From Malacoraja senta (taxonomy: Eukaryota): 64,000 nucleotides of DNA. The stretch's first letter is position 1; each line of letters begins with the position of its first letter. The DNA lies in contig CM075988.1 of assembly GCA_038087875.1 (NCBI GenBank), forward strand, positions 27,344,001 to 27,408,000, in the 5' to 3' direction. This document shows positions 1-64,000 of the stretch, in pieces. Both the position numbers and the translations under genes were made by a program. The notes under the pieces were generated by a model. The model made no database searches and had not been told where the DNA came from. It saw nothing but the letters and a program-made list of their open reading frames with translations.

Positions 1-440
1 TGAGAAATGTGATGATCCCATTTGAAAGCAATTTTCTCTTAGTCATCAACCACCCACCCACTCCATCTCCAATTTCCTCCATCCGTTTAAGTTTAAAACA
101 CATCCTCAATCACATTATCTGTATTTTTGTTCATCACCAGACAAATTAATTCACCATTTGTAGTCTGACCTTCAGCTGCCCAGGCCCTTATACTCTGAAA
201 TAGCCTCCTTTAAAACACTTCTCCATATTTAACTTAATCAAGAGCTTTGGGGTTGTTTTTTTCCCTTCAGTAATCAATGATAGGACATTGGGTTTGTTAT
301 ACAAATGCAAGCAGCTTCTGTTGTTTTAACAGAACCAATACAGCGCCACAAGAATTTTTCCTAAATGTTTAATTAACTTTTATAATACCCGAGCAGCAAG
401 ATTTATGGCTCCAAAGGAAGATGTCGATAGGCATGCTAAC

Positions 441-518
441 CTTATTGAGATGCTCTGCAGATTTGGTATAATTTTTTTCCAACAAGGCTTGCTGATGTGT
501 TTCTAGGGCTGTATCAAA
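441..518 (-). CDS. ZW10: ZW10 coding exon 4 (gene continues beyond window start)
   Basis: ttttttccag acceptor, 78 nt, GTTAGC donor; FDTALETHQQALLEKNYTKSAEHLNK aligns with ZW10 [26 protein letters not shown]. Confidence 0.9.
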
Positions 519-678
519 CTGGAAAAAATAACAAATATTTTTTTTAAAAGTCACACTAATTCTAGCAGTCCCGAATATCTGCAAGTCAAACAAAAATACT
601 TCAAAGACAAGTACAGTGCCCTCATAATGTTTGGGACAAAGACCCATCGTTTATTTATTGCGTCTGTACTCCACAATT

Positions 679-1400
679 TATAGACAATAGACAATAGGTG
701 CAGGAGTAGCCCATTTGGCCCTTCGAGCCAGCACCGCCATTCAACGTGATCATGGCTGATCATCCCCAATCAGTACCCCGTTCCTGCTTTCTCCCCATAT
801 CCCCTGACTCCGCTATTTTTAAGAGCCCTATCTAGCTCTCTCTTGAAAGTATCCAGAGAACCCGTCTCCACTGCCCTCGGAGGCAGAGAATTCCACAGAC
901 TCACCACTTTCTGTGAGAAAAAGTGTTTCCTCATCTCCGTTCTAAATGGCTTATTCTTAAACTGTGGCCCCTGGTTCTGGACACCCCCAACATCGGGAAC
1001 ATGTTTCCTGCCTCTAGCGTGTCCAAGCCCTTAACAATCTTATATGTTTCAATGAGATCCCCTCTCATCCTTCTAAACTCCAGAGTGTACAAGCCCAGCT
1101 GCTCCATTCTCTCAGCATATGACAGTCCCGCCATCCTGGGAATTAACCTTGTAAACCTACGCTGCACTCCCTCAATAGCAAGAATGTCCTTCCTCAAATT
1201 AGGGGACCAAATCTGCACACAATACTCCAGGTGTGGTCTCATTAGGGCTCTGTACAATTGCAGAAGGACCTCTTTGCTATATTCGATTCCTCTTGTTATA
1301 AAGGCCAACAAGCCATTTGCTTTCTTCACTGCCTGCTGTACCTGCATGCTTACTTTCAGAGACTGATGTACAAGGACCCCCAGATCCCGTTGTACTGCCC
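679..1400 (-). mobile_element. CR1-clade LINE 3' fragment
   Basis: ORF 931..1467 has CR1 C-terminal motifs (RPHLEYCVQIWSP, EGVQRRFTRLIP, RRMRGDLIETYKI, RTRGH); short-repeat tail near 680-695. Confidence 0.9.
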
Positions 1401-1539
1401 CTTTTCCCAAAAAATTTTGAGATTTGTAATAGAGAAAAAAAAAATCACATGTTGTTAAAGTGCACATTGTCAGAATTTATTAAAAAGTATTTTTTATACT
1501 TTTTTGGTTTCACATTGTAGAAATTACAGCTGTGTTTAT

Positions 1540-1870
1540 ACATAGCAAACTATCCAAGCCCTTCCGCATAGTCCCTGCTTTCTCTACCTGCCCCTCCACT
1601 TATTTTCGTATTATCTGCAAACTTGGCCACAAAGCCAATCCCATTATCAAAATCATTAAATCATTATGAAGTTCGTAAGTGATAGGAACAGAATTAGGGC
1701 ATTCAGCCCATCTACTCCGCCATTCAATTATAGTTCATCGCTCTCTCCATCTCAATCCCATCCCTTCCTCCATAACCCCTGACACCCGTACTAATCAATA
1801 ATCTATCTATCTGTGTTTAAAATATCCATTGACTTGGCCTCCACAGCCTTCTGTGGCAATGAATTCAAGG
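1540..1870 (-). mobile_element. Degenerate CR1 LINE fragments
   Basis: Same 3'UTR sequence (ttcagcccatc...ccattcaat...ggcctccacagccttctgtggc) as other CR1 copies in the window. Confidence 0.7.
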
Positions 1871-1936
1871 GAAAATTTATAGACAATAAATAAAATTTCA
1901 GAATGGGGAAAATAAGGAATCATCAAATATATTTAC

Positions 1937-2038
1937 CTCATGTAATTGTGTTAACACACTCAATAAAACTGTACTTTTTTCCAACTGTTGTTTCAGTTCA
2001 CTGAACTCAGTAACAGCAACACGGAGGTCTCTCTGAAC
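1937..2038 (-). CDS. ZW10: ZW10 coding exon 3
   Basis: ttttaaacag acceptor, 102 nt, GTAAAT donor; VQRDLRVAVTEFSELKQQLEKSTVLLSVLTQLHE matches ZW10 [34 protein letters not shown]. Not shown in the ORF track. Confidence 0.95.
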
Positions 2039-2514
2039 CTGTTTAAAAAAAACATGCAAGATAATCACCGAAAACTCTGTACCTTAAATCTAAAGGAAGT
2101 ACATATTTCATATCTCGAGTTTTAGCTCAAAATAAAAAAATCATATTGATTTTGTACGATGCAAAGCAAGCTATGTCAATAAGAGACAAAATTATGTTTT
2201 TTCTAAATATTTTGGTCAAGGAGCCTAGATAGAACCTGGCATAATCAGCAAATGTAAAAACATCTAGAGAAAGTTTTAAACTCGTGTTTCCAATGCTTTT
2301 ACATTAATTTATAAGGTAAATACATAGTGAAAGATCTATTTTAAACTGTGAGGAAAAATAAATAGCACCAAAATGTTAGCAGCCATTTGGCAGACCTGGT
2401 TTCTTTACGTGTATTATGTTGGCAACAGCATAATCAACGTTTTTATAAAATAACATGGAATGGTCCACAAGAACTCTTGAATATTTTAAATGAATAAACA
2501 TTATTATTTAAATA

Positions 2515-3060
2515 AAGTCAGTCATACTGCGCAGAAACAAGCCCTTCTGCCCAACATGTTCCAATTACACCAGTGCCACCTGCCTACGATTGGCTCATAT
2601 CCCTCCAAACCTGTCCTATCCATGTACCTGCCAAACGTCTCTTAACCATTGCAATAGCAGACTTGGTTTCAACTGCTTCAACTACCTCCCCTGGCAGCTT
2701 GTTCCATACACCCACCACCCTTTAGAGTCAGAGTCATATAGACCAACAATACACATCTGGGCAAGAGACTCTCTGTGTCCACTCGATCTATTCCGCTCGT
2801 GATTTTATACACCTCTGTAAGATCACTCTTCATCCTCCTACGCTCCAGGGAATAGGGTCCCAGCCTGCTCAAACTCTTCCTATACTTCAGACCCTCTAGT
2901 CCTGGCAACATCCTTGTAAATCTTCTCTGCACCCTTTCCAACTTAACATCTTTCCTATAGCATGATGCTCAGAACTGAACTCAATATTCTAAATGCAGCC
3001 TCACCAACATCTTGTTGACCTCCCAACTTCTATACTCAATACTCTGACTGATACTTTGAC
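2515..3060 (-). mobile_element. CR1 LINE 3' fragment (second subfamily)
   Basis: ORF 2678..2941 ERVQRRFTRMLPGLEGL...LERRRMKSDLTEVYKI. Confidence 0.85.
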
Positions 3061-3300
3061 CTGCTGTCAAACATTAACACTTAGTAATATTACAACTCTG
3101 TACATGCATCCATGTGCTGTCTTCCTCAATGCCCAAGCTCAGTATGACTTGCAGCATGCCAGTACAATTATGTCAGGAGCACTGTGAACGGGCACCCCCA
3201 AGATCAAAAATACATCCGGTTGCAATCCCCTTGTCTTAATCAATGAGGCCTTGTTACAATCTGTCATTCCATTCCAGCTGGATAGTTTTTTTCTAGTTAC

Positions 3301-3435
3301 CTCATTTTCAATTTGTGACTTAAGGACATCAATCTCCATCGATATTTCAACCACCTGATTTACCAAATCCTCTCCATTTTTTAAACTTGGGATGAACTCC
3401 TCATACTTCTTGTTTATTGTGTTGCAAACTTCACC
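3301..3435 (-). CDS. ZW10: ZW10 coding exon 2
   Basis: ttttttcctag acceptor, 135 nt, GTAACT donor, phase 0; GEVCNTINKKYEEFIPSLKNGEDLVNQVVEISMEIDVLKSQIENE matches ZW10 GEVCNMISKKYSEFLPS...DIDLLKSRIESE. Confidence 0.95.
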
Positions 3436-4189
3436 CTAGGAAAAAATATACAATTCAGTTGAAAGTTTCAGTTATCTTAATCCTCTTAAAAGCTCAACAC
3501 CACCATAAACAAGCAAAAAGGCTTAAAACTGAAAAAATACAAGCTTCATCTTGTCATCTTTGAAAAATAATAAATTGTTGAAAAATGAAAATGAATAATG
3601 AAAAATGAGTTAGTGAAATACCTTATTATTCAAGAAAATAATAAAATGCAACACGTGAAAGTGCAGCATACGGAATAAGCCAATATTTAAAGCTTTTGTT
3701 CCCTGTAGCCAACATTATTGCAAGAAATATAAACAAAGAAATATGAAAGCTTACTGATTCCATTTAAACTATTAGACAAAAATAAAGATGTAATCTTCAT
3801 ATTTTGTGACATATTCAACAAAGCACCTAATGCTGGATGTCTGTCATTGCTTATGATAATAATGGGTGTAATTTGAGTCAATGGATTAAGGAATATTAAA
3901 GTGTAATTGGTTTGAATGCATTATATAAATGACATTAATTTGCAGAACAACTCCAATGATACTGGTAATATAGATACAAACAAGACTTCTACTATAAGAA
4001 AAAAATAAGGATGCTGAGGATACTAAAACCTTCCTTCAATGCTAAAATTAATCTGAAGACACGCCTCTCTCTCCCTCCCCTTAGTGCAATTGGACACAAC
4101 TCTTGCAATAGTAGACTTGTTCTTTTTTTCCCTCTCAATATCTTGTTTTATCCAAATAGTTTGTTTGACAATCTATACAGCTACGATGT

Positions 4190-5450
4190 TGCTGTAGGCT
4201 AGGCTTTGTGGCTGGACCTCACTGTGAGGAAAGAGTTAACAGACATGGTTGATTTAGACTAGGGATAGAAAAATGGCTTGGGGTGTCAGCAGAAGCCAGA
4301 CTGCTGGTAAAATAGAAAATAACGATATATAGAACAGTGGGCGGCGCGACTCTCGTCAGCAGCGGCCTCTGCAGCCCGTCTGTCTTTTTATTATTTTTGT
4401 CTCGTTTCTATGTAGTTTTTATTAATTTTTTTTGTCGGGGTATGTGTGTGGTGGGGGGGGGACTTTAAAATCTTTGCCCTGTACGGGAGACCCAACCTTT
4501 TCTTTGTCGGGTCTCCGTTGTCGTTGGGGCTGGGCAACGTGGAGCGGCCTCCAGCAGGGACGACCTGGGGCTCCAGTTGCGGAGCTGCGGACTACTCACC
4601 GTCACGGGGCTGGCCGAGTCCGGAGCGGGTGGAGCTGCGGTGGAGACAATCGCTGCTGCAACCCGACCCCCGGAGATTCGGAGGCTACAACCGCGGGTCT
4701 GGCGGACGGCAACACCGGAAGCCCACGGGTCCCTGGTGGGAGACCGCTTTTCGGGGCTTCCGCAGCGGCGACTTCTCCCGCCCGAGTTGCGGGGTTGAAG
4801 AGCACCTGGAGCGGGGCTTTACATCACCGCCCCGCGCGGCTTGGAATGGCCGCGGGGCCTTGCGTGCGCGCGCCGGGGCTCTAACACCAAGACCCGGTGC
4901 GCGACCTTGCATCACCCGGCGTGGCTTTAATGGCCGCGGGACAATCACCATCGCCCGCCGGGGGCTTTGACTTTCACTCTGACATCGGGGGGGGGGGGGG
5001 GAGTGCAGTGGAGAGATACGTTTTTTTGCCTTCCATCACAGCGCTGTGACGTATGTATGTGTAAATTGTAAATTGTGTTGTGACTCGGGTCTTTTTCGTT
5101 TTGTAATGTATGGCTGCAGAAACCCCTCAACGGGGTCCAAATGACAAATAAATTGTATTGTATTGTATTGTATTGTATGATATGGGAGGTGTCTTTGACG
5201 TCGGGTGGACGTTCCAGGACGTTCTCGTGGGAATGTGGGCTTTATGTTATGATTGGAAGAAGCTCAATGGGGAGGGATGAGGGTGTGACAATGATACCCA
5301 TGAAATGTATAAAGATAGAAGACATCCCGATCCTCGGTGTGCCTCTAGGGGACATCAGAGGAGAGGCACCTATTCTGCAGAATATGATTTAAATAAAAAG
5401 CTTCTTTGCCAACTTTGTCTCTAAAAGCGTTTGTGATTTTGAATCTCACA
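4190..5450 (+). mobile_element. Possible solo LTR interrupted by the 4337-5176 insertion
   Basis: The part after the insertion has TATAAA (5308), AATAAA (~5392) and ends ...tctcaCA (5450), an LTR U3-R-U5-like layout; the part before begins TGT. No TSD confirmed. Confidence 0.35.
4337..5176 (+). mobile_element. GC/CpG-rich non-autonomous retroposon with (TATTG)n tail
   Basis: Abrupt compositional shift; ends aaatgacaaataaattgtattgtattgtattgta, resembling the aaatgacaataaag-plus-microsatellite tail of the Rex1/Babar copy at ~23270; no recognisable protein. Confidence 0.55.
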
Positions 5451-5509
5451 CCACCATACTTGTGCCTCTCAATAAACTCAATTTGAACTTGATTTGAATC
5501 CAACAATAT

Positions 5510-6257
5510 ATCCCCACTACTCCACTCCCCTCCCTCCTCTCCTTCCCCAGCCCCACTCCACTGCCCTCACCTCTCTTCATCCTCTACCGCCGCCCTTTAC
5601 CCTGCACTCCCCACTCACCTCACCTGTCTTCCTCCCTTCATACCCTGCACTCTACTCAACCTCACCTGTTTTCCTCCCTCCCCTGTCTCCCTCCCCCTCC
5701 ATCAAACCCTCACTCTCCTCACCTCACCTGTCTTCCCCTCCCTCCTACCTGCTCTCCCCGCTCACCTCCTTCCAGAAGCCGAGCCAGCTCAGCAGTCCCG
5801 CAACCCCGCTAAGATAAGCTCCCCCTCAACCTCACCTGTCTCCCTCCCTCCCCTGCTCCCTCCTCCATACACTGCACCCCTCACATCACCTGTCTTCCTC
5901 CCTCCCCTCTGTCTTCCTCCCCTCTCTCCCCATCCCCACACCTCTCTCCCTCCCCCCATACCCTCCCTCCCCTCAACCTCCCCTGTCTCTCCCTCCCTCT
6001 CCCCATCCCCACACCTCTCTCCCTCCCCCCATACCCTCCCTCCCCTGTCTCTCCCCCTCCCTCTCCCCTCTCCCCTCTCCCCTCTCCCCTCTCCCCCTCC
6101 CCTCTCCCCCTCCCCCTCCCCTCTCCCCTCTCCCTCTCCCCCTCTCCCCCTCCCTCCTCCCCTCTCCCCCTCCCTCTCCCTCTCCCCCTCCCCCTCTCCC
6201 CTCTCCCCCTCCCCCTCCCCCTCCCCCCTCCCCCTCCCCTCTCCCCTCTCCCCTCTC
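5510..6257. repeat. Polypyrimidine/polypurine low-complexity tract (CCCTCT/CCCCT-like) in ZW10 intron 1
   Basis: Nearly pure C/T on plus from ~6040 to 6257; G-rich on the ZW10 sense strand. Confidence 0.9.
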
Positions 6258-6610
6258 CGGATACGTTTGCGCGCGTGCAGGACACGAGCCGCCAGGCCTT
6301 TGGTGTTTTCACCTTGACTTCCTCCACACGACGAGCCAGGCGGCCGATCTTGGTGCCGATATCGTCCTTCTCCAGCTTTCCCGCCGACTCCAAAACCTCG
6401 GCCACGAACGACGACATCTTCCAGCCTCCACCGCGCAGATGGCCGCAAGGCACGGCGGGAAATGTAGTTTATATTGCGCACACACCTCCCGTGAGCCTCC
6501 ACTGCGCAGATGGCCGCAAGGCGCGGCGGGAAATGTAGTTTATAACCGCACACAACTCCCGCGAGCCTCCGGGCGCCCCAGCGCAAGGCGAGGCGGGAAA
6601 TGCAGGTCAT
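6255..6610 (-). promoter_or_regulatory. CpG-rich ZW10 promoter/first exon with three tandem ~71-bp units
   Basis: High CpG density. Units start at 6423, 6494 and 6564; each carries GGCGGGAAATG(TAGTT), whose reverse complement ACTACATTTCCCGCC is a ZNF143/THAP11-type ACTACA-N2-TCCC motif overlapping an E2F-type TTTCCCGC. YY1-like AGATGGCCGC in units 1-2. Confidence 0.7.
6313..6417 (-). CDS. ZW10: ZW10 kinetochore protein, coding exon 1
   Basis: ATG at 6417-6415; translates [35 protein letters not shown], matching the recalled vertebrate ZW10 N-terminus ([35 protein letters not shown]); 105 nt followed by a GTGAAA donor. Confidence 0.95.
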
Positions 6611-6644
6611 TGGAATCAGAGTATCTTTGACCACAACCACCCAC

Positions 6645-7000
6645 AACTACAAACCTGCACGTCTTTTGGGATGTGGGAGGAAACCAGAGCACCTTGCCAC
6701 TGCCCCAGAGACCCGGGTTCGATCCTGACTACGGGTGCTGTCTGTGCGGAGTTTGCACGTTCTCCCTGAGACAGTACTTTTGATCAGTACGGGTGCCAAA
6801 GGTTATGGGGTGAAGCCAGGAGAATGGGGTTAGGAGGGAGATAGATCAGCCATGATTGAATGGCGGAGTAAACCTGATGGGCCAAATGGCCTAATTCTGC
6901 TATTTCTTATGACCATTTCCTCCACAGATGCTGCCTGACCCGCTGTGTTCCTCCAGCACTCTGTGTTTTGTTCAGGATTCCAGCATCTGCAGTTCCTCTT
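6645..7000. mobile_element. Mosaic of tRNA-derived SINE pieces, CR1 3' end and Penelope 3' end
   Basis: ccagagacccgggttcgatcctgact (B-box-like SINE head), CR1 3'UTR, and gatgctgcctgacccgctg...ccagcatctgcagtt (PLE end). Confidence 0.7.
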
Positions 7001-7479
7001 GCCAAAGCTAGAAAACCTGAAATTTAGTCCAGTTGAGTCTAGTTTCTTGTCACGTGTACCGAGGCGCAGTGAAGAGTTTTTGTTGCATGCTGCACTGCAG
7101 AGAGAACTCAAGGGTTTACTGCAATTCATGCTGCATCTCCCCCTCCCCCTCCCAAAAGAAAACCAAATTCTTGTTTCACCTCGGCAGGATTCAGTGCCTG
7201 CGCCCCAGTTACACCATAACCAGATTTCTTAGCTTTGGTGAGATGTATTGAGAGTCAAGAATTCCAGAGACACAAAATAAAAAGAGACCAATATACAAGA
7301 TCACGGCTCTTTATTAATGGCTTTTACAATGACCTTAGAAAAGGTGGGTGGGATTTGAGTCACCTGCTGCAAAAGAAAGGGAAGTGAGGACTTCAGAACA
7401 ACTCCTTGGTTGGACAATAGACCCACTGGTCCTCATGACCCCAACAGGTTAAGTCTTGCTGTCTACATAGACAACTTTT

Positions 7480-7610
7480 GGATGGGTACATACTGAGTAA
7501 CGTCCTGCACCCTGGAAGAGCAGTGTCCAGAGTGGTTACAGTGGGTTTCTGGTGACATCTGATCTCTCTCTTTGGATCAGGTTGCAGACCGTAGTGACGA
7601 GGCTTCAATG
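7480..7610 (-). pseudogene. Histone H3-like segment A3 (alphaN region)
   Basis: Reads KPRHYGLQPDPKREIRCHQKPT versus H3 [22 protein letters not shown]; after a frameshift, LLFQG..QDVTQY resembles LPFQR..EIAQD. Confidence 0.65.
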
Positions 7611-7749
7611 GGCTTCTGCTCGATTTTTCCCTCTGGCACTGTGCAGCAAAATGTTGGAGGTAGATCATCAGCCATGGACTTGAAGGGCAGGGCAACGCTG
7701 AAGATCCCAAAGGCCCATTGTTTCTACAAATACTGAGCGATCCTGCACA

Positions 7750-8195
7750 TACAAATAACAAGGCAAATGCAATGTTAACATTCATTTCAAGACAACTGGA
7801 ATATAAACTCAAAAAGCTGGAGTAACTAAAATATATAAAAATAGATGTAATGCTGAGGCTGAGAAGTAGCAGTTGGAATACAGCATTGCAAAATGTGTAG
7901 TCATGCATTTTGGTAGTAGGAATAAAGGAATAAAGTAGTCTATTTTCTAAATGGGGAGAGAATTCAGGATTTGGAGGTGCAAAGGGACTCGGGAGTGCTG
8001 CTGCAGGATTCCTAAAAAGTTAATTTGCAAGTTGAATCGGTGGTAAGGAAGGCGAATGCAAAGCCGGCAGTTATTTTGAGAGGGCTAGAATACAAATACA
8101 GGGATGTAATGCTGAGGAGTTCCTAGGGCACTGGTCAGACCGCATTTGGAATATTGTGAGCAGTTTTGGGCACCAAATCTCAGGAAGGATGTTGG
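7750..8195 (+). mobile_element. CR1 LINE fragments; the host copy continues at 10154-10862
   Basis: aggcaaatgcaatgtta...ctggtcagaccgcatttggaatattgtgagcagttttgggc; continuation ORF 10211..10615 LGLYLLEFRRMRG...NFFSQRVVKLWNSLP. Confidence 0.85.
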
Positions 8196-8197
8196 TC

Positions 8198-10150
8198 ATA
8201 GAAACATAGAAAATAGGTGCAGGAGGAGACCATTCGGCCCTTCGAGCCAGCACCGCCATTCATAGTGATCATGGCTGATCGTCCCCTATCACTAACCGTG
8301 CCTGCCTTCTCCCCATATCCCTTGACTCCACCAGCCCCTAGAGCTCAATCTAACTCTCTCTTAAATCCATCCAGTGATTTGGCCTCCACTGTCCTCTGTG
8401 GCAGGGAATTCCATAAATTCACAACTCTCTGGGTGAAAAGGTTTTTTCTCACCTCAGTCTTAAATTACCTCCCCTTTATTCTAAGACTGTGGCCCCTGGT
8501 TCTGGACTCGCCCAACATTGGGAACATTTTTCCTGCATCTAGCTTGTCCAGTCCTTTTATAATTTTATGTTTCTATACGATGCCCCCTCATCCTTCTAAA
8601 CTCCAGTGAATACAAGCCTAGTCTTTTCAATCTTTCCTCATAAGACAGTCCCGCCTTCCCAGGGATCAATCTCGTGAACCTACGCTGCACTGCCTCAATC
8701 ACAAGGATGTCCTTCCTCAAATTAGGAGACCAAAACTGTATACAATACTCCAGATGTGGTCTCACCAGAGCCCTATACAACTGCAGAAGAACCTCTTTAC
8801 TCCTATACTGAAATCCTCTTGTTATGAAGTCCAACATTCCATTAGCTTTCCTCACTGCCTGCTGTACCTGCACGCCAACTTTCAGTGACCGGTGTACAAG
8901 GACACCCAGGTCTCGCTGTATCTCCCCCTTATCTAACCTAACCCCATTGAGATAATAATCTGCCCCCTTGTTTTTGCCGCTAAAGTGGATAACCACACAT
9001 TTATCTATATTATACTGCATCTGCCACGCATCTGCCCACTCACTCAACCTGTCCAGGTCACCCTGCAACCTCCTAACATCCTCTTCACAGTTCACACTGC
9101 CACCCTGCTTTGTGTCATCCGCAAACTTGCTAGTGTTGCTCCTAATTCCTTTTTCCAAATCATTAATATATATGGTAAACAGTTGCGGCCCCAACACCGA
9201 GCCTTGCGGCACTCCACTCGCCACTGCCTGCCATTCTGAAAAGGACCCATTCACTCCTACTCTTTGCTTCCGACCTGCCAACCAATTTTCTATGCATGTC
9301 AACACCCTACCCCCAATACCATGTGCTCTAATTTTAGTCACCAGTCTCCCGTGCGGGACCTTATCAAAGGCTTTCTGAAAGTCTAGATACACTACATCCA
9401 CTGGCACCCCGTCATCCATTTTACTTGTCACATCCTCAAAAAATTCCAGAAGATTAGTCAAGCATGATTTCCCTTTCATAAATCCATGTTGACTTGGACT
9501 AATCCTTTTACCGCTATCCAAATGCCCCATTATTACCTCTTAATTAATTGACTCCAGCATCTTTCCCACCACCGAAGTCAGGCTAACTGGTCTGTAATTC
9601 CCCGTTTTCTCTCACGCTCCTTTCTTGAAAAGTGGGATAACATTAGCTATCCTCCAATCCACAGGAACTGATCCTGAATCTATTGAACATTGGAAAATGA
9701 TCACCAATGCGTCCACTATTTCTAGAGCCACCTCCCTGAGGACCCTGGGATGCAGACCATCAGGCCCAGGGGATTTATCATCCTTCAGTCCCATTAGCCT
9801 ACCCAATACTATTTCTCGCCTAATGAAAATTTATTTCAGTTCCTCTACCCCCTTAGATCCTCTGTCCTCCAGTACATCTGGGAGATTGTTTGTCTTCCTT
9901 AGTGAAGACAGAACCGAAGTACCTATTCAACTCTTCTGCCATTTCCTTGTTGCCCATAATAATTTCACCCGTGTCTGCCTTCAAGGGACCGACATTTGAC
10001 TTTGCTACTCTTTTTCCCTTAACATATCTAAAGAAGCTTTTACTGTCCTTCTTTATATTCCTGGCCAGCTTCCCCTCGTACTTCATCTTTTCAGCCCGTA
10101 TTGCCCGTTTTGTTTCCTTCTGTTGTCCTAAGAAAGTTTCCCAATCCTCT
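8198..10150 (-). mobile_element. 5'-truncated CR1 LINE (~2 kb) with RT domain, nested in an opposite-strand CR1
   Basis: ORF 8565..9530: [42 protein letters not shown]; upstream KSPGPDGLHP; tandem-repeat tail at 8198; candidate TSD TGGTC at 8193-8197 and 10150-10154. Confidence 0.95.
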
Positions 10151-11029
10151 GGTCCAGAGAACATTTACGAGAATGATCTCAGGAATGACTGGATTAAGAT
10201 ATGATGGCGTTTGGCGGCACTGGGCCTGTACTTGCTGGAGTTTAGAAGGATGAGGGGGAAACTCATTGAAACTTACCGAATAGTAAAAGTGGATGTGGAG
10301 AGTATGTTTCTACCAGTCGGAGAGTCTTGGACCAGAAGCCATAGCCTCAGAATAAAAGGACGTACCTTGAGAAAGATGAGAAGGAATTTCTTTAGTCAGA
10401 GAGTGGTGAAGCTGTGGAATTCATTGCCACAGACGGAGATGGAGGCCAAGTCAATGGATATTTTTGAGGCAGAGATTGACAGATTTTTTATTAGTACGGG
10501 TATCGGGTTATGGGGCGAAGGCAGGAGAATGGGGTTGAGAGGGAAAGATGGATCAGCTCTGATTGAATGGCAGAGTAAACTTGATGGGCTGAATGGCTTT
10601 ATTCTGCTCCTGTAACATGAATTTCTTTAGGGAGAGGGCGGTGAATCTGTGGAATTATTTGCCACAGACGGCAGCGGAGGCCAAGTCATTGGGAATTTTT
10701 AAAGCGGAGATTGACAGGTTCTTGATTAGTAAGGGGATCAAAGGTTATGGGGAGAAGGCAGGAGAGTGTTGAGAAGGAAATATAGATCAGCCATGGTTGA
10801 ATGGTGGAGTAGACTCGATAGGCTGAATGGCCTAATTTTGGTCCTATGACTAATTAAGTTATGACAAGTGGCACTGGCAGAGCAGTTTGAAGACCGACAG
10901 CTGTCTACATTGTTGGTGGCACAGGAGCTGCTTCAGACAGTGAGAGATCGGGAGCCATGAATATGCTGCCAGTGAGTGTTCTACAACTGTTTGTAAGGTC
11001 TATCTCGTGGGGAATTGCAGAGGAAGGAT

Positions 11030-11200
11030 ACCCAAGTAAAGGTCTTACCTGAATTCCCGAGCGTTGTCCCATACCAGGCACGGGAAGGCAGTTCAGCGGA
11101 GAAGCAGCTCAGTCTATTCCCAGTAGCACCACATCCTCCTCAGGAACACAGAAGAGTAAGGAGCGATGAAGCTTCTACATGTTTCCCTTGGTCCATGGCC
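11030..11200 (-). pseudogene. Histone H3-like segment A1
   Basis: KLHRS..(frameshift)..LRRMWCYWE*TELLLR*TAFPCLVWDNAREFR*DLYL versus H3 KPHRY...[37 protein letters not shown]; same reading frame as A2 across a linker with one stop. Confidence 0.75.
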
Positions 11201-11709
11201 ATCTCTTCAGATCTTGTCCTTTGGTCAATCTCCGGTCAATCAGAGGCTGATGATCACCCTGGAAAAAGTTCAATCTCTTCCCTTCTTTGTTCTCCCATGG
11301 TCAGGGGCCTCGAGACTTCCGTTGACGGGACGATCTTGGATCCCGTAGCCGCCGATCGGGTCCTCTGCGTCGGGGCGATCAAGCTCCTGCATTGGGGGGA
11401 TCTCTGCTCCCCTGCGCCAGGCGATCAGACCACGGGTTGGGGCTGGTCGAACCTCCTGCGACTTTCGACCTTCCTGACATCAGTCTCTTGATTGGGAGCT
11501 CCTTGATGTTGAAATCTGCAGGCCGCTGTTGGAGTGTCGATCCCAGGCAAGGGATCGCAGGCTCCGATGGTAAGTCCACGGCCCTGCAGTGGGGCTCAAG
11601 TCAAGGGCCTGTCCCACTTGGGAGATTTTTTAGCGGACTGCCGGCGACTGTCAAGTTTCCGGCACTCGCCTGTAAAACTGGGAACTGGTACGGCGACTGT
11701 CAGAGTGGA

Positions 11710-12258
11710 ACACACATACACACACACACATACGCTCGCACATACACACACACGCTCGCACATACACACACACGCGCACACACGCACGCACATACACGCA
11801 AACACACATACACACGTGCACACACACATGCACATACACACGCACACACGCTCGCACATACACACATACACACACGCGCGCACACACACACACGCAAACA
11901 CACATACACACGCGCACACACACTCGCACATACACACACATGCTCACACATACACACACGCGCACGCACAAACACGCAAACATACATACACACGCGCACA
12001 CACACATGCACATACACACGCACACACGCGCACACACACACATACGCTCGCACATACACACACACGCTCACACATACACACACACTCGCACACACACACG
12101 CAAACACACATACACAAGCGCACACACACATGCACATACACACGCACACACATACGCATGCACATACACACGCATATACACACGCGCACACACACACACA
12201 CATACGCATGCATACACACGCTTATACACACACACACACACACACACACGCACATACA
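11710..12258. repeat. Degenerate (CA)n microsatellite, ~550 bp
   Basis: CA/CG/TA-interrupted dinucleotide repeat; accounts for the HT- and CV-rich ORFs. Confidence 0.95.
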
Positions 12259-12824
12259 CGGCAGGGGTGAGGGAAAGCGGGGGGGGCGTTGTCGGAAACA
12301 CACCACGATGTACAGGAAGGCTAAAGACGGCTGGCACAATGTACGGTAGGTCCTTTAAAAGAGGGGGAGGGGGGAGGGGAGCAGGGGGGAGAAGGAGTTG
12401 GGACACTTTTAAGAAGCCAGACAACTTTTAATAAGCCAGAGATACACAGCTGAGAAGTTTGGCGGGCATTTAACGTTACCGGTCGGTTATCCTTGGTTCT
12501 GTAAACTCGTGCTGGTGTTTTTTCCCCCCCAATGAGCCAATGAAAATGACCGGTCAGCAAACGCGACTAACTAAAACTACCTACGATTACCTCGACTACG
12601 CATAACCACATGGTGACCCAATTACCACTGCACATACAACTACAGGATTATTGATTTTCTCCATGGCGACCAATTCAATTCAACATGTTGAAAACTTTGC
12701 TGCGACCATACTGACGCTGCGACTAGTTCCCAGAATACGGGAACTCCCCGCGACCATGAAGGAGACTCGCCAGAGACCACCAGCGAACATGTGGCGACCA
12801 TGTGTATCTCGCCACTCGCTGCAC

Positions 12825-15800
12825 CAGCTGGATCTCTCTGCACCCCCAACCTGGACAGCCTCTCTGCACCAGCAACGCTGCACCAGCTGGATCTCTCTGC
12901 ACCCCCAACCTGGACGGCCCCTGCACCTGCTCTGCTCGACGCCTCTCTGCACCTGCGCTGCTGGACGGCCTCTTTGTTCCCTCACTGCTGGACACCTCGC
13001 TGCACACGCTCTACCGGATGGCCTCTCTGCTCACCCACCGCTGGCTTCTCTCTCCACCTGCATGGACGCCTCTCTGCACCTGCACCGCTGGACAACCTCT
13101 CTGCCGCTTCATTATGATCAAATACTCGGCTCTGCGGCTGACTGGTCTCTCCAACAATCACACCCCATCCTGCATCCCAATCATTAAACAATTTGGACTT
13201 CTGCGTCGACCCCGTTACATTCACAGAGGCTCTCAACGCAAGCTTGTTTGCTCCGGCCATAGACATTCCATTCCATCCATCTGCTCACTATCACGCTCTG
13301 CCCCCCCCTCAACCGCGTCACCCCCCATCCCAGCTGACCACATGCACTGTCAACTGGGACAACCTCAGATCTCTCCAGCCTGCCCCCATCCCTCCACCCT
13401 CTCACAATGCCAACTTTGTCCTCCTCAACACCCGGTCGCTCAACAACAAAGCCCTTGCCCTCCATGAACTAATCCTTGACAACACTCTTGACTTCCTTCT
13501 GCTCACTGAAACCTGGCAACAACCCAATGTCTTCTTCTCCCTCAATCAAGCATCCCCATCTGGATTTAATTATATCTCCAAACCCCGCCCCTCCCGCCAT
13601 GGAGGCGGCCTTGCTGTTATTTTCAACCAGAACTTTCCGATCGCTGAACTCCCCCTCCCCCCAGTAGCATCATTTGAATTCCTTGCCTTCAAAGCCCTTT
13701 CCTCCATGACAGTCATCCTCATTTACCGGCCACCTAAACCAAACCCCTCCTTCCTATCTGACTTCACTGAATTCCTCACACTTGTCTCATCTCTCCCCCC
13801 ACGTCTGCTGCTACTTGGTGACTTAAACATTCATATGGACTCCCCCACCTGCAAGTTCGCATCTGAATTCGCTTTTTTACTTGACAACCTCTCTCACTCA
13901 GCACGTCACCTTTCCCACTCATGACAAAGGTCACATCCTTGACCTGGTCTGCTCCACAAATCAACCGGTACTCGACCTCCATCCATGCCTCTTCCCCCTC
14001 TCTGATCATAAGCTTATACGGTTCACCATCCCTTCTCCGACACCTCGCCCCCGCTTCCTCCGAGAAATCACCTTCCGTAATCTAAAATCCATCGACCCTC
14101 ACCATCTCTCTGACCTGCTCTCCACCACTCTCCCCCTGGACTCAACCCACATCTCACCTGATGATCTCACAAACCATCTCAATTCCACCTTGTCTACCTC
14201 CCTTAACACTCTGGCCCCCCTCAAAACAAGAACCGTAACTTTTAATAAATCTTCACCCTGGTACACAGCTGCACTTCGTAAGCTGAAACAGATTGGTCGC
14301 CGACTTGAACGACTCATAAAGAAATCACCTCTCACAGTCCACCATGAAACTTACAAACTCCACCTCACTGCCTACAAAGATGCCCTCATTGCTGCTAAAT
14401 CTGCCTACCTCTCCTCCATATTCACCAACCCCTGCCTAAACCACAGAACCCTCTTCTCCACAGTGTGCAACCTCCTCAAGCCTCGAGCCATCACTCTCCC
14501 TACCTCCACTCCGGATCTCTGCAACTCATTCCTCCACTTTTTCGCTGACAAAATCAGCACCATCTATCAATCCCTATCCCCTGTACCCGACTCCCCAGCA
14601 TCTACTCCACCACCTACCAAGGCCCCTCCTTTCAACATCTCCGCTGATCTCCATATCCCTCCCCCTCACTGCTTCCTCTCCCAGTTTGACCCGGTCACCC
14701 CTACTGAAATCTCCAAACTCATCAGCTCTTCCAAACCCACTACCTGCTCCCTTGACCCTCTCCCCACTCCCCTGCTGAAGTCCTGCCTCCCTGCTCTCTG
14801 CCCCTACCTCACTAATCTTTTCAACTCCTCATTGTCCCAAGGAATTGTCCCCTCTGCTTTCAAAACTGCTGCTGTCACACCAATCTTAAAGAAACCTGGT
14901 CTTGATCCCTCCTCTCTCATTAACTACCGCCCTATCTCAAACCTCCCCTTTTTATCAAAAACCGTGGAGCGTATCGTCGCGTCACAACTTCATTCCCACC
15001 TCCTCGCGTATAACCTATTCGAACCCCTCCATAGCACAGAAACTGCTCTCCTCAAAGTCCTCAATGACCTCCTTACCTCTGCTGACACTGGCTCCCTCAA
15101 TATCCTCATCCTCCTCGACCTGAGTGCAGCCTTCGATACCGTCAACCATAACATCCTGCTCACCAGACTTAGGGACCTTGGCATTGAAGGTTCTGCACTC
15201 AGCTGGCTCCGTTCCTACCTTTCCAACTGATCCCACTTCATCTCTCTCCATAACCACACCTCTGCCACAACCACTGTCACTCAAGGCATTCCCCAAGGCT
15301 CCGTTCTTGGTCCCCTCCTCTTCATCATCTACATCCTTCCCCTTGGTCATATACTCCGTCACTTCAACCTGGACTTCCACTGCTATGCTGATGACACCCA
15401 GATCTATCTCAGCACCAAGTCCCCCCACCACCCCCTCTCTCCCATATCAACTCCTGCCTATCAGCCATCAAATCTTGGATGCAATTCAACTTCCTTAAAT
15501 TAAACAGTAGCAAAACAGAATTTCTCCTCATTGGCTCCAAATCAATACTCACTAAAATTAACAACCCCACTCTCACTATTGACGGCACCACCGTCTCCCC
15601 ATTTCCTCAGGCAAGCAACCTTGGCGTGATCTTTGACTCAACCCTCTCCCTTGAGCCTCACATCCGCCATGTTGTCAAAACATCATTTTTTCACCTCCGC
15701 AACATTGCCAAAATCAGATCCTCTCTCACACCCCCCGCTGCTGAAAGACTCATCCATGCCTTCATCTCCTCCCGACTGGACTACTGTAACTCTCTTCTCT

Positions 15801-16356
15801 TTGGAATCAATTCCAGCAGCATCAACCGACTCCAACTGGTCCAGAATGCAGCCGCTCGACTCATTACCCACACCAAATCCTGGCACCACATCACCCCAGT
15901 TCTCAAAGAACTTCACTGGCTTCCCATTTCCCACCGGATCACCTACAAAATCCTGGTCCTCACCTACAAAGCCCTCAACAACTTGGCCCCCCCTTATCTC
16001 ACTGACCTCCTCTCCCCGTACCAACCCTCACGGTCCCTCAGGTCCACATCAGCTGGTCTCCTCTCCACTCCGAAATCAAACCTCTGCACTTTTGGAGGCA
16101 GAGCCTTCTCCAGGGCAGCTCCCAGGCCCTGGAATTCCCTCCCACAACTGGTCCGAAATTCTGAGTCCCTCACCATCTTCCAGTCCCGCCTCAAGACCCA
16201 TCTCTTCACCTCTGCATACCCTTAGTCCCATGTTCCCCTCCCCTTTGCATCTCTGTCTTACTGCTCTATTTTGTTTTGTTTATTCTTGACTCTCAATGTA
16301 AAGCGACTTTGAGTCCTGAAAAGCGCTATATAAATAAAATGTATTATTATTATTAT
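12825..16356 (+). mobile_element. L2-clade LINE, near-complete ORF2 (APE endonuclease + RT), inactivated
   Basis: EN motifs LLNTRSLNNK, LTETW, GGGLAV, IYRPP, GDLNIH, SDH; RT motifs [34 protein letters not shown]2 C-terminus SRLDYCNSL, HITPVLKELHWLP; (TAT)n tail. Frameshifts near 13890 and 15430, TGA at 15228-15230, deletion of the QSGFR motif; CTGCAC at both junctions (12819-12824, 16358-16363). Confidence 0.95.
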
Positions 16357-16419
16357 CCTGCACTTGCCTAAAAAGTTGCCAACGTGGGACAGGCCCTTGA
16401 GTCTCGAGCAAGGCCTCCA

Positions 16420-16950
16420 GCTTAGCACAAACTGGCAACACCCCCTCCTCTATAACCAACACAGGACCAGCTCAAGGCTGTGTGCTCAGTCCCCTGCTCT
16501 ATGACCAGGACTGTACAGCCAGACCATTCCAATGCTGTCTTTAAATTTCATCGACAATACCACCGTTGTTGGACAAATAATGGGTAATGACGAGTCAGAG
16601 TACAGGAGAGAGATTGATAATCTGAGGGAATGCTGCCAATAAGACATTATTACTCCTGTTCTTCCATGTCTGCCTGGATATCCTCCAGAATGTGGTTACT
16701 GTATAGGAAGGTGGTTTACTATAGGTGAATTGATTTCCTCGTCCAGAGAGTGGCTATCAGTCACCGTTGATCCTAGGTAGGTGAATTGGATGAGTTTCCA
16801 GCTGACTCATTAGGATGATTTCAGAGGGGAGTGGAGTGCCTTGACCCATGACAACAGTTGTCTTAATACTGATTGCCAGTCGGTAATCATTGCAAGCATG
16901 AGACAGTCTGTCCATCAGCCCCTGAAGTCCTTTTCTGTTGGGGTGATGAG
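16420..16950. mobile_element. Rex1/Babar fragment (+) fused to RTE fragment (-); paralogous block at 18487-19830
   Basis: caaggctgtgtgctcagtcccctgct (QGCVLSPL) and gggactt...gatggacaga (GLQGLMDRL) segments recur at 18487-18860 and 19040-19830. Confidence 0.7.
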
Positions 16951-17042
16951 TGACCAATATGATCCCGATGGTTCCTCTTCCTTCTCCGCGGTGCGCCATT
17001 CCATGAGCAGTTTGACCTCCGGCACCTACCGAGGGCCCGTAC

Positions 17043-17493
17043 ATAGATACATAGATACATAGAAATTAGGTGCAGGAGTAGGCCATTCGGCCCTTCGAGC
17101 CTGCACCGCCATTCAATACGATCATGGCTGATCATCCAACTCAGTATCCCGTACCTGCCTTCTCTCCATACCCCCTGATCCCTTTAGCCACAAGGGCCAC
17201 ATCTAATTCCCTCTTAAATATAGCCAATGAACTGGCCTCAACTACCCTCTGTGGCAGAGAGTTCCAGAGATTCACCACTCTCTGTGTGAAAAAGTTTTTC
17301 CTCATCTCGGTCTTAAAGGATTTCCCCCTTATCCTTAAGCTGTGACCCCTTGTCCTGGACTTCCCCAACATCGGGAACAATCTTCCTGCATCTAGCCTGT
17401 CCATCCCCATAAGAATCTTGTACGTTTCTATAAGATCCCCTCTCAATCTCCTAAATTCTAGCGAGTATAAGCCAAGTCTATCCAGTCTTTCTT
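17043..17493 (-). mobile_element. CR1 LINE 3' end
   Basis: ORF 17141..17578 LGLYSLEFRRLRGDLIETYKIL...NLWNSLPQRVVEA; (CATAGATA)n tail. Confidence 0.9.
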
Positions 17494-17754
17494 CACTTGT
17501 CTCGGCGGTCACTTCCGCTGCCGGGTTCGTCCTTGTTCGTGGCCACTGCGGGCCGAGTCCGGTCTTGAGCGGCTTCAATCTTCATTCAAGTCCACGGTGA
17601 TCATCAATTTGTCAACAGAAACCGACATGGTAAATGGAGACAAGAATGGAGTCTTGAAGATTCCCGATCCAAACCGTTGTCTGTGCAATCCCTCCACAGA
17701 TGAAATGTCCTCTCGGAGTCATGTCCTCAACCGACCTCCGGCACCCACCTTCAA

Positions 17755-17990
17755 ACAATCTGGAGGAGATCCAGGCACCCTAAGAAATCCTACCAAGTTG
17801 TTCCTCAACAGCTTCTCCAGCGCCAGGTGTGGAAGTTCGCAGAGTACGTGAAGCAAGATTGGGTCTTCAGGATCTTCAAGCATCTGACATGCAAGTCCAT
17901 GATGATCGTCAATCTTGGCCATTTCCTGTCATCAGAAACCGACCTGGTAAATGGAGATAAGAATGGAGTCTTGAGGGGTCTCGATCCAAA
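17755..17990 (+). pseudogene. Histone H3-like segment B1
   Basis: LEEI...QRQVWKFAEYVKQDWVFRIFKHLTCKSMMIVNLGHFLSSETDLVNGDKNGVL versus H3 LREI...[51 protein letters not shown]; a further partial copy lies at 17580-17670. Confidence 0.6.
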
Positions 17991-18061
17991 TGTCAACTGT
18001 CCATTCCCTCCACAGATGCTGCCTGACCCGCTGAGTTCCTCCAGCAGTTTTCTGCTCCACC

Positions 18062-18240
18062 ATCGCTGACTGCTGAGCTCTAAAAACTCATCTCCATCAT
18101 GGTCTTCCACACCTGGCGCTGGAGGGCAGTTTACAGAGGATCAGCTCCACATTCCCAGGGACACCAGATCTTCCTCAACAACACAGCAGGGTCAGGTGTG
18201 ATGAAGCCTCTGCGTGCCAGCCCTGGTCCATGGCCGTCTC
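18062..18240 (-). pseudogene. Histone H3-like segment C1
   Basis: With frameshifts: RLHHT*PCCV.LRKIW...ELILCKLP.QRQVWK...EMSF*SSAV versus [16 protein letters not shown]...[15 protein letters not shown]...DLRFQSSAV. Confidence 0.75.
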
Positions 18241-19039
18241 ATCAGATATTGTCCCCTGGTCAATCACAGGAAGCATGGCGGAAGTCGATGACCTCAGGAG
18301 GGGAAAGCCAATGATCCACAAACTTGTCTTCATTCATGGGACAGTGGTGAAGAAAGTTATGTTGCAATTTCCTGGGTGTCCATGTCTCTGAAGATCTGTC
18401 CTGGATGTCCTCACACATCTCCTTAACCTTGTCTCTGCTCAATCCTGTACAACTAGATCTTCAATTTCCTCATCAGCAGACCACAATCAGCACAAACAGG
18501 CAACACCTCCTTCTCTATAACCAACACAGGACCAGCTCAAGGCTGTGTGATCAGTCCCCTGCTCTATGACCAGGACTGCACAGCCAGACCATTCCAATGC
18601 CGTCTTTGAATATCACCAACGATACCACCGTTGTTGGACAAATGATGGGTAATGATGACAGGTAATGAGTACAGGAGAGAAATTGTACAGCAGTGAAGCT
18701 TGGGTGACTTTTGTTCTCAATGTCCGCAGGACCACAGAGCTATTTGTTGACCTCAGGAGAAAGCCGCAGATCCACAAACTTGACTTCATTGATGGGACAG
18801 TGGTGGAGAAAAGTACGTTCCAAGATCCTGTTTCAAGTTCCTGGGCGTTCATATCTCTGAACATCTGTCCTGGTTCCGACGCGGGTTCCATTTTGTTCTC
18901 CACATCACTCCTCGTCCGACCTCCGGCACCCACCGCGGGCCCGTCCTAGGCTGCCCACCGCCGGGTCCTCTCTTGGTCCTCACCCATTCATTTACCGTTC
19001 TTGATGTAGGTAAGTCACCCAAGCTTCACTGCTGTACAG

Positions 19040-19830
19040 TAACGTGTTAAACACTCACGCGTTGTAGACAGTTACCTTGGTCTTCATTGTATGTTTCCTG
19101 TTCTTCCATGTCCACTTGCTTAGTCTCCCGAAGGTGGGTGCTGTAGAGGAAGGTGGTTTACTGTACGTGAATTAGTTTACTCATCCAGAGAGTGGCTGTC
19201 AGTCACCGTAGATCCTAGGTTGGTGAATTTAAGACATTTTCCAGCGTAGTGGAGTTTATGGTGATTTCAGAGGGGAATGGAGTGCCCTGAGCCATGACAA
19301 CAGTCATCTTAACGCTGATTGCTGGTCGGTCTTTGGTGCAAGTATGAAACCGTCTGTCCATCAGCCTCTGAAGTCCTTCTTCTTTTGGGGAACTGAGTGC
19401 AGCATCAGCGGGCTGGAGTTCCCTTACAAGCACAGTTCTCATCTTCATCTTGGCTTTCAACATTGCCACACTGAAGAGCATCCCATCACTTCTGGTTTGA
19501 AGATACATGTCTTCCATGCCTGTTGGGAAGGCAAAGGGCAGATCGGAAGATGCCGAACACCATGGGAGTTGGGACATACCCTTGCTTCACTCCACTTCTC
19601 ATGGGGAAACTGTCCGATGTAGCTTCATCAAATTCCACTGTTGATGCATGTTCTCATGGAAGGAGGTTTAGAAGACGTGGTGGACATCTAAACTTCTCCA
19701 ATAGCTGATAGAGGCCGTGTCTGCTGACGGAATCAAAAGCTTCTGTAAGATCCACAATGGGGTTAGCTGCTCTTGACATTTTTCTTGGAGTTGACGCAGG
19801 GAGAAGATCATGTCCGTTGTGGATCCAAGT
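19040..19830 (-). mobile_element. RTE-clade LINE RT fragment
   Basis: STTDMIFSLRQLQEKCQEQ and TRSDGMLFSVAMLKAKMKMRTVLVRELQPADAAL; further pieces at 21400-21650 (NYRDISLLSVTGKAFARVIL) and 28540-28705. Confidence 0.85.
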
Positions 19831-20026
19831 CTTCGGAGGAACTTTCCCTCCGAAGACTTGCAGGAAAATGTCACTGGGCCAGATGATGAGTCAGAGCCAG
19901 ACGAGTTTGACAAATTTCTTAAACGCTGTGGATTCTCACGTGCAACAGATCGCTGCCAGTTGTACTGGGAAATGTTGACAATGAAATCCCAAATGAAGAT
20001 GAGATCACGGGCGGGGAAGAGGTTGT

Positions 20027-20061
20027 AGCTCTTTCTAGTAGTGGCTCTTAAAAGGGCCTTT
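20027..20061 (-). terminator. Replication-dependent histone mRNA 3' stem-loop plus U7 histone downstream element
   Basis: Minus strand reads AAA GGCCCT TTTA AGAGCC AC TACTAG AAAGAGCT: 6-bp stem with one mismatch and 4-nt loop (20058-20043), then purine-rich AAAGAGCT (20034-20027). Confidence 0.8.
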
Positions 20062-20080
20062 GTTGGACAGAGTGAGAAAT

Positions 20081-20150
20081 TCCGGTGCGGTCCCCACCGA
20101 TGTGGCTTCATATCCGATGGTTTTACACGAACGGCTCGGGTTCCTGACAT
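20081..20150 (-). pseudogene. Histone H3 C-terminal remnant
   Basis: RAVRVKPSDMK resembles KRVTIMPKDIQ; after a frameshift CAC ATC GGT GGG GAC CGC ACC GGA resembles the codons for RIRGERA*; lies ~20 nt 5' of the stem-loop. Confidence 0.65.
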
Positions 20151-20349
20151 CCATTTTCTCTGTATTTGGGCTTCTGTTGCGTGCTATCCAATCCCTCTTG
20201 GAGTTGCACGGGAATCCACACCGTTTAAGAAATTTGTCAAACTCGTTCAGCTCTGACTCATCATCTGCCCCAGTGGCATTTTCTTGTGAGTCTTCGGAGG
20301 GAAACTTCCTCGCAAACAGCTGGCGACCACATCAGTCGGCAGATGTTTC

Positions 20350-20600
20350 ATGCTTTCCCCTTCACACCGTCTGGAGGATATCCGGGGCGACAAGAAGTCC
20401 CACCAAGTTGTTCCTCAACAGCTTCTCCAGCGCCAGGTGTGGAAGGTCACATTGAACATGGAGCTAGATTGGGCTTTTGGGATCTTCAAGGATCTGTCAT
20501 TCAAGTACACGGTGATCATCAAACTTGACCATTTCCTGTCGTCGGAAACCGACCTGGTAAATGGAGACAAGAATGGAGTCTTGAGGATCCCGATCCAAAC
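20350..20600 (+). pseudogene. Histone H3-like segment B2 (in stop-free ORF 20350..20883)
   Basis: LEDIRGDKKSHQVVPQQLLQRQVWKVTLNMELDWAFGIFKDLSFKYTVIIKLDHFLSSETDLVNGDKNGVLRIP aligns to H3 from alphaN through loop L2 (...[17 protein letters not shown]). Confidence 0.6.
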
Positions 20601-20714
20601 TTCAACTGTCCCCTCCCTCCGCAGATGCCGTGTTCTCTCGGCGGCACGTCCTCGACCGACCAGCAGCACCCAACGAGGACCCGTCCTCGACCGACCGCCG
20701 GCACTCACACATCT

Positions 20715-20965
20715 GTCATGTTTGTCCCTTCAAACAATCTGGAAGAGATCCATGGCCACAAGAAATCCCACCAAGTTGTTCCTCAACAGCTTCTCCAGCT
20801 CCAGGTGTGGAAGGTCGCACAGAACGTGGAGCAAAATTGGATCTTCAGGATCTTCAATCATCTGTCACTCCAGTCCATGGTGATCATCAATCTTGCCCAT
20901 TTCCTGTCATCATAATCCAACCTGGTAAATGGAGACAAGAATGGAGTCTTGAAGGGTCCCGATCA
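20715..20965 (+). pseudogene. Histone H3-like segment B3
   Basis: ORF 20625..20915: LEEIHGHKKS...QLQVWKVAQNVEQNWIFRIFNHLSLQSMVIINL versus [10 protein letters not shown]...[33 protein letters not shown]. Confidence 0.6.
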
Positions 20966-21041
20966 AAAAATCATCTGTCCACTCCCTCCACAGATGTAGC
21001 CTGACCCACTGAGTTCCTCCAGCAGTTTTCTGCTCCAACTT

Positions 21042-21210
21042 CGCTGACAGCCGAGCTCTATAAAGGCACCTTCATCATGGTCTTCCACTGAGAGCAGTTT
21101 ACAGAGGATCAGCTCCACGTTCCCAGGGACACCAGATCTTACACAACAACACAGCAGGGTCAGGTGTGATGAAGCTTCTGCGTGCAAGCCCTGGTCCATG
21201 GCCTTTTTGT
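21042..21210 (-). pseudogene. Histone H3-like segment C2 (paralogue of C1)
   Basis: KLHHT*PCCV...ELILCKLL...*SSAV; DNA closely matches 18062-18240. Confidence 0.7.
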
Positions 21211-22678
21211 CAGATATTGTCCTCTGGTCAATCACAGGAAACATGGCAGATGGTCGACGACCTCAGGACGGGATAGCTGATGATCCACAAACTTGTCTTC
21301 ATTCATGGGACAGTGGTGGAGAACGTTATGTTGCAAGTTCCTGGTTGTCCATATCTCTGAAGATCTGTCCTGGGTCCAGCACATCAGTGTAATCACACAC
21401 AACACTTATGACCACCTCTAAGCTTTCGTAACATCCACAAAGGCGATGAACATGGGGTTTGCTGCTCTTGACATTTTCCTTGTATTTGACGCAGGGGGAA
21501 GATCATGTCCATTGTGGATCTATCTCCATGGAAACCGCATTGTGCCTCAGGTCAGCGAGTCTGTGCAGTCTTTGCAGGATCACTCTGGCAAAGGCCTTTC
21601 CTGTAACACTCAGTAGTGAGATGTCCCTGTAGTTGGTGCACTCCCTTGTTCTTGTACAATGTGACGATGTTGGTGTTACGCAGAAACTGCTCAGTCCGTC
21701 ACAGGTGATGATCCCTTCACCATCAAAGGGATCTGCAGGAGATGCTACCTGCAAAAGGCAGCTAATATCAAAGACCCACAATGCCCTACCACAGAAAAAC
21801 TAACAGAAGCAGGGAAACTGACCTCCATGTTTAAGAGCAGCTTCTTGCCAGCAATTACAAGCCTCTCGAACACTGCACAACATGAACCACAACGATGAGA
21901 TATTATGGACTGCGTAATTTGCTGCCCGACAGATGTTTTTACACTAGCATTTAATTCATAATTTCCTGGATTTTTATTTTATTAGTTATCTGTGTGTTAT
22001 TGCACTACGCTCCCATTATTTTTGTTCAGAAGCCCCAAAAACGTGACCTCCAGGTTCAGGAACAGCTTCCCAGCAACCATCAGGCTCTTGAACACTGCCC
22101 AACACAAACCACATCTGTGAACTGTGAAGAACTATGGACTGAGTCTTTGGTTGCATTACAGACATGTTTACAGTAGTATCGTGAGTATAAATTTACTGAA
22201 ATGTAAATGAATGCCTTTTTGTGTGTTCCAACATAGGCTGTTAATCTACAGCAAGAAATACACCCCCCCCCACTCCCACATCCCCCTCCCCCACACACAC
22301 CATCCCCCCCACCCACACCCCTCCCCCACCCCCCCCCACTCACAACCCCTCCCCCCCACACATACACCCCTCCCCCACACACACCGCACGCCCACACCTC
22401 ACGCCAGCCCACCCCCCACCACTGCCCACACACCGCCCCTTTTCATCCCAACAAAGCTCGCTGCCCCCCTCCCTCCCCTCCCCTCCACACACATCCCTCC
22501 CCCACACACTCCTCCCATACACAACGCCCGCCCACACACACCCCGCCCAACACAACCCAAGAACTCTGCACTTACATCCTCCTCACAGTTCACACTGCCA
22601 CCCAGCTTTGTGTCAATTGCAAATTTGCTAATGTTACTTGTAATCCCTTCACCTAAATCATTAATATATATTGTAAAT

Positions 22679-23305
22679 GCATACACACATAAAAAAAACA
22701 TACACACCTACGAACTTTTTATAGGGGGACAATCGAGGGCACATTAACCTACGGCATCACTTCCTGGTTCGGGAGCTGCAAGGCGTACGAACGGCACCAA
22801 CTAGACAGGATTGTGAAGACCGCCAGCAGGATTATTGGTGCTCCACTCCCTTTCCTGCTGGACATATACAGGAAGAGATGTATCAGCAGAGCCATCTCCA
22901 TCATCAAAGACCCCTACCACCCATCCCATCACATATTCTCCATCCTGCCATCTGGGAAGAGGTACCGGAGCATTAGGTGCAAAACCAGCAGGATGCTCCT
23001 CAGCTTCTTCCTGCAGGTTATAAGACTGATAAACGGACTTTGTCCCCTGCCAAAGTATCGTGCACCAACCACCAACCTGGACACACGGCAGCAGAGCCAC
23101 TGTCATGCCGCTGCCGATCGGAACGCCTGTTGATGTTTAGTAGAGTAGAGTGTTAATTTGTTCATGATATATGTATTTTTACTTCTATTTATTTTTTACT
23201 GCACACTGAAATGGACACTGGTTGAGGAACGTTTTTTTGTTTCCTCTGGGTATGCGAATACTCAGGAAATGACAATAAAGATATACAATACAATATACAA
23301 TACAA
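22679..23305 (+). mobile_element. Rex1/Babar LINE 3' fragment inserted in a CR1
   Basis: KTASRIIGAPLP...IIKDPYHPSHHIFSILPSGKRYRSIR...SFF; (ATACA)n tail; TAAAT at both junctions (22674-22678, 23306-23310). Confidence 0.9.
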
Positions 23306-23601
23306 TAAATAGCTGTGGTCCCAGCACCGAGCCTTGCAGTACCCCACTAGTCACTGCCTGCCTTTCTGAAAAGGACCCGTTAATCCCTACTCTTTGTTTC
23401 CTGTCTGGCAACCAATTTTCTATCCATGTCAGCACTCTGCCCCCAATACCATGTGCCCTAATTTTACCCACTAATCTCCTATGTGGGACCTTATCGAATG
23501 CTTTCTGAAAGTCCAGGTACACTACATCCATTGGCTCCAGAAGATTAGTAAAGCATAATTTCCCCTTCGTAATTCCATGCTGACTCGGACCGATCCTGTT
23601 A

Positions 23602-24779
23602 AGGGCCAGTCTCACTTGGGAGACATTTTTGGCGACAGCCTGACGTGGTTGTCTCCTCGTGGTCGGATCGTGACGCGGTGTGACGCATGTAGTGACGTGC
23701 AGTGTCTCCCTATGGCCCCTTGATTTTGAACATTTTCAAAATCCTGGGGCAACATCTGGGTGTCTCATCATGTCGTGCGCCCTGTCACACGCTGACGTAT
23801 GCTGTCCTGCGGGTGACCCCCGGTTAGGGTTAGGGTAAGGGACCACAGATGGGCTGTAAAATATTCTTCCTTCAATGCATCGATTTTAAACATTCATATA
23901 TAAAATTAATACAATAAAATTAATTGTGCAAATAAAAAGATGTCTGAGTCGTTCAGTTTTATTTACAGATGTATTGGTCCGCTTCCAGATCCAATCACTC
24001 AGTTTTCAACTGTACCCAGTTGAACAGCCCGCTTATACTCATACCAAGCCTATCAACCTAGAGTTAGGGTTAGCATTAGGGTTAGATTTACGGTTAGGGT
24101 TAGGATTAGGGTTATGTCTAGTGTTAGGGTTAGGGCACGGGTTTGTATAAATTGTCCCTAGTGTGTGTGGAATAGTGTGCGGGTATTAACTGTTGGCAGG
24201 CTGGGTTCACAATGGGGGCATCGGGGAAAATGTGGGGGGGGGGGTTGGAGAATGGGAGAAGGGAGAGAGAGGGGTAGAAGGGGAGAAGAGTGGAGCGGGG
24301 AGAAGGATGAAGAGGGGAGAAGAAGAGGGGAGAGGAGAGTGGGGAAGGGTAGGGAGTAGTGGAGAAGGAGGGATGGGCCAGGAGAGGGGAAGAGGGTGGT
24401 GGAGGGGAGAGGGGAGTTCAGTCTACACTCATTGAATCCATCCCTGTGAAAAGTTAGAAACAGTGATTGGCTCTGAAGCGGACCAATACATCTGTAAATA
24501 AAACTGAACGACTCAGACATCTTTTCATTGGCACAATTGATTTTATTGTATTAATTTTAATATATTAATGTTTAAAATCCATGCATTGAAGGAAGAATAT
24601 TTTACAGCCCATCTGTGGCCCCTAACCCTAACCCTGATCCTAACCCTGATCCTAACCCTAACCGGGCGTCACCCGCAGGACAGCGTACGTCAGCGTGTAT
24701 GTCGTACAACTTGACGGTTTTACGGACGCGTCACTGATGCTCGCAGTCGCCGAAAAAATGGCAAAGTGGGACAGGCCCT
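23602..24779. mobile_element. Harbinger-like MITE (same TIR family as 11604-16397) inside a CR1, carrying a foldback element
   Basis: Ends AGGGCCAGTCTCAC...GTGGGACAGGCCCT; flanks TTA/GTA; the interrupted CR1 sequence (gatcctgtta|ctgctatccaaatg) rejoins across it, compare 9500-9525. Confidence 0.8.
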
Positions 24780-25723
24780 GTACTGCTATCCAAATGTGCC
24801 ACCATTTCATCTTTTATAATTGACTCCAGCATCTTCCCCACCACCGATGTCAGGCTAACTGGTCTATTATTCCTTTTTCTCTCTCCTGTCTTTCATAAAT
24901 GTGGGATAACATTAGCTCCCCTCCAATCCTCAGTCACATCAGTTTACCAACACCATTTCCTGCCTAATGTGGATTTCCTTCAGTTCCTCAGTCACCCCAG
25001 ATCCTCTGGCCACTAGTACATCAGGAAGATTGTTTGTGTTCTCCTTACTGAAGACGGATCCAAAATACCTGTTCAACTCATCTGCCATTTCCTTGTTCCC
25101 CATAATAAATTCACCCTTTTCAGTCTTCAAGGGTACAACTTTGATCTTAACTATTTTTTTCCTCTTCAAATAACTAAAGAAGCTTTTATTATCCTCCTTT
25201 ATATTTTTGGCTAGCTTACCTTTGTACCCCCCCCCCCCACCGCAGCCCCCTCCCCTCGCACCCCCCACCACCACCACCCCTCTCCCTCCTCCCACTTCCT
25301 CCTTCCCCCACACACACCTCACCCCCACACCCACCCCTCCCCCACACCCCCCTCCCCCACACACCCCCTCTCCCACACACCCCCACTCCCCTCCTCCCAT
25401 GCTCCCTCCCCTCCCCCAAACACACCCCACTAGTCACTGCCTGCCATTCTGAAAGGGACCCGTTAATCCCTACTTTGTTTTCCTGTCTGCCAACCAATTT
25501 TCTATCCATGTCAGCACTCTACCCCCAATACCATGTGCCCTAATTTTGCCCACTAATCTCCTATGTGGGATCTTATCGAATGCTTTCTGAAAGTCCAGGT
25601 ACACTACATTCACTGGCTCTCCCTTGTCCATTTTCCTAGTTACATCCTCAAAAAAATTCCAGAAGATTAGTAAAGACTGATTTCCCCTTCTTAATTCCAT
25701 GCTGACTCGGACCGATCCTGTTA

Positions 25724-27132
25724 AGGGCCAGTCCCACTTGGGAGACTTTTTGGCGACAGCCTGAAGAGGTTGTCGCGTTGTGGTCGGGTCGTGACTCGGT
25801 GTGACGCATGTAGTGACGTGCGGTGTCTCCCTGTCGCCCCTGGATGTTGGAATGTTCAAAATCCAGGGGCAACATCTGGGTGTCTCATCATGTCGTGCGC
25901 CCTGTCACACGCTGACGTATGCTGTCCTGCGGGTGACCCCCGGTTAGGGTTAGGGTAAGGGTCCACAGATGGGCTGTAAAATATTCTTCCTTGCATGCAT
26001 CGATTTAAACATTCATATATAAAATTAATACAATAAAATCAATTGTGCAAATAAAAAGATGTCTGAGTTGTTCAGAATTATTCACAGATGTATTGGTCCG
26101 CTTCCAGATCCAATCACCCAGTTTTCAACTGTACCCAGTTGAAAAGCCCACTGCCTCTGGGGGTTTGGAGAGACAATTGGAATAGAGATCTGCCCTCTGG
26201 GACAACTCGTGGCCAACAGTTTAGTTCCCATGAGCAGGCAGAAACTGGGGGTTCGATCCCAACCGCTGGGGCCCCTGTATCACATTTAGTTCAGAGATAC
26301 AGTGCCCTTCGGCCCACCGAGTCCGCACCGACCAGCGATCCCCCGCACACTGTCCCACACACGCCAGGGTCAATTTATATATATACCAAGCCTGTCAACC
26401 TAGAGTTAGGGTTAGGGTTAGTGTTAGAGTTATGGTTAGGGTTAGGGCTCGGGTTTGTATAAACTGTCCCTAGCGTGTGTGGGATAGTGTGCGGGTATTT
26501 GCTGGTCGCAGGCTGGGTCCACAAATGGGGGGCATCGGGAAAAATGGTGGGGGGGGGGGGGTTGGAGAATGGGAGGAGGGAGAGGGGGAGAAGGGGATGA
26601 GAGGGAGGGGGGGAGTGACGAAGGGGAGAAGAGTGGAGCGGGGGGAAGGGAGGAAGAGGGGGTAAGGGAAGAAGGGGGGAGAGGGGAGGGGAGAAATGTA
26701 GGGGGGGTTAGTGGAGAAGGAGGGATGGAGCAGGAGAGGGGGTAAGAGGGGGGTGGAGGGGAGAGGGGAGTTCAGTCTACACTCACTGAATCCATCCCTG
26801 TGAAAAGTTAGAGACGGTGATTGGATCTGGAAGCGGACCAATACATCTGTAAATAAAACTGAACGACTCAAGACATCTTTTCATTTGCACAATTGATTTT
26901 ATAGTATTAATTTTAATATATTAATGTTTAAAATCCATGCATTGAAGGAAGAATATTTTACAGCCCATCAGTGGACCCTAACCCAGACCCTGGCCCGAAC
27001 CCTAACCTTAACCGGGCGTCACCCGCAGGACAGCATACGTCAGCGTGTATGTCGTACAACTTGACGGTTTTACCGGCGTCAGTCCCTGACGCTCGCAGTC
27101 GCCGAAAAAAATCACAAAGTGGGACAGGCCCT
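25724..27132. mobile_element. Second copy of the MITE + foldback composite
   Basis: Same TIRs and identical CR1 insertion site as 23602-24779; has an extra ~230-bp SINE-containing segment (~26146-26375). Confidence 0.8.
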
Positions 27133-28707
27133 GTACTGCTATCCAAATGTGCTGCTATTTCATCTTTTATAATTGACTCCAGCATCTTCCCCACCACCGA
27201 TGTCAGGCTAACTGGTCTATAATTCCGTTTTCTCCCGTCTTTCTTAAATGTGGGATAACATTAGCTACCCTCCAATCCTCAGTCACATCAGTTTACCCAA
27301 CACCATTTCCTGCCAAATGGGGATTTCCTTCAGTTCCTCAGTCACCCCAGATCTTCTGGCCACTAGTACATCAGGAAGATTGTTTGTGTCCTCCTTCGTG
27401 AAGACAGATCCAAAATACCTGTTCAACTCATCTGCCATTTCCTTGTTCCCCATAATAAATTCACCCTATTCAGTCTTCAAGGGTACAACTGTGGTCTTAA
27501 CTATTTTTTCCTCTTCACATACCTAAAGAAGCTTTTATTATCCTCCTTCGTACACCCCCACCCACTTTCTCTCCCTCCCCACACGCACACCCTCCCCAAC
27601 ACCCCCTTCTCCATCCCCCACCTCCTCCTTCCCCTCCCCCCCACACACCCCCCCCACCGACACCCCCTCTCCATCCTCCCACATCCTCTCTCTGCCCGCA
27701 CTCCCACCCCCTCTCCCACAGCCCCCACCACACACACACACCCTCCCTCACCACACCCCCTCCCACCACACCCCTCCCCCACACACCCCTCCCCCACACA
27801 CCCCTCCCCCCCACCACACCCCCTACCCCACACACCCCCTCCCAAACACCCACTCCCCCACCACACACCCCCTCCCCCACACACACCCCCCTCCACAACA
27901 CACTCCCCCACTCACAAAGCCATCTCACCCCGACCCACACACCCACGCCCACAACCACCCCCACCCTCCCTCGCACGCCCCCTCCAGCTAACAATGTTTC
28001 CTGCACTCCTCCCCCATCCCCCCCACACACACCCCGCCAACACCATTTTCAGTCTTCAAGGGTACAACTTTGGTCTTAACTATTTTTATCCTCTTCAAAT
28101 ACCTAAAGAAGCTTTTACTATCCTCCTTTATATTTTTGGCTAGCTTACCTTCGTACCCAAACCCCACACCCCCTCCACCACAGCACCCTCCCCCCGCACC
28201 CCCCACCACCCTTCTCCCTCCTCCCACTTCCTACGTCCCCCTGTACTCCCTCCCCCTCCCCCACACACACCTCCCCTCCCACATCCTCCCTCTCCCACAC
28301 GCACCCCACCAACACAACACAAGAACTCTGCATTTACAAACTGAGACTTAAAAAATGGCACCAAACCTGGCCTTTGTCTACTGTCTCAATGTACTACTGT
28401 TATACACTTGTACCGTATCCGAGATTCTTATTTAAGATTTGTCATAGTATTATGTATGGTGATACGTATTAAAATTTATACAGAAATGAATTTCACTTCA
28501 GCTCAGTAAATATGACTAATAAAGAACCATTGGACATTTATAAGCACAGTTCTTACCTTGGTCTTGGCTTTCAGCATTGCTAGAATGAAGAGGTTCCCGT
28601 TGCTTCTAGTGTGAAGATACGCTCCTTCTGTGTCAGTCGTGACGACAAAGGACAGAGGGCAGATAGGAAGATGCCGAACAGCATGGGAGCTGGGACACAA
28701 CATTGCT

Positions 28708-29210
28708 TCAATAGGCAATAGGTGCAGGAGTAGGCCATTCGGCCCTTCGAGCCAGCACCGCCATTCAATGAGAGCATGGCTGATCATCCACAATCAGTAC
28801 CCCTTTCCTGCCTTCTCCCCATATCCCCTTGACTCCTCTATCTTTAAGAGCCCTATCTAGCTCTCTCTTGAAAGTATCCAGAGGACGGGCCTCCACCGTC
28901 CTCTGAGGCAGAGAATTCAACAGACTCACAACTCTCTGTGTGAAAAAGTGTTTCCCCATCTCCGTTCTAAATGGCTTACCCCTTATTCTTAAACTGTGGC
29001 CCCTGGTTCTGGACATCCCCAACATCGGGAACATGTTTCCTGCCTCTAGCGTGTCCAAGCCCTCAATAATCTTATATATTTCAATGATCCCCTCTCATCT
29101 TTCTAAATACTAGAGTATACAAGCCCAGTCGCTCCATTCACGCAGCATATGACAGTCCCGGCATCTCACGAATTAACCTTGTGAACCTATGCTGCACTCC
29201 CTCAATAGCA
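28708..29210 (-). mobile_element. CR1 LINE 3' fragment running into the gap
   Basis: ORF 28765..29058 RTRGHSLRIRGKPFRTEMGKHFFTQRVV; very similar to 679-1180. Confidence 0.9.
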
Positions 29211-29410
29211 NNNNNNNNNNNNNNNNNNNNNNNNNNNNNNNNNNNNNNNNNNNNNNNNNNNNNNNNNNNNNNNNNNNNNNNNNNNNNNNNNNNNNNNNNN
29301 NNNNNNNNNNNNNNNNNNNNNNNNNNNNNNNNNNNNNNNNNNNNNNNNNNNNNNNNNNNNNNNNNNNNNNNNNNNNNNNNNNNNNNNNNNNNNNNNNNNN
29401 NNNNNNNNNN
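29211..29410. other. Assembly gap (200 N)
   Basis: Run of n characters. Confidence 1.
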
Positions 29411-32400
29411 ATGCTGGATGTTGGAAATAAAATAACTTTTTGAAATCATGTAATATTTCCAGCACTTTCCCTTCACTGGATTTCCAGCATCTGTTTAAGG
29501 GGTTTTATTTTTCTGCTTTTGTTATATATAAGATAGAGTATGGTATTTTAAAAAGACGAACTGGTTAAACTATTCTGAAAATCTTTCATTTATAACAAAA
29601 TAATCTTTAATTATTTCTAATCACAAATATATAATTTCTTTATCTTTAATTAAAAATAATAACGTGATAACTAATTGCCATGACAACAGCACTGGAGCAA
29701 AACATGAAGCTGGGGATTGCTTAAGATTTGTAACGTATTTCATGTTATTCTATTAACGGGATTTGTTTTGATTATAAATTCTGAGTACAGTTATGTGGAT
29801 TTGAATTTTTGATTAATTTTGGGCTTGTCCTATTATATGCGAGTTAAACTGAAATGTCAGGAAAGACTCTATGAATCCTAAAGTGAAGATGTTCTATTTA
29901 ACCTCGCAATTTATAATTGTAAATTCCATTAAGAAGAGAAAATGAGGACATAATCCAGACCAGAATTGGGGCAATGCTGGTTGTGTGCCCCTCAGCCAGT
30001 TGTTTAGCACAAGATTAACCATTGGACATACGGTAAGCTGCAAGCCTCGCGTAACACCTCCCCAATAGCTTGTCCATTTAAACGTCAGATCCGTCAGGCA
30101 GCAAAGGTAATAGGCCAGCTCCTGCTAATATTTAGTGAGTAACCCTGTAGAAAAATGGTGGCGAACAGCAGTTTGGGCGTCAGAGTGTTCTGAACTACCC
30201 CCAAACAATGCATTGCAATAGGGAAGTACAGAATACATGGGAGGTCAGATGACCTATCGTTCTGTTACGGGGCACTGAGTGTAGGGGTAATCCACAAAGT
30301 CCTGAGCTGAGGCGTGAGACACACTTCATATCACTGGGGTCACCAGCCATCAAGAAAAGGGATAAGTTTACAAGAGGTTTTAGTTTTATTTCTTTAATTC
30401 ACGATATGTTTGAGTTTTTATTATTTGACACCAGCTTCCGGTCTTTTTTTATGGTTTTATAAAATATCTATTTTAAATTATTTAAACCAATTTCAACATT
30501 TTTGGTGTGGGCTGGGGTAGGGTGGGGTGTGGTGGGGGATTGAGTGCAGCCTTTTAGGATGAGGTAGCTGGAGACACTTTGCAAGGTGGCTGTGGAACTG
30601 TGGCCTCTTGTCATTTGACTGCCCCGCAACATGTGAGAGTAGCAATGGGGGTGGTAGGAAGGTCGAGTGCAGGGAGAGGGACAGATCGAGCATGATCCAG
30701 CCCAATATTTGATGAATTGTGTGTTGTACGTGCTCTTCTCCATTTACTTACATTTATTGCTTCACAAAATTTCTTTTCCTCCTCTTTAGGTTCCTCCACA
30801 GCACTTGGCATTCCTTGCTGAGAGGCAGGGTTGGCAAACTCCATTCAGGTATCTGCCCATGCTCCTCTGTAACTTCCCTGTAGGTGAAGTGCTCACAGTT
30901 GGCTAGTGGTGACACCCAACCTATCACTTCACTGATGCCCCACTTACCTGTGTCCTGTCCTACCACCACCACCACCTATCTTTGTCCCACCCACTAACAT
31001 CCCTACCAGGTTTGTGAGCCTCTGTAAACAGTTGTGGCAGCGGAGCTGGACCCAGTCACTCAGTGACAAAGTTTGTTCATTCATCCTTCTCCTAAGACTC
31101 CCACACATAACTTCAGCCAGTCAACATAGACAAACAGTTTTTTCCTAAGGAGATTTCCAAGTGCACTCTCAATCCCGGAAACCTGATCAGAAGTTTGGCA
31201 CAATGCTCCATGCATTACAGGAATCAAATATCAGATTTCAATGGCTCCAGTAAATAAACTCGAAGATTGTTAACATAATCTTGCATCTCATTTTCTTGTA
31301 ATCTCTTGAAAGACAAGCCATAACAAAAATGGAAATATTATAACAAATTAGACAAAAGCTCTCAATTTCCTCACTTTAACTGCCAGAGAGTGTTCAATGA
31401 GGCTGTCTGCATTATGCTGAGAATACCCAACTATCAGCTAAACATTGCATTTATAGCAAAGAATCAACATATGCAATCAGATAAAACTTTTGAATAAGAA
31501 GGGATTCTGGAAGATGCAATTGTCCTTCCCAAATGATACAGTTTGGGCTCATCGTAGTCAATTAGCTGCTTTTTACACCACGGCTGATTTTGATATTAAA
31601 TCAGACATGGGAATAAAAAGCAGGTGTATTGTAGAATGGGCTGACTAATTGGTATGAGCAACTTTTGTGTTTTTAGCAAATGGCCCATTTCACCCTTGCT
31701 CCAATTAGCAGTTTTCATTACTTCAAAGAGCGCCAGCACTGTGTAAATTAATGTAGAGACACTGAGGTAAGTTAGAATCAAAAATGCCAGGCAGGAAACC
31801 CATGGAATCTGATATAATCCATCCAATCCTAGCTCTACAGCCTGCATGTAACACAACAAAATTACACATGCAAACTATAAAGATAATATTCGGTACAGAA
31901 ATATAGAGACAATTTTTTCAGCAGTTCTTTTGAATTTATGTCTTTTTTTTTTAGTGTGATATACTCTTCTTTCTTGAGTATTTCCTCCAACCTTCTTGAA
32001 ATGTGATATCTTTCAATCAAAGAGGTAACTGGGTAACCAACTCTCCGAACGCTATCAGTGTAGTTCTGAATCTCTGGTTAACTCGGGAATAATGATTCTT
32101 CCTTTGCTTATAGGGCCATCTTTGACCTTCACTCAGAGAGGTTGTTCATATTTGCCCTCTGATTATTAAAGGATTGTAGTCCTTCAAATTGGGGTCAGTA
32201 GCTTTACTTGCTAATTTACATCAATAACTTTTTATCCAAAGCATTCACCTATTTAAAAAAGATCATGGATTCATATAGCATGGAAATATCCCGATTGGCC
32301 CAACTCATCCATGACAACCAGGTTTTAAAATGAGCTAGTCCCAATTGCTTGTATTTATGTCCCATATCCCTTTAACCTTTGCTATCGATGTACCTGCCTC

Positions 32401-33193
32401 AATGTATTTTAAATATCACCATTGTACCCGCCTCTGCACCTCTCTCCAGTCCTCTCCACACACACTAAATTTACTTGCAAGAGCTCTCATCCAACAGGCC
32501 ATCTTCTTAATGCTTCGCAGCATCCCTGTCCAATTTATGAGCATTCAACCCCAAAAACAACAGGGCCACTGCAGCCAGCCAGTCATTGCGACTTGCTCAG
32601 TCTGTCATCAAAAAATTAAAGTTGACCTCAGTTTTTCACCTCAAGCCATGATTTTGAGGTAGTCTCCAATAAATCAGGAGAATCAATCCGGAGAACAATG
32701 TACCCACAATGGTTGAATGGTGGGGTTGAGGTGAACAGGACTATATATATTTAAGAGAAAACTGGGTGCACTTGATGGAGAAATAAATAAATAGTGATAT
32801 GTTTGGATTAAACTGAATTGGGGGAGGCTTCAGCAGATGTAAACACTATCTCGACCATTTGGACAATTTGGTCTTTTTTTGAAATGCAAATCTGTATTGT
32901 GGGGTTGCTCAGTATAAAGACTCATCAGCAAAGCCCACACATTCTCATTCCGTGTGATTAGCACACTACTGGTTTAAAACTACTGAAAATATATTTTCAC
33001 TATGTCATTAATTGTGCATTCAATAATGCTTTGGTTAGGCGGGAAATCAAGACAAAGCAGAAAACATAAGAAACTCAAAGCAAATACATTTAGCTACATT
33101 TACTCGCCAAAGTTCTATGGTGCCATTGGTGACATGGGGAAATACCACAAGTGTGTCTGGCGATAGTTGGTGGTGGTTCTCAGCTCTCTGCAT

Positions 33194-33223
33194 ATGGTTC
33201 AAAATAGAACCATAGGTGTGATG
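33194..33223 (+). CDS. Unidentified gene, candidate first coding exon
   Basis: MVQNRTIGVM (or ATG only, 33221-33223) followed by a GTGAGT donor; in-frame TAG upstream at 33164. Confidence 0.25.
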
Positions 33224-34075
33224 GTGAGTACAACCAGCAGCGGATACTCATGCGTTTAATACCAAGACTGTTTCTCCCCAGGATAGTCCCTGTTCAGATC
33301 GATTAAGACAGTTGGACCAAGAAAAGGGCAAACAAAGAAGGTCCAGGGTGGGATGAGGAAGGAGGTGAGGAGGAGAGTGAAGAGGTCAAAGTAATGGGAG
33401 TCAAAGTACAAAATGGCAGACAAGATTGTCAGATAGGAGGCTAGTGTTGAACATTGGAAATTCCACTGTGGGGTGGAGACAAACACTGGATCATCATGCA
33501 AGTACCTAAACACTTGAAATCGTCCTGTACCATCTAGAAGTTTGTAATATGATAATAATATTACAGTGGCTTTGGCTATAGAGCTTAAGTTAGTTTACTG
33601 CTGTAAATGCCTATCGCAGCACCACTAACCATCGTGGCTTTAATTATAGGCACTTTGTAGTGAATAGAATAACTGTCCTTTGAAATGAAATGTTGTTACC
33701 CACATATCATTGTTAATTTATATATTTACTTGATGATTAGTAAATAAATAAAATCTGCTTTAGAAAATGAAATAAAATAGTTCAGTGTTTGTAATATCAG
33801 TGATATGAATAAATTCTGGGTAGATCTATTAAAGTTGGCAACAAAATTGGAATTGGCCAGCATTGTGTAATGTTTTTCTCAGCATTGTTAACTTAATTCC
33901 TGGCCTGCAAACCTATGATCACTGTTTAGTATAGTACAATTATGTCAGGGTAATATATGATCAAAACTACTTTAAATAATTTCCACTACTTTCTTTGTTC
34001 CAACCCCATGCAAATTACTAAAAATATGAATACTCCATCAATGACTTCTCGAGTGTTTTGACTTGTGTGCTGTAG

Positions 34076-34113
34076 GATCATACATGTGTTGCCAGACTTC
34101 AGCGAGAGGACAT
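34076..34113 (+). CDS. Unidentified gene, candidate internal exon
   Basis: tgctgtag acceptor, GTAAGT donor, 38 nt, DHTCVARLQRED plus AT (phase 0 to 2). Confidence 0.35.
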
Positions 34114-35547
34114 GTAAGTGAAATTAAGAGAGATGTCCTAATGCCCTTCTACCAGGTACAGGGGCAGAGACATCATTGTATCCTATCATCTGAGAGAAGG
34201 CTTTGTATGATTAGAAACAGCATACGGATGTAAATGAACACATAACTAGGAACATTTTATTTTCAGAAAGAAGCCAGTGAGTGGGATTAATAGTTTGTAC
34301 CAGCACTATCGCCTTATATCTGGTGCAATAATTTTTAATGTGTAAAAGTTGGGATTTTTTGGAATATACAGATTTTAAAAAAGGAAAATCATATCGCCTT
34401 TTGCCTATTTCAGGGGAAGTGGACCTGGTTCCTGTAGACTCTGATAAATATCTAACCAGTTTTTTTTTCTCAGTGTCCTGTGGAACCACTTTAAATAAAC
34501 GATTCATTACTCGTGTAAATACTGGCTCAGAAATCGGTTCCAAGCAGTGGAGCAAGAGTGGATCTTTCCCATTTTAGGTGACATCTTCTTCCCATTGTCT
34601 CCTGTATTACCCCTGTTTTACAGCCTCTGTTTATGGGCAACTTAAGTATATTTTCATGCAGGCAAAGAAGACAAGTTTAACGTGGAGGTAAACGGAAGGT
34701 ATATGGCAAACTTGCCCAAATTAACCCTGCAAAGCCCAAAATCCAATTTAAGGTGAACTTCAGGCTTCACTCATGGGATATATACTCCATGTGCCTGAAA
34801 ATTGACCATGATCATTTTCCACCTTCATGCTCCTTCCTCTTTACAGAGAACCAGCATCTGACAGAGTGCACAGTGATCTGGACTTCAATTTGCCAGGTAG
34901 AGTTTGACATTTAATGTTTCAGTTCCAATCATGGTAACTTTTAGATCTCAGTTTCTGTTTTGTTAGGCCAAGATACCCATCAGAGGGCAGGCATCTCTTG
35001 AGGATGAAGCAATAGTACTCCTTTTGTACAAAAATATTTTTGTAGACAATATTTCCATAGATAACTGTGTGCATACAAAATGGGATTTAAATCCGGGTGT
35101 TCAGAGTACAGAGTCCATTGCTTTAACCACTCACCTATATCTTCATAACATTCATTAAATCATTCCTCTGCAATGCCAAATTACTTTTTTATAATCAGGC
35201 AAAGCCAAGGACTGGGAGTGTATCATCACTTTGCTTTATATGGATAGGATGCTCAGTCTGGTCCAAGGGAATGAAGAGACTAGAAAATACAAAATTGTAA
35301 CACTTTAAAAACCTAATTGCATTCAAGCAACGACTGTAATATTACACTGCTTTAAATATTTTAAATCTGGTCTGTCCAAACAAATGGTTGAATGTTGGTT
35401 CAGATTCTATAGTTAACATATTTTAATAAGTGGATGTTTTACTATCGCAAGTTATTGCTCAGTGATGATGAATAATTGTAAGTCAGATTAACTGGTACAG
35501 TTGAATTTTTCCCCATCCCTTTTTTTTTGTTTCTCTTGCTCTTGCAG

Positions 35548-35669
35548 GAGGCCTCCAGATACACATGGTGAGGCTGCTGTACCTGCGAGCTTTGAAGGAC
35601 TGAGATATCAACGTGTGAGAAAGCCCAAGAAGGCAACCCAGCTCCCCTCAAAACCACGGCGAAAAAACA
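35548..35669 (+). CDS. Unidentified gene, candidate internal exon
   Basis: Strong polypyrimidine tract + cag, GTGAGT donor, 122 nt; only one frame is open: RPPDTHGEAAVPASFEGLRYQRVRKPKKATQLPSKPRRKN (phase 2 to 1). Confidence 0.55.
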
Positions 35670-35684
35670 GTGAGTGACTCAGTG

Positions 35685-35980
35685 GCACGGTGGCACAGCG
35701 GTGGAGTTGCTGCCTTACAGCGCCAGAGACCCGGGTTCCATCCTGACTATGGGTACTCTCTGTATGGAGTTTGTACACTCTCTCCATGACTGCATGGGTT
35801 TTCCCATGGGTACTCCATTTTTCTCCCACCCTCCAAAGACGTACAAGTTTGTAGGTTAATTGGCTTTGTCAAAGATTGTAAATTGTACATAGTGTGTAGG
35901 ATAGTGCTAGTGTATGGGATGATTACTGATGGTGCAGACAGTGGGCCGAAGGGCCTGTTCCTGTGCTGTATCTCTAAACT
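35685..35980 (+). mobile_element. tRNA-derived SINE
   Basis: ggcacggtggcacagcggt (A box) ...gacccgggttccatcct (B box)... gggccgaagggcctgtt...tctctaaactaaac (CR1-like tail). Other copies at 53110-53310, 58020-58620 and 61670-61980 (minus). Confidence 0.85.
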
Positions 35981-37729
35981 AAACAAAATTTGATGACCAG
36001 AAATATGGCCGGGTATTAGATTACTTCGAAGAGGACTGAAGGCGAATGAATAATGCATTCATAAGTTGTTCTTCAGAGATAGTTTAACTGTGTGCATTAT
36101 ATCTTCAGCATTGATTTTAGGTGCTGTTTATTATTACTTTGGAGCACTTAGGCCATTTATATAACATTATTTTATCTGACACTATAACCCATTGTCTAAT
36201 CCAGTTAGTATAAATAATTTAATGTTGCATTTTAAAGAATGCTGATAACTATCTTGCTAATATTTTAGGTGTACATATACCTCAAACTGTCATTCATAAG
36301 TTTCAGTAGTGTTCTTTTAATGATGTGACAGCCCTAATAATAGTGACAAAATTGGAATTAATAGGAAGAGAATAAAGTATTTGGCAAGAACTAAAGATAA
36401 TAGCTAAGGTCTTCCATATAATTAATTGAAGGAAATATCTGTTGATCCAACTCTGGATGTTGAAATTTAGATGCAAAAAACAGTCAGTGCAGGTGGTGAT
36501 GAGGTTGTCAGCATGTGTGTGGTAAGTGGCATTTTTAAATAACTTTGTCAATGGGCAGCATGTTGATGTAGGGAGGCCCCAGAATCCTTGGGACTGCTTG
36601 AGGTAATGGACCAGGGAGAAATCATTCTCTGGCTTAGCTGGTTAGGTGTGGACAGAGGCGGGGTCTTAACCTGGTGGGTGATGGCAGAGAGGTGTTGGGG
36701 GAGGATGGTGGGTCAAACAAGTCAGTAGTTGCAGGTAGGTAAAAAAGAATGAGAAACTAATGTTGAACTTTGTCACGGTCACTCACTATTCAATATTATA
36801 AGAAGAAAAGTATTTTAATTGTGAGGGTTCTAAATTAAATTTAAGAAAAGATTGGTAAAGAGTTGGGAGATGCACTTTATTCAAGTGTTTTGCAAAGGAT
36901 TGAGAGTATGTGATGAATCAATTGATCCATGGTTCGTTGACATCTATGGGACTATCAGGCATTTCCAGACATTGGTGCTTGGCAATAAGAAAACTAAAGA
37001 GTGCTCTCTAAAGAGACCACTACAGTGTGCTTTGGAAACCCTGTTATTGATTATTATAAGGCCAGGGGGAGCTTTAATGACCTTTATTATCTCACAAATA
37101 GATAGTTCCTAGATGTGACCCACTCCAGAGCATTGCTCTTTCAAAACCTTCTATAAATTTCCCCGTTCCTGGTGAGCTCCGCAACATCGTGAGCTCTTGT
37201 GTGTTGGAACAGTAATAGGTCCCGATCACAAAGATGGGCTTCCTTTTGTTGTTACTTCGACCCCTGCATTTCAGAGAATTGTTGATTACATATGTAAAGT
37301 TTTTGTACTCAATTATTTTTTTCCCATCCTCTTTCTGTTCACTTTGCCAGAGATTTTGATGAGACCATTCAGGGTCATAAAAAGGTCAATTTTTTTTTAA
37401 ATGAAAAGAAAATAAGTGAATATGTCCACTATAATTATTGACCGCTGACAAAGCCAAGAGCAACATATGGCTCAGTTGAGGTTTCAGTCGAGGGCTGTGC
37501 TTCCAATTTTGGGTCAATTTGAAGCGAATTTTGCGGCACAATGAATTAGTGATATAACGTCAGTAGCAGTGCTTGTAATACCTTTAAGACCTGGCCAGAG
37601 ACTTACAGTTATTATATGCATGAAAAGTGATGACCTCAGGCTTTTGTGGATTGCAAATGATGATATAAAAGTGTTTTTTTTAAATTTTATTTTCAAATAT
37701 TACCTATCAATGGTCTTCACAATGAACAC

Positions 37730-37985
<256 letters not shown>

Positions 37986-37987
37986 AT

Positions 37988-39037
37988 CATGACTACACTT
38001 CTTCCCACCCTGCTTCCTGTAAAAACTCTATCCCCTACTCCCAATTCCTCCGTCTACGCTGCATCTGCGCTCAGGATGAGGTGTTCCATACCAGTGCGTC
38101 GGAGATGTCCTCATTCTTTAGGAAAAGGGGGTTCCCCCTCTTCCATTATGGATGAGGCTCTCACTAGGGTCTCCTCGATATCCCGCAGCTCCACTCCTGC
38201 TCCCACTCCCCTTGTCCTCACCTTCCACCCCATCAGCCATCGCATACAGCATATAATCCTCCAACAGTTTTGCCACCTCCAACGGGATCCCACTACTGCC
38301 CACATCTTCCCATCTCCACCCCTTTCTGCTTTCTGCAGAGACCATTTGCTCCGAAACACCTTGGTCAGTTCGTCCCTTCCCACCCAAACCACCCCCTCCC
38401 CAGGTACTTTCCCCTGCAACCGCAGGAGATGCAACACCTGTCCCTTTAGCTCCCCCCTCGACTCCATCCAAGGACCCAAACAGTCTTTCCAGGTGAGACA
38501 GAGATTCACTTGCACCTCCTCCAACCTGATCTATTGTATCTGCTGTTTCAGGTGTCAACTTCTCTACATCAGCAAGACCAAGCGCAGGCTCGGCGATCGT
38601 TTCGCTGAACTCCTCCGCTCAGTCCGTCTTAACCTACCTGATCTCCCGGTGGCTCAGCACTTCAACTTCCCCTCCCATTCCCAATCTGACCTTTCTGTCC
38701 TGGGCCTCCTCCATTGTCAGAGTGAGGCCCAGCGCAAATTGGAGGAACAGCACCTCATATTTCGCTTGGGTAGTTTACACCCCAGTGGTATGAACATTGA
38801 CATCTCTAACTTCAGATAGCCCTTGCTTTCCTCTCCCCCTTCCCAGTTCTCCCACTAGTCTTACTGTCTCCGACTACATTTATCTTTGTCCCACCCCCTC
38901 CCCTGACATCAGTCTGGCTTCGACCCGAAACGTCACCCATTCCTTCTCTCCAGAGATGCTTCCTGACCCGCTGAGTTACTCCAGCATTTTGTGTCTACCT
39001 TCGATTTAAACCAGCATCTGCAGTTCTTTCCTACACT
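37988..39037 (+). mobile_element. 5'-truncated Penelope-like element (RT thumb remnant + GIY-YIG endonuclease)
   Basis: DYTSSHPASCKNSIPYSQFLRLRCIC; CNRRRCNTCP; FTCTSSNLIYCICC..CQLLYISKTKRRLGDRF; PVAQHFN; RKLEEQHLIFRLGSLHPSGMNID; PLE-type 3' end with cgacccgaaacgtcacc. Confidence 0.92.
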
Positions 39038-39061
39038 ATATACACTATATATATATATATA

Positions 39062-39792
39062 CTAGACTAAGTGGGACCCGTTGGGTCCCAGCATCACACG
39101 AGAGGGCTGGTCCCCCAACGCAATATTCCACCTCTCCACCAATTCCAATATTGGTGGCCAGTGGGGGGGGGGGGGCTTCCTGGAGCGCTAGAATGGATGT
39201 GGGCTGATGGGACTGGTTTCCAGAGGGCTAGTATGGACATTGTGGGCCGAATGGATTCTTGGGCTGGCGGATCAGTCACTCAAGCCTGTTGTGCTGGCAG
39301 CTCACTCACTCACGGCTGGTGGGCTGGCAGTTGACTCATGGCTATTCATTGAAATTCCATTTCAAGCAGGGTACAAGGCCACCAAATTCAAGTGCAGTTT
39401 CTTACCACTCCAAGCAGGGTGCAAGGCCACCAAATTCAAGTGCAGTTTCATACCATTTCAAGCAGGGTGCAAGGCCACAAAAGACAGCGAGTCGTGACCT
39501 CTCCCTCCTCCATCTTGCAGAGACTGAACCATGCCCACACTTCTGGGTTTTATAGTCCTTCCTCCTCCCACCAGAAGGGGCTTGGCCTTCATGGCGTGAT
39601 TGACAGGAGAGAGAATCTCAACATTTTTTAAACACTAATAACTGTTTTATTTTTCATCCTCTTGTCCTGCGCAGCGGAGCGGGACTCTGAGTAAGATGGC
39701 CAAAAATCACAGCCATAAGTGGCAGCGTTTTTTCTAAAATCAATATACAGAACAACAGGAAGTGGTCAAGATCAGACTTTTCATAATATAGA
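39062..39792 (-). mobile_element. Non-autonomous Helitron
   Basis: Minus strand starts TC (TCTATATTATGAAAA), ends CTAG, lies between A and T with no TSD; GC-rich hairpin TGGGACCC-AAC-GGGTCCCA (39090-39072) just before the 3' end; internal ~48-bp tandem repeat at 39357-39480. Confidence 0.88.
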
Positions 39793-40459
39793 TATATATA
39801 TATAGTGTATCTATATCTGTATACTATGGATGTCTTGATCATAATCATGTATAGTCTTCTTGCTGACTAGATAGCACACAACAAAATGCTTTTCACTGTA
39901 CCTCAGTACACATGACAATAACAAACTAAACTAAACTAACATCACCTATCATAAACACAAAATACTGGAGTAACTCAGCAGGACAGGCAGCATCTCTGGA
40001 GAGAAATGGGTGAGATTTTGGGTCGAGATCTTCAGACATTCAGACCCGAAATGTCACCCAGAGATGCTGCCTGTCCCACAGAGTTACATAGAAATTAGGT
40101 GCAGGAGGAGGCCATTCGGCCCTTCGAGCCAGCACCGACATTCATTGTGATCATGGCTGATCGATTGGGATCATGTTACTCCAGCATTTTGTGTCCACCT
40201 TCGATTTCAACCAGCATCTGCAGTTCTTTCTTTACATCACCTATCCATGTTCTCTAGAGATGCTGCCTGACCCGCTGAGTTACTCCATCACTTTGTATCC
40301 TTCTGTGTGAGAAAATATGTTCATTAAAGAGGCAATTTTTTACTGGTATTTTCATTATTCAGATTTATGACTGGGTATTGGAAATAGAATGATGTTTTCT
40401 GCAGTGAAGTATCGTGCTGCAGATTTAATTTTTAAATTAGTGCTGTCCCTCTGCAGTTA

Positions 40460-40730
40460 TAGTCATAGACTCATAGAGTGATACAGTGTGGAAACAGGCC
40501 CTTCGGCCCATCTTGTCCACACCGGCCAACATGTCCCAGCTACACTAGTCCCACCTGCCCACTTTTGACCATACCCCCCTAAACCTGTCCAATCCATGTA
40601 CCTGCCTAACTGTTTCTCAAATGTTGGGATAGTCCCTGCCTCAACCACCTTCTCTGGCAGCTTGTTCCATACACCCACCACCCTTTATGTGAAAAAGTTA
40701 CCCCTCAGATTCCTACTAAATCTTTTCCTG
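40460..40730 (-). mobile_element. CR1 3' end fragment
   Basis: ORF 40463..40681 VGVWNKLPEKVVEAGTIPTFEKQLGRYM. Confidence 0.85.
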
Positions 40731-40853
40731 CAAAAGAGCAGCCTGCAAAAAGATCAATGGTAATTATTTTTCCAAAGTAGTTAAGGTCCCCCAAACCCAA
40801 AAGTTCTCCTTGAGAGATAGTGAGGACTAATTATTGTTGTTTTTTTTGGTCAG

Positions 40854-41083
40854 GTTTTCAAATCTCACAGGTCCAGCAGCCCAGTGAATCTCAGGTTCTC
40901 CAGCCCCAAGGCATTCTCTACCTCCAACAGAAGAAGAGACACTCTCGTCAGGACCCGTACGGTTATTTTTCTGCCATGAAGGAAGAGTTTCACAAGTACA
41001 GACACCAGCCTGAGGATGAAGTGGCCATTCTGGGGAAGGTGGATCATGAAGAACAACAAGGGCAGACAACCCTGCTTAAGTAA
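40854..41083 (+). CDS. Unidentified gene, candidate last coding exon
   Basis: Branch point ACTAAT, T-tract, cag; phase-compatible with 35548-35669; FQISQVQQPSESQVLQPQGILYLQQKKRHSRQDPYGYFSAMKEEF...TTLLK*. Confidence 0.55.
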
Positions 41084-44000
41084 TAGATATTAGTTTAACA
41101 AAATATTTGACACGAATTGTGAATCAATGTACAGAATGTGTTTCTCAGCTCAGCGAAGTCAAGTACAGACCCCGTGGTAGAAGTTAGCCTCATGGAAACA
41201 GCAGTATTATAGTGCTATTTTCATAGCTACCTTTGCCACCATTCAAAGTATCAGCACCATATTCGTATATATCCCTGGAAAGGTCTAATTAAAGGGTGGC
41301 AATATTTTGATTTGCCAATCTACTTAGTTTAAGTGCTTGAAGAAATTGCTGTGAAGAAACATGTAGTTTGTAATAAGTTTATGCCAAGAATATGGAAACA
41401 CGTCTAAATGGGGAATATTTATCTGTCCATCAATACCATATCCCCTCCAAGATGACTTCATAGTATCAACATAACAGGTCAGTCACTGATGGTATATATC
41501 CTGTGAAATGGTTTGTGTGTTTCTCCAGATCTTGCTGCTTTGCAATGTCACAGTTTCTAATAGATATATATGTTCCATCTCAATCTACTATTTAAGATGC
41601 CATCATTCTGGTGCTGAATTTATTGTTTATGTACAGTACATCTAACCAGTGAAGTTATACGTCAACAAAGGGAAGATCTATAATGGAAATTTAATGCGGA
41701 ATGGCACAAGCTTGTTGCCATTTGTTAATATTTGTCTGGCCCTTCTCTAATTTCTACTGAAAGGCCCTCATATTAATTTTATTAGTCACAATTAATAAAA
41801 ACCATTTTTTGTTAAATGCCATCGGACATGAAAAATGTTAAATGCTGCATAAGGTGGTTCTAATTTATTTATTAGCTTTTATAGTTTCCACTTTAGCTCA
41901 ACATCACAATTTTCACAATTGTATATTGAGTGAGTGTGACAAATTGGATTTAAGAAGTGCATAACAACTATGAGAGATTCACCCAAATGGTGCTGTCAAA
42001 CATTCTATTAAAGCAGGTAAGGAGGTGAAGGAAATAATTTGTTCACCTTGTTCAAGGTTATTTTAAAACTATTACTACGCTGACAGGACTGACAATCATT
42101 GTCTTTAAATCATCCCACGAGTTTTCAATTTGAAAACCTGCCTTTGGCAGTTGATTAACCCATTATGTTTTTATCAATGAAATCACATTTGATAGTTTGC
42201 CAAGTTAAATAATCGTTAGTGGATTAATTCATTCCTTCACCTCCTCCTCCTGTACTTGTAAAGCCCTGTATTAATTTTTACAATATAAAAATGGCAATAA
42301 AACAGATTTCTATCCATGAAGTTGAATACTATCACTGGGACAGAAAATCCCTTCATCAATCCTGTGACCTAAATAATTATATATGGAGATCAATGTTGGT
42401 ATTCTTTGGTATGATGTCCAATTATAAAGAACTGGTAACAAATCTGATTAGTTACTTTCAATTTTTATTAAATCAGCAAACATCCTGTTGTTATCAGTGC
42501 CTGTTTGTATGAGATCCATAATCTAATTGATGTTTGAATTCCTTGGCTTTCAAGAGGATCAAATGGATTTTTTATCAAGGAAATTGATTGAAAATTACAA
42601 TATCAGAATTTCCAGGACAAACCTTTGAATATTGCAGATACAAACGTAATTAAATATTGCAGTTCTGATAACCAATTGGATATTACGAAAGTAAGCTTCC
42701 CCTAATACTCGGATATGAATTAATAAAATGTCAATGGAATATTCACATTGTCACAATAGATCTGGCATTTAATAATAGCAATCAAAAATAAATGTTCAGA
42801 TTTAGCTGTTTCTCTATGTCTTTAAATGTCTTTGGGGAAAAGTGAAGAGAGGTGGGGATATTGATATGAAGTAATATTGCTCTTGATAGAATTTATTTCC
42901 TCCATCTTTTCTATCAGTTTCTATTAATGTGCAAGACTTGTTAATGGATATTGACCTATCACTTGGATAGTTACCCTGGTTACAACTTTGGTGAAATCTC
43001 AAAACTTAAGTGATTTAGGGAAATAAATAAATTTCTGACTTGCATTTTAATGTTATATCAAAACACTTATGTTGGCCAATAAAATGTCATTTTGGCATTG
43101 AACAGAATGAAAATGCTCTGATAACGATTTAATGCACAACTTGCAAAAATCCATTTACAGTGAAAAATTGCCCTTGTAATAATTGATAATAAAGCATTGG
43201 TTTCCTTTCATAGGGCCATAAATGGAAAGCATATGAGTTTATGGAAGTGACCCACTTTTAAAAGGTCTGCCGTAACTCAATGTCTCAGGTGGGATATCCA
43301 TTAACTAGCTTGCGATGATTTATAAAAGTGTGGAATGTGACTCCCATCTCTCCGTTGGTTCCCATTGTCATTACACTAAAGAAAAGCGCAATCTGAGATT
43401 TATTTAACAGTGTATATGGTATGAATGAAACATTTGTTAATGAACTAGTGAGAGTATCCCACTCATGACAGTCTGCAATACTTTTTGAGAAATCATTGAA
43501 TAATATTAACAGAGACAAGAGCTTTCTCTCATAAATTTTAAATGTGATCAAACTTAGTGTGAAAGTTCAGGGCAAATGTACTTGAATAATGACATCCCCC
43601 TCTGTGTTTAAATTCCTTTTGGCTTAGTGTGAAAACATGTTTAAAGAGAGAAAAAAATGTTTATTCGGAAAATTACTGGTTATAAATATGAGAGATATAT
43701 TTATAGTACTGTGTAATTAATGTGACATCTGCCTCAACAAATATTGGATAGGAACATTATCTCTTTGTAGCAGAAATCTTTATGTAGAGAGACATTTTTA
43801 CAGATGCTTTATTAATGATGCATGCAGCTTGAAAGGTAAATAGACTTTGAAGAAATGTAGAGGAAAATGAAAGTTAAATTAGTCAGGAAAAATGTATAAA
43901 GAAACTAAACTGTAGGATATTAAAGTAGTAGTTTAGCAGAAAATATTCTGCTGCATGATAGAGCTTTGGGATGTATTTGTTGATGTGAGAAGGGGGAAAA

Positions 44001-47000
44001 TGAGATTTTGTCAACGTGGCTGGCATTTCTCATTCAAAATGCCGATGGCTTGCATTAACTGAGGAGTTCTGAAATGTAAATATTTATTCTGTACACATAC
44101 TGAGCAAAATAATATTAGACACTGATCATACCTGGGTCAGATCACCTTTCAACCTTATAAATTATTCTTACCATGTCATCTCTAAAGTCTCAGTATCATG
44201 CTGTGTTATACCATTTCCAAGGTAAACATGTCAGTCTAATCAAAGCCGTTAACAAGGTTAAGGGATTCAGTAATGTACCTATAGGAAATTTATTTCCTTG
44301 CTTGTGGATGTTAAGATTATAAATTGAAATAAGAAAACACTTTATCTTATAAAGAACAGTGTAAGTGTGAAACTCTATGTCTAAAGAGGTTGCAGATGTA
44401 TCAATTGACATTTTCTTTTACCCAAGTTTGTTCTTTCAATACAAGTCCGTTGTTAGTAAGGAAAGGTTGAACCTGGGCAATAGGAAGTAAGATGGATGAG
44501 CCAAGATCTAATTGAAAAGTCAGAAGGCGAAACGAACTTGATAGCCTAAGCCTGTGCCTCTGTTCATGTCAGACTCAATGCCACTTTGAATAATTTTTCC
44601 TCAGTTACACAGGCCAACATGTGGTGTCCAGACCAAATAGGTTTTTATCTGTTCAAGTGACTTGCCAGACAGTTACAAGGCCGCAGCTTGATAGGCCATC
44701 TATCAACATATTGCCAACAAACTACGATGGGCTAAGTTACACGTTGATTGGATAACCTGCCTGTTACACAATAGCATTCATAGAATAAAATGAGGACAAC
44801 GTTAATACCTGAGAAATATGAAAAATTAGGACTGAATAATGAGAATTTCAATAATGTTGATGTGACAGCACTGTGCATTTCTGTGCATTAAATGATCCCA
44901 CTGTTGCATTTACAGGAAGGGTTGTTTCTAAAACATAAAGAGCTTGGGGCTCAGCAATCTCATGCTTCCACTCTCCCAACTACTGTTTCAGTCAGTTCTA
45001 TCACCAGATAAATGTTTCCTAATTCCAGGCTTCTCTTCTGTCACTTTAATGGGCTTATTTTGGTTATATTATTTCAGAGCTCCAAAATTCCTTTGCTAAA
45101 GGATCCCACCAGACTACCTCAAATGTACAGAGGAGGCCATAACTCATGTACATTGGGTACAAAGTATCATTGAATCGATCAAAACTCAACATGAGCAACA
45201 GAGGACAAATTATCTCTCTAAATTCTAAAATAAACAGGAGCAAAAACTGGGATTAATCGAAAGTCAAAATAAAGGCAGAAAAATTGCAAATAATACTTAT
45301 TTTCCTTACATCACCAATATTAACAGCACTCTTAAGGAATACATAGAAAATAGAACATAAAACAGTACAGCACAAGAACAGGCCCTTTGTCTGTGCTGAA
45401 CATGATGCCATGACCATTACTTAACTACCTGCACATAACCAATATCCCTCCATTCCCTCCATTCACAAAGATGTGACAGAGTCTGCTTTTTAAAGTATTT
45501 ATGTCCATCTGTTACTATCAAATTATCTGTCCAGCCCTGAAAATTTAATTTTACACATGGACTTTAATTGCAAATAGCACTGGAGAGTTTTAAAAAAAAC
45601 AAAGGGTTATTTTTATTTTCACTTTCTCCCCTGAGCTATTGAGGAGGGAGTTCCAAGGTTTAGACTCAGAGAATGTGAAGAATCAGCAATACATCTCCAA
45701 TTCAGGACAGCGTGTGAGTTTAAAGAGAACTTGCAAGTGTTCTGACTGTTTAGATATTTTACTGTACCAGAAGCCTGAATGACCACTTACCAATTCCTCT
45801 CCTTCCCTCATTGAGATGAATGGTGAATAAATGCTGGCTTTGACAACAATGCCCACATCCTGCTAATGAATTAATAAAATAAAATCACAGAAGGAAATGT
45901 TCTGGCCCTTTTATAGATTTTTATAATTCGTAAAACATTTTGATTAATGCACCCCTCCCGTCCAGAAAATCCGTAAAAATAATTATTTTATTTTCACCAT
46001 TCTCAACCTCAATTTGCATTGTCGCTGCATCATCTGTTAAGACATGTTTAATCAGAACCTTTTGCCATTATTTCTTTACCACAATATTGTAAAACTACAT
46101 CAAAGCTTGCATTGAACAAGGTTTCTCACTGGATATGTTTCTCTTTGTTCAACATGTCCTACATGTCCTCCATCTCACCTTTTACGTTAAATCAGACTTT
46201 TACCAATATGTATTTCAGACGTATGTGTCTTTCCAGGGCAATCATTAGCAGCATATTGGGAATGTTGCCATAACAATATCATGCTAAACCAAATGAGATG
46301 TTGCTTCTGTAAGATCGCACTAAAATAATTTGAATGTGCATTGCTCCCAGAATCTGATGCTTACCTATTAAATTCAAAAATATAACAAAGCACCAAAGAT
46401 TTCTTACTAAAGCTTGAAGGGAAGGCATGGCCACTTTGTTTCGGGTCGACGATGTAATGCATAAAATAAGTGTTTGATAGAGGATTGAGATGAGTTAAGT
46501 TGCTCCATTATCTCATTTAAGGAATCAATTATCTGAAAGTGTTGCAAATGGTCAGGTGAATAATTTAAAAGGGAGAAATATCAAATGAAATTAGCAGAAA
46601 TCGGCATAAACCACTGTGGACAATCATATATCTTTCCTTGATGGAGATCCATCAAAGTGTGATACCATGGTGCATTAATGAGTTTCTTAGTTCTATTTCT
46701 TCAAGATATTGATAGAGAAGCTGGCTAGTTTCATAATGGCTGTCCCCATTTCCATTTAAGAATTAATAAAAGGAAAGTCTTGTATATTTAGGATACTGGT
46801 GACATAGAATAATAGTTGCCAGAAACCATGTTTACAACTGTTGGACTAAATCTGTGGAAAACCATCATCTCGCCAGTATTTTGCTGCATTGTGTCTCATG
46901 AACATTGATTTTTCACTTTGGAAAGCAACATTTTACTTGTGTTCCACTTTATTGCAGAAATGTAATTTTTTTTTAATCTATTTGTTCCTGATTGAATCAT

Positions 47001-50000
47001 AGCCATTTACATGCAGTCTGCTAATTTATCATCTTATTTTCTTGCAAATTCTTATCTATAGCATTTAATAGCATTGTCAACTTATATGGGAATAATTGCA
47101 TTTTAGCATCAAAGGCTTGGGATTCTAAATTAGGTAGTCCTAAAGTTATTTCAGAACAAACCTGACTTTTTTTTCAGTGCTGGAAGTGAAATAGCTAATT
47201 GAGGAAGAATATTCAGGGAGAATGTAGAAGGCAATAATATTCCAATTAATATTCAGCACGATACGCCGTTCAATACGATCATGACTGATCATCCAATATC
47301 AGTACCCCATTCCTGCTTTCTTCCCATATCCCTTGATTCCATTAGCCCTAAGAGCTATATCTCAGTAGTCCTCAGAGAGGATTTTTATGTCACAAATTAT
47401 TTTGGCAAGCTGAGTAGTCTGTTAGCTTTTCCTTTTGTTCTGTGGACTTCATTATGAATCAAGCGATTAATGAAAGAAACCCTAGACAAAAATCATTGTA
47501 ATATCCCCAGTCCAATTCCAAGTGGATGCGTTCACAGTTAATTTTGTATTTTTGTTCCAAGAGCACTTAAGTATGTGGTGGAAACTTTTAAAGTAGTTTC
47601 AACAGTGATTTTCTGCAATATACAGTAGTTCGGGTATTGAATATCTTCCTTACCCACTAGTTCCTCATTCAGTGAGCTTGCGTCACAGTTGTTAATCCTT
47701 CATGCAAAATTCATCAAGGTGAAATATTTAGGGAGGAGTTTTAATCCATCTGACAGCAACAGAAGACTAACAAGACAGTTTTACATCAGAGTAGCCATTG
47801 ACCCAATGCTCAAAGTGCATTTGACCCCAGTATAGCATCTCTGAGCTGTGTGAGTGCCCTTGTACTTAATTAACCTATCAGGATAAAAATAACAAGAAAC
47901 CTTGGCCAGAATATTGAATTCAGTACCAAATCCGAAGTAAACAGAAAATTAAATATTTCATTAAGAAAGATAAATTAGATTGTTTAAAAAAAGATTACTT
48001 TTAACAATCAACAATAAATAAAATCTTATGAAATGAGACTATACATTATCAAGTCAGTTCATAGTGCCAGAAACCTTTCTCCCTAACAGAAATTAAGGCC
48101 AATCACAGAATTGAAAAGATACTTGCACTGAAATGGACAATAAGTCTTAATTTGCTTCGGAGACAAGAAATTGCAGTGGCTGGAATCTTGAGCAAAATCC
48201 AAGGAGCTGGAGGAACTCAGCAGGTCAGGCAACATCTATGGACATTTTGGGTCTGGACCCCTCTTCAGACTGAAGAATCCTGAGTCAAAGGTTCATCTGT
48301 CCTATCCCAGCACAGATACTGCCTGACCCACAGAGTTCCTCCAGTACTTTTTTGTTTGCTCTTAACTGAATTTAGTATGTATGTAGAGTTGTAGAATGGA
48401 AACAGGCCTTCCAGCCCAAATCGTTCATGGCAATCAAGATGTCCATCTGAGCTAGTCTGTTTGCCTGTGTTTGGCATATCACTCTAAACCTATTCTATCC
48501 ATTGACCTGTCGAAATATCTTTGTAGTGTTGTGATTGTACCCACCTCTATAGCTTCCTCTGACATTCCATTTATCCACCATCAATGTGAAATAGTTGCCC
48601 TTCAGGTCCGTTTTAAACTTTTCTCCCCTCACCTTAACCCTATGCCCTCATGTTTTAGATTCCCCTACTCTGGAAAAAACGCATTGACCATCAGATACCG
48701 AGGTTATTACGCATCTCCAGTTTGTGCCAGTATATTTGTAATCTATGGTGCCACTGGTTACATGGTAAATCAGACAGGTTGCTACAGCGAACTAAGAGGT
48801 TTGACCTCTACTGTTATTTACACCATAATTTATAGTTTATAGCAACTAAATACAGCTGCTTTTGAGTTTATAAATGTAAATTTAGAAAATAATTTCTGCT
48901 AAAAGAAATGACTCTTGCCAATGTATAGGCCGATTTAATCAGATTTTACTTATTGTTGATGTTAAAAAAGTTCATAGTTTTTATTACTGTCTACTTTATC
49001 TTTCTTATCTCTTTTGTCTGGCAGTTGTTACAGCCTCGTTCTGTTTTTAAACTGTGAATGGACAGAAGCAGTGGTATGCACCCTGTCCCACCATGCTACC
49101 AATAAAGAGCTGACCTCCAGTCAAGACTTTTGTTGCTCAACTTTCGCTGCTCTTTTTCAGTGGTGAGGGGCAATTCTGTGTGTAAATTATGCCCATCATT
49201 AGAAGCAAGAGATTGAGGAGCAGTGAAGTTGAGTTTACAGGGATGGGTATGCTAAATAGGAATCCTTCCTACTTGTTCTCAAAATAAACACTTGTCGAGA
49301 GAGGTAAAGAGCCAACTAGATGTAAATAAGCCTCATTTGCTGATCTATTCAGTCAACTTCAAAGGACAATCTCTTAGCATATCGCTTGAAATATGATCAC
49401 AGTATTCTCACTGTTCCAATCAGTATTGAAGAAAGTTAATTTTGATCTTGGTAGTGGTCAATTAGAAACCTTGCTTTTTGATGGGGCTATATTTATTTAA
49501 TCGGCTTCCCTTCTCCCTGATGGCGCCTCTTCTGATGAAGTTCGTGCAGGATAGCGCCCCACTGCTAGAGCTGGCAGGCCATGAATATAGCGTATTTACC
49601 TGTGTCTGGACAGATACCACTATTGACTGATGTAAATATGAGGTTTCACACCCAAGAAATATCCAGTAAGTATGGAAAATAGGCCAACTGATATCCCTCT
49701 TCCTCCATCTCCATCTCCATGCCACGAATGAGACCAATTACACTGCCCCTCCTCATCAAAAGAGTTAGGCATTTAGATTATTAACTGGTTAGCACAGGCC
49801 AAAGGTTACTCTTGGCACCTTGCTGCCTGTCCCATAAGGGTTACTATAAAATATATTGTACAGTCATCGCTCTTATATCATTTTCTCATGAAGATTAGTA
49901 AAACAAGTTATTGATAAAACCATGAAAAAAGTTAAAGATATCTTGTTAACAATTGATAACAATTATTTAAAACTTAATACAAATACTATCATCTACACCA

Positions 50001-53000
50001 ATTTACACCAATTACATAAAATGTTTAATACAGGGTTTAATTATACATGTTGATTTCCAATTAAGTTAGTTTACTAATTAATCTAGTTGGTGCTTGTTGG
50101 TATTCTAATATGTCTAAAAAAAGAAATATCACCTTTTCTGAGTCATCAAGGCTGTATTTGATTATTTTAGAAAACCTCAAGAATTTTATGAGTATTTTAG
50201 GAAAACTCCAGTTTTTTTTTAAATCACCTGGGATTTTTTGTCAGTTTGTCAGGGCTTAGCTCAAAAACTGTTCAGATTGTAATCAACCATTGTGAAAATT
50301 TCCAACAGTTTGCCATCTGTTAGGAGTACATTGTGATGAGAGCCTTTTGTATCGTAACTGGGCAGGTCTCCTTGCAAATGTATAGAAGAAATGACAGTGA
50401 TGTACTTTTGCAATACAACAAACAGGATTCAAGTATCTAGATCTCATTGATATTGATGGTGTAGACGCAATGTAAGAAATCCTGAATTTAATAGTTTTAG
50501 AGCCTTTAAAGTGATAAAGTTAAAGAATAAATATGGCACCTATCTGACTCCATCCATTTATTATAACCATAATACCAATAATGATCCATACTGGGATACA
50601 CTGGTTCAATATTCGTGCCACAGACACTTCTGAGGAATTTGACTGGATGGTATATTTATTCTTTGGAATTAAAGGATGGAATTTGGTGCAAAACTATACC
50701 TATAGACTGCAGAGATGTCAAAGCTTAATCTACATAAAGCCAGGGACATCCAGTAAAGATATCCTATGTTTAATTGAATATAGTAATTGTTTTAAATGTT
50801 TTTAACAAGTGTTTAAAAAGTTGGTTTACAGATATTTGTATAATTTTTGCAGAAACATTAATTTTTATTTGGACATTTATTTGGTTATTAACGCCTTTGT
50901 GTTTTGATATACAGTCTGCATAAACCAGAAAAAAAAACATGTATGCTGTCTTTCTAATGTAATTGTGGAATTAATTTTAATACAGGTGATATGCAGTATT
51001 ATATTTGGCTCTTTGAGAAACCAACTTGAATTATTCTGGACCAGCTGTTGAATTACTGCATATTGATCAAAGGAAGAGATATCTTAGGTTATGATAATGC
51101 TATCTGAACAATATATGGGCCATGTTTTACAGTATGTGTTTGGAATAAAAGATTGAGGTGGTTCTAGATATAAAGTGCACATTGATGCTAATTTTTGCTG
51201 CAGCCTATCACAATTGACCCAGTTTCAAGTCTTAAATGCACACAATTTCTTTCTTCCTCCAACTTAATGAGAAGCTTGCTCCATTGGAATCTAAGGGCAA
51301 ATCTTTTAGAAATTTAATTGAATGGGGACTCCTTTAAAATAGCAAATCGCGCACCCTGAGCCAATATCTGAACAGACACAAAATGCTGGAGTAACTCAGC
51401 GGGACGGGCAGCATCTCTGGAGAGAAGGAATGGGTGATGTTTTGGGCTGAGACCCTTCTTCAGACAATATCTGAACAGTGTAATTTAAGTCTTCTTTTGT
51501 GATAGTGACTGATTCGGATAAAAGCTTTCCCATTGCTGGTGCCCACAATCACATCTCGGTGCTGCAGCTGAGGTGTTGTAGTACTCATCTCCTCCAAAAG
51601 ATGTAGTTCATGAGCTTTAATAGTTTTATTTATCAATGCCTCACTTAGAATATCAATGCCTTGTATATTACAATAGCAAACATTTGAAGAAGTAATTGTA
51701 AGCACAGTTTTGCTGAGACATTAACCCTCTTGATGCTAATGCTTTTGTCCAACATTTAGCGAAATATATCATTGCTGAAAATGTAGAAACAAGTCCATCA
51801 TTTCTATTTTCTAAATTCTTTTTTCAGGGGGAGGGGAGAATGACTGGTTAATTAAAAAATAAACAAATAAATAAATTGATTTAAAATAATTTTGTAGTTT
51901 TCTCTCTGGTTTATAAACTTAAGCAATGTGATGCATTCATTTTTTTACTTTTAAAGGCAGGAGCATACACTGCCGAGGCATCACTGCACGTGCTAAGTGA
52001 CCAGAAATGTTTTACAATGATCTTAAATGGGGAACCTGTTTCTGGCTTCCCAACACAGGCATTATGCAGTTAACATTTAATGACATTGCCTGCAAAATGG
52101 CAACTAGAGGGTTAATTGAATCAACTTCAGGTATTACTGTTGTGATTTTTTTTCCATAAAGTGTGTGATCATAACAAAATGGTGCTGTACCAAAGCCTTA
52201 TCTGTAGAATATTTACCACTATATATCCTACATAGGCTCCTAGCCTCCCTCTTCTTCCCCCAACCATGTAATATTCAAATAGTTAAGGGAATGATTCAGC
52301 AGACTGCCGGATTACCTGGAAAAGATGCAAGATAGACAAGGAATGAACAAAAATAAAAATTGAGATTTTGCAAGTTATATAACTAAATGGCTCACTACAG
52401 AAATATGGACTTGATTAGGGGACACTATGTTAAGTGTAAAGATTGCCAAAGAAATTACGTAACGAAAGGACAAATTTTTGAGAAAACACTGGTAAAAATA
52501 ATGTTAATAATAAATGTCAAGGATTTAAAATGACAATGTATATTGCCCTTCCTTGTTTATTATGAATTCATCTTTGAACTTAAATAATAATGTACAACAG
52601 AAGGAGGAAATGTCAAAAGTCATTAGTTTAAGAAAAGATAACTGCAATCTTTGCAACAGCCTGAAGCTCTCTGTCAATTGATACAATGATGTTTCAGTGT
52701 GCTTTATTTAACTTTGTTGTCCTTTAATTCCTAAGTTGCTTAATTTGGGATGAAGGGTGTGAATCCATGATTGTCCCACCATGTCTCATTCTCCTGAGTT
52801 TATTCCCATTTTGCCCCATTTGTGAGCCAGTGATAGTAAGACAGTGGATGCTTTTGAACAATTGATGCTAAATAATTGATGGATAGATGATTATTTTGTT
52901 CCACATTGTGCCTTTTTTCCCACAATTTCAACCACCTGTGACACAGTTCCATCTCTGAGACAATGTTAAGATTCCATGTTAACCTGAGGCCTTCTCTTTG

Positions 53001-54894
53001 AGATATTTTTAATTTTATTTCTGAACACTATCGAGCTGTGGTCTTTCGGCAACATATTCTTGACACAGCATAACTGCTTACACAGATTCTCTGACCTAGA
53101 TACAATCTGTCCTTTGCACCTCCTCCAAGTAAAAGTCTGGCTTTCCTCAGGTGCTCCAGTTTCCTTCCACATTCCTGATGTGCTAGTAGTTACCGTAAGT
53201 AGGTGGGCGATGACAGCAAAATCAAGGGAAGTTTAGAGACATGATAGAAAAAATAGTTTACAAGAAAGTAAGTGGGGGAATGGGACTGAAGGGAATGTTC
53301 GATGGGCCAAATGCTCTCCGACAGCATGAGAAAAAATTAATTACAAACTAGATTCTTAAGATTGAATTTTTCCATCTCAAATGTTATGACTTGGTATACA
53401 ATTTTTTTTAATGTGATTTAGACTTAATCAAATGCAAACAAAATCAACGATCTATATGAAGAATCTGAAAAAAGGTGTATTATTTTTTAAATAAATGTAC
53501 AATATTCAGAACTTTGCTTCATCCAGTTACTAAGATAAACATTGACAATATCATCATTACAGTATTTACATCTTGATATTTCAGTATTGATCTATTTAAT
53601 TCAAACGTTTTTTTATTCTCTTTCTATGTTAACACCTCTGGTAATGTTTCAAATAGGCAGTTAGAACAATAGTTTTGATAATTTTTATATAATTTTATTT
53701 TTCAATCACATGCACGAATATATATTTTTAAAATGTATGCATACTTAACTAGCTAAATGTAAATATGCACTAAATACAAGTATCAACAATATGATTCTGT
53801 AAGGGAAAATAACTAAATGCAGCATATGGAGCATATTTAGCAAAGCTCAGGAATGTATACGTTCATGTCATAGGAGCAGAATTAGACCATTCGGCCCATC
53901 AAGTCTACTCCACTACTCAATCATGGCTGATCTATCGTTCCCTCTCAACCCAATTCTCCTGGCTTCTCCCCATAACCCCTGACACCCATACTAATCAGGA
54001 ACCTATCAATCTCCACCTTAAAAATATCCATTGCATCTTGCTCATGACTTTAATAGTTTCAGTCTTAATACTTGCATTGCCTACATCTTTCATCAGCATT
54101 TTTCTCATGAAGGCTGGGACTTGCTGATGCACGTCACTGCAAACATGTCCACATGCCAGCTCATCTTAGACCCAAGCCACTGACCTCTGGCGTATAAAGT
54201 TATATTCTTATTTAGATTAATAAATTGCAGACTTTAGAGAGTAACAGTTGCACACTAATTTAATCTATTCATGAGTATGTAACATAAACACCCTCAGCAG
54301 AGAGGAATTAAATGTTGATGAAAACAGACTAAAGTCACAGACTTTTCAAATAAGGACATGTTCAGTATACCCAGGATATAAATGCAGTGCAGTCGAGAGA
54401 GAATAACATGCAATGCCATAGTACGAGCATATGCTATATATTAATATTCATCCACAAGACCTAAGCAACACTGATAAGAACAGTTTTTATTTCCCATCTC
54501 TCATTCCCTGCAAGGCAGTTATGAGTCACTTCTTGAGGTGCTTTTGGACAACAGTTCCACGACTTTGACCAGATGGCAATGAACAAGGTGCAGTGTATGT
54601 TCACATCATGATGATTTGCACCATGGAGCAGAATTTCCAGTTGCTAGCATTTCCTTTGCACATCCTGCCATTGTCCTTCTAGGTGACAGAGGCGACAGAT
54701 TTGGGAGGTGAGATATTCAGGGGAATGATTTTTCAAGGCCCTTCAGCCCAAAATGTAACACTATTCTGCCAGAGCAGAATAAAGAGGGTAAGTTGCTCTG
54801 CTTTGATAGTGAGGAGCATTCAAAAGTTGGGGCTGCCTATTATTAATGTGAACATTCTCACCACCACTGGAATCAAAGTGCCCAAATACAGACA

Positions 54895-55590
54895 TTACAT
54901 AGATTACATTGAAAATAAGTGCAGGAGGAGGCCATTTGTCCCTTAAAGCCTGCACCGCCATTCATTGTGATCATGGCTGATCATCCACATCAGTAACTCG
55001 TGCCTGCCTTCTCCCCATATCCCTTGATTCCGCTAGCCCTTAGAGCTCTATCTAAGTCTCATTTTAATTCATCCAGTGCATTGGCCTCTACTGCCTTCTG
55101 TGGCAGCGAATTCCACAAATTCACAACTCTTTGGGTGAAAACGTTTTTTTCTCATCTCAGTTTTAAATTACCTCCACATTATTCTTAGACTGTGGCCCCT
55201 GGTTCTGGACTCCCCTAACACTGGGAACAATTTTCCTGCATCCAGCTTGTCCATTCCTTTTATAATTTTATACGTTTATAAGATATCCTCTCATCCTTCT
55301 AAATTCCATTGAATACAAGCCCAGTCTTTCCAATCTTTCCTCTTATGACAGTCCCACCATCCTGGAGATTAATCTCGTGAACCTACGCTGCACTGCCTCA
55401 AAGGTAAGGATGTCCTTCCTCAAATTAGGAGACCAAAACTGCACATAATACTCCAGATGTGGTCTCACAAGGGCCCTGTACAACTGCAGAAGGGCCTCTT
55501 TACTCCTATACTCAAATCCCCTTGTTATGAAGGCCAACATGCCATTAGCTTTCTTCACGGCCTGCTGTACCTGCATGATTACTTTCAGTC
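54895..55590 (-). mobile_element. CR1 LINE 3' fragment
   Basis: ORF 55343..55576 KKANGMLAFITRGFEYRSKE...RPHLEYYVQFWSP; a shorter 3'UTR copy lies at 53865-54032. Confidence 0.9.
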
Positions 55591-58189
55591 TTACGTCTGA
55601 GTGTGTTTATAATTCCCTTTTTTTAATGTATGAGTTCTGAGTATATTACTCAGTTAAGAATTGTATCTACTGACAGGGAAGTCAGGCTTACAATATCAGG
55701 TGATACCGGCAGTAGAGCTCATGGTAGTTGTCAAACACCTTATTTACTATACTCTGTATGGATGGGAGGAGTCCTGGTACCCAACCATTTCTGAATATTG
55801 CAAACCTGTGTAATCAATCAGAGTAAAAACATTGCATGCTCATGAAGAAACCTACATGCTCAATGAAGAGTCTGTGACAATTTGTTCATTGTCAAGACAA
55901 TAGAGGGCATTTAACTGCAAGGTAGCGTGGGAACGACTGTGTGGACATTTTCAGCTGCTTAGTACCCATGTAACACTGTCCTGCTTCAAAAATGTTTTGT
56001 ATTTTGATATAATAAATCTTTGCAAAAAAAACCCTTAACTGGTAAATTATGTCTTACGCAAGAAAAATAGGTTACACCAAGAGACTGCATACTTATCACC
56101 GAAATGAGCTGACACAAAGGGGTAGGGCAAGGGGTACAGTTTTTCAAGAGTCAAGAGTGTTTTATTGTCATATGTCCCAGATAGAACAATGAAATTCTTA
56201 CTTGCAACAGCACAACAGAATATGTAATATTACTTCATCCCACTGGTATGTTGAATCTCAAGAGAAACCAAAATGAAGGTGACAAATGTTTTGTAAAGCT
56301 GGTCAATTCTACAAATTCATACATTCACTCAACATTTTAGCCAGATTTCATGTCTTTCCCTTAAAGAGACCTGGGCTAGCCTGGGTTATTGGGAACTAAA
56401 TTCTTACAATGTACAGGTTTAATTCAAGTGAAGAAAGATTTGGATTTATATATGCTTTTATCTTGCTCCATCGTATTCCAAAGCACCTTATTGCCACACA
56501 TTGTTTGTGTATTAGACACAAATTGCTGGAGCATCTCTGGATAAAAGGAATGGGTGCTGCATGTCCCACTGAGTTACTCCAGCATTTTGTGTCCATCTTC
56601 GGTGTAAACCAGCATCTGCAGGTCCTTCCAGCAGGAATATTCCTGAAACGTAAACTGAAGACCATGTCCCAAAAAGTAATAGAGTTCTGCAGAATGAAAA
56701 CAGGCCCTTCAGCCACTCGATCCACTCCTGATCCTCCTTATCTCCTAGTCATCTCGTGCTGGTGACAAATTCTTTGCTTTGCTCAATATTTCCTGGCTGT
56801 ACCACATTTTCCATCACTTACAACCGTCTCCATGAAGTACCTTGTTAAAGTGAAGGTTAAGATCAGGATTCTGGCACTAGTGTATTTTGAATTTAGGAAA
56901 AGATGGTAACGAATCGTTGAAAATGAAAATCAAGAACTATGGATGCTGGGAAAGCAGAATTTTTTTTTTAAACAGAAAATTCTGGCAACACTCAGCAGTC
57001 AAGCAGCATCTGTGAAAGGTTTTGATGAAGTGTTTCCATCTGAACCATTCATTTTGTTTTTCTCTCCACAGATTAATGTTTCAGTTGGAAACACTGTATC
57101 AGTTTTTCACAGATGCTCCCACATATCCCTTGCTGTAATCATCAGATTTTATGCTCTTGTGAGTAGTGCCTAGAAATTTAATCTATGCATATATTTTCGC
57201 GTGCAATTTACACATGACTTTCTTATGCATGTTAGATCATGCATGTGATCATTCCCAGTTTAATAAGCAACATCAGGAAATAGCACTGTACTTGTCTAAT
57301 GTTTGCCCAGCATCTAATTAGGTTTAGGTTTATTATTATCATGTGTACTGAAGTACAGTGATAACCTTTGTTTTGCTTGCAATCTAAACAGATTAGATAT
57401 ACCAAACACAGATACAAACTCAAATACAAATTCAAACTCAAGTACAATAGATAGAGCAAAGTGGAGGATACAGTGTGCAGAATATAATAAGTTTAAGAAG
57501 GAACTGCAGATGCTGGAAAATCAAAGGTAGACAAAAATGCTGGAGAAACTCAGTCGGTGAGGCAGCACCCGCTGAGTTTCTCCAGCATTTTTATCTACCG
57601 CAGAATATAATAATGTATTTTTTGTATTTACTGACTGAAATTAGTGTTAAATCAGTGAATACAACAAACTGTGTTTATACCTCACAATAGAACAAGGGGC
57701 AAACCGAAACTGACTAGAAGATGTGACTTAATGGGATCCATTGTTTCTCAAGCCATTGTGTTTGGCAAAGGCCAGGCTTTATTTTCATTGTTCAAGAGTA
57801 TTTTAAACAACATTGCTGGTGTGCCATTATTTATTGCTGTCCTTCTACATAATGCACACTACAAATGCATGCACCTATCTCAGTCAACATGATGAGCCAG
57901 TCCTTACTGTGATATGGGACATGTGGGGCTTCTTGTGCTGGGGACGAGACACACTGAAGACATATTTCTCCTATCTTCTGTGTTTTCTTTCATCTTCATG
58001 ACAGCCTTTCCTACAGATGGCTCCATGGTGGCGCAGCAGGGCGGCATGGTGGTGCAGTGGTAGAGTTGCTGCCTTACAGTGCTCTCAGTGCCAGAGACCC
58101 AGGTTCGATCCCGACTACGGGTGCTGCCTGTACAGAGTTTGTAAGTTCTCCTGATGGCCATGTGGGTTTTCTCCGAGATCATCGGTTTC

Positions 58190-58478
58190 CTGGTGCCAGG
58201 CGGAAGAGGGCTCTGCCCTAGCCAGCTGCCTGCCCCTTTTCCGTGCCCGGGTGGTGTTAGAGAGGGACTACGCGCTGTCCATGGGCACCCTGGAGGATTT
58301 CCGGGAATGCTGGGCACCACGAGGGGTTGAATGCATCCTTGACAAGGAGTGTAACATAGTTGTATAGTTTATTTAGTATATTTGTTTGTCTTGTATTATG
58401 GTGGTGGGTTCTGTTTTGTTTTATTGTATTGTAAATATTATTTTAAATAATTTAATACATTTTTTTATTTAAAAAAAA
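58190..58478 (+). mobile_element. Probable L1/Tx1-clade LINE 3' end inserted within a SINE
   Basis: GC-rich coding-like stretch (ERDYALSMGTLEDFRECWAP), T-rich UTR and A-tail; SINE sequence resumes at gacgtacaggtttgt. Confidence 0.55.
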
Positions 58479-60070
58479 GACGTACAGGTTTGTACATTAA
58501 TTGGCTTTCTATAAATATAAATTGTCCCTAGTGTCTGTAGGATAGTTTTAATGTGCGGGGATCGCTGGTCGGCGCGGACTCATTTGGCTGAAGGGCCTGT
58601 TTCCACGCTGTATCTCTAAACGCACTGTATTGCCTTTACAGTAATCCTTGGTGAAATCAACTTTATCAGTGTCAAGCAGATGTCAAACCCTGACTGGAGA
58701 GCTCAGCTGCACAATGAATTTACGCTTCTTCTTACATCCAGTGGTGTGGTTTTTGCACACATTGTCAATTTAACAGATTATATGAAAATAAAGATATAAT
58801 ATCTATGAAAAGCACTGGCCACTTTCTTACTAGTCCATTTACTGGCACATACTGACTTACCAATGAAGGATAGAATGAGCATTTAATTTGGTGTCTCTTC
58901 CAAAGTTTCTCCCAGATTTTGCTGACAACAAATATTGTACTATGCCTGTGTGTATAAAGTCTGTAAGGCAATTAAATATCTTGGGATACAGATATAAATT
59001 TTAGTCAATCTGTTAATCGGTTAGAAATTCCCAAAATACCTTCCATGAAGTGCAGTAAAAGCGTTCTATTTTGTGGTCTATTTTATGAGCTGACATGATT
59101 GGAGGTTGGAATATCAATGCAGACAATTATGGGATAGATTCTAAGATATAATTAGGCTGCAACATGTCAGGTTAGAACAGATGACATTATCGAACCACGT
59201 TACAGAAGCAGAAGTCAAATTTCAAAGGCATGTTTATCACAGGCAATGGATGATAATTATCCAACATATGCCATTTTCTGCTCCTTATTCCAGGGAAAAA
59301 TTACTGAAACATCTGTGAGTCAACTTTACTTTCTTCTTAATTAACTAACAAGACAACAGCTCTAGCTAGTTCTTCCAAATTCAGAGGAAGTTGCACAATT
59401 TTGGGCCAGGCATTTCAATCAGCAGAAAAAATACCAACTTGTATTTTGAAAATCCTCTGATGTCAATTCTCCAGTAAGTTAGGTTACAAACCTAACTAGC
59501 AAGGACACATAGTGCCGAAAAAAAATATCCGCACAAGTTTACGTTAAAATATTTTGCAGTTGACAAAGTCACACTCAGCTTTGCTAGTTTACAAACCCAC
59601 CATAGATAACTATTTCTGGAGGTGTTTTACTGTCACTTTGTGTTTGAACCAGCTTCTTCATGTCTACTTTTCTCTAAATATATCTTTTCAATAACAATAA
59701 ATAATTTCCTTTAAGGACCTGTGATGCACGTTTAATCCTCAAGGAAATTACAACTATTTGCATTGATTTATTGTTTTTGGTTGGTCTTGATTAATACACA
59801 AAGTCAATTAAAATGTTTAAAAATATTGAAGATTTTAAAGTACATGAAAAATATTATTTAAACCTGTTTTATATAATTGAACGAAAAACAATAAAACAAA
59901 CAGTTTTTTTATTCCCCAGAATAAAAGGACATACATTTACAATGGAGATGAGGAGAAATTTCTTTAGCCAGTAGGTGGTGAATCTGGGGAACCATTGTCA
60001 CCACTAGTGGAGACGTTAATAGGCTGCTGAAAAGAAGAAGAAAAAACTTGTTCTAGAATCAACCTCCTCT

Positions 60071-60340
60071 TGTCATCATCAACTGCCCATGTCTCCCAAA
60101 TGTCATCATCAACTGCCCATGTCTCCCAAATGTCATCATCAACTGCCCATGTCTCCCAAATGTCATCATCAACTGCCCATGTCTCCCAAATGTCATCATC
60201 AACTGCCCATGTCTCCCAAATGTCATCATCAACTGCCCATGTCTCCCAAATGTCATCATCAACTGCCCATGTCTCCCAAATGTCATCATCAACTGCCCAT
60301 GTCTCCCAAATGTCATCATCAACTGCCCATGTTTCCCAAG
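60071..60340. repeat. 30-bp minisatellite, 9 copies
   Basis: TGTCATCATCAACTGCCCATGTCTCCCAAA x8 identical plus one variant copy; no spacers. Confidence 0.97.
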
Positions 60341-62467
60341 CTTGAGATGTTCTTCAAATCATTTGGTTATCCTCCAGAATAACAACTCTACAATCTCCCC
60401 TTTCAACATTTTTAATATTTGGTTCTCTTGCTGAATAATGAAAAACAATACCTAAATCTTCACTAAATTTCCCCTTTAGAATCCTTTGCACAGCCATATA
60501 TCCTTTCCCAAGGTTTAGAGGGTCACAGTTTCAAAACAATAGACAATTTTAAACTGGGTAAATTATCTCCAAGGAATAAAGACATTCTTTCTCAGACCAA
60601 ATCAAAAAGCAGCGATTAGCACCTATACTTACATAAAATCCAGGAATGTTTCATTACTTTGTTGACGTTAATTGTAGGAACACATTGAAATTCAGGCCTA
60701 AGCGCTGAGACTTTAAATGGAGAAGAAACTGTGTGAGGATATCTGTGTGGTGATATAACATCTGCACAGAAAGTCCCACTTTTGTCTTGCCAAACGTAAG
60801 TTGCACTCAAGTAATGCATACCTCCCACACACCGACAACCTGGGGAAACTGTTCTCTTATTCTGTTCAGCTGATCATTATTTCCATACAATTTGTTATAA
60901 AAATCAAGGCCAGTAATAATTAACGCCTAATATCTTCTCACGGGTTTAATAAGCAAATTACATGATTAAAGCCTAATTGGACCATTATATCTTAGAACAA
61001 GAGAACGTCAGTCAACAGATAATAACGAGACAGCCTCGATTCCGATTAAATTTCCAAGGATTTGGGGAAGGACAGATCAAGGTTGATTCAGATTCACAGC
61101 ATTGCAGATTTTCTCTCCTTTACACATCAGGTAACCGCAAGGGATAATATGGGAGGGATAATATTCTCCTGTCACCAGAACTCATTCCAAGCTGAATTAT
61201 ATGTCTGACAGACACAATTCACTTCACTGTCCATAAACAGCCAGTTACAATTTCCCAAGTACATAATATTCACGGCTGGCTTGAAAAGGCCAACGGTTTG
61301 TGGTGCTGCTTTGTTGGCTGATAAACCGTAAAAGGAGGACTCCAGGTTCTTGAGATTTACATAAAATAATAGGGCCGTAGGATTGAAACTTCACAGTGCT
61401 CTGGAAGCTCCATGTTTTGTATTAACTACTGTCAGAGACATAAAGCTCAGACAACCATGCTCTACAGGATTGCTATTCCAGATGCAGATCATCATGCAAT
61501 CTAATAAATAGTTTGGAAATTGCAAAGGATCCATAATTTCTGTATTTACTTTCTGTCAGAATCAATCGCTTATCAGAAAACAATAAGACACCAACAATTG
61601 TTTAGCAGCATTAGCATTGCAGAGGGAAGATGAAAATGACAGCACCATATAACTCTGCCTGCCTATTTTAGTTTCGTTTAGAGATACAGCATGGAAACAA
61701 GCACTTTGGCCCACCCCGGCCGCACCAACCATCGATCATGCGTTCACACTAGTTTTATGTTATCCCACTTTCTCATCCACTCCCTGCACACTAGGGCAAT
61801 TTATAGAGGCAATTTAAACTACAAACACACATGTTTTGGGATGTGGGAAGAAACTGGAGCACCCAGGGGAAACCCACACAGTCACAGGGAGAACATGCAA
61901 ACTCTGCACTGACAGCACCAAGGTCAGGATCAAACCCGGGTCTCTGGTGCTGTGAGGTTGCGGCTCCACCGTCTGCACCACTATTATTGAGATTTTCATT
62001 CACAACGCATGCAGGCAATTATCTATAAGTTCTACATCACCTAATGGGTGTAAGATGAGAGAGCAGGGCACCAACCACCATTTTGAACATTAGCTCCACT
62101 CTAAATATCAGTTGCACCTTTGGCCCAAGGGTGACCAGACCTTTATATTGCCAATGATGATGAATGCAGTGAAGCTGAGGACATCTAAATTCTGCAACTT
62201 GGATGGTAGTGGGGAAGTGAGAGCAGTGCCAGGAGTATTTTGATTGATAGAAGACTTAGATCTGATACCAGCACATGGTGGGGCATTGGGGACATCAAAG
62301 AGGTAGGAGATGCCGTGGGGAGGTCGGTGAAGTGTCAATTCAAGAGGTCAAAGCCTGGCCCAAGACATTCTAAGATTCAAAAGACAGGGCCTCAGGAATT
62401 TGCAAGGTTGGGAAGACAGACTGGATCTCAGGGGATAATGACAGATTGCACAAAGGGTGAAGGTATG

Positions 62468-62533
62468 TAATTCACTAACTTGTGAGATTCACTAACTTGT
62501 GGAATTCACTAAATGGGGTAATTCACTAACTTG
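62468..62533. repeat. ~17-bp tandem repeat x4 (ATTCACTAACTTGTGAG-like)
   Basis: attcactaa recurs four times. Confidence 0.8.
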
Positions 62534-62982
62534 ATAGACATCTCCATCTGGCACTACACTGGGAAGTCCCAGATTTCGTAGCGATGGTCATTGACGGAAT
62601 ATTCCAAAAAGCGCCTTGCACAACGAACGATCCCACATCAGGGGCACAGGAGTGCTTCACACTCAAAAGTCCCAGTCAATGATGGAATGATGCTAAATGA
62701 ACCATCAGCGATCGTTACTAGATCTCATTCTGAAAAAGAAACACTTTTGATTTGCCAATGCTAAAGAAATTGTATTGTGGAGAGAGATATCCTGCCATTT
62801 CTTTGCTGGCAGTCTCTGGACAAAAACAATGGTGGGTAGGGGGTGGGGAGGGGGAAGGGTGAAGTGGTTGGTGTGATATTCAAATTGATGGGATGCCAAG
62901 AAGCAGCATTAAATCGGAACTGGTGTAAGTGCCATGTAGATGTTGATTCAATTTAACTCAATAGAACAGACTATTCAACATT

Positions 62983-63162
62983 TGTAGGAAAGAACTGCTG
63001 ATGCTGGTTTATATCGAAGGTAGACATAAAATGCTGGAGTAACTCAATGGGACAGGTTGCGTCTGTGGAGAGAAGGAATGGGTGAGGTTTCGGGTTGAGA
63101 CCCTTCTTCAGACTGAAGATGCTGCCTGTCCCGCTGAGTTACTCCAGCATTTTGTGTCCACG
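62983..63162. mobile_element. Inverted pair of Penelope 3'-end fragments with hammerhead-like core
   Basis: aaatgctggagtaactca...tgagttactccagcatttt inverted arms; minus strand 63111-63087 CTGAAGA-A-GGGT-CTCA-ACCC-GAAAC. Similar mini-elements at 39955-40290, 48165-48355, 51376-51464, 56515-56625 and 57491-57599. Confidence 0.8.
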
Positions 63163-64000
63163 TATTTAACATAGTGTATAATATGTGGCTGATGCAATAC
63201 CTCCAGTTTGCACTCAGCCTGAATCTCTACTTTTTATGTCCTCTCAAAAGGTTACAGTCTACCGGAAAGCTTCCACTATATAAAACATTGCTCAGGAAAT
63301 GTTATATAAATTAAAATGTGCTCTGGCCCTGTCAGAGGCTAAGAGACTTTGAAAGAACATTTCTGCAACAGAGCTTCTGCAAGCATTTTAAATGTCATTT
63401 TACACTAATCAGAATTGCTAAGCAGTGCCCATTTGTCACATGAGGAGCTAAAAAACAAGCCAGAGGTACCAGCGGTGACATGTTGAGTCTATAATTACCC
63501 AGTCTTGTCCTCGCTGCAGAGATGCCTGATTTGAATATCCTGCCTTCACTGACATTTTAATGGGATAATATCACTACAGGCTTGACTTCTCTAAGTGAGT
63601 TTACAATCCATCAGAATTCTTCAAGTGGCTAACTTCTGTGCAAAGGTCATCATTGGGAGAATTAATTTAGCCTCCAGAAAACTGAACGTTTGACCTTCAA
63701 AGAAATGCATCACCATGTAGTTCTGCTGTTGCAGTGGAAGATGCAGATATTTTAACGGAGTAGTGATAAAAGGCATGACTTTTTTCTAACCCAGGCTCCT
63801 TCCTCCAGGAATTACAGATTTCATTTGAAGCCAAATCAGATTAATTTAAGAAAGTAGCAAATCAGGCAATGAGGTAAGAATATGAATGAATCTCTGCGAC
63901 CATTTAAAAAAATAATTTATGGATTCATGGATTGTAGACATTACTAGCAATTCAGCATTTATTGCCATTCTAATTTGCCATTAATAACCGTCAACCAGAT

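Follow-up and report, generated by a model that had tools for sequence, protein, structure and literature searches.

On the minus strand of a 64-kb stretch of the Malacoraja senta genome (hereafter the window), the last codons, stem-loop and downstream element of a replication-dependent histone H3 gene lie next to each other in decayed form. Our results make it quite probable that this module represents the 3' end of a degenerate H3 gene, embedded in a multi-copy mosaic of H3 and LINE fragments, which likely arose by DNA-level copying and is probably without function.

Results

A degenerate histone stem-loop followed by a purine element

The first-pass annotation of the window, made from the letters alone, had placed a stem-loop and a purine-rich downstream element (HDE) within 20027..20150, and the sequence is as it described: the minus strand reads AAA-GGCCCTTTTAAGAGCC-ACTACTAG-AAAGAGCT across 20058-20027 and the AAA flank (Table 1). 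The Histone3 model of Rfam (RF00032) aligns over its full length (model positions 1-46) to 20018-20063 (-) with a score of 26.8 bits, which is its sole match within the 64-kb window. This score falls below the gathering threshold of 34 bits, and a default search misses the site. With an E-value of 8.8e-5 in 2.5 kb and of 0.0022 when the whole window is searched with all 4227 families, the full-length homology to the model is beyond chance. A stem-loop PWM built from 174 real ends scores the site at 28.1 bits, compared with 15.6 bits for the second-best site of the window and 17.1 bits for the best site in the reversed control, while the real ends themselves have a minimum of 24.8 bits and a 5th percentile of 29.4 bits (n = 174). 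Judged by its sequence, the hairpin is homologous to histone 3' ends and lies at the low edge of the real range. The comparison set behind these values covers at least 118 metagenome loci with a stem-loop downstream of an H3 end; the sequences taken from metagenome loci comprise 45 distinct full H3 CDS, 19 each for H2A, H2B and H4, five for H1, and the 174 distinct stem-loop ends, which are probably mostly of invertebrate origin.

The single stem mismatch and the 8-nt spacing pointed out in the first-pass annotation are both present. C20055 stands opposite A20046, so that the six-pair stem with a four-base loop is interrupted by a C-A combination at pair 4, and the spacer runs from 20042 to 20035. 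On folding, five of the six stem pairs form, and the loop and the AAA flank are intact. An unpaired stem position occurs in none of the 174 real ends, although the search patterns permitted one at pair 4. The folding energy of the hairpin is no better than that of shuffled sequences (z -0.6 to -1.6). An exact histone stem-loop pattern was also found at positions 801-821 of a viral contig (L001, 29.5 kb), where no histone-like end was seen by eye in the preceding 600 nt; we set this match aside as unrelated and probably due to chance.

The AAAGAG motif, which is named as the purine core of the HDE in the accessible text of PMC7026596, occupies 20034-20029 (-) and starts 8 nt after the stem. When a distance of 3-25 nt after random anchors was searched, AAAGAG appeared in 12 of 2088 trials and the longer AAAGAGCT in one of 2088. 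Among the real ends, 23 of 174 contain AAAGAG, at an offset of 10-15 nt after the stem (mode 14) and never closer than 10 nt, whereas the other 151 are without it. The spacing of 8 nt, or 5 nt in some copies, thus falls short of the 10-15 nt seen in reference ends that are probably mostly invertebrate and not the skate's own. The shorter version results from a 3-base deletion at 20036, present in contigs of all four sequencing runs mapped below. A spacer of 8 nt predicts poor processing, and U7-dependent cleavage would be poor or absent.

Table 1. Features of the H3-derived mosaic, with positions counted from the first letter of the window
Feature	Position	Strand	Details
H3 fragment, nt 111-219	7505..7606	-	E 4.9e-4
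Best-kept H3 fragment, nt 100-250	11038..11186	-	E 1.8e-10; frameshift and stop, tblastn shows stops
H3 fragment, nt 149-246	17764..17859	+	E 1.6e-3
H3 fragment, nt 110-271	18067..18211	-	E 1.6e-7
Broken LINE reverse-transcriptase fragment	19040..19830	-	Downstream of the hairpin; Pfam RVT_1 E 0.015 on 19657-19890; local paralogues
Inverted duplication, left arm	19836..19946	+	88% over 111 nt to 20311-20203
HDE-like purine element AAAGAGCT	20027..20034	-	Nearer to the stem than in real ends of the comparison set
Spacer between stem and HDE	20035..20042	-	8 nt; some related copies 3 bases shorter
Histone stem-loop	20043..20058	-	Pair 4 broken, C opposite A; Rfam RF00032 26.8 bits
Former 3' UTR	20059..20080	-	22 nt; AAA at its end before the stem
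Decayed last ~9 H3 codons	20081..20107	-	Anchored PWM, p about 0.001; stop-codon position reads GGA
Inverted duplication, right arm	20203..20311	-	Extends over the beginning of the H3 fragment on the plus strand
H3 coding fragment, nt 36-229 with deletions	20295..20452	+	nhmmer E 8.4e-6
H3 fragment, nt 145-236	20739..20827	+	E 1.6e-4; tandem copy of the unit at 20295..20452
Paralogue of the 18067-18211 H3 fragment	21050..21233	-	90% to that copy; no direct H3 profile match

Remnant of the H3 C-terminus

Upstream of the hairpin, an H3 C-terminal remnant composed of 'VKPSDM' and 'HIGGDRT' had been read in the first-pass annotation, and the second of these two parts withstands scrutiny. A PWM of the H3 C-terminus ranks 20081-20107 as the best of about 127,950 sites in the window. 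In an anchored test on the 21-27 nt that end 22 nt before the stem, the match reached p 0.0011 (1848 random anchors), with 0.002-0.003 at 30-45 nt and 0.014 at 18 nt, whereas the ends of H2A, H2B and H4 gave p 0.17-0.86 at the same place. Since the reversed control holds 3-6 sites that score equal to the tail, its significance derives only from its position; the chance of such a tail per 26-nt slot is 0.0004-0.0007. Its distance of 22 nt from the stem compares with 19-38 nt in 118 fetched H3 ends, 38 nt being the upper bound of the search pattern. The first part, 'VKPSDM', is unsupported because it lies in a different frame from 'HIGGDRT', the PWM score drops once the match is extended beyond 27 nt, and p is 0.07 when 63 nt are tested with gaps allowed. 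Together, the hairpin and the H3-only tail uphold the proposal that the module is a replication-dependent histone gene's 3' end, and specifically that of H3.

Free searches with nhmmer and tblastn returned no significant H3 match at 20081-20150, and the H3 profile had no match at E<10 on the minus strand of 20076-20560. An intact 136-residue H3 frame colinear with the hairpin is absent, with only about nine decayed codons preceding it, and the 89 stop-free stretches of 16.3-22.0 kb held no match to a Pfam histone; no PDB histone was matched either. Of the two observations named beforehand as speaking against a histone end, a sub-threshold model score and the lack of any H3 alignment at 20081-20150, the first was made (26.8 bits, below 34) and the second was not, given the anchored H3 match. 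As in an unprocessed pseudogene, H3 homology is combined with disabling changes, and sequence past the cleavage site is retained; no poly(A) or A tract is found in 19946-20026.

The suggestion that the RNA signal is better preserved than the adjacent coding sequence could not be upheld. Among positions that are at least 90% invariant in real genes, 2 of 17 differ in the hairpin region, compared with 4/16, 5/18 or 8/23 in the tail, which gives Fisher p values of 0.14-0.40, or of 0.29-0.68 when the broken pair is counted. The hairpin differs less from its consensus than the tail, as a trend that is not significant. Selective retention of the RNA signal is unsupported because this difference lacks significance, the hairpin was picked for matching, its stem is broken and its spacer is shorter than in the real ends examined.

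H3 fragments and local duplications around the hairpin

A DNA profile built from 10 GC3-rich H3 genes and run over the window with nhmmer produced six strong matches in both orientations (E 1.8e-10 to 1.6e-3), all confined to H3 nt 36-271. These six matches with E<0.002 fall within 7.5-20.8 kb, with none elsewhere in the window, and they corroborate the H3 reading of the neighbourhood put forward in the first-pass annotation. Two further matches are weak (E 2-5), the reversed control contains one match at E 6 and none at E<1, and a weak minus-strand match at 17786-17876 (E 7) was dropped. Self-complementarity of H3 was considered as a cause of the two orientations and rejected; since H3 matches its own reverse complement weakly (best E 0.07), both orientations of the strong matches are real. 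Neither H2A, H2B, H4 nor H1 has a convincing match in the window (best E 0.15, equalled by the reversed control), and no tRNA genes were found in it.

The significant fragment nearest to the hairpin (20295-20452) lies 237 nt away on the opposite strand, and the hairpin therefore ends no colinear H3 gene. This orientation, and the position of the hairpin module within a multi-copy repeat, had been overlooked in the first-pass annotation. The region is interlaced with local direct and inverted duplicates of 75-90% identity. For instance, 20340-20627 and 20708-20996 share 83% identity, and a duplication of 17578-18404 and 20492-21373 (81%) includes the H3 fragment at 17764..17859. An identical 21-mer, inverted, is common to the fragment at 18067-18211, to 20425-20445 and to 17815-17835; it departs from the fetched H3 genes and is present in both orientations, which suggests an inversion or conversion event after the onset of decay. 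The tail and the hairpin are themselves enclosed by the inverted pair 19836-19946 / 20203-20311 (88%). We take the LINE fragment at 19040..19830 to be RTE-like, and a short palindrome at 19826-19860, where this fragment joins the left inverted arm, possibly indicates a point of fold-back.

Several open frames in this region were considered as proteins and discarded: those at 20038-20331 (-), 20290-20880 (+), 20229-20525 and 17704-18066 had no homologue, and the one at 17722-17928 (-) had none among 1.84 billion proteins. In the three copies of one unit (20392-20586, about 17782-17976 and about 20760-20954), the differences by codon position number 19, 8 and 8. A hidden coding frame in this unit was rejected, as stops occur in all three copies. 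One minus in-register frame of the unit has 16 of 37 changes synonymous (10.3 expected, p 0.02 before correction for six frames), and CpG decay is not the cause of the codon-position bias (4 of 19).

The module is a multi-copy repeat

Part of 19700-21400 is shared by 20 of the 23 sequencing runs listed, none of which contains half of its words. We mapped contigs from four runs, representing three other organisms (A, B, D and D), onto 19760-20640 (881 nt) at 80% likeness. We infer that the coded organisms are related fishes; two of the runs are of unrecorded type, one is guessed to be DNA and one RNA. None of the 23 runs is recorded as RNA, which speaks neither for nor against expression. The runs contributed 387, 379, 467 and 108 contigs, with 80-100% identity (from 99% to under 90%) and depth in all 30 bins. 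In runs X2 and X5, 13-20 contigs carry an alternative letter at single sites in 19980-20007, located 20-50 nt downstream of the HDE, and 8-9 contigs carry one at 20069. Because these numbers of variant contigs far exceed two alleles, the module is a multi-copy repeat.

The hairpin is bridged by 7 of the 32 pieces listed, with at least 31 letters on each side and 11-39 other letters, and some contigs of the other organisms span the tail, the hairpin and the flanks together. Loose contig ends at 20295 and 20329 continue into intact H3 codons and thus independently support an H3 origin for the plus-strand piece. Among the 40 variant rows listed of 170, none concerns a site inside the hairpin or tail, and other copies may have a perfect stem. 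In run X18 (guessed RNA), the depth amounts to 120-157 over 20030-20119 as against 56 and 59 in the next bins, and it is also higher over 20390-20599; contigs cannot give levels, and real H3 ends may contribute to these values. The end of one X18 contig falls at 20039, which is 4 nt beyond the stem and near the expected cleavage site; this is the same point at which the 8-nt and 5-nt spacer variants branch, and the contig end was hence not counted as cleavage.

Genomic setting

The window includes the start of ZW10 on the minus strand, whose first four coding exons are located at 6313-6417 (exon 1), 3301-3435 (exon 2), about 1913-2041 and about 417-527. Exon 2 matches a protein of Amblyraja radiata with 100% identity over 45 residues and one of Rhinoraja longicauda with 98% identity, and the other 13 of its 15 matches are to a second Amblyraja isoform and to proteins of other sharks, rays and a chimaera. 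The hairpin is situated on the same strand, 13.6 kb upstream of exon 1; a location inside a ZW10 intron was ruled out, since the usual first exon lies at 6313-6417. The ZW10 isoform P0003 has a different N-terminus; its last 24 residues match a LINE fragment at 28557-28628 (-) at 75%, as an inexact copy, and GTAAG, a possible splice donor, follows immediately after the match. If such an upstream ZW10 exon were real, transcription from the minus strand could run through the H3 mosaic and would then carry the hairpin in the sense orientation.

The GC content is 46-54% in most 2-kb bins from about 4 to 28 kb and 32-42% in most bins beyond 28 kb. The hairpin lies inside this GC-rich block, which carries LINE fragments (Pfam RVT_1, endonuclease), local duplications and telomere-type repeats. 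A long LINE with only light damage, presumably L2-like, occupies 13142-16220 (+) and includes endonuclease and reverse-transcriptase domains. The telomere-type sequence GGTTAGGGTTAG has seven matches on both strands in 23822-26445, inside duplicated blocks, with 0.01 expected. A sub-threshold match to the Rfam family MIR7533 at 26316-26518 (51.8 of 230 bits) lies over a short inverted repeat and is probably a repeat-derived hairpin. An assembly gap of 200 N is found at 29211-29410, near the edge of the block, and a tandem array of about 10 copies of a near-perfect 30-nt unit at 60011-60400.

Discussion

The last codons, a short UTR, the stem-loop and the downstream element follow one another here as they do at a real H3 gene end. 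Since the HDE, which is removed by processing, is still present and no poly(A) tract follows it, the source would have been genomic DNA or an uncleaved transcript rather than a mature mRNA. According to the available passages of PMC7026596, mature histone mRNA is devoid of the HDE, whose degradation accompanies that of the downstream product. Polyadenylated read-through transcripts of histone genes can retain the stem-loop as well as the HDE, as stated in parts of PMC9756948, and such a polyadenylated RNA intermediate is the less likely route. This copy of the gene is dead: its stop codon is lost, a stem pair is broken, the spacer is short and a colinear upstream coding part is missing. Tail, hairpin and flanks recur together as many diverged copies in the runs of other organisms, and they probably spread after decay, free of selection, through successive duplications, segmental and inverted, of a block rich in repeats. 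The mosaic would then go back to an H3 copy that decayed, that inversions and inserted LINEs broke up and that was then multiplied, presumably in this order, with duplication rather than transposition as the probable route of spread.

An alternative source of the many copies would be a distinct family of non-autonomous transposons or retroposons in skates that took up an H3 gene and moves the H3 pieces and the hairpin to new sites as cargo. Such an element would account for the many copies in three other organisms, for the 88% inverted pair flanking the tail and the hairpin and for the adjoining LINE pieces, and it has a precedent in the hAT elements of some fungi, as described in the accessible sections of PMC6710886. 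However, the right arm continues into H3 coding sequence, so that the arms are not the ends of an element, and no target-site duplication was seen by eye at the inverted arms. Moreover, all copies in the window lie within 14 kb and have shifting borders, and no transposase was detected in 348 stop-free stretches (excluding plus-strand stretches of 45-74 aa beyond 28.5 kb); clear ends of a carrier element were likewise not seen among the window copies. We regard capture by such an element as unlikely. It agrees with the preferred reading, a decayed gene end spread by duplication, in that the module is non-functional.

By contrast, a hairpin and HDE that still work would be bound by SLBP and cleaved by the U7 snRNP in a repeat transcript or minus-strand transcript, thereby giving rise to non-polyadenylated RNAs or ending read-through upstream of ZW10. 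Indeed, the stem retains five of its six pairs, loop and AAA flank are intact and so is the AAAGAG core, the element shares the strand of ZW10 13.6 kb upstream of its first exon, and strong U7 pairing can make SLBP dispensable, according to excerpts of PMC7026596. Set against the broken pair, a spacer that is both short and variable and the lack of a significant excess conservation of the hairpin, these points leave a working signal very improbable. It is tempting to speculate that a skate repeat family derived from an H3 gene has scattered histone 3'-end signals across the genome, some copies of which might be transcribed and cut at the hairpin to yield non-polyadenylated, SLBP-bound ncRNAs or might serve as U7-dependent terminators in non-histone units, for example upstream of ZW10, although we hold this scenario, too, to be highly doubtful. 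The idea of a chance look-alike, or of a histone end unrelated to the H3 pieces, could invoke the sub-threshold score, the unremarkable folding energy and the exact pattern in the viral contig, but it is largely refuted and the least probable of all, given the right order and spacing of the hairpin (E 0.0022), the H3-only tail (p about 0.001) and AAAGAG (12/2088) and the significant H3 fragment 237 nt away.

Histone genes also exist as dispersed copies, or 'orphons'. One example of a histone pseudogene or orphon with a diverged stem-loop is Hydractinia H1.3, described in the available text of PMC5011920. The skate relic resembles such unprocessed pseudogenes and orphons in being a defunct histone gene that lies outside a working cluster and whose hairpin is degenerate, and differs from them in being fragmented, inverted, mixed with LINE sequence and amplified to many copies. 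Working replication-dependent histone 3' ends (RF00032 plus the U7 HDE), as outlined in portions of PMC7026596 and PMC5011920, share with it the H3 end, the 22-nt UTR, the 16-nt hairpin with its AAA flank and the AAAGAG core, whereas the skate site scores 26.8 bits instead of 34, has one broken pair and a spacer of 8 instead of 10-15 nt, and is without an open frame, a stop codon and a colinear 5' part. As it fails these three tests of a working signal (score, stem and spacing), it would best be filed as an unprocessed histone pseudogene fragment. Unlike the histone cluster of a stingray, as far as presented in the accessible part of 10.1101/2025.06.08.657570, the skate window is free of tRNA genes and of further histone classes. 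In Dothideomycete fungi, H3 was captured and amplified by hAT DNA transposons, as a spliced transcript or retrocopy within a defined hAT element with a transposase (PMC6710886, in the sections available). This is the closest of the amplified cases. The two systems are alike in that H3 sequence was multiplied as dead repeat cargo; the skate case is distinguished by its vertebrate host, the lack of a detected carrier element and the retention of the HDE beyond the cleavage site.

In the open-licence literature, we found no description of an H3-derived repeat in cartilaginous fishes, although skate and shark repeat libraries or supplements may hold it unnamed, and the two 'histone' passages in the accessible text of the little skate genome paper (PMC10115646) concern other matters. 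The H3 composite repeat of skates is thus apparently undescribed. For annotation, our results imply that sub-threshold Histone3 matches and H3-like fragments in this setting are not genes. If any copy were U7-processed, the repeat would gain far greater significance, which the present evidence makes unlikely. Its copies would instead represent a set of neutrally drifting hairpin and spacer variants for comparison with working genes. Moreover, part of the unclassified repeat DNA of this skate derives from an H3 gene that was copied together with its processing signals, then scrambled and multiplied.
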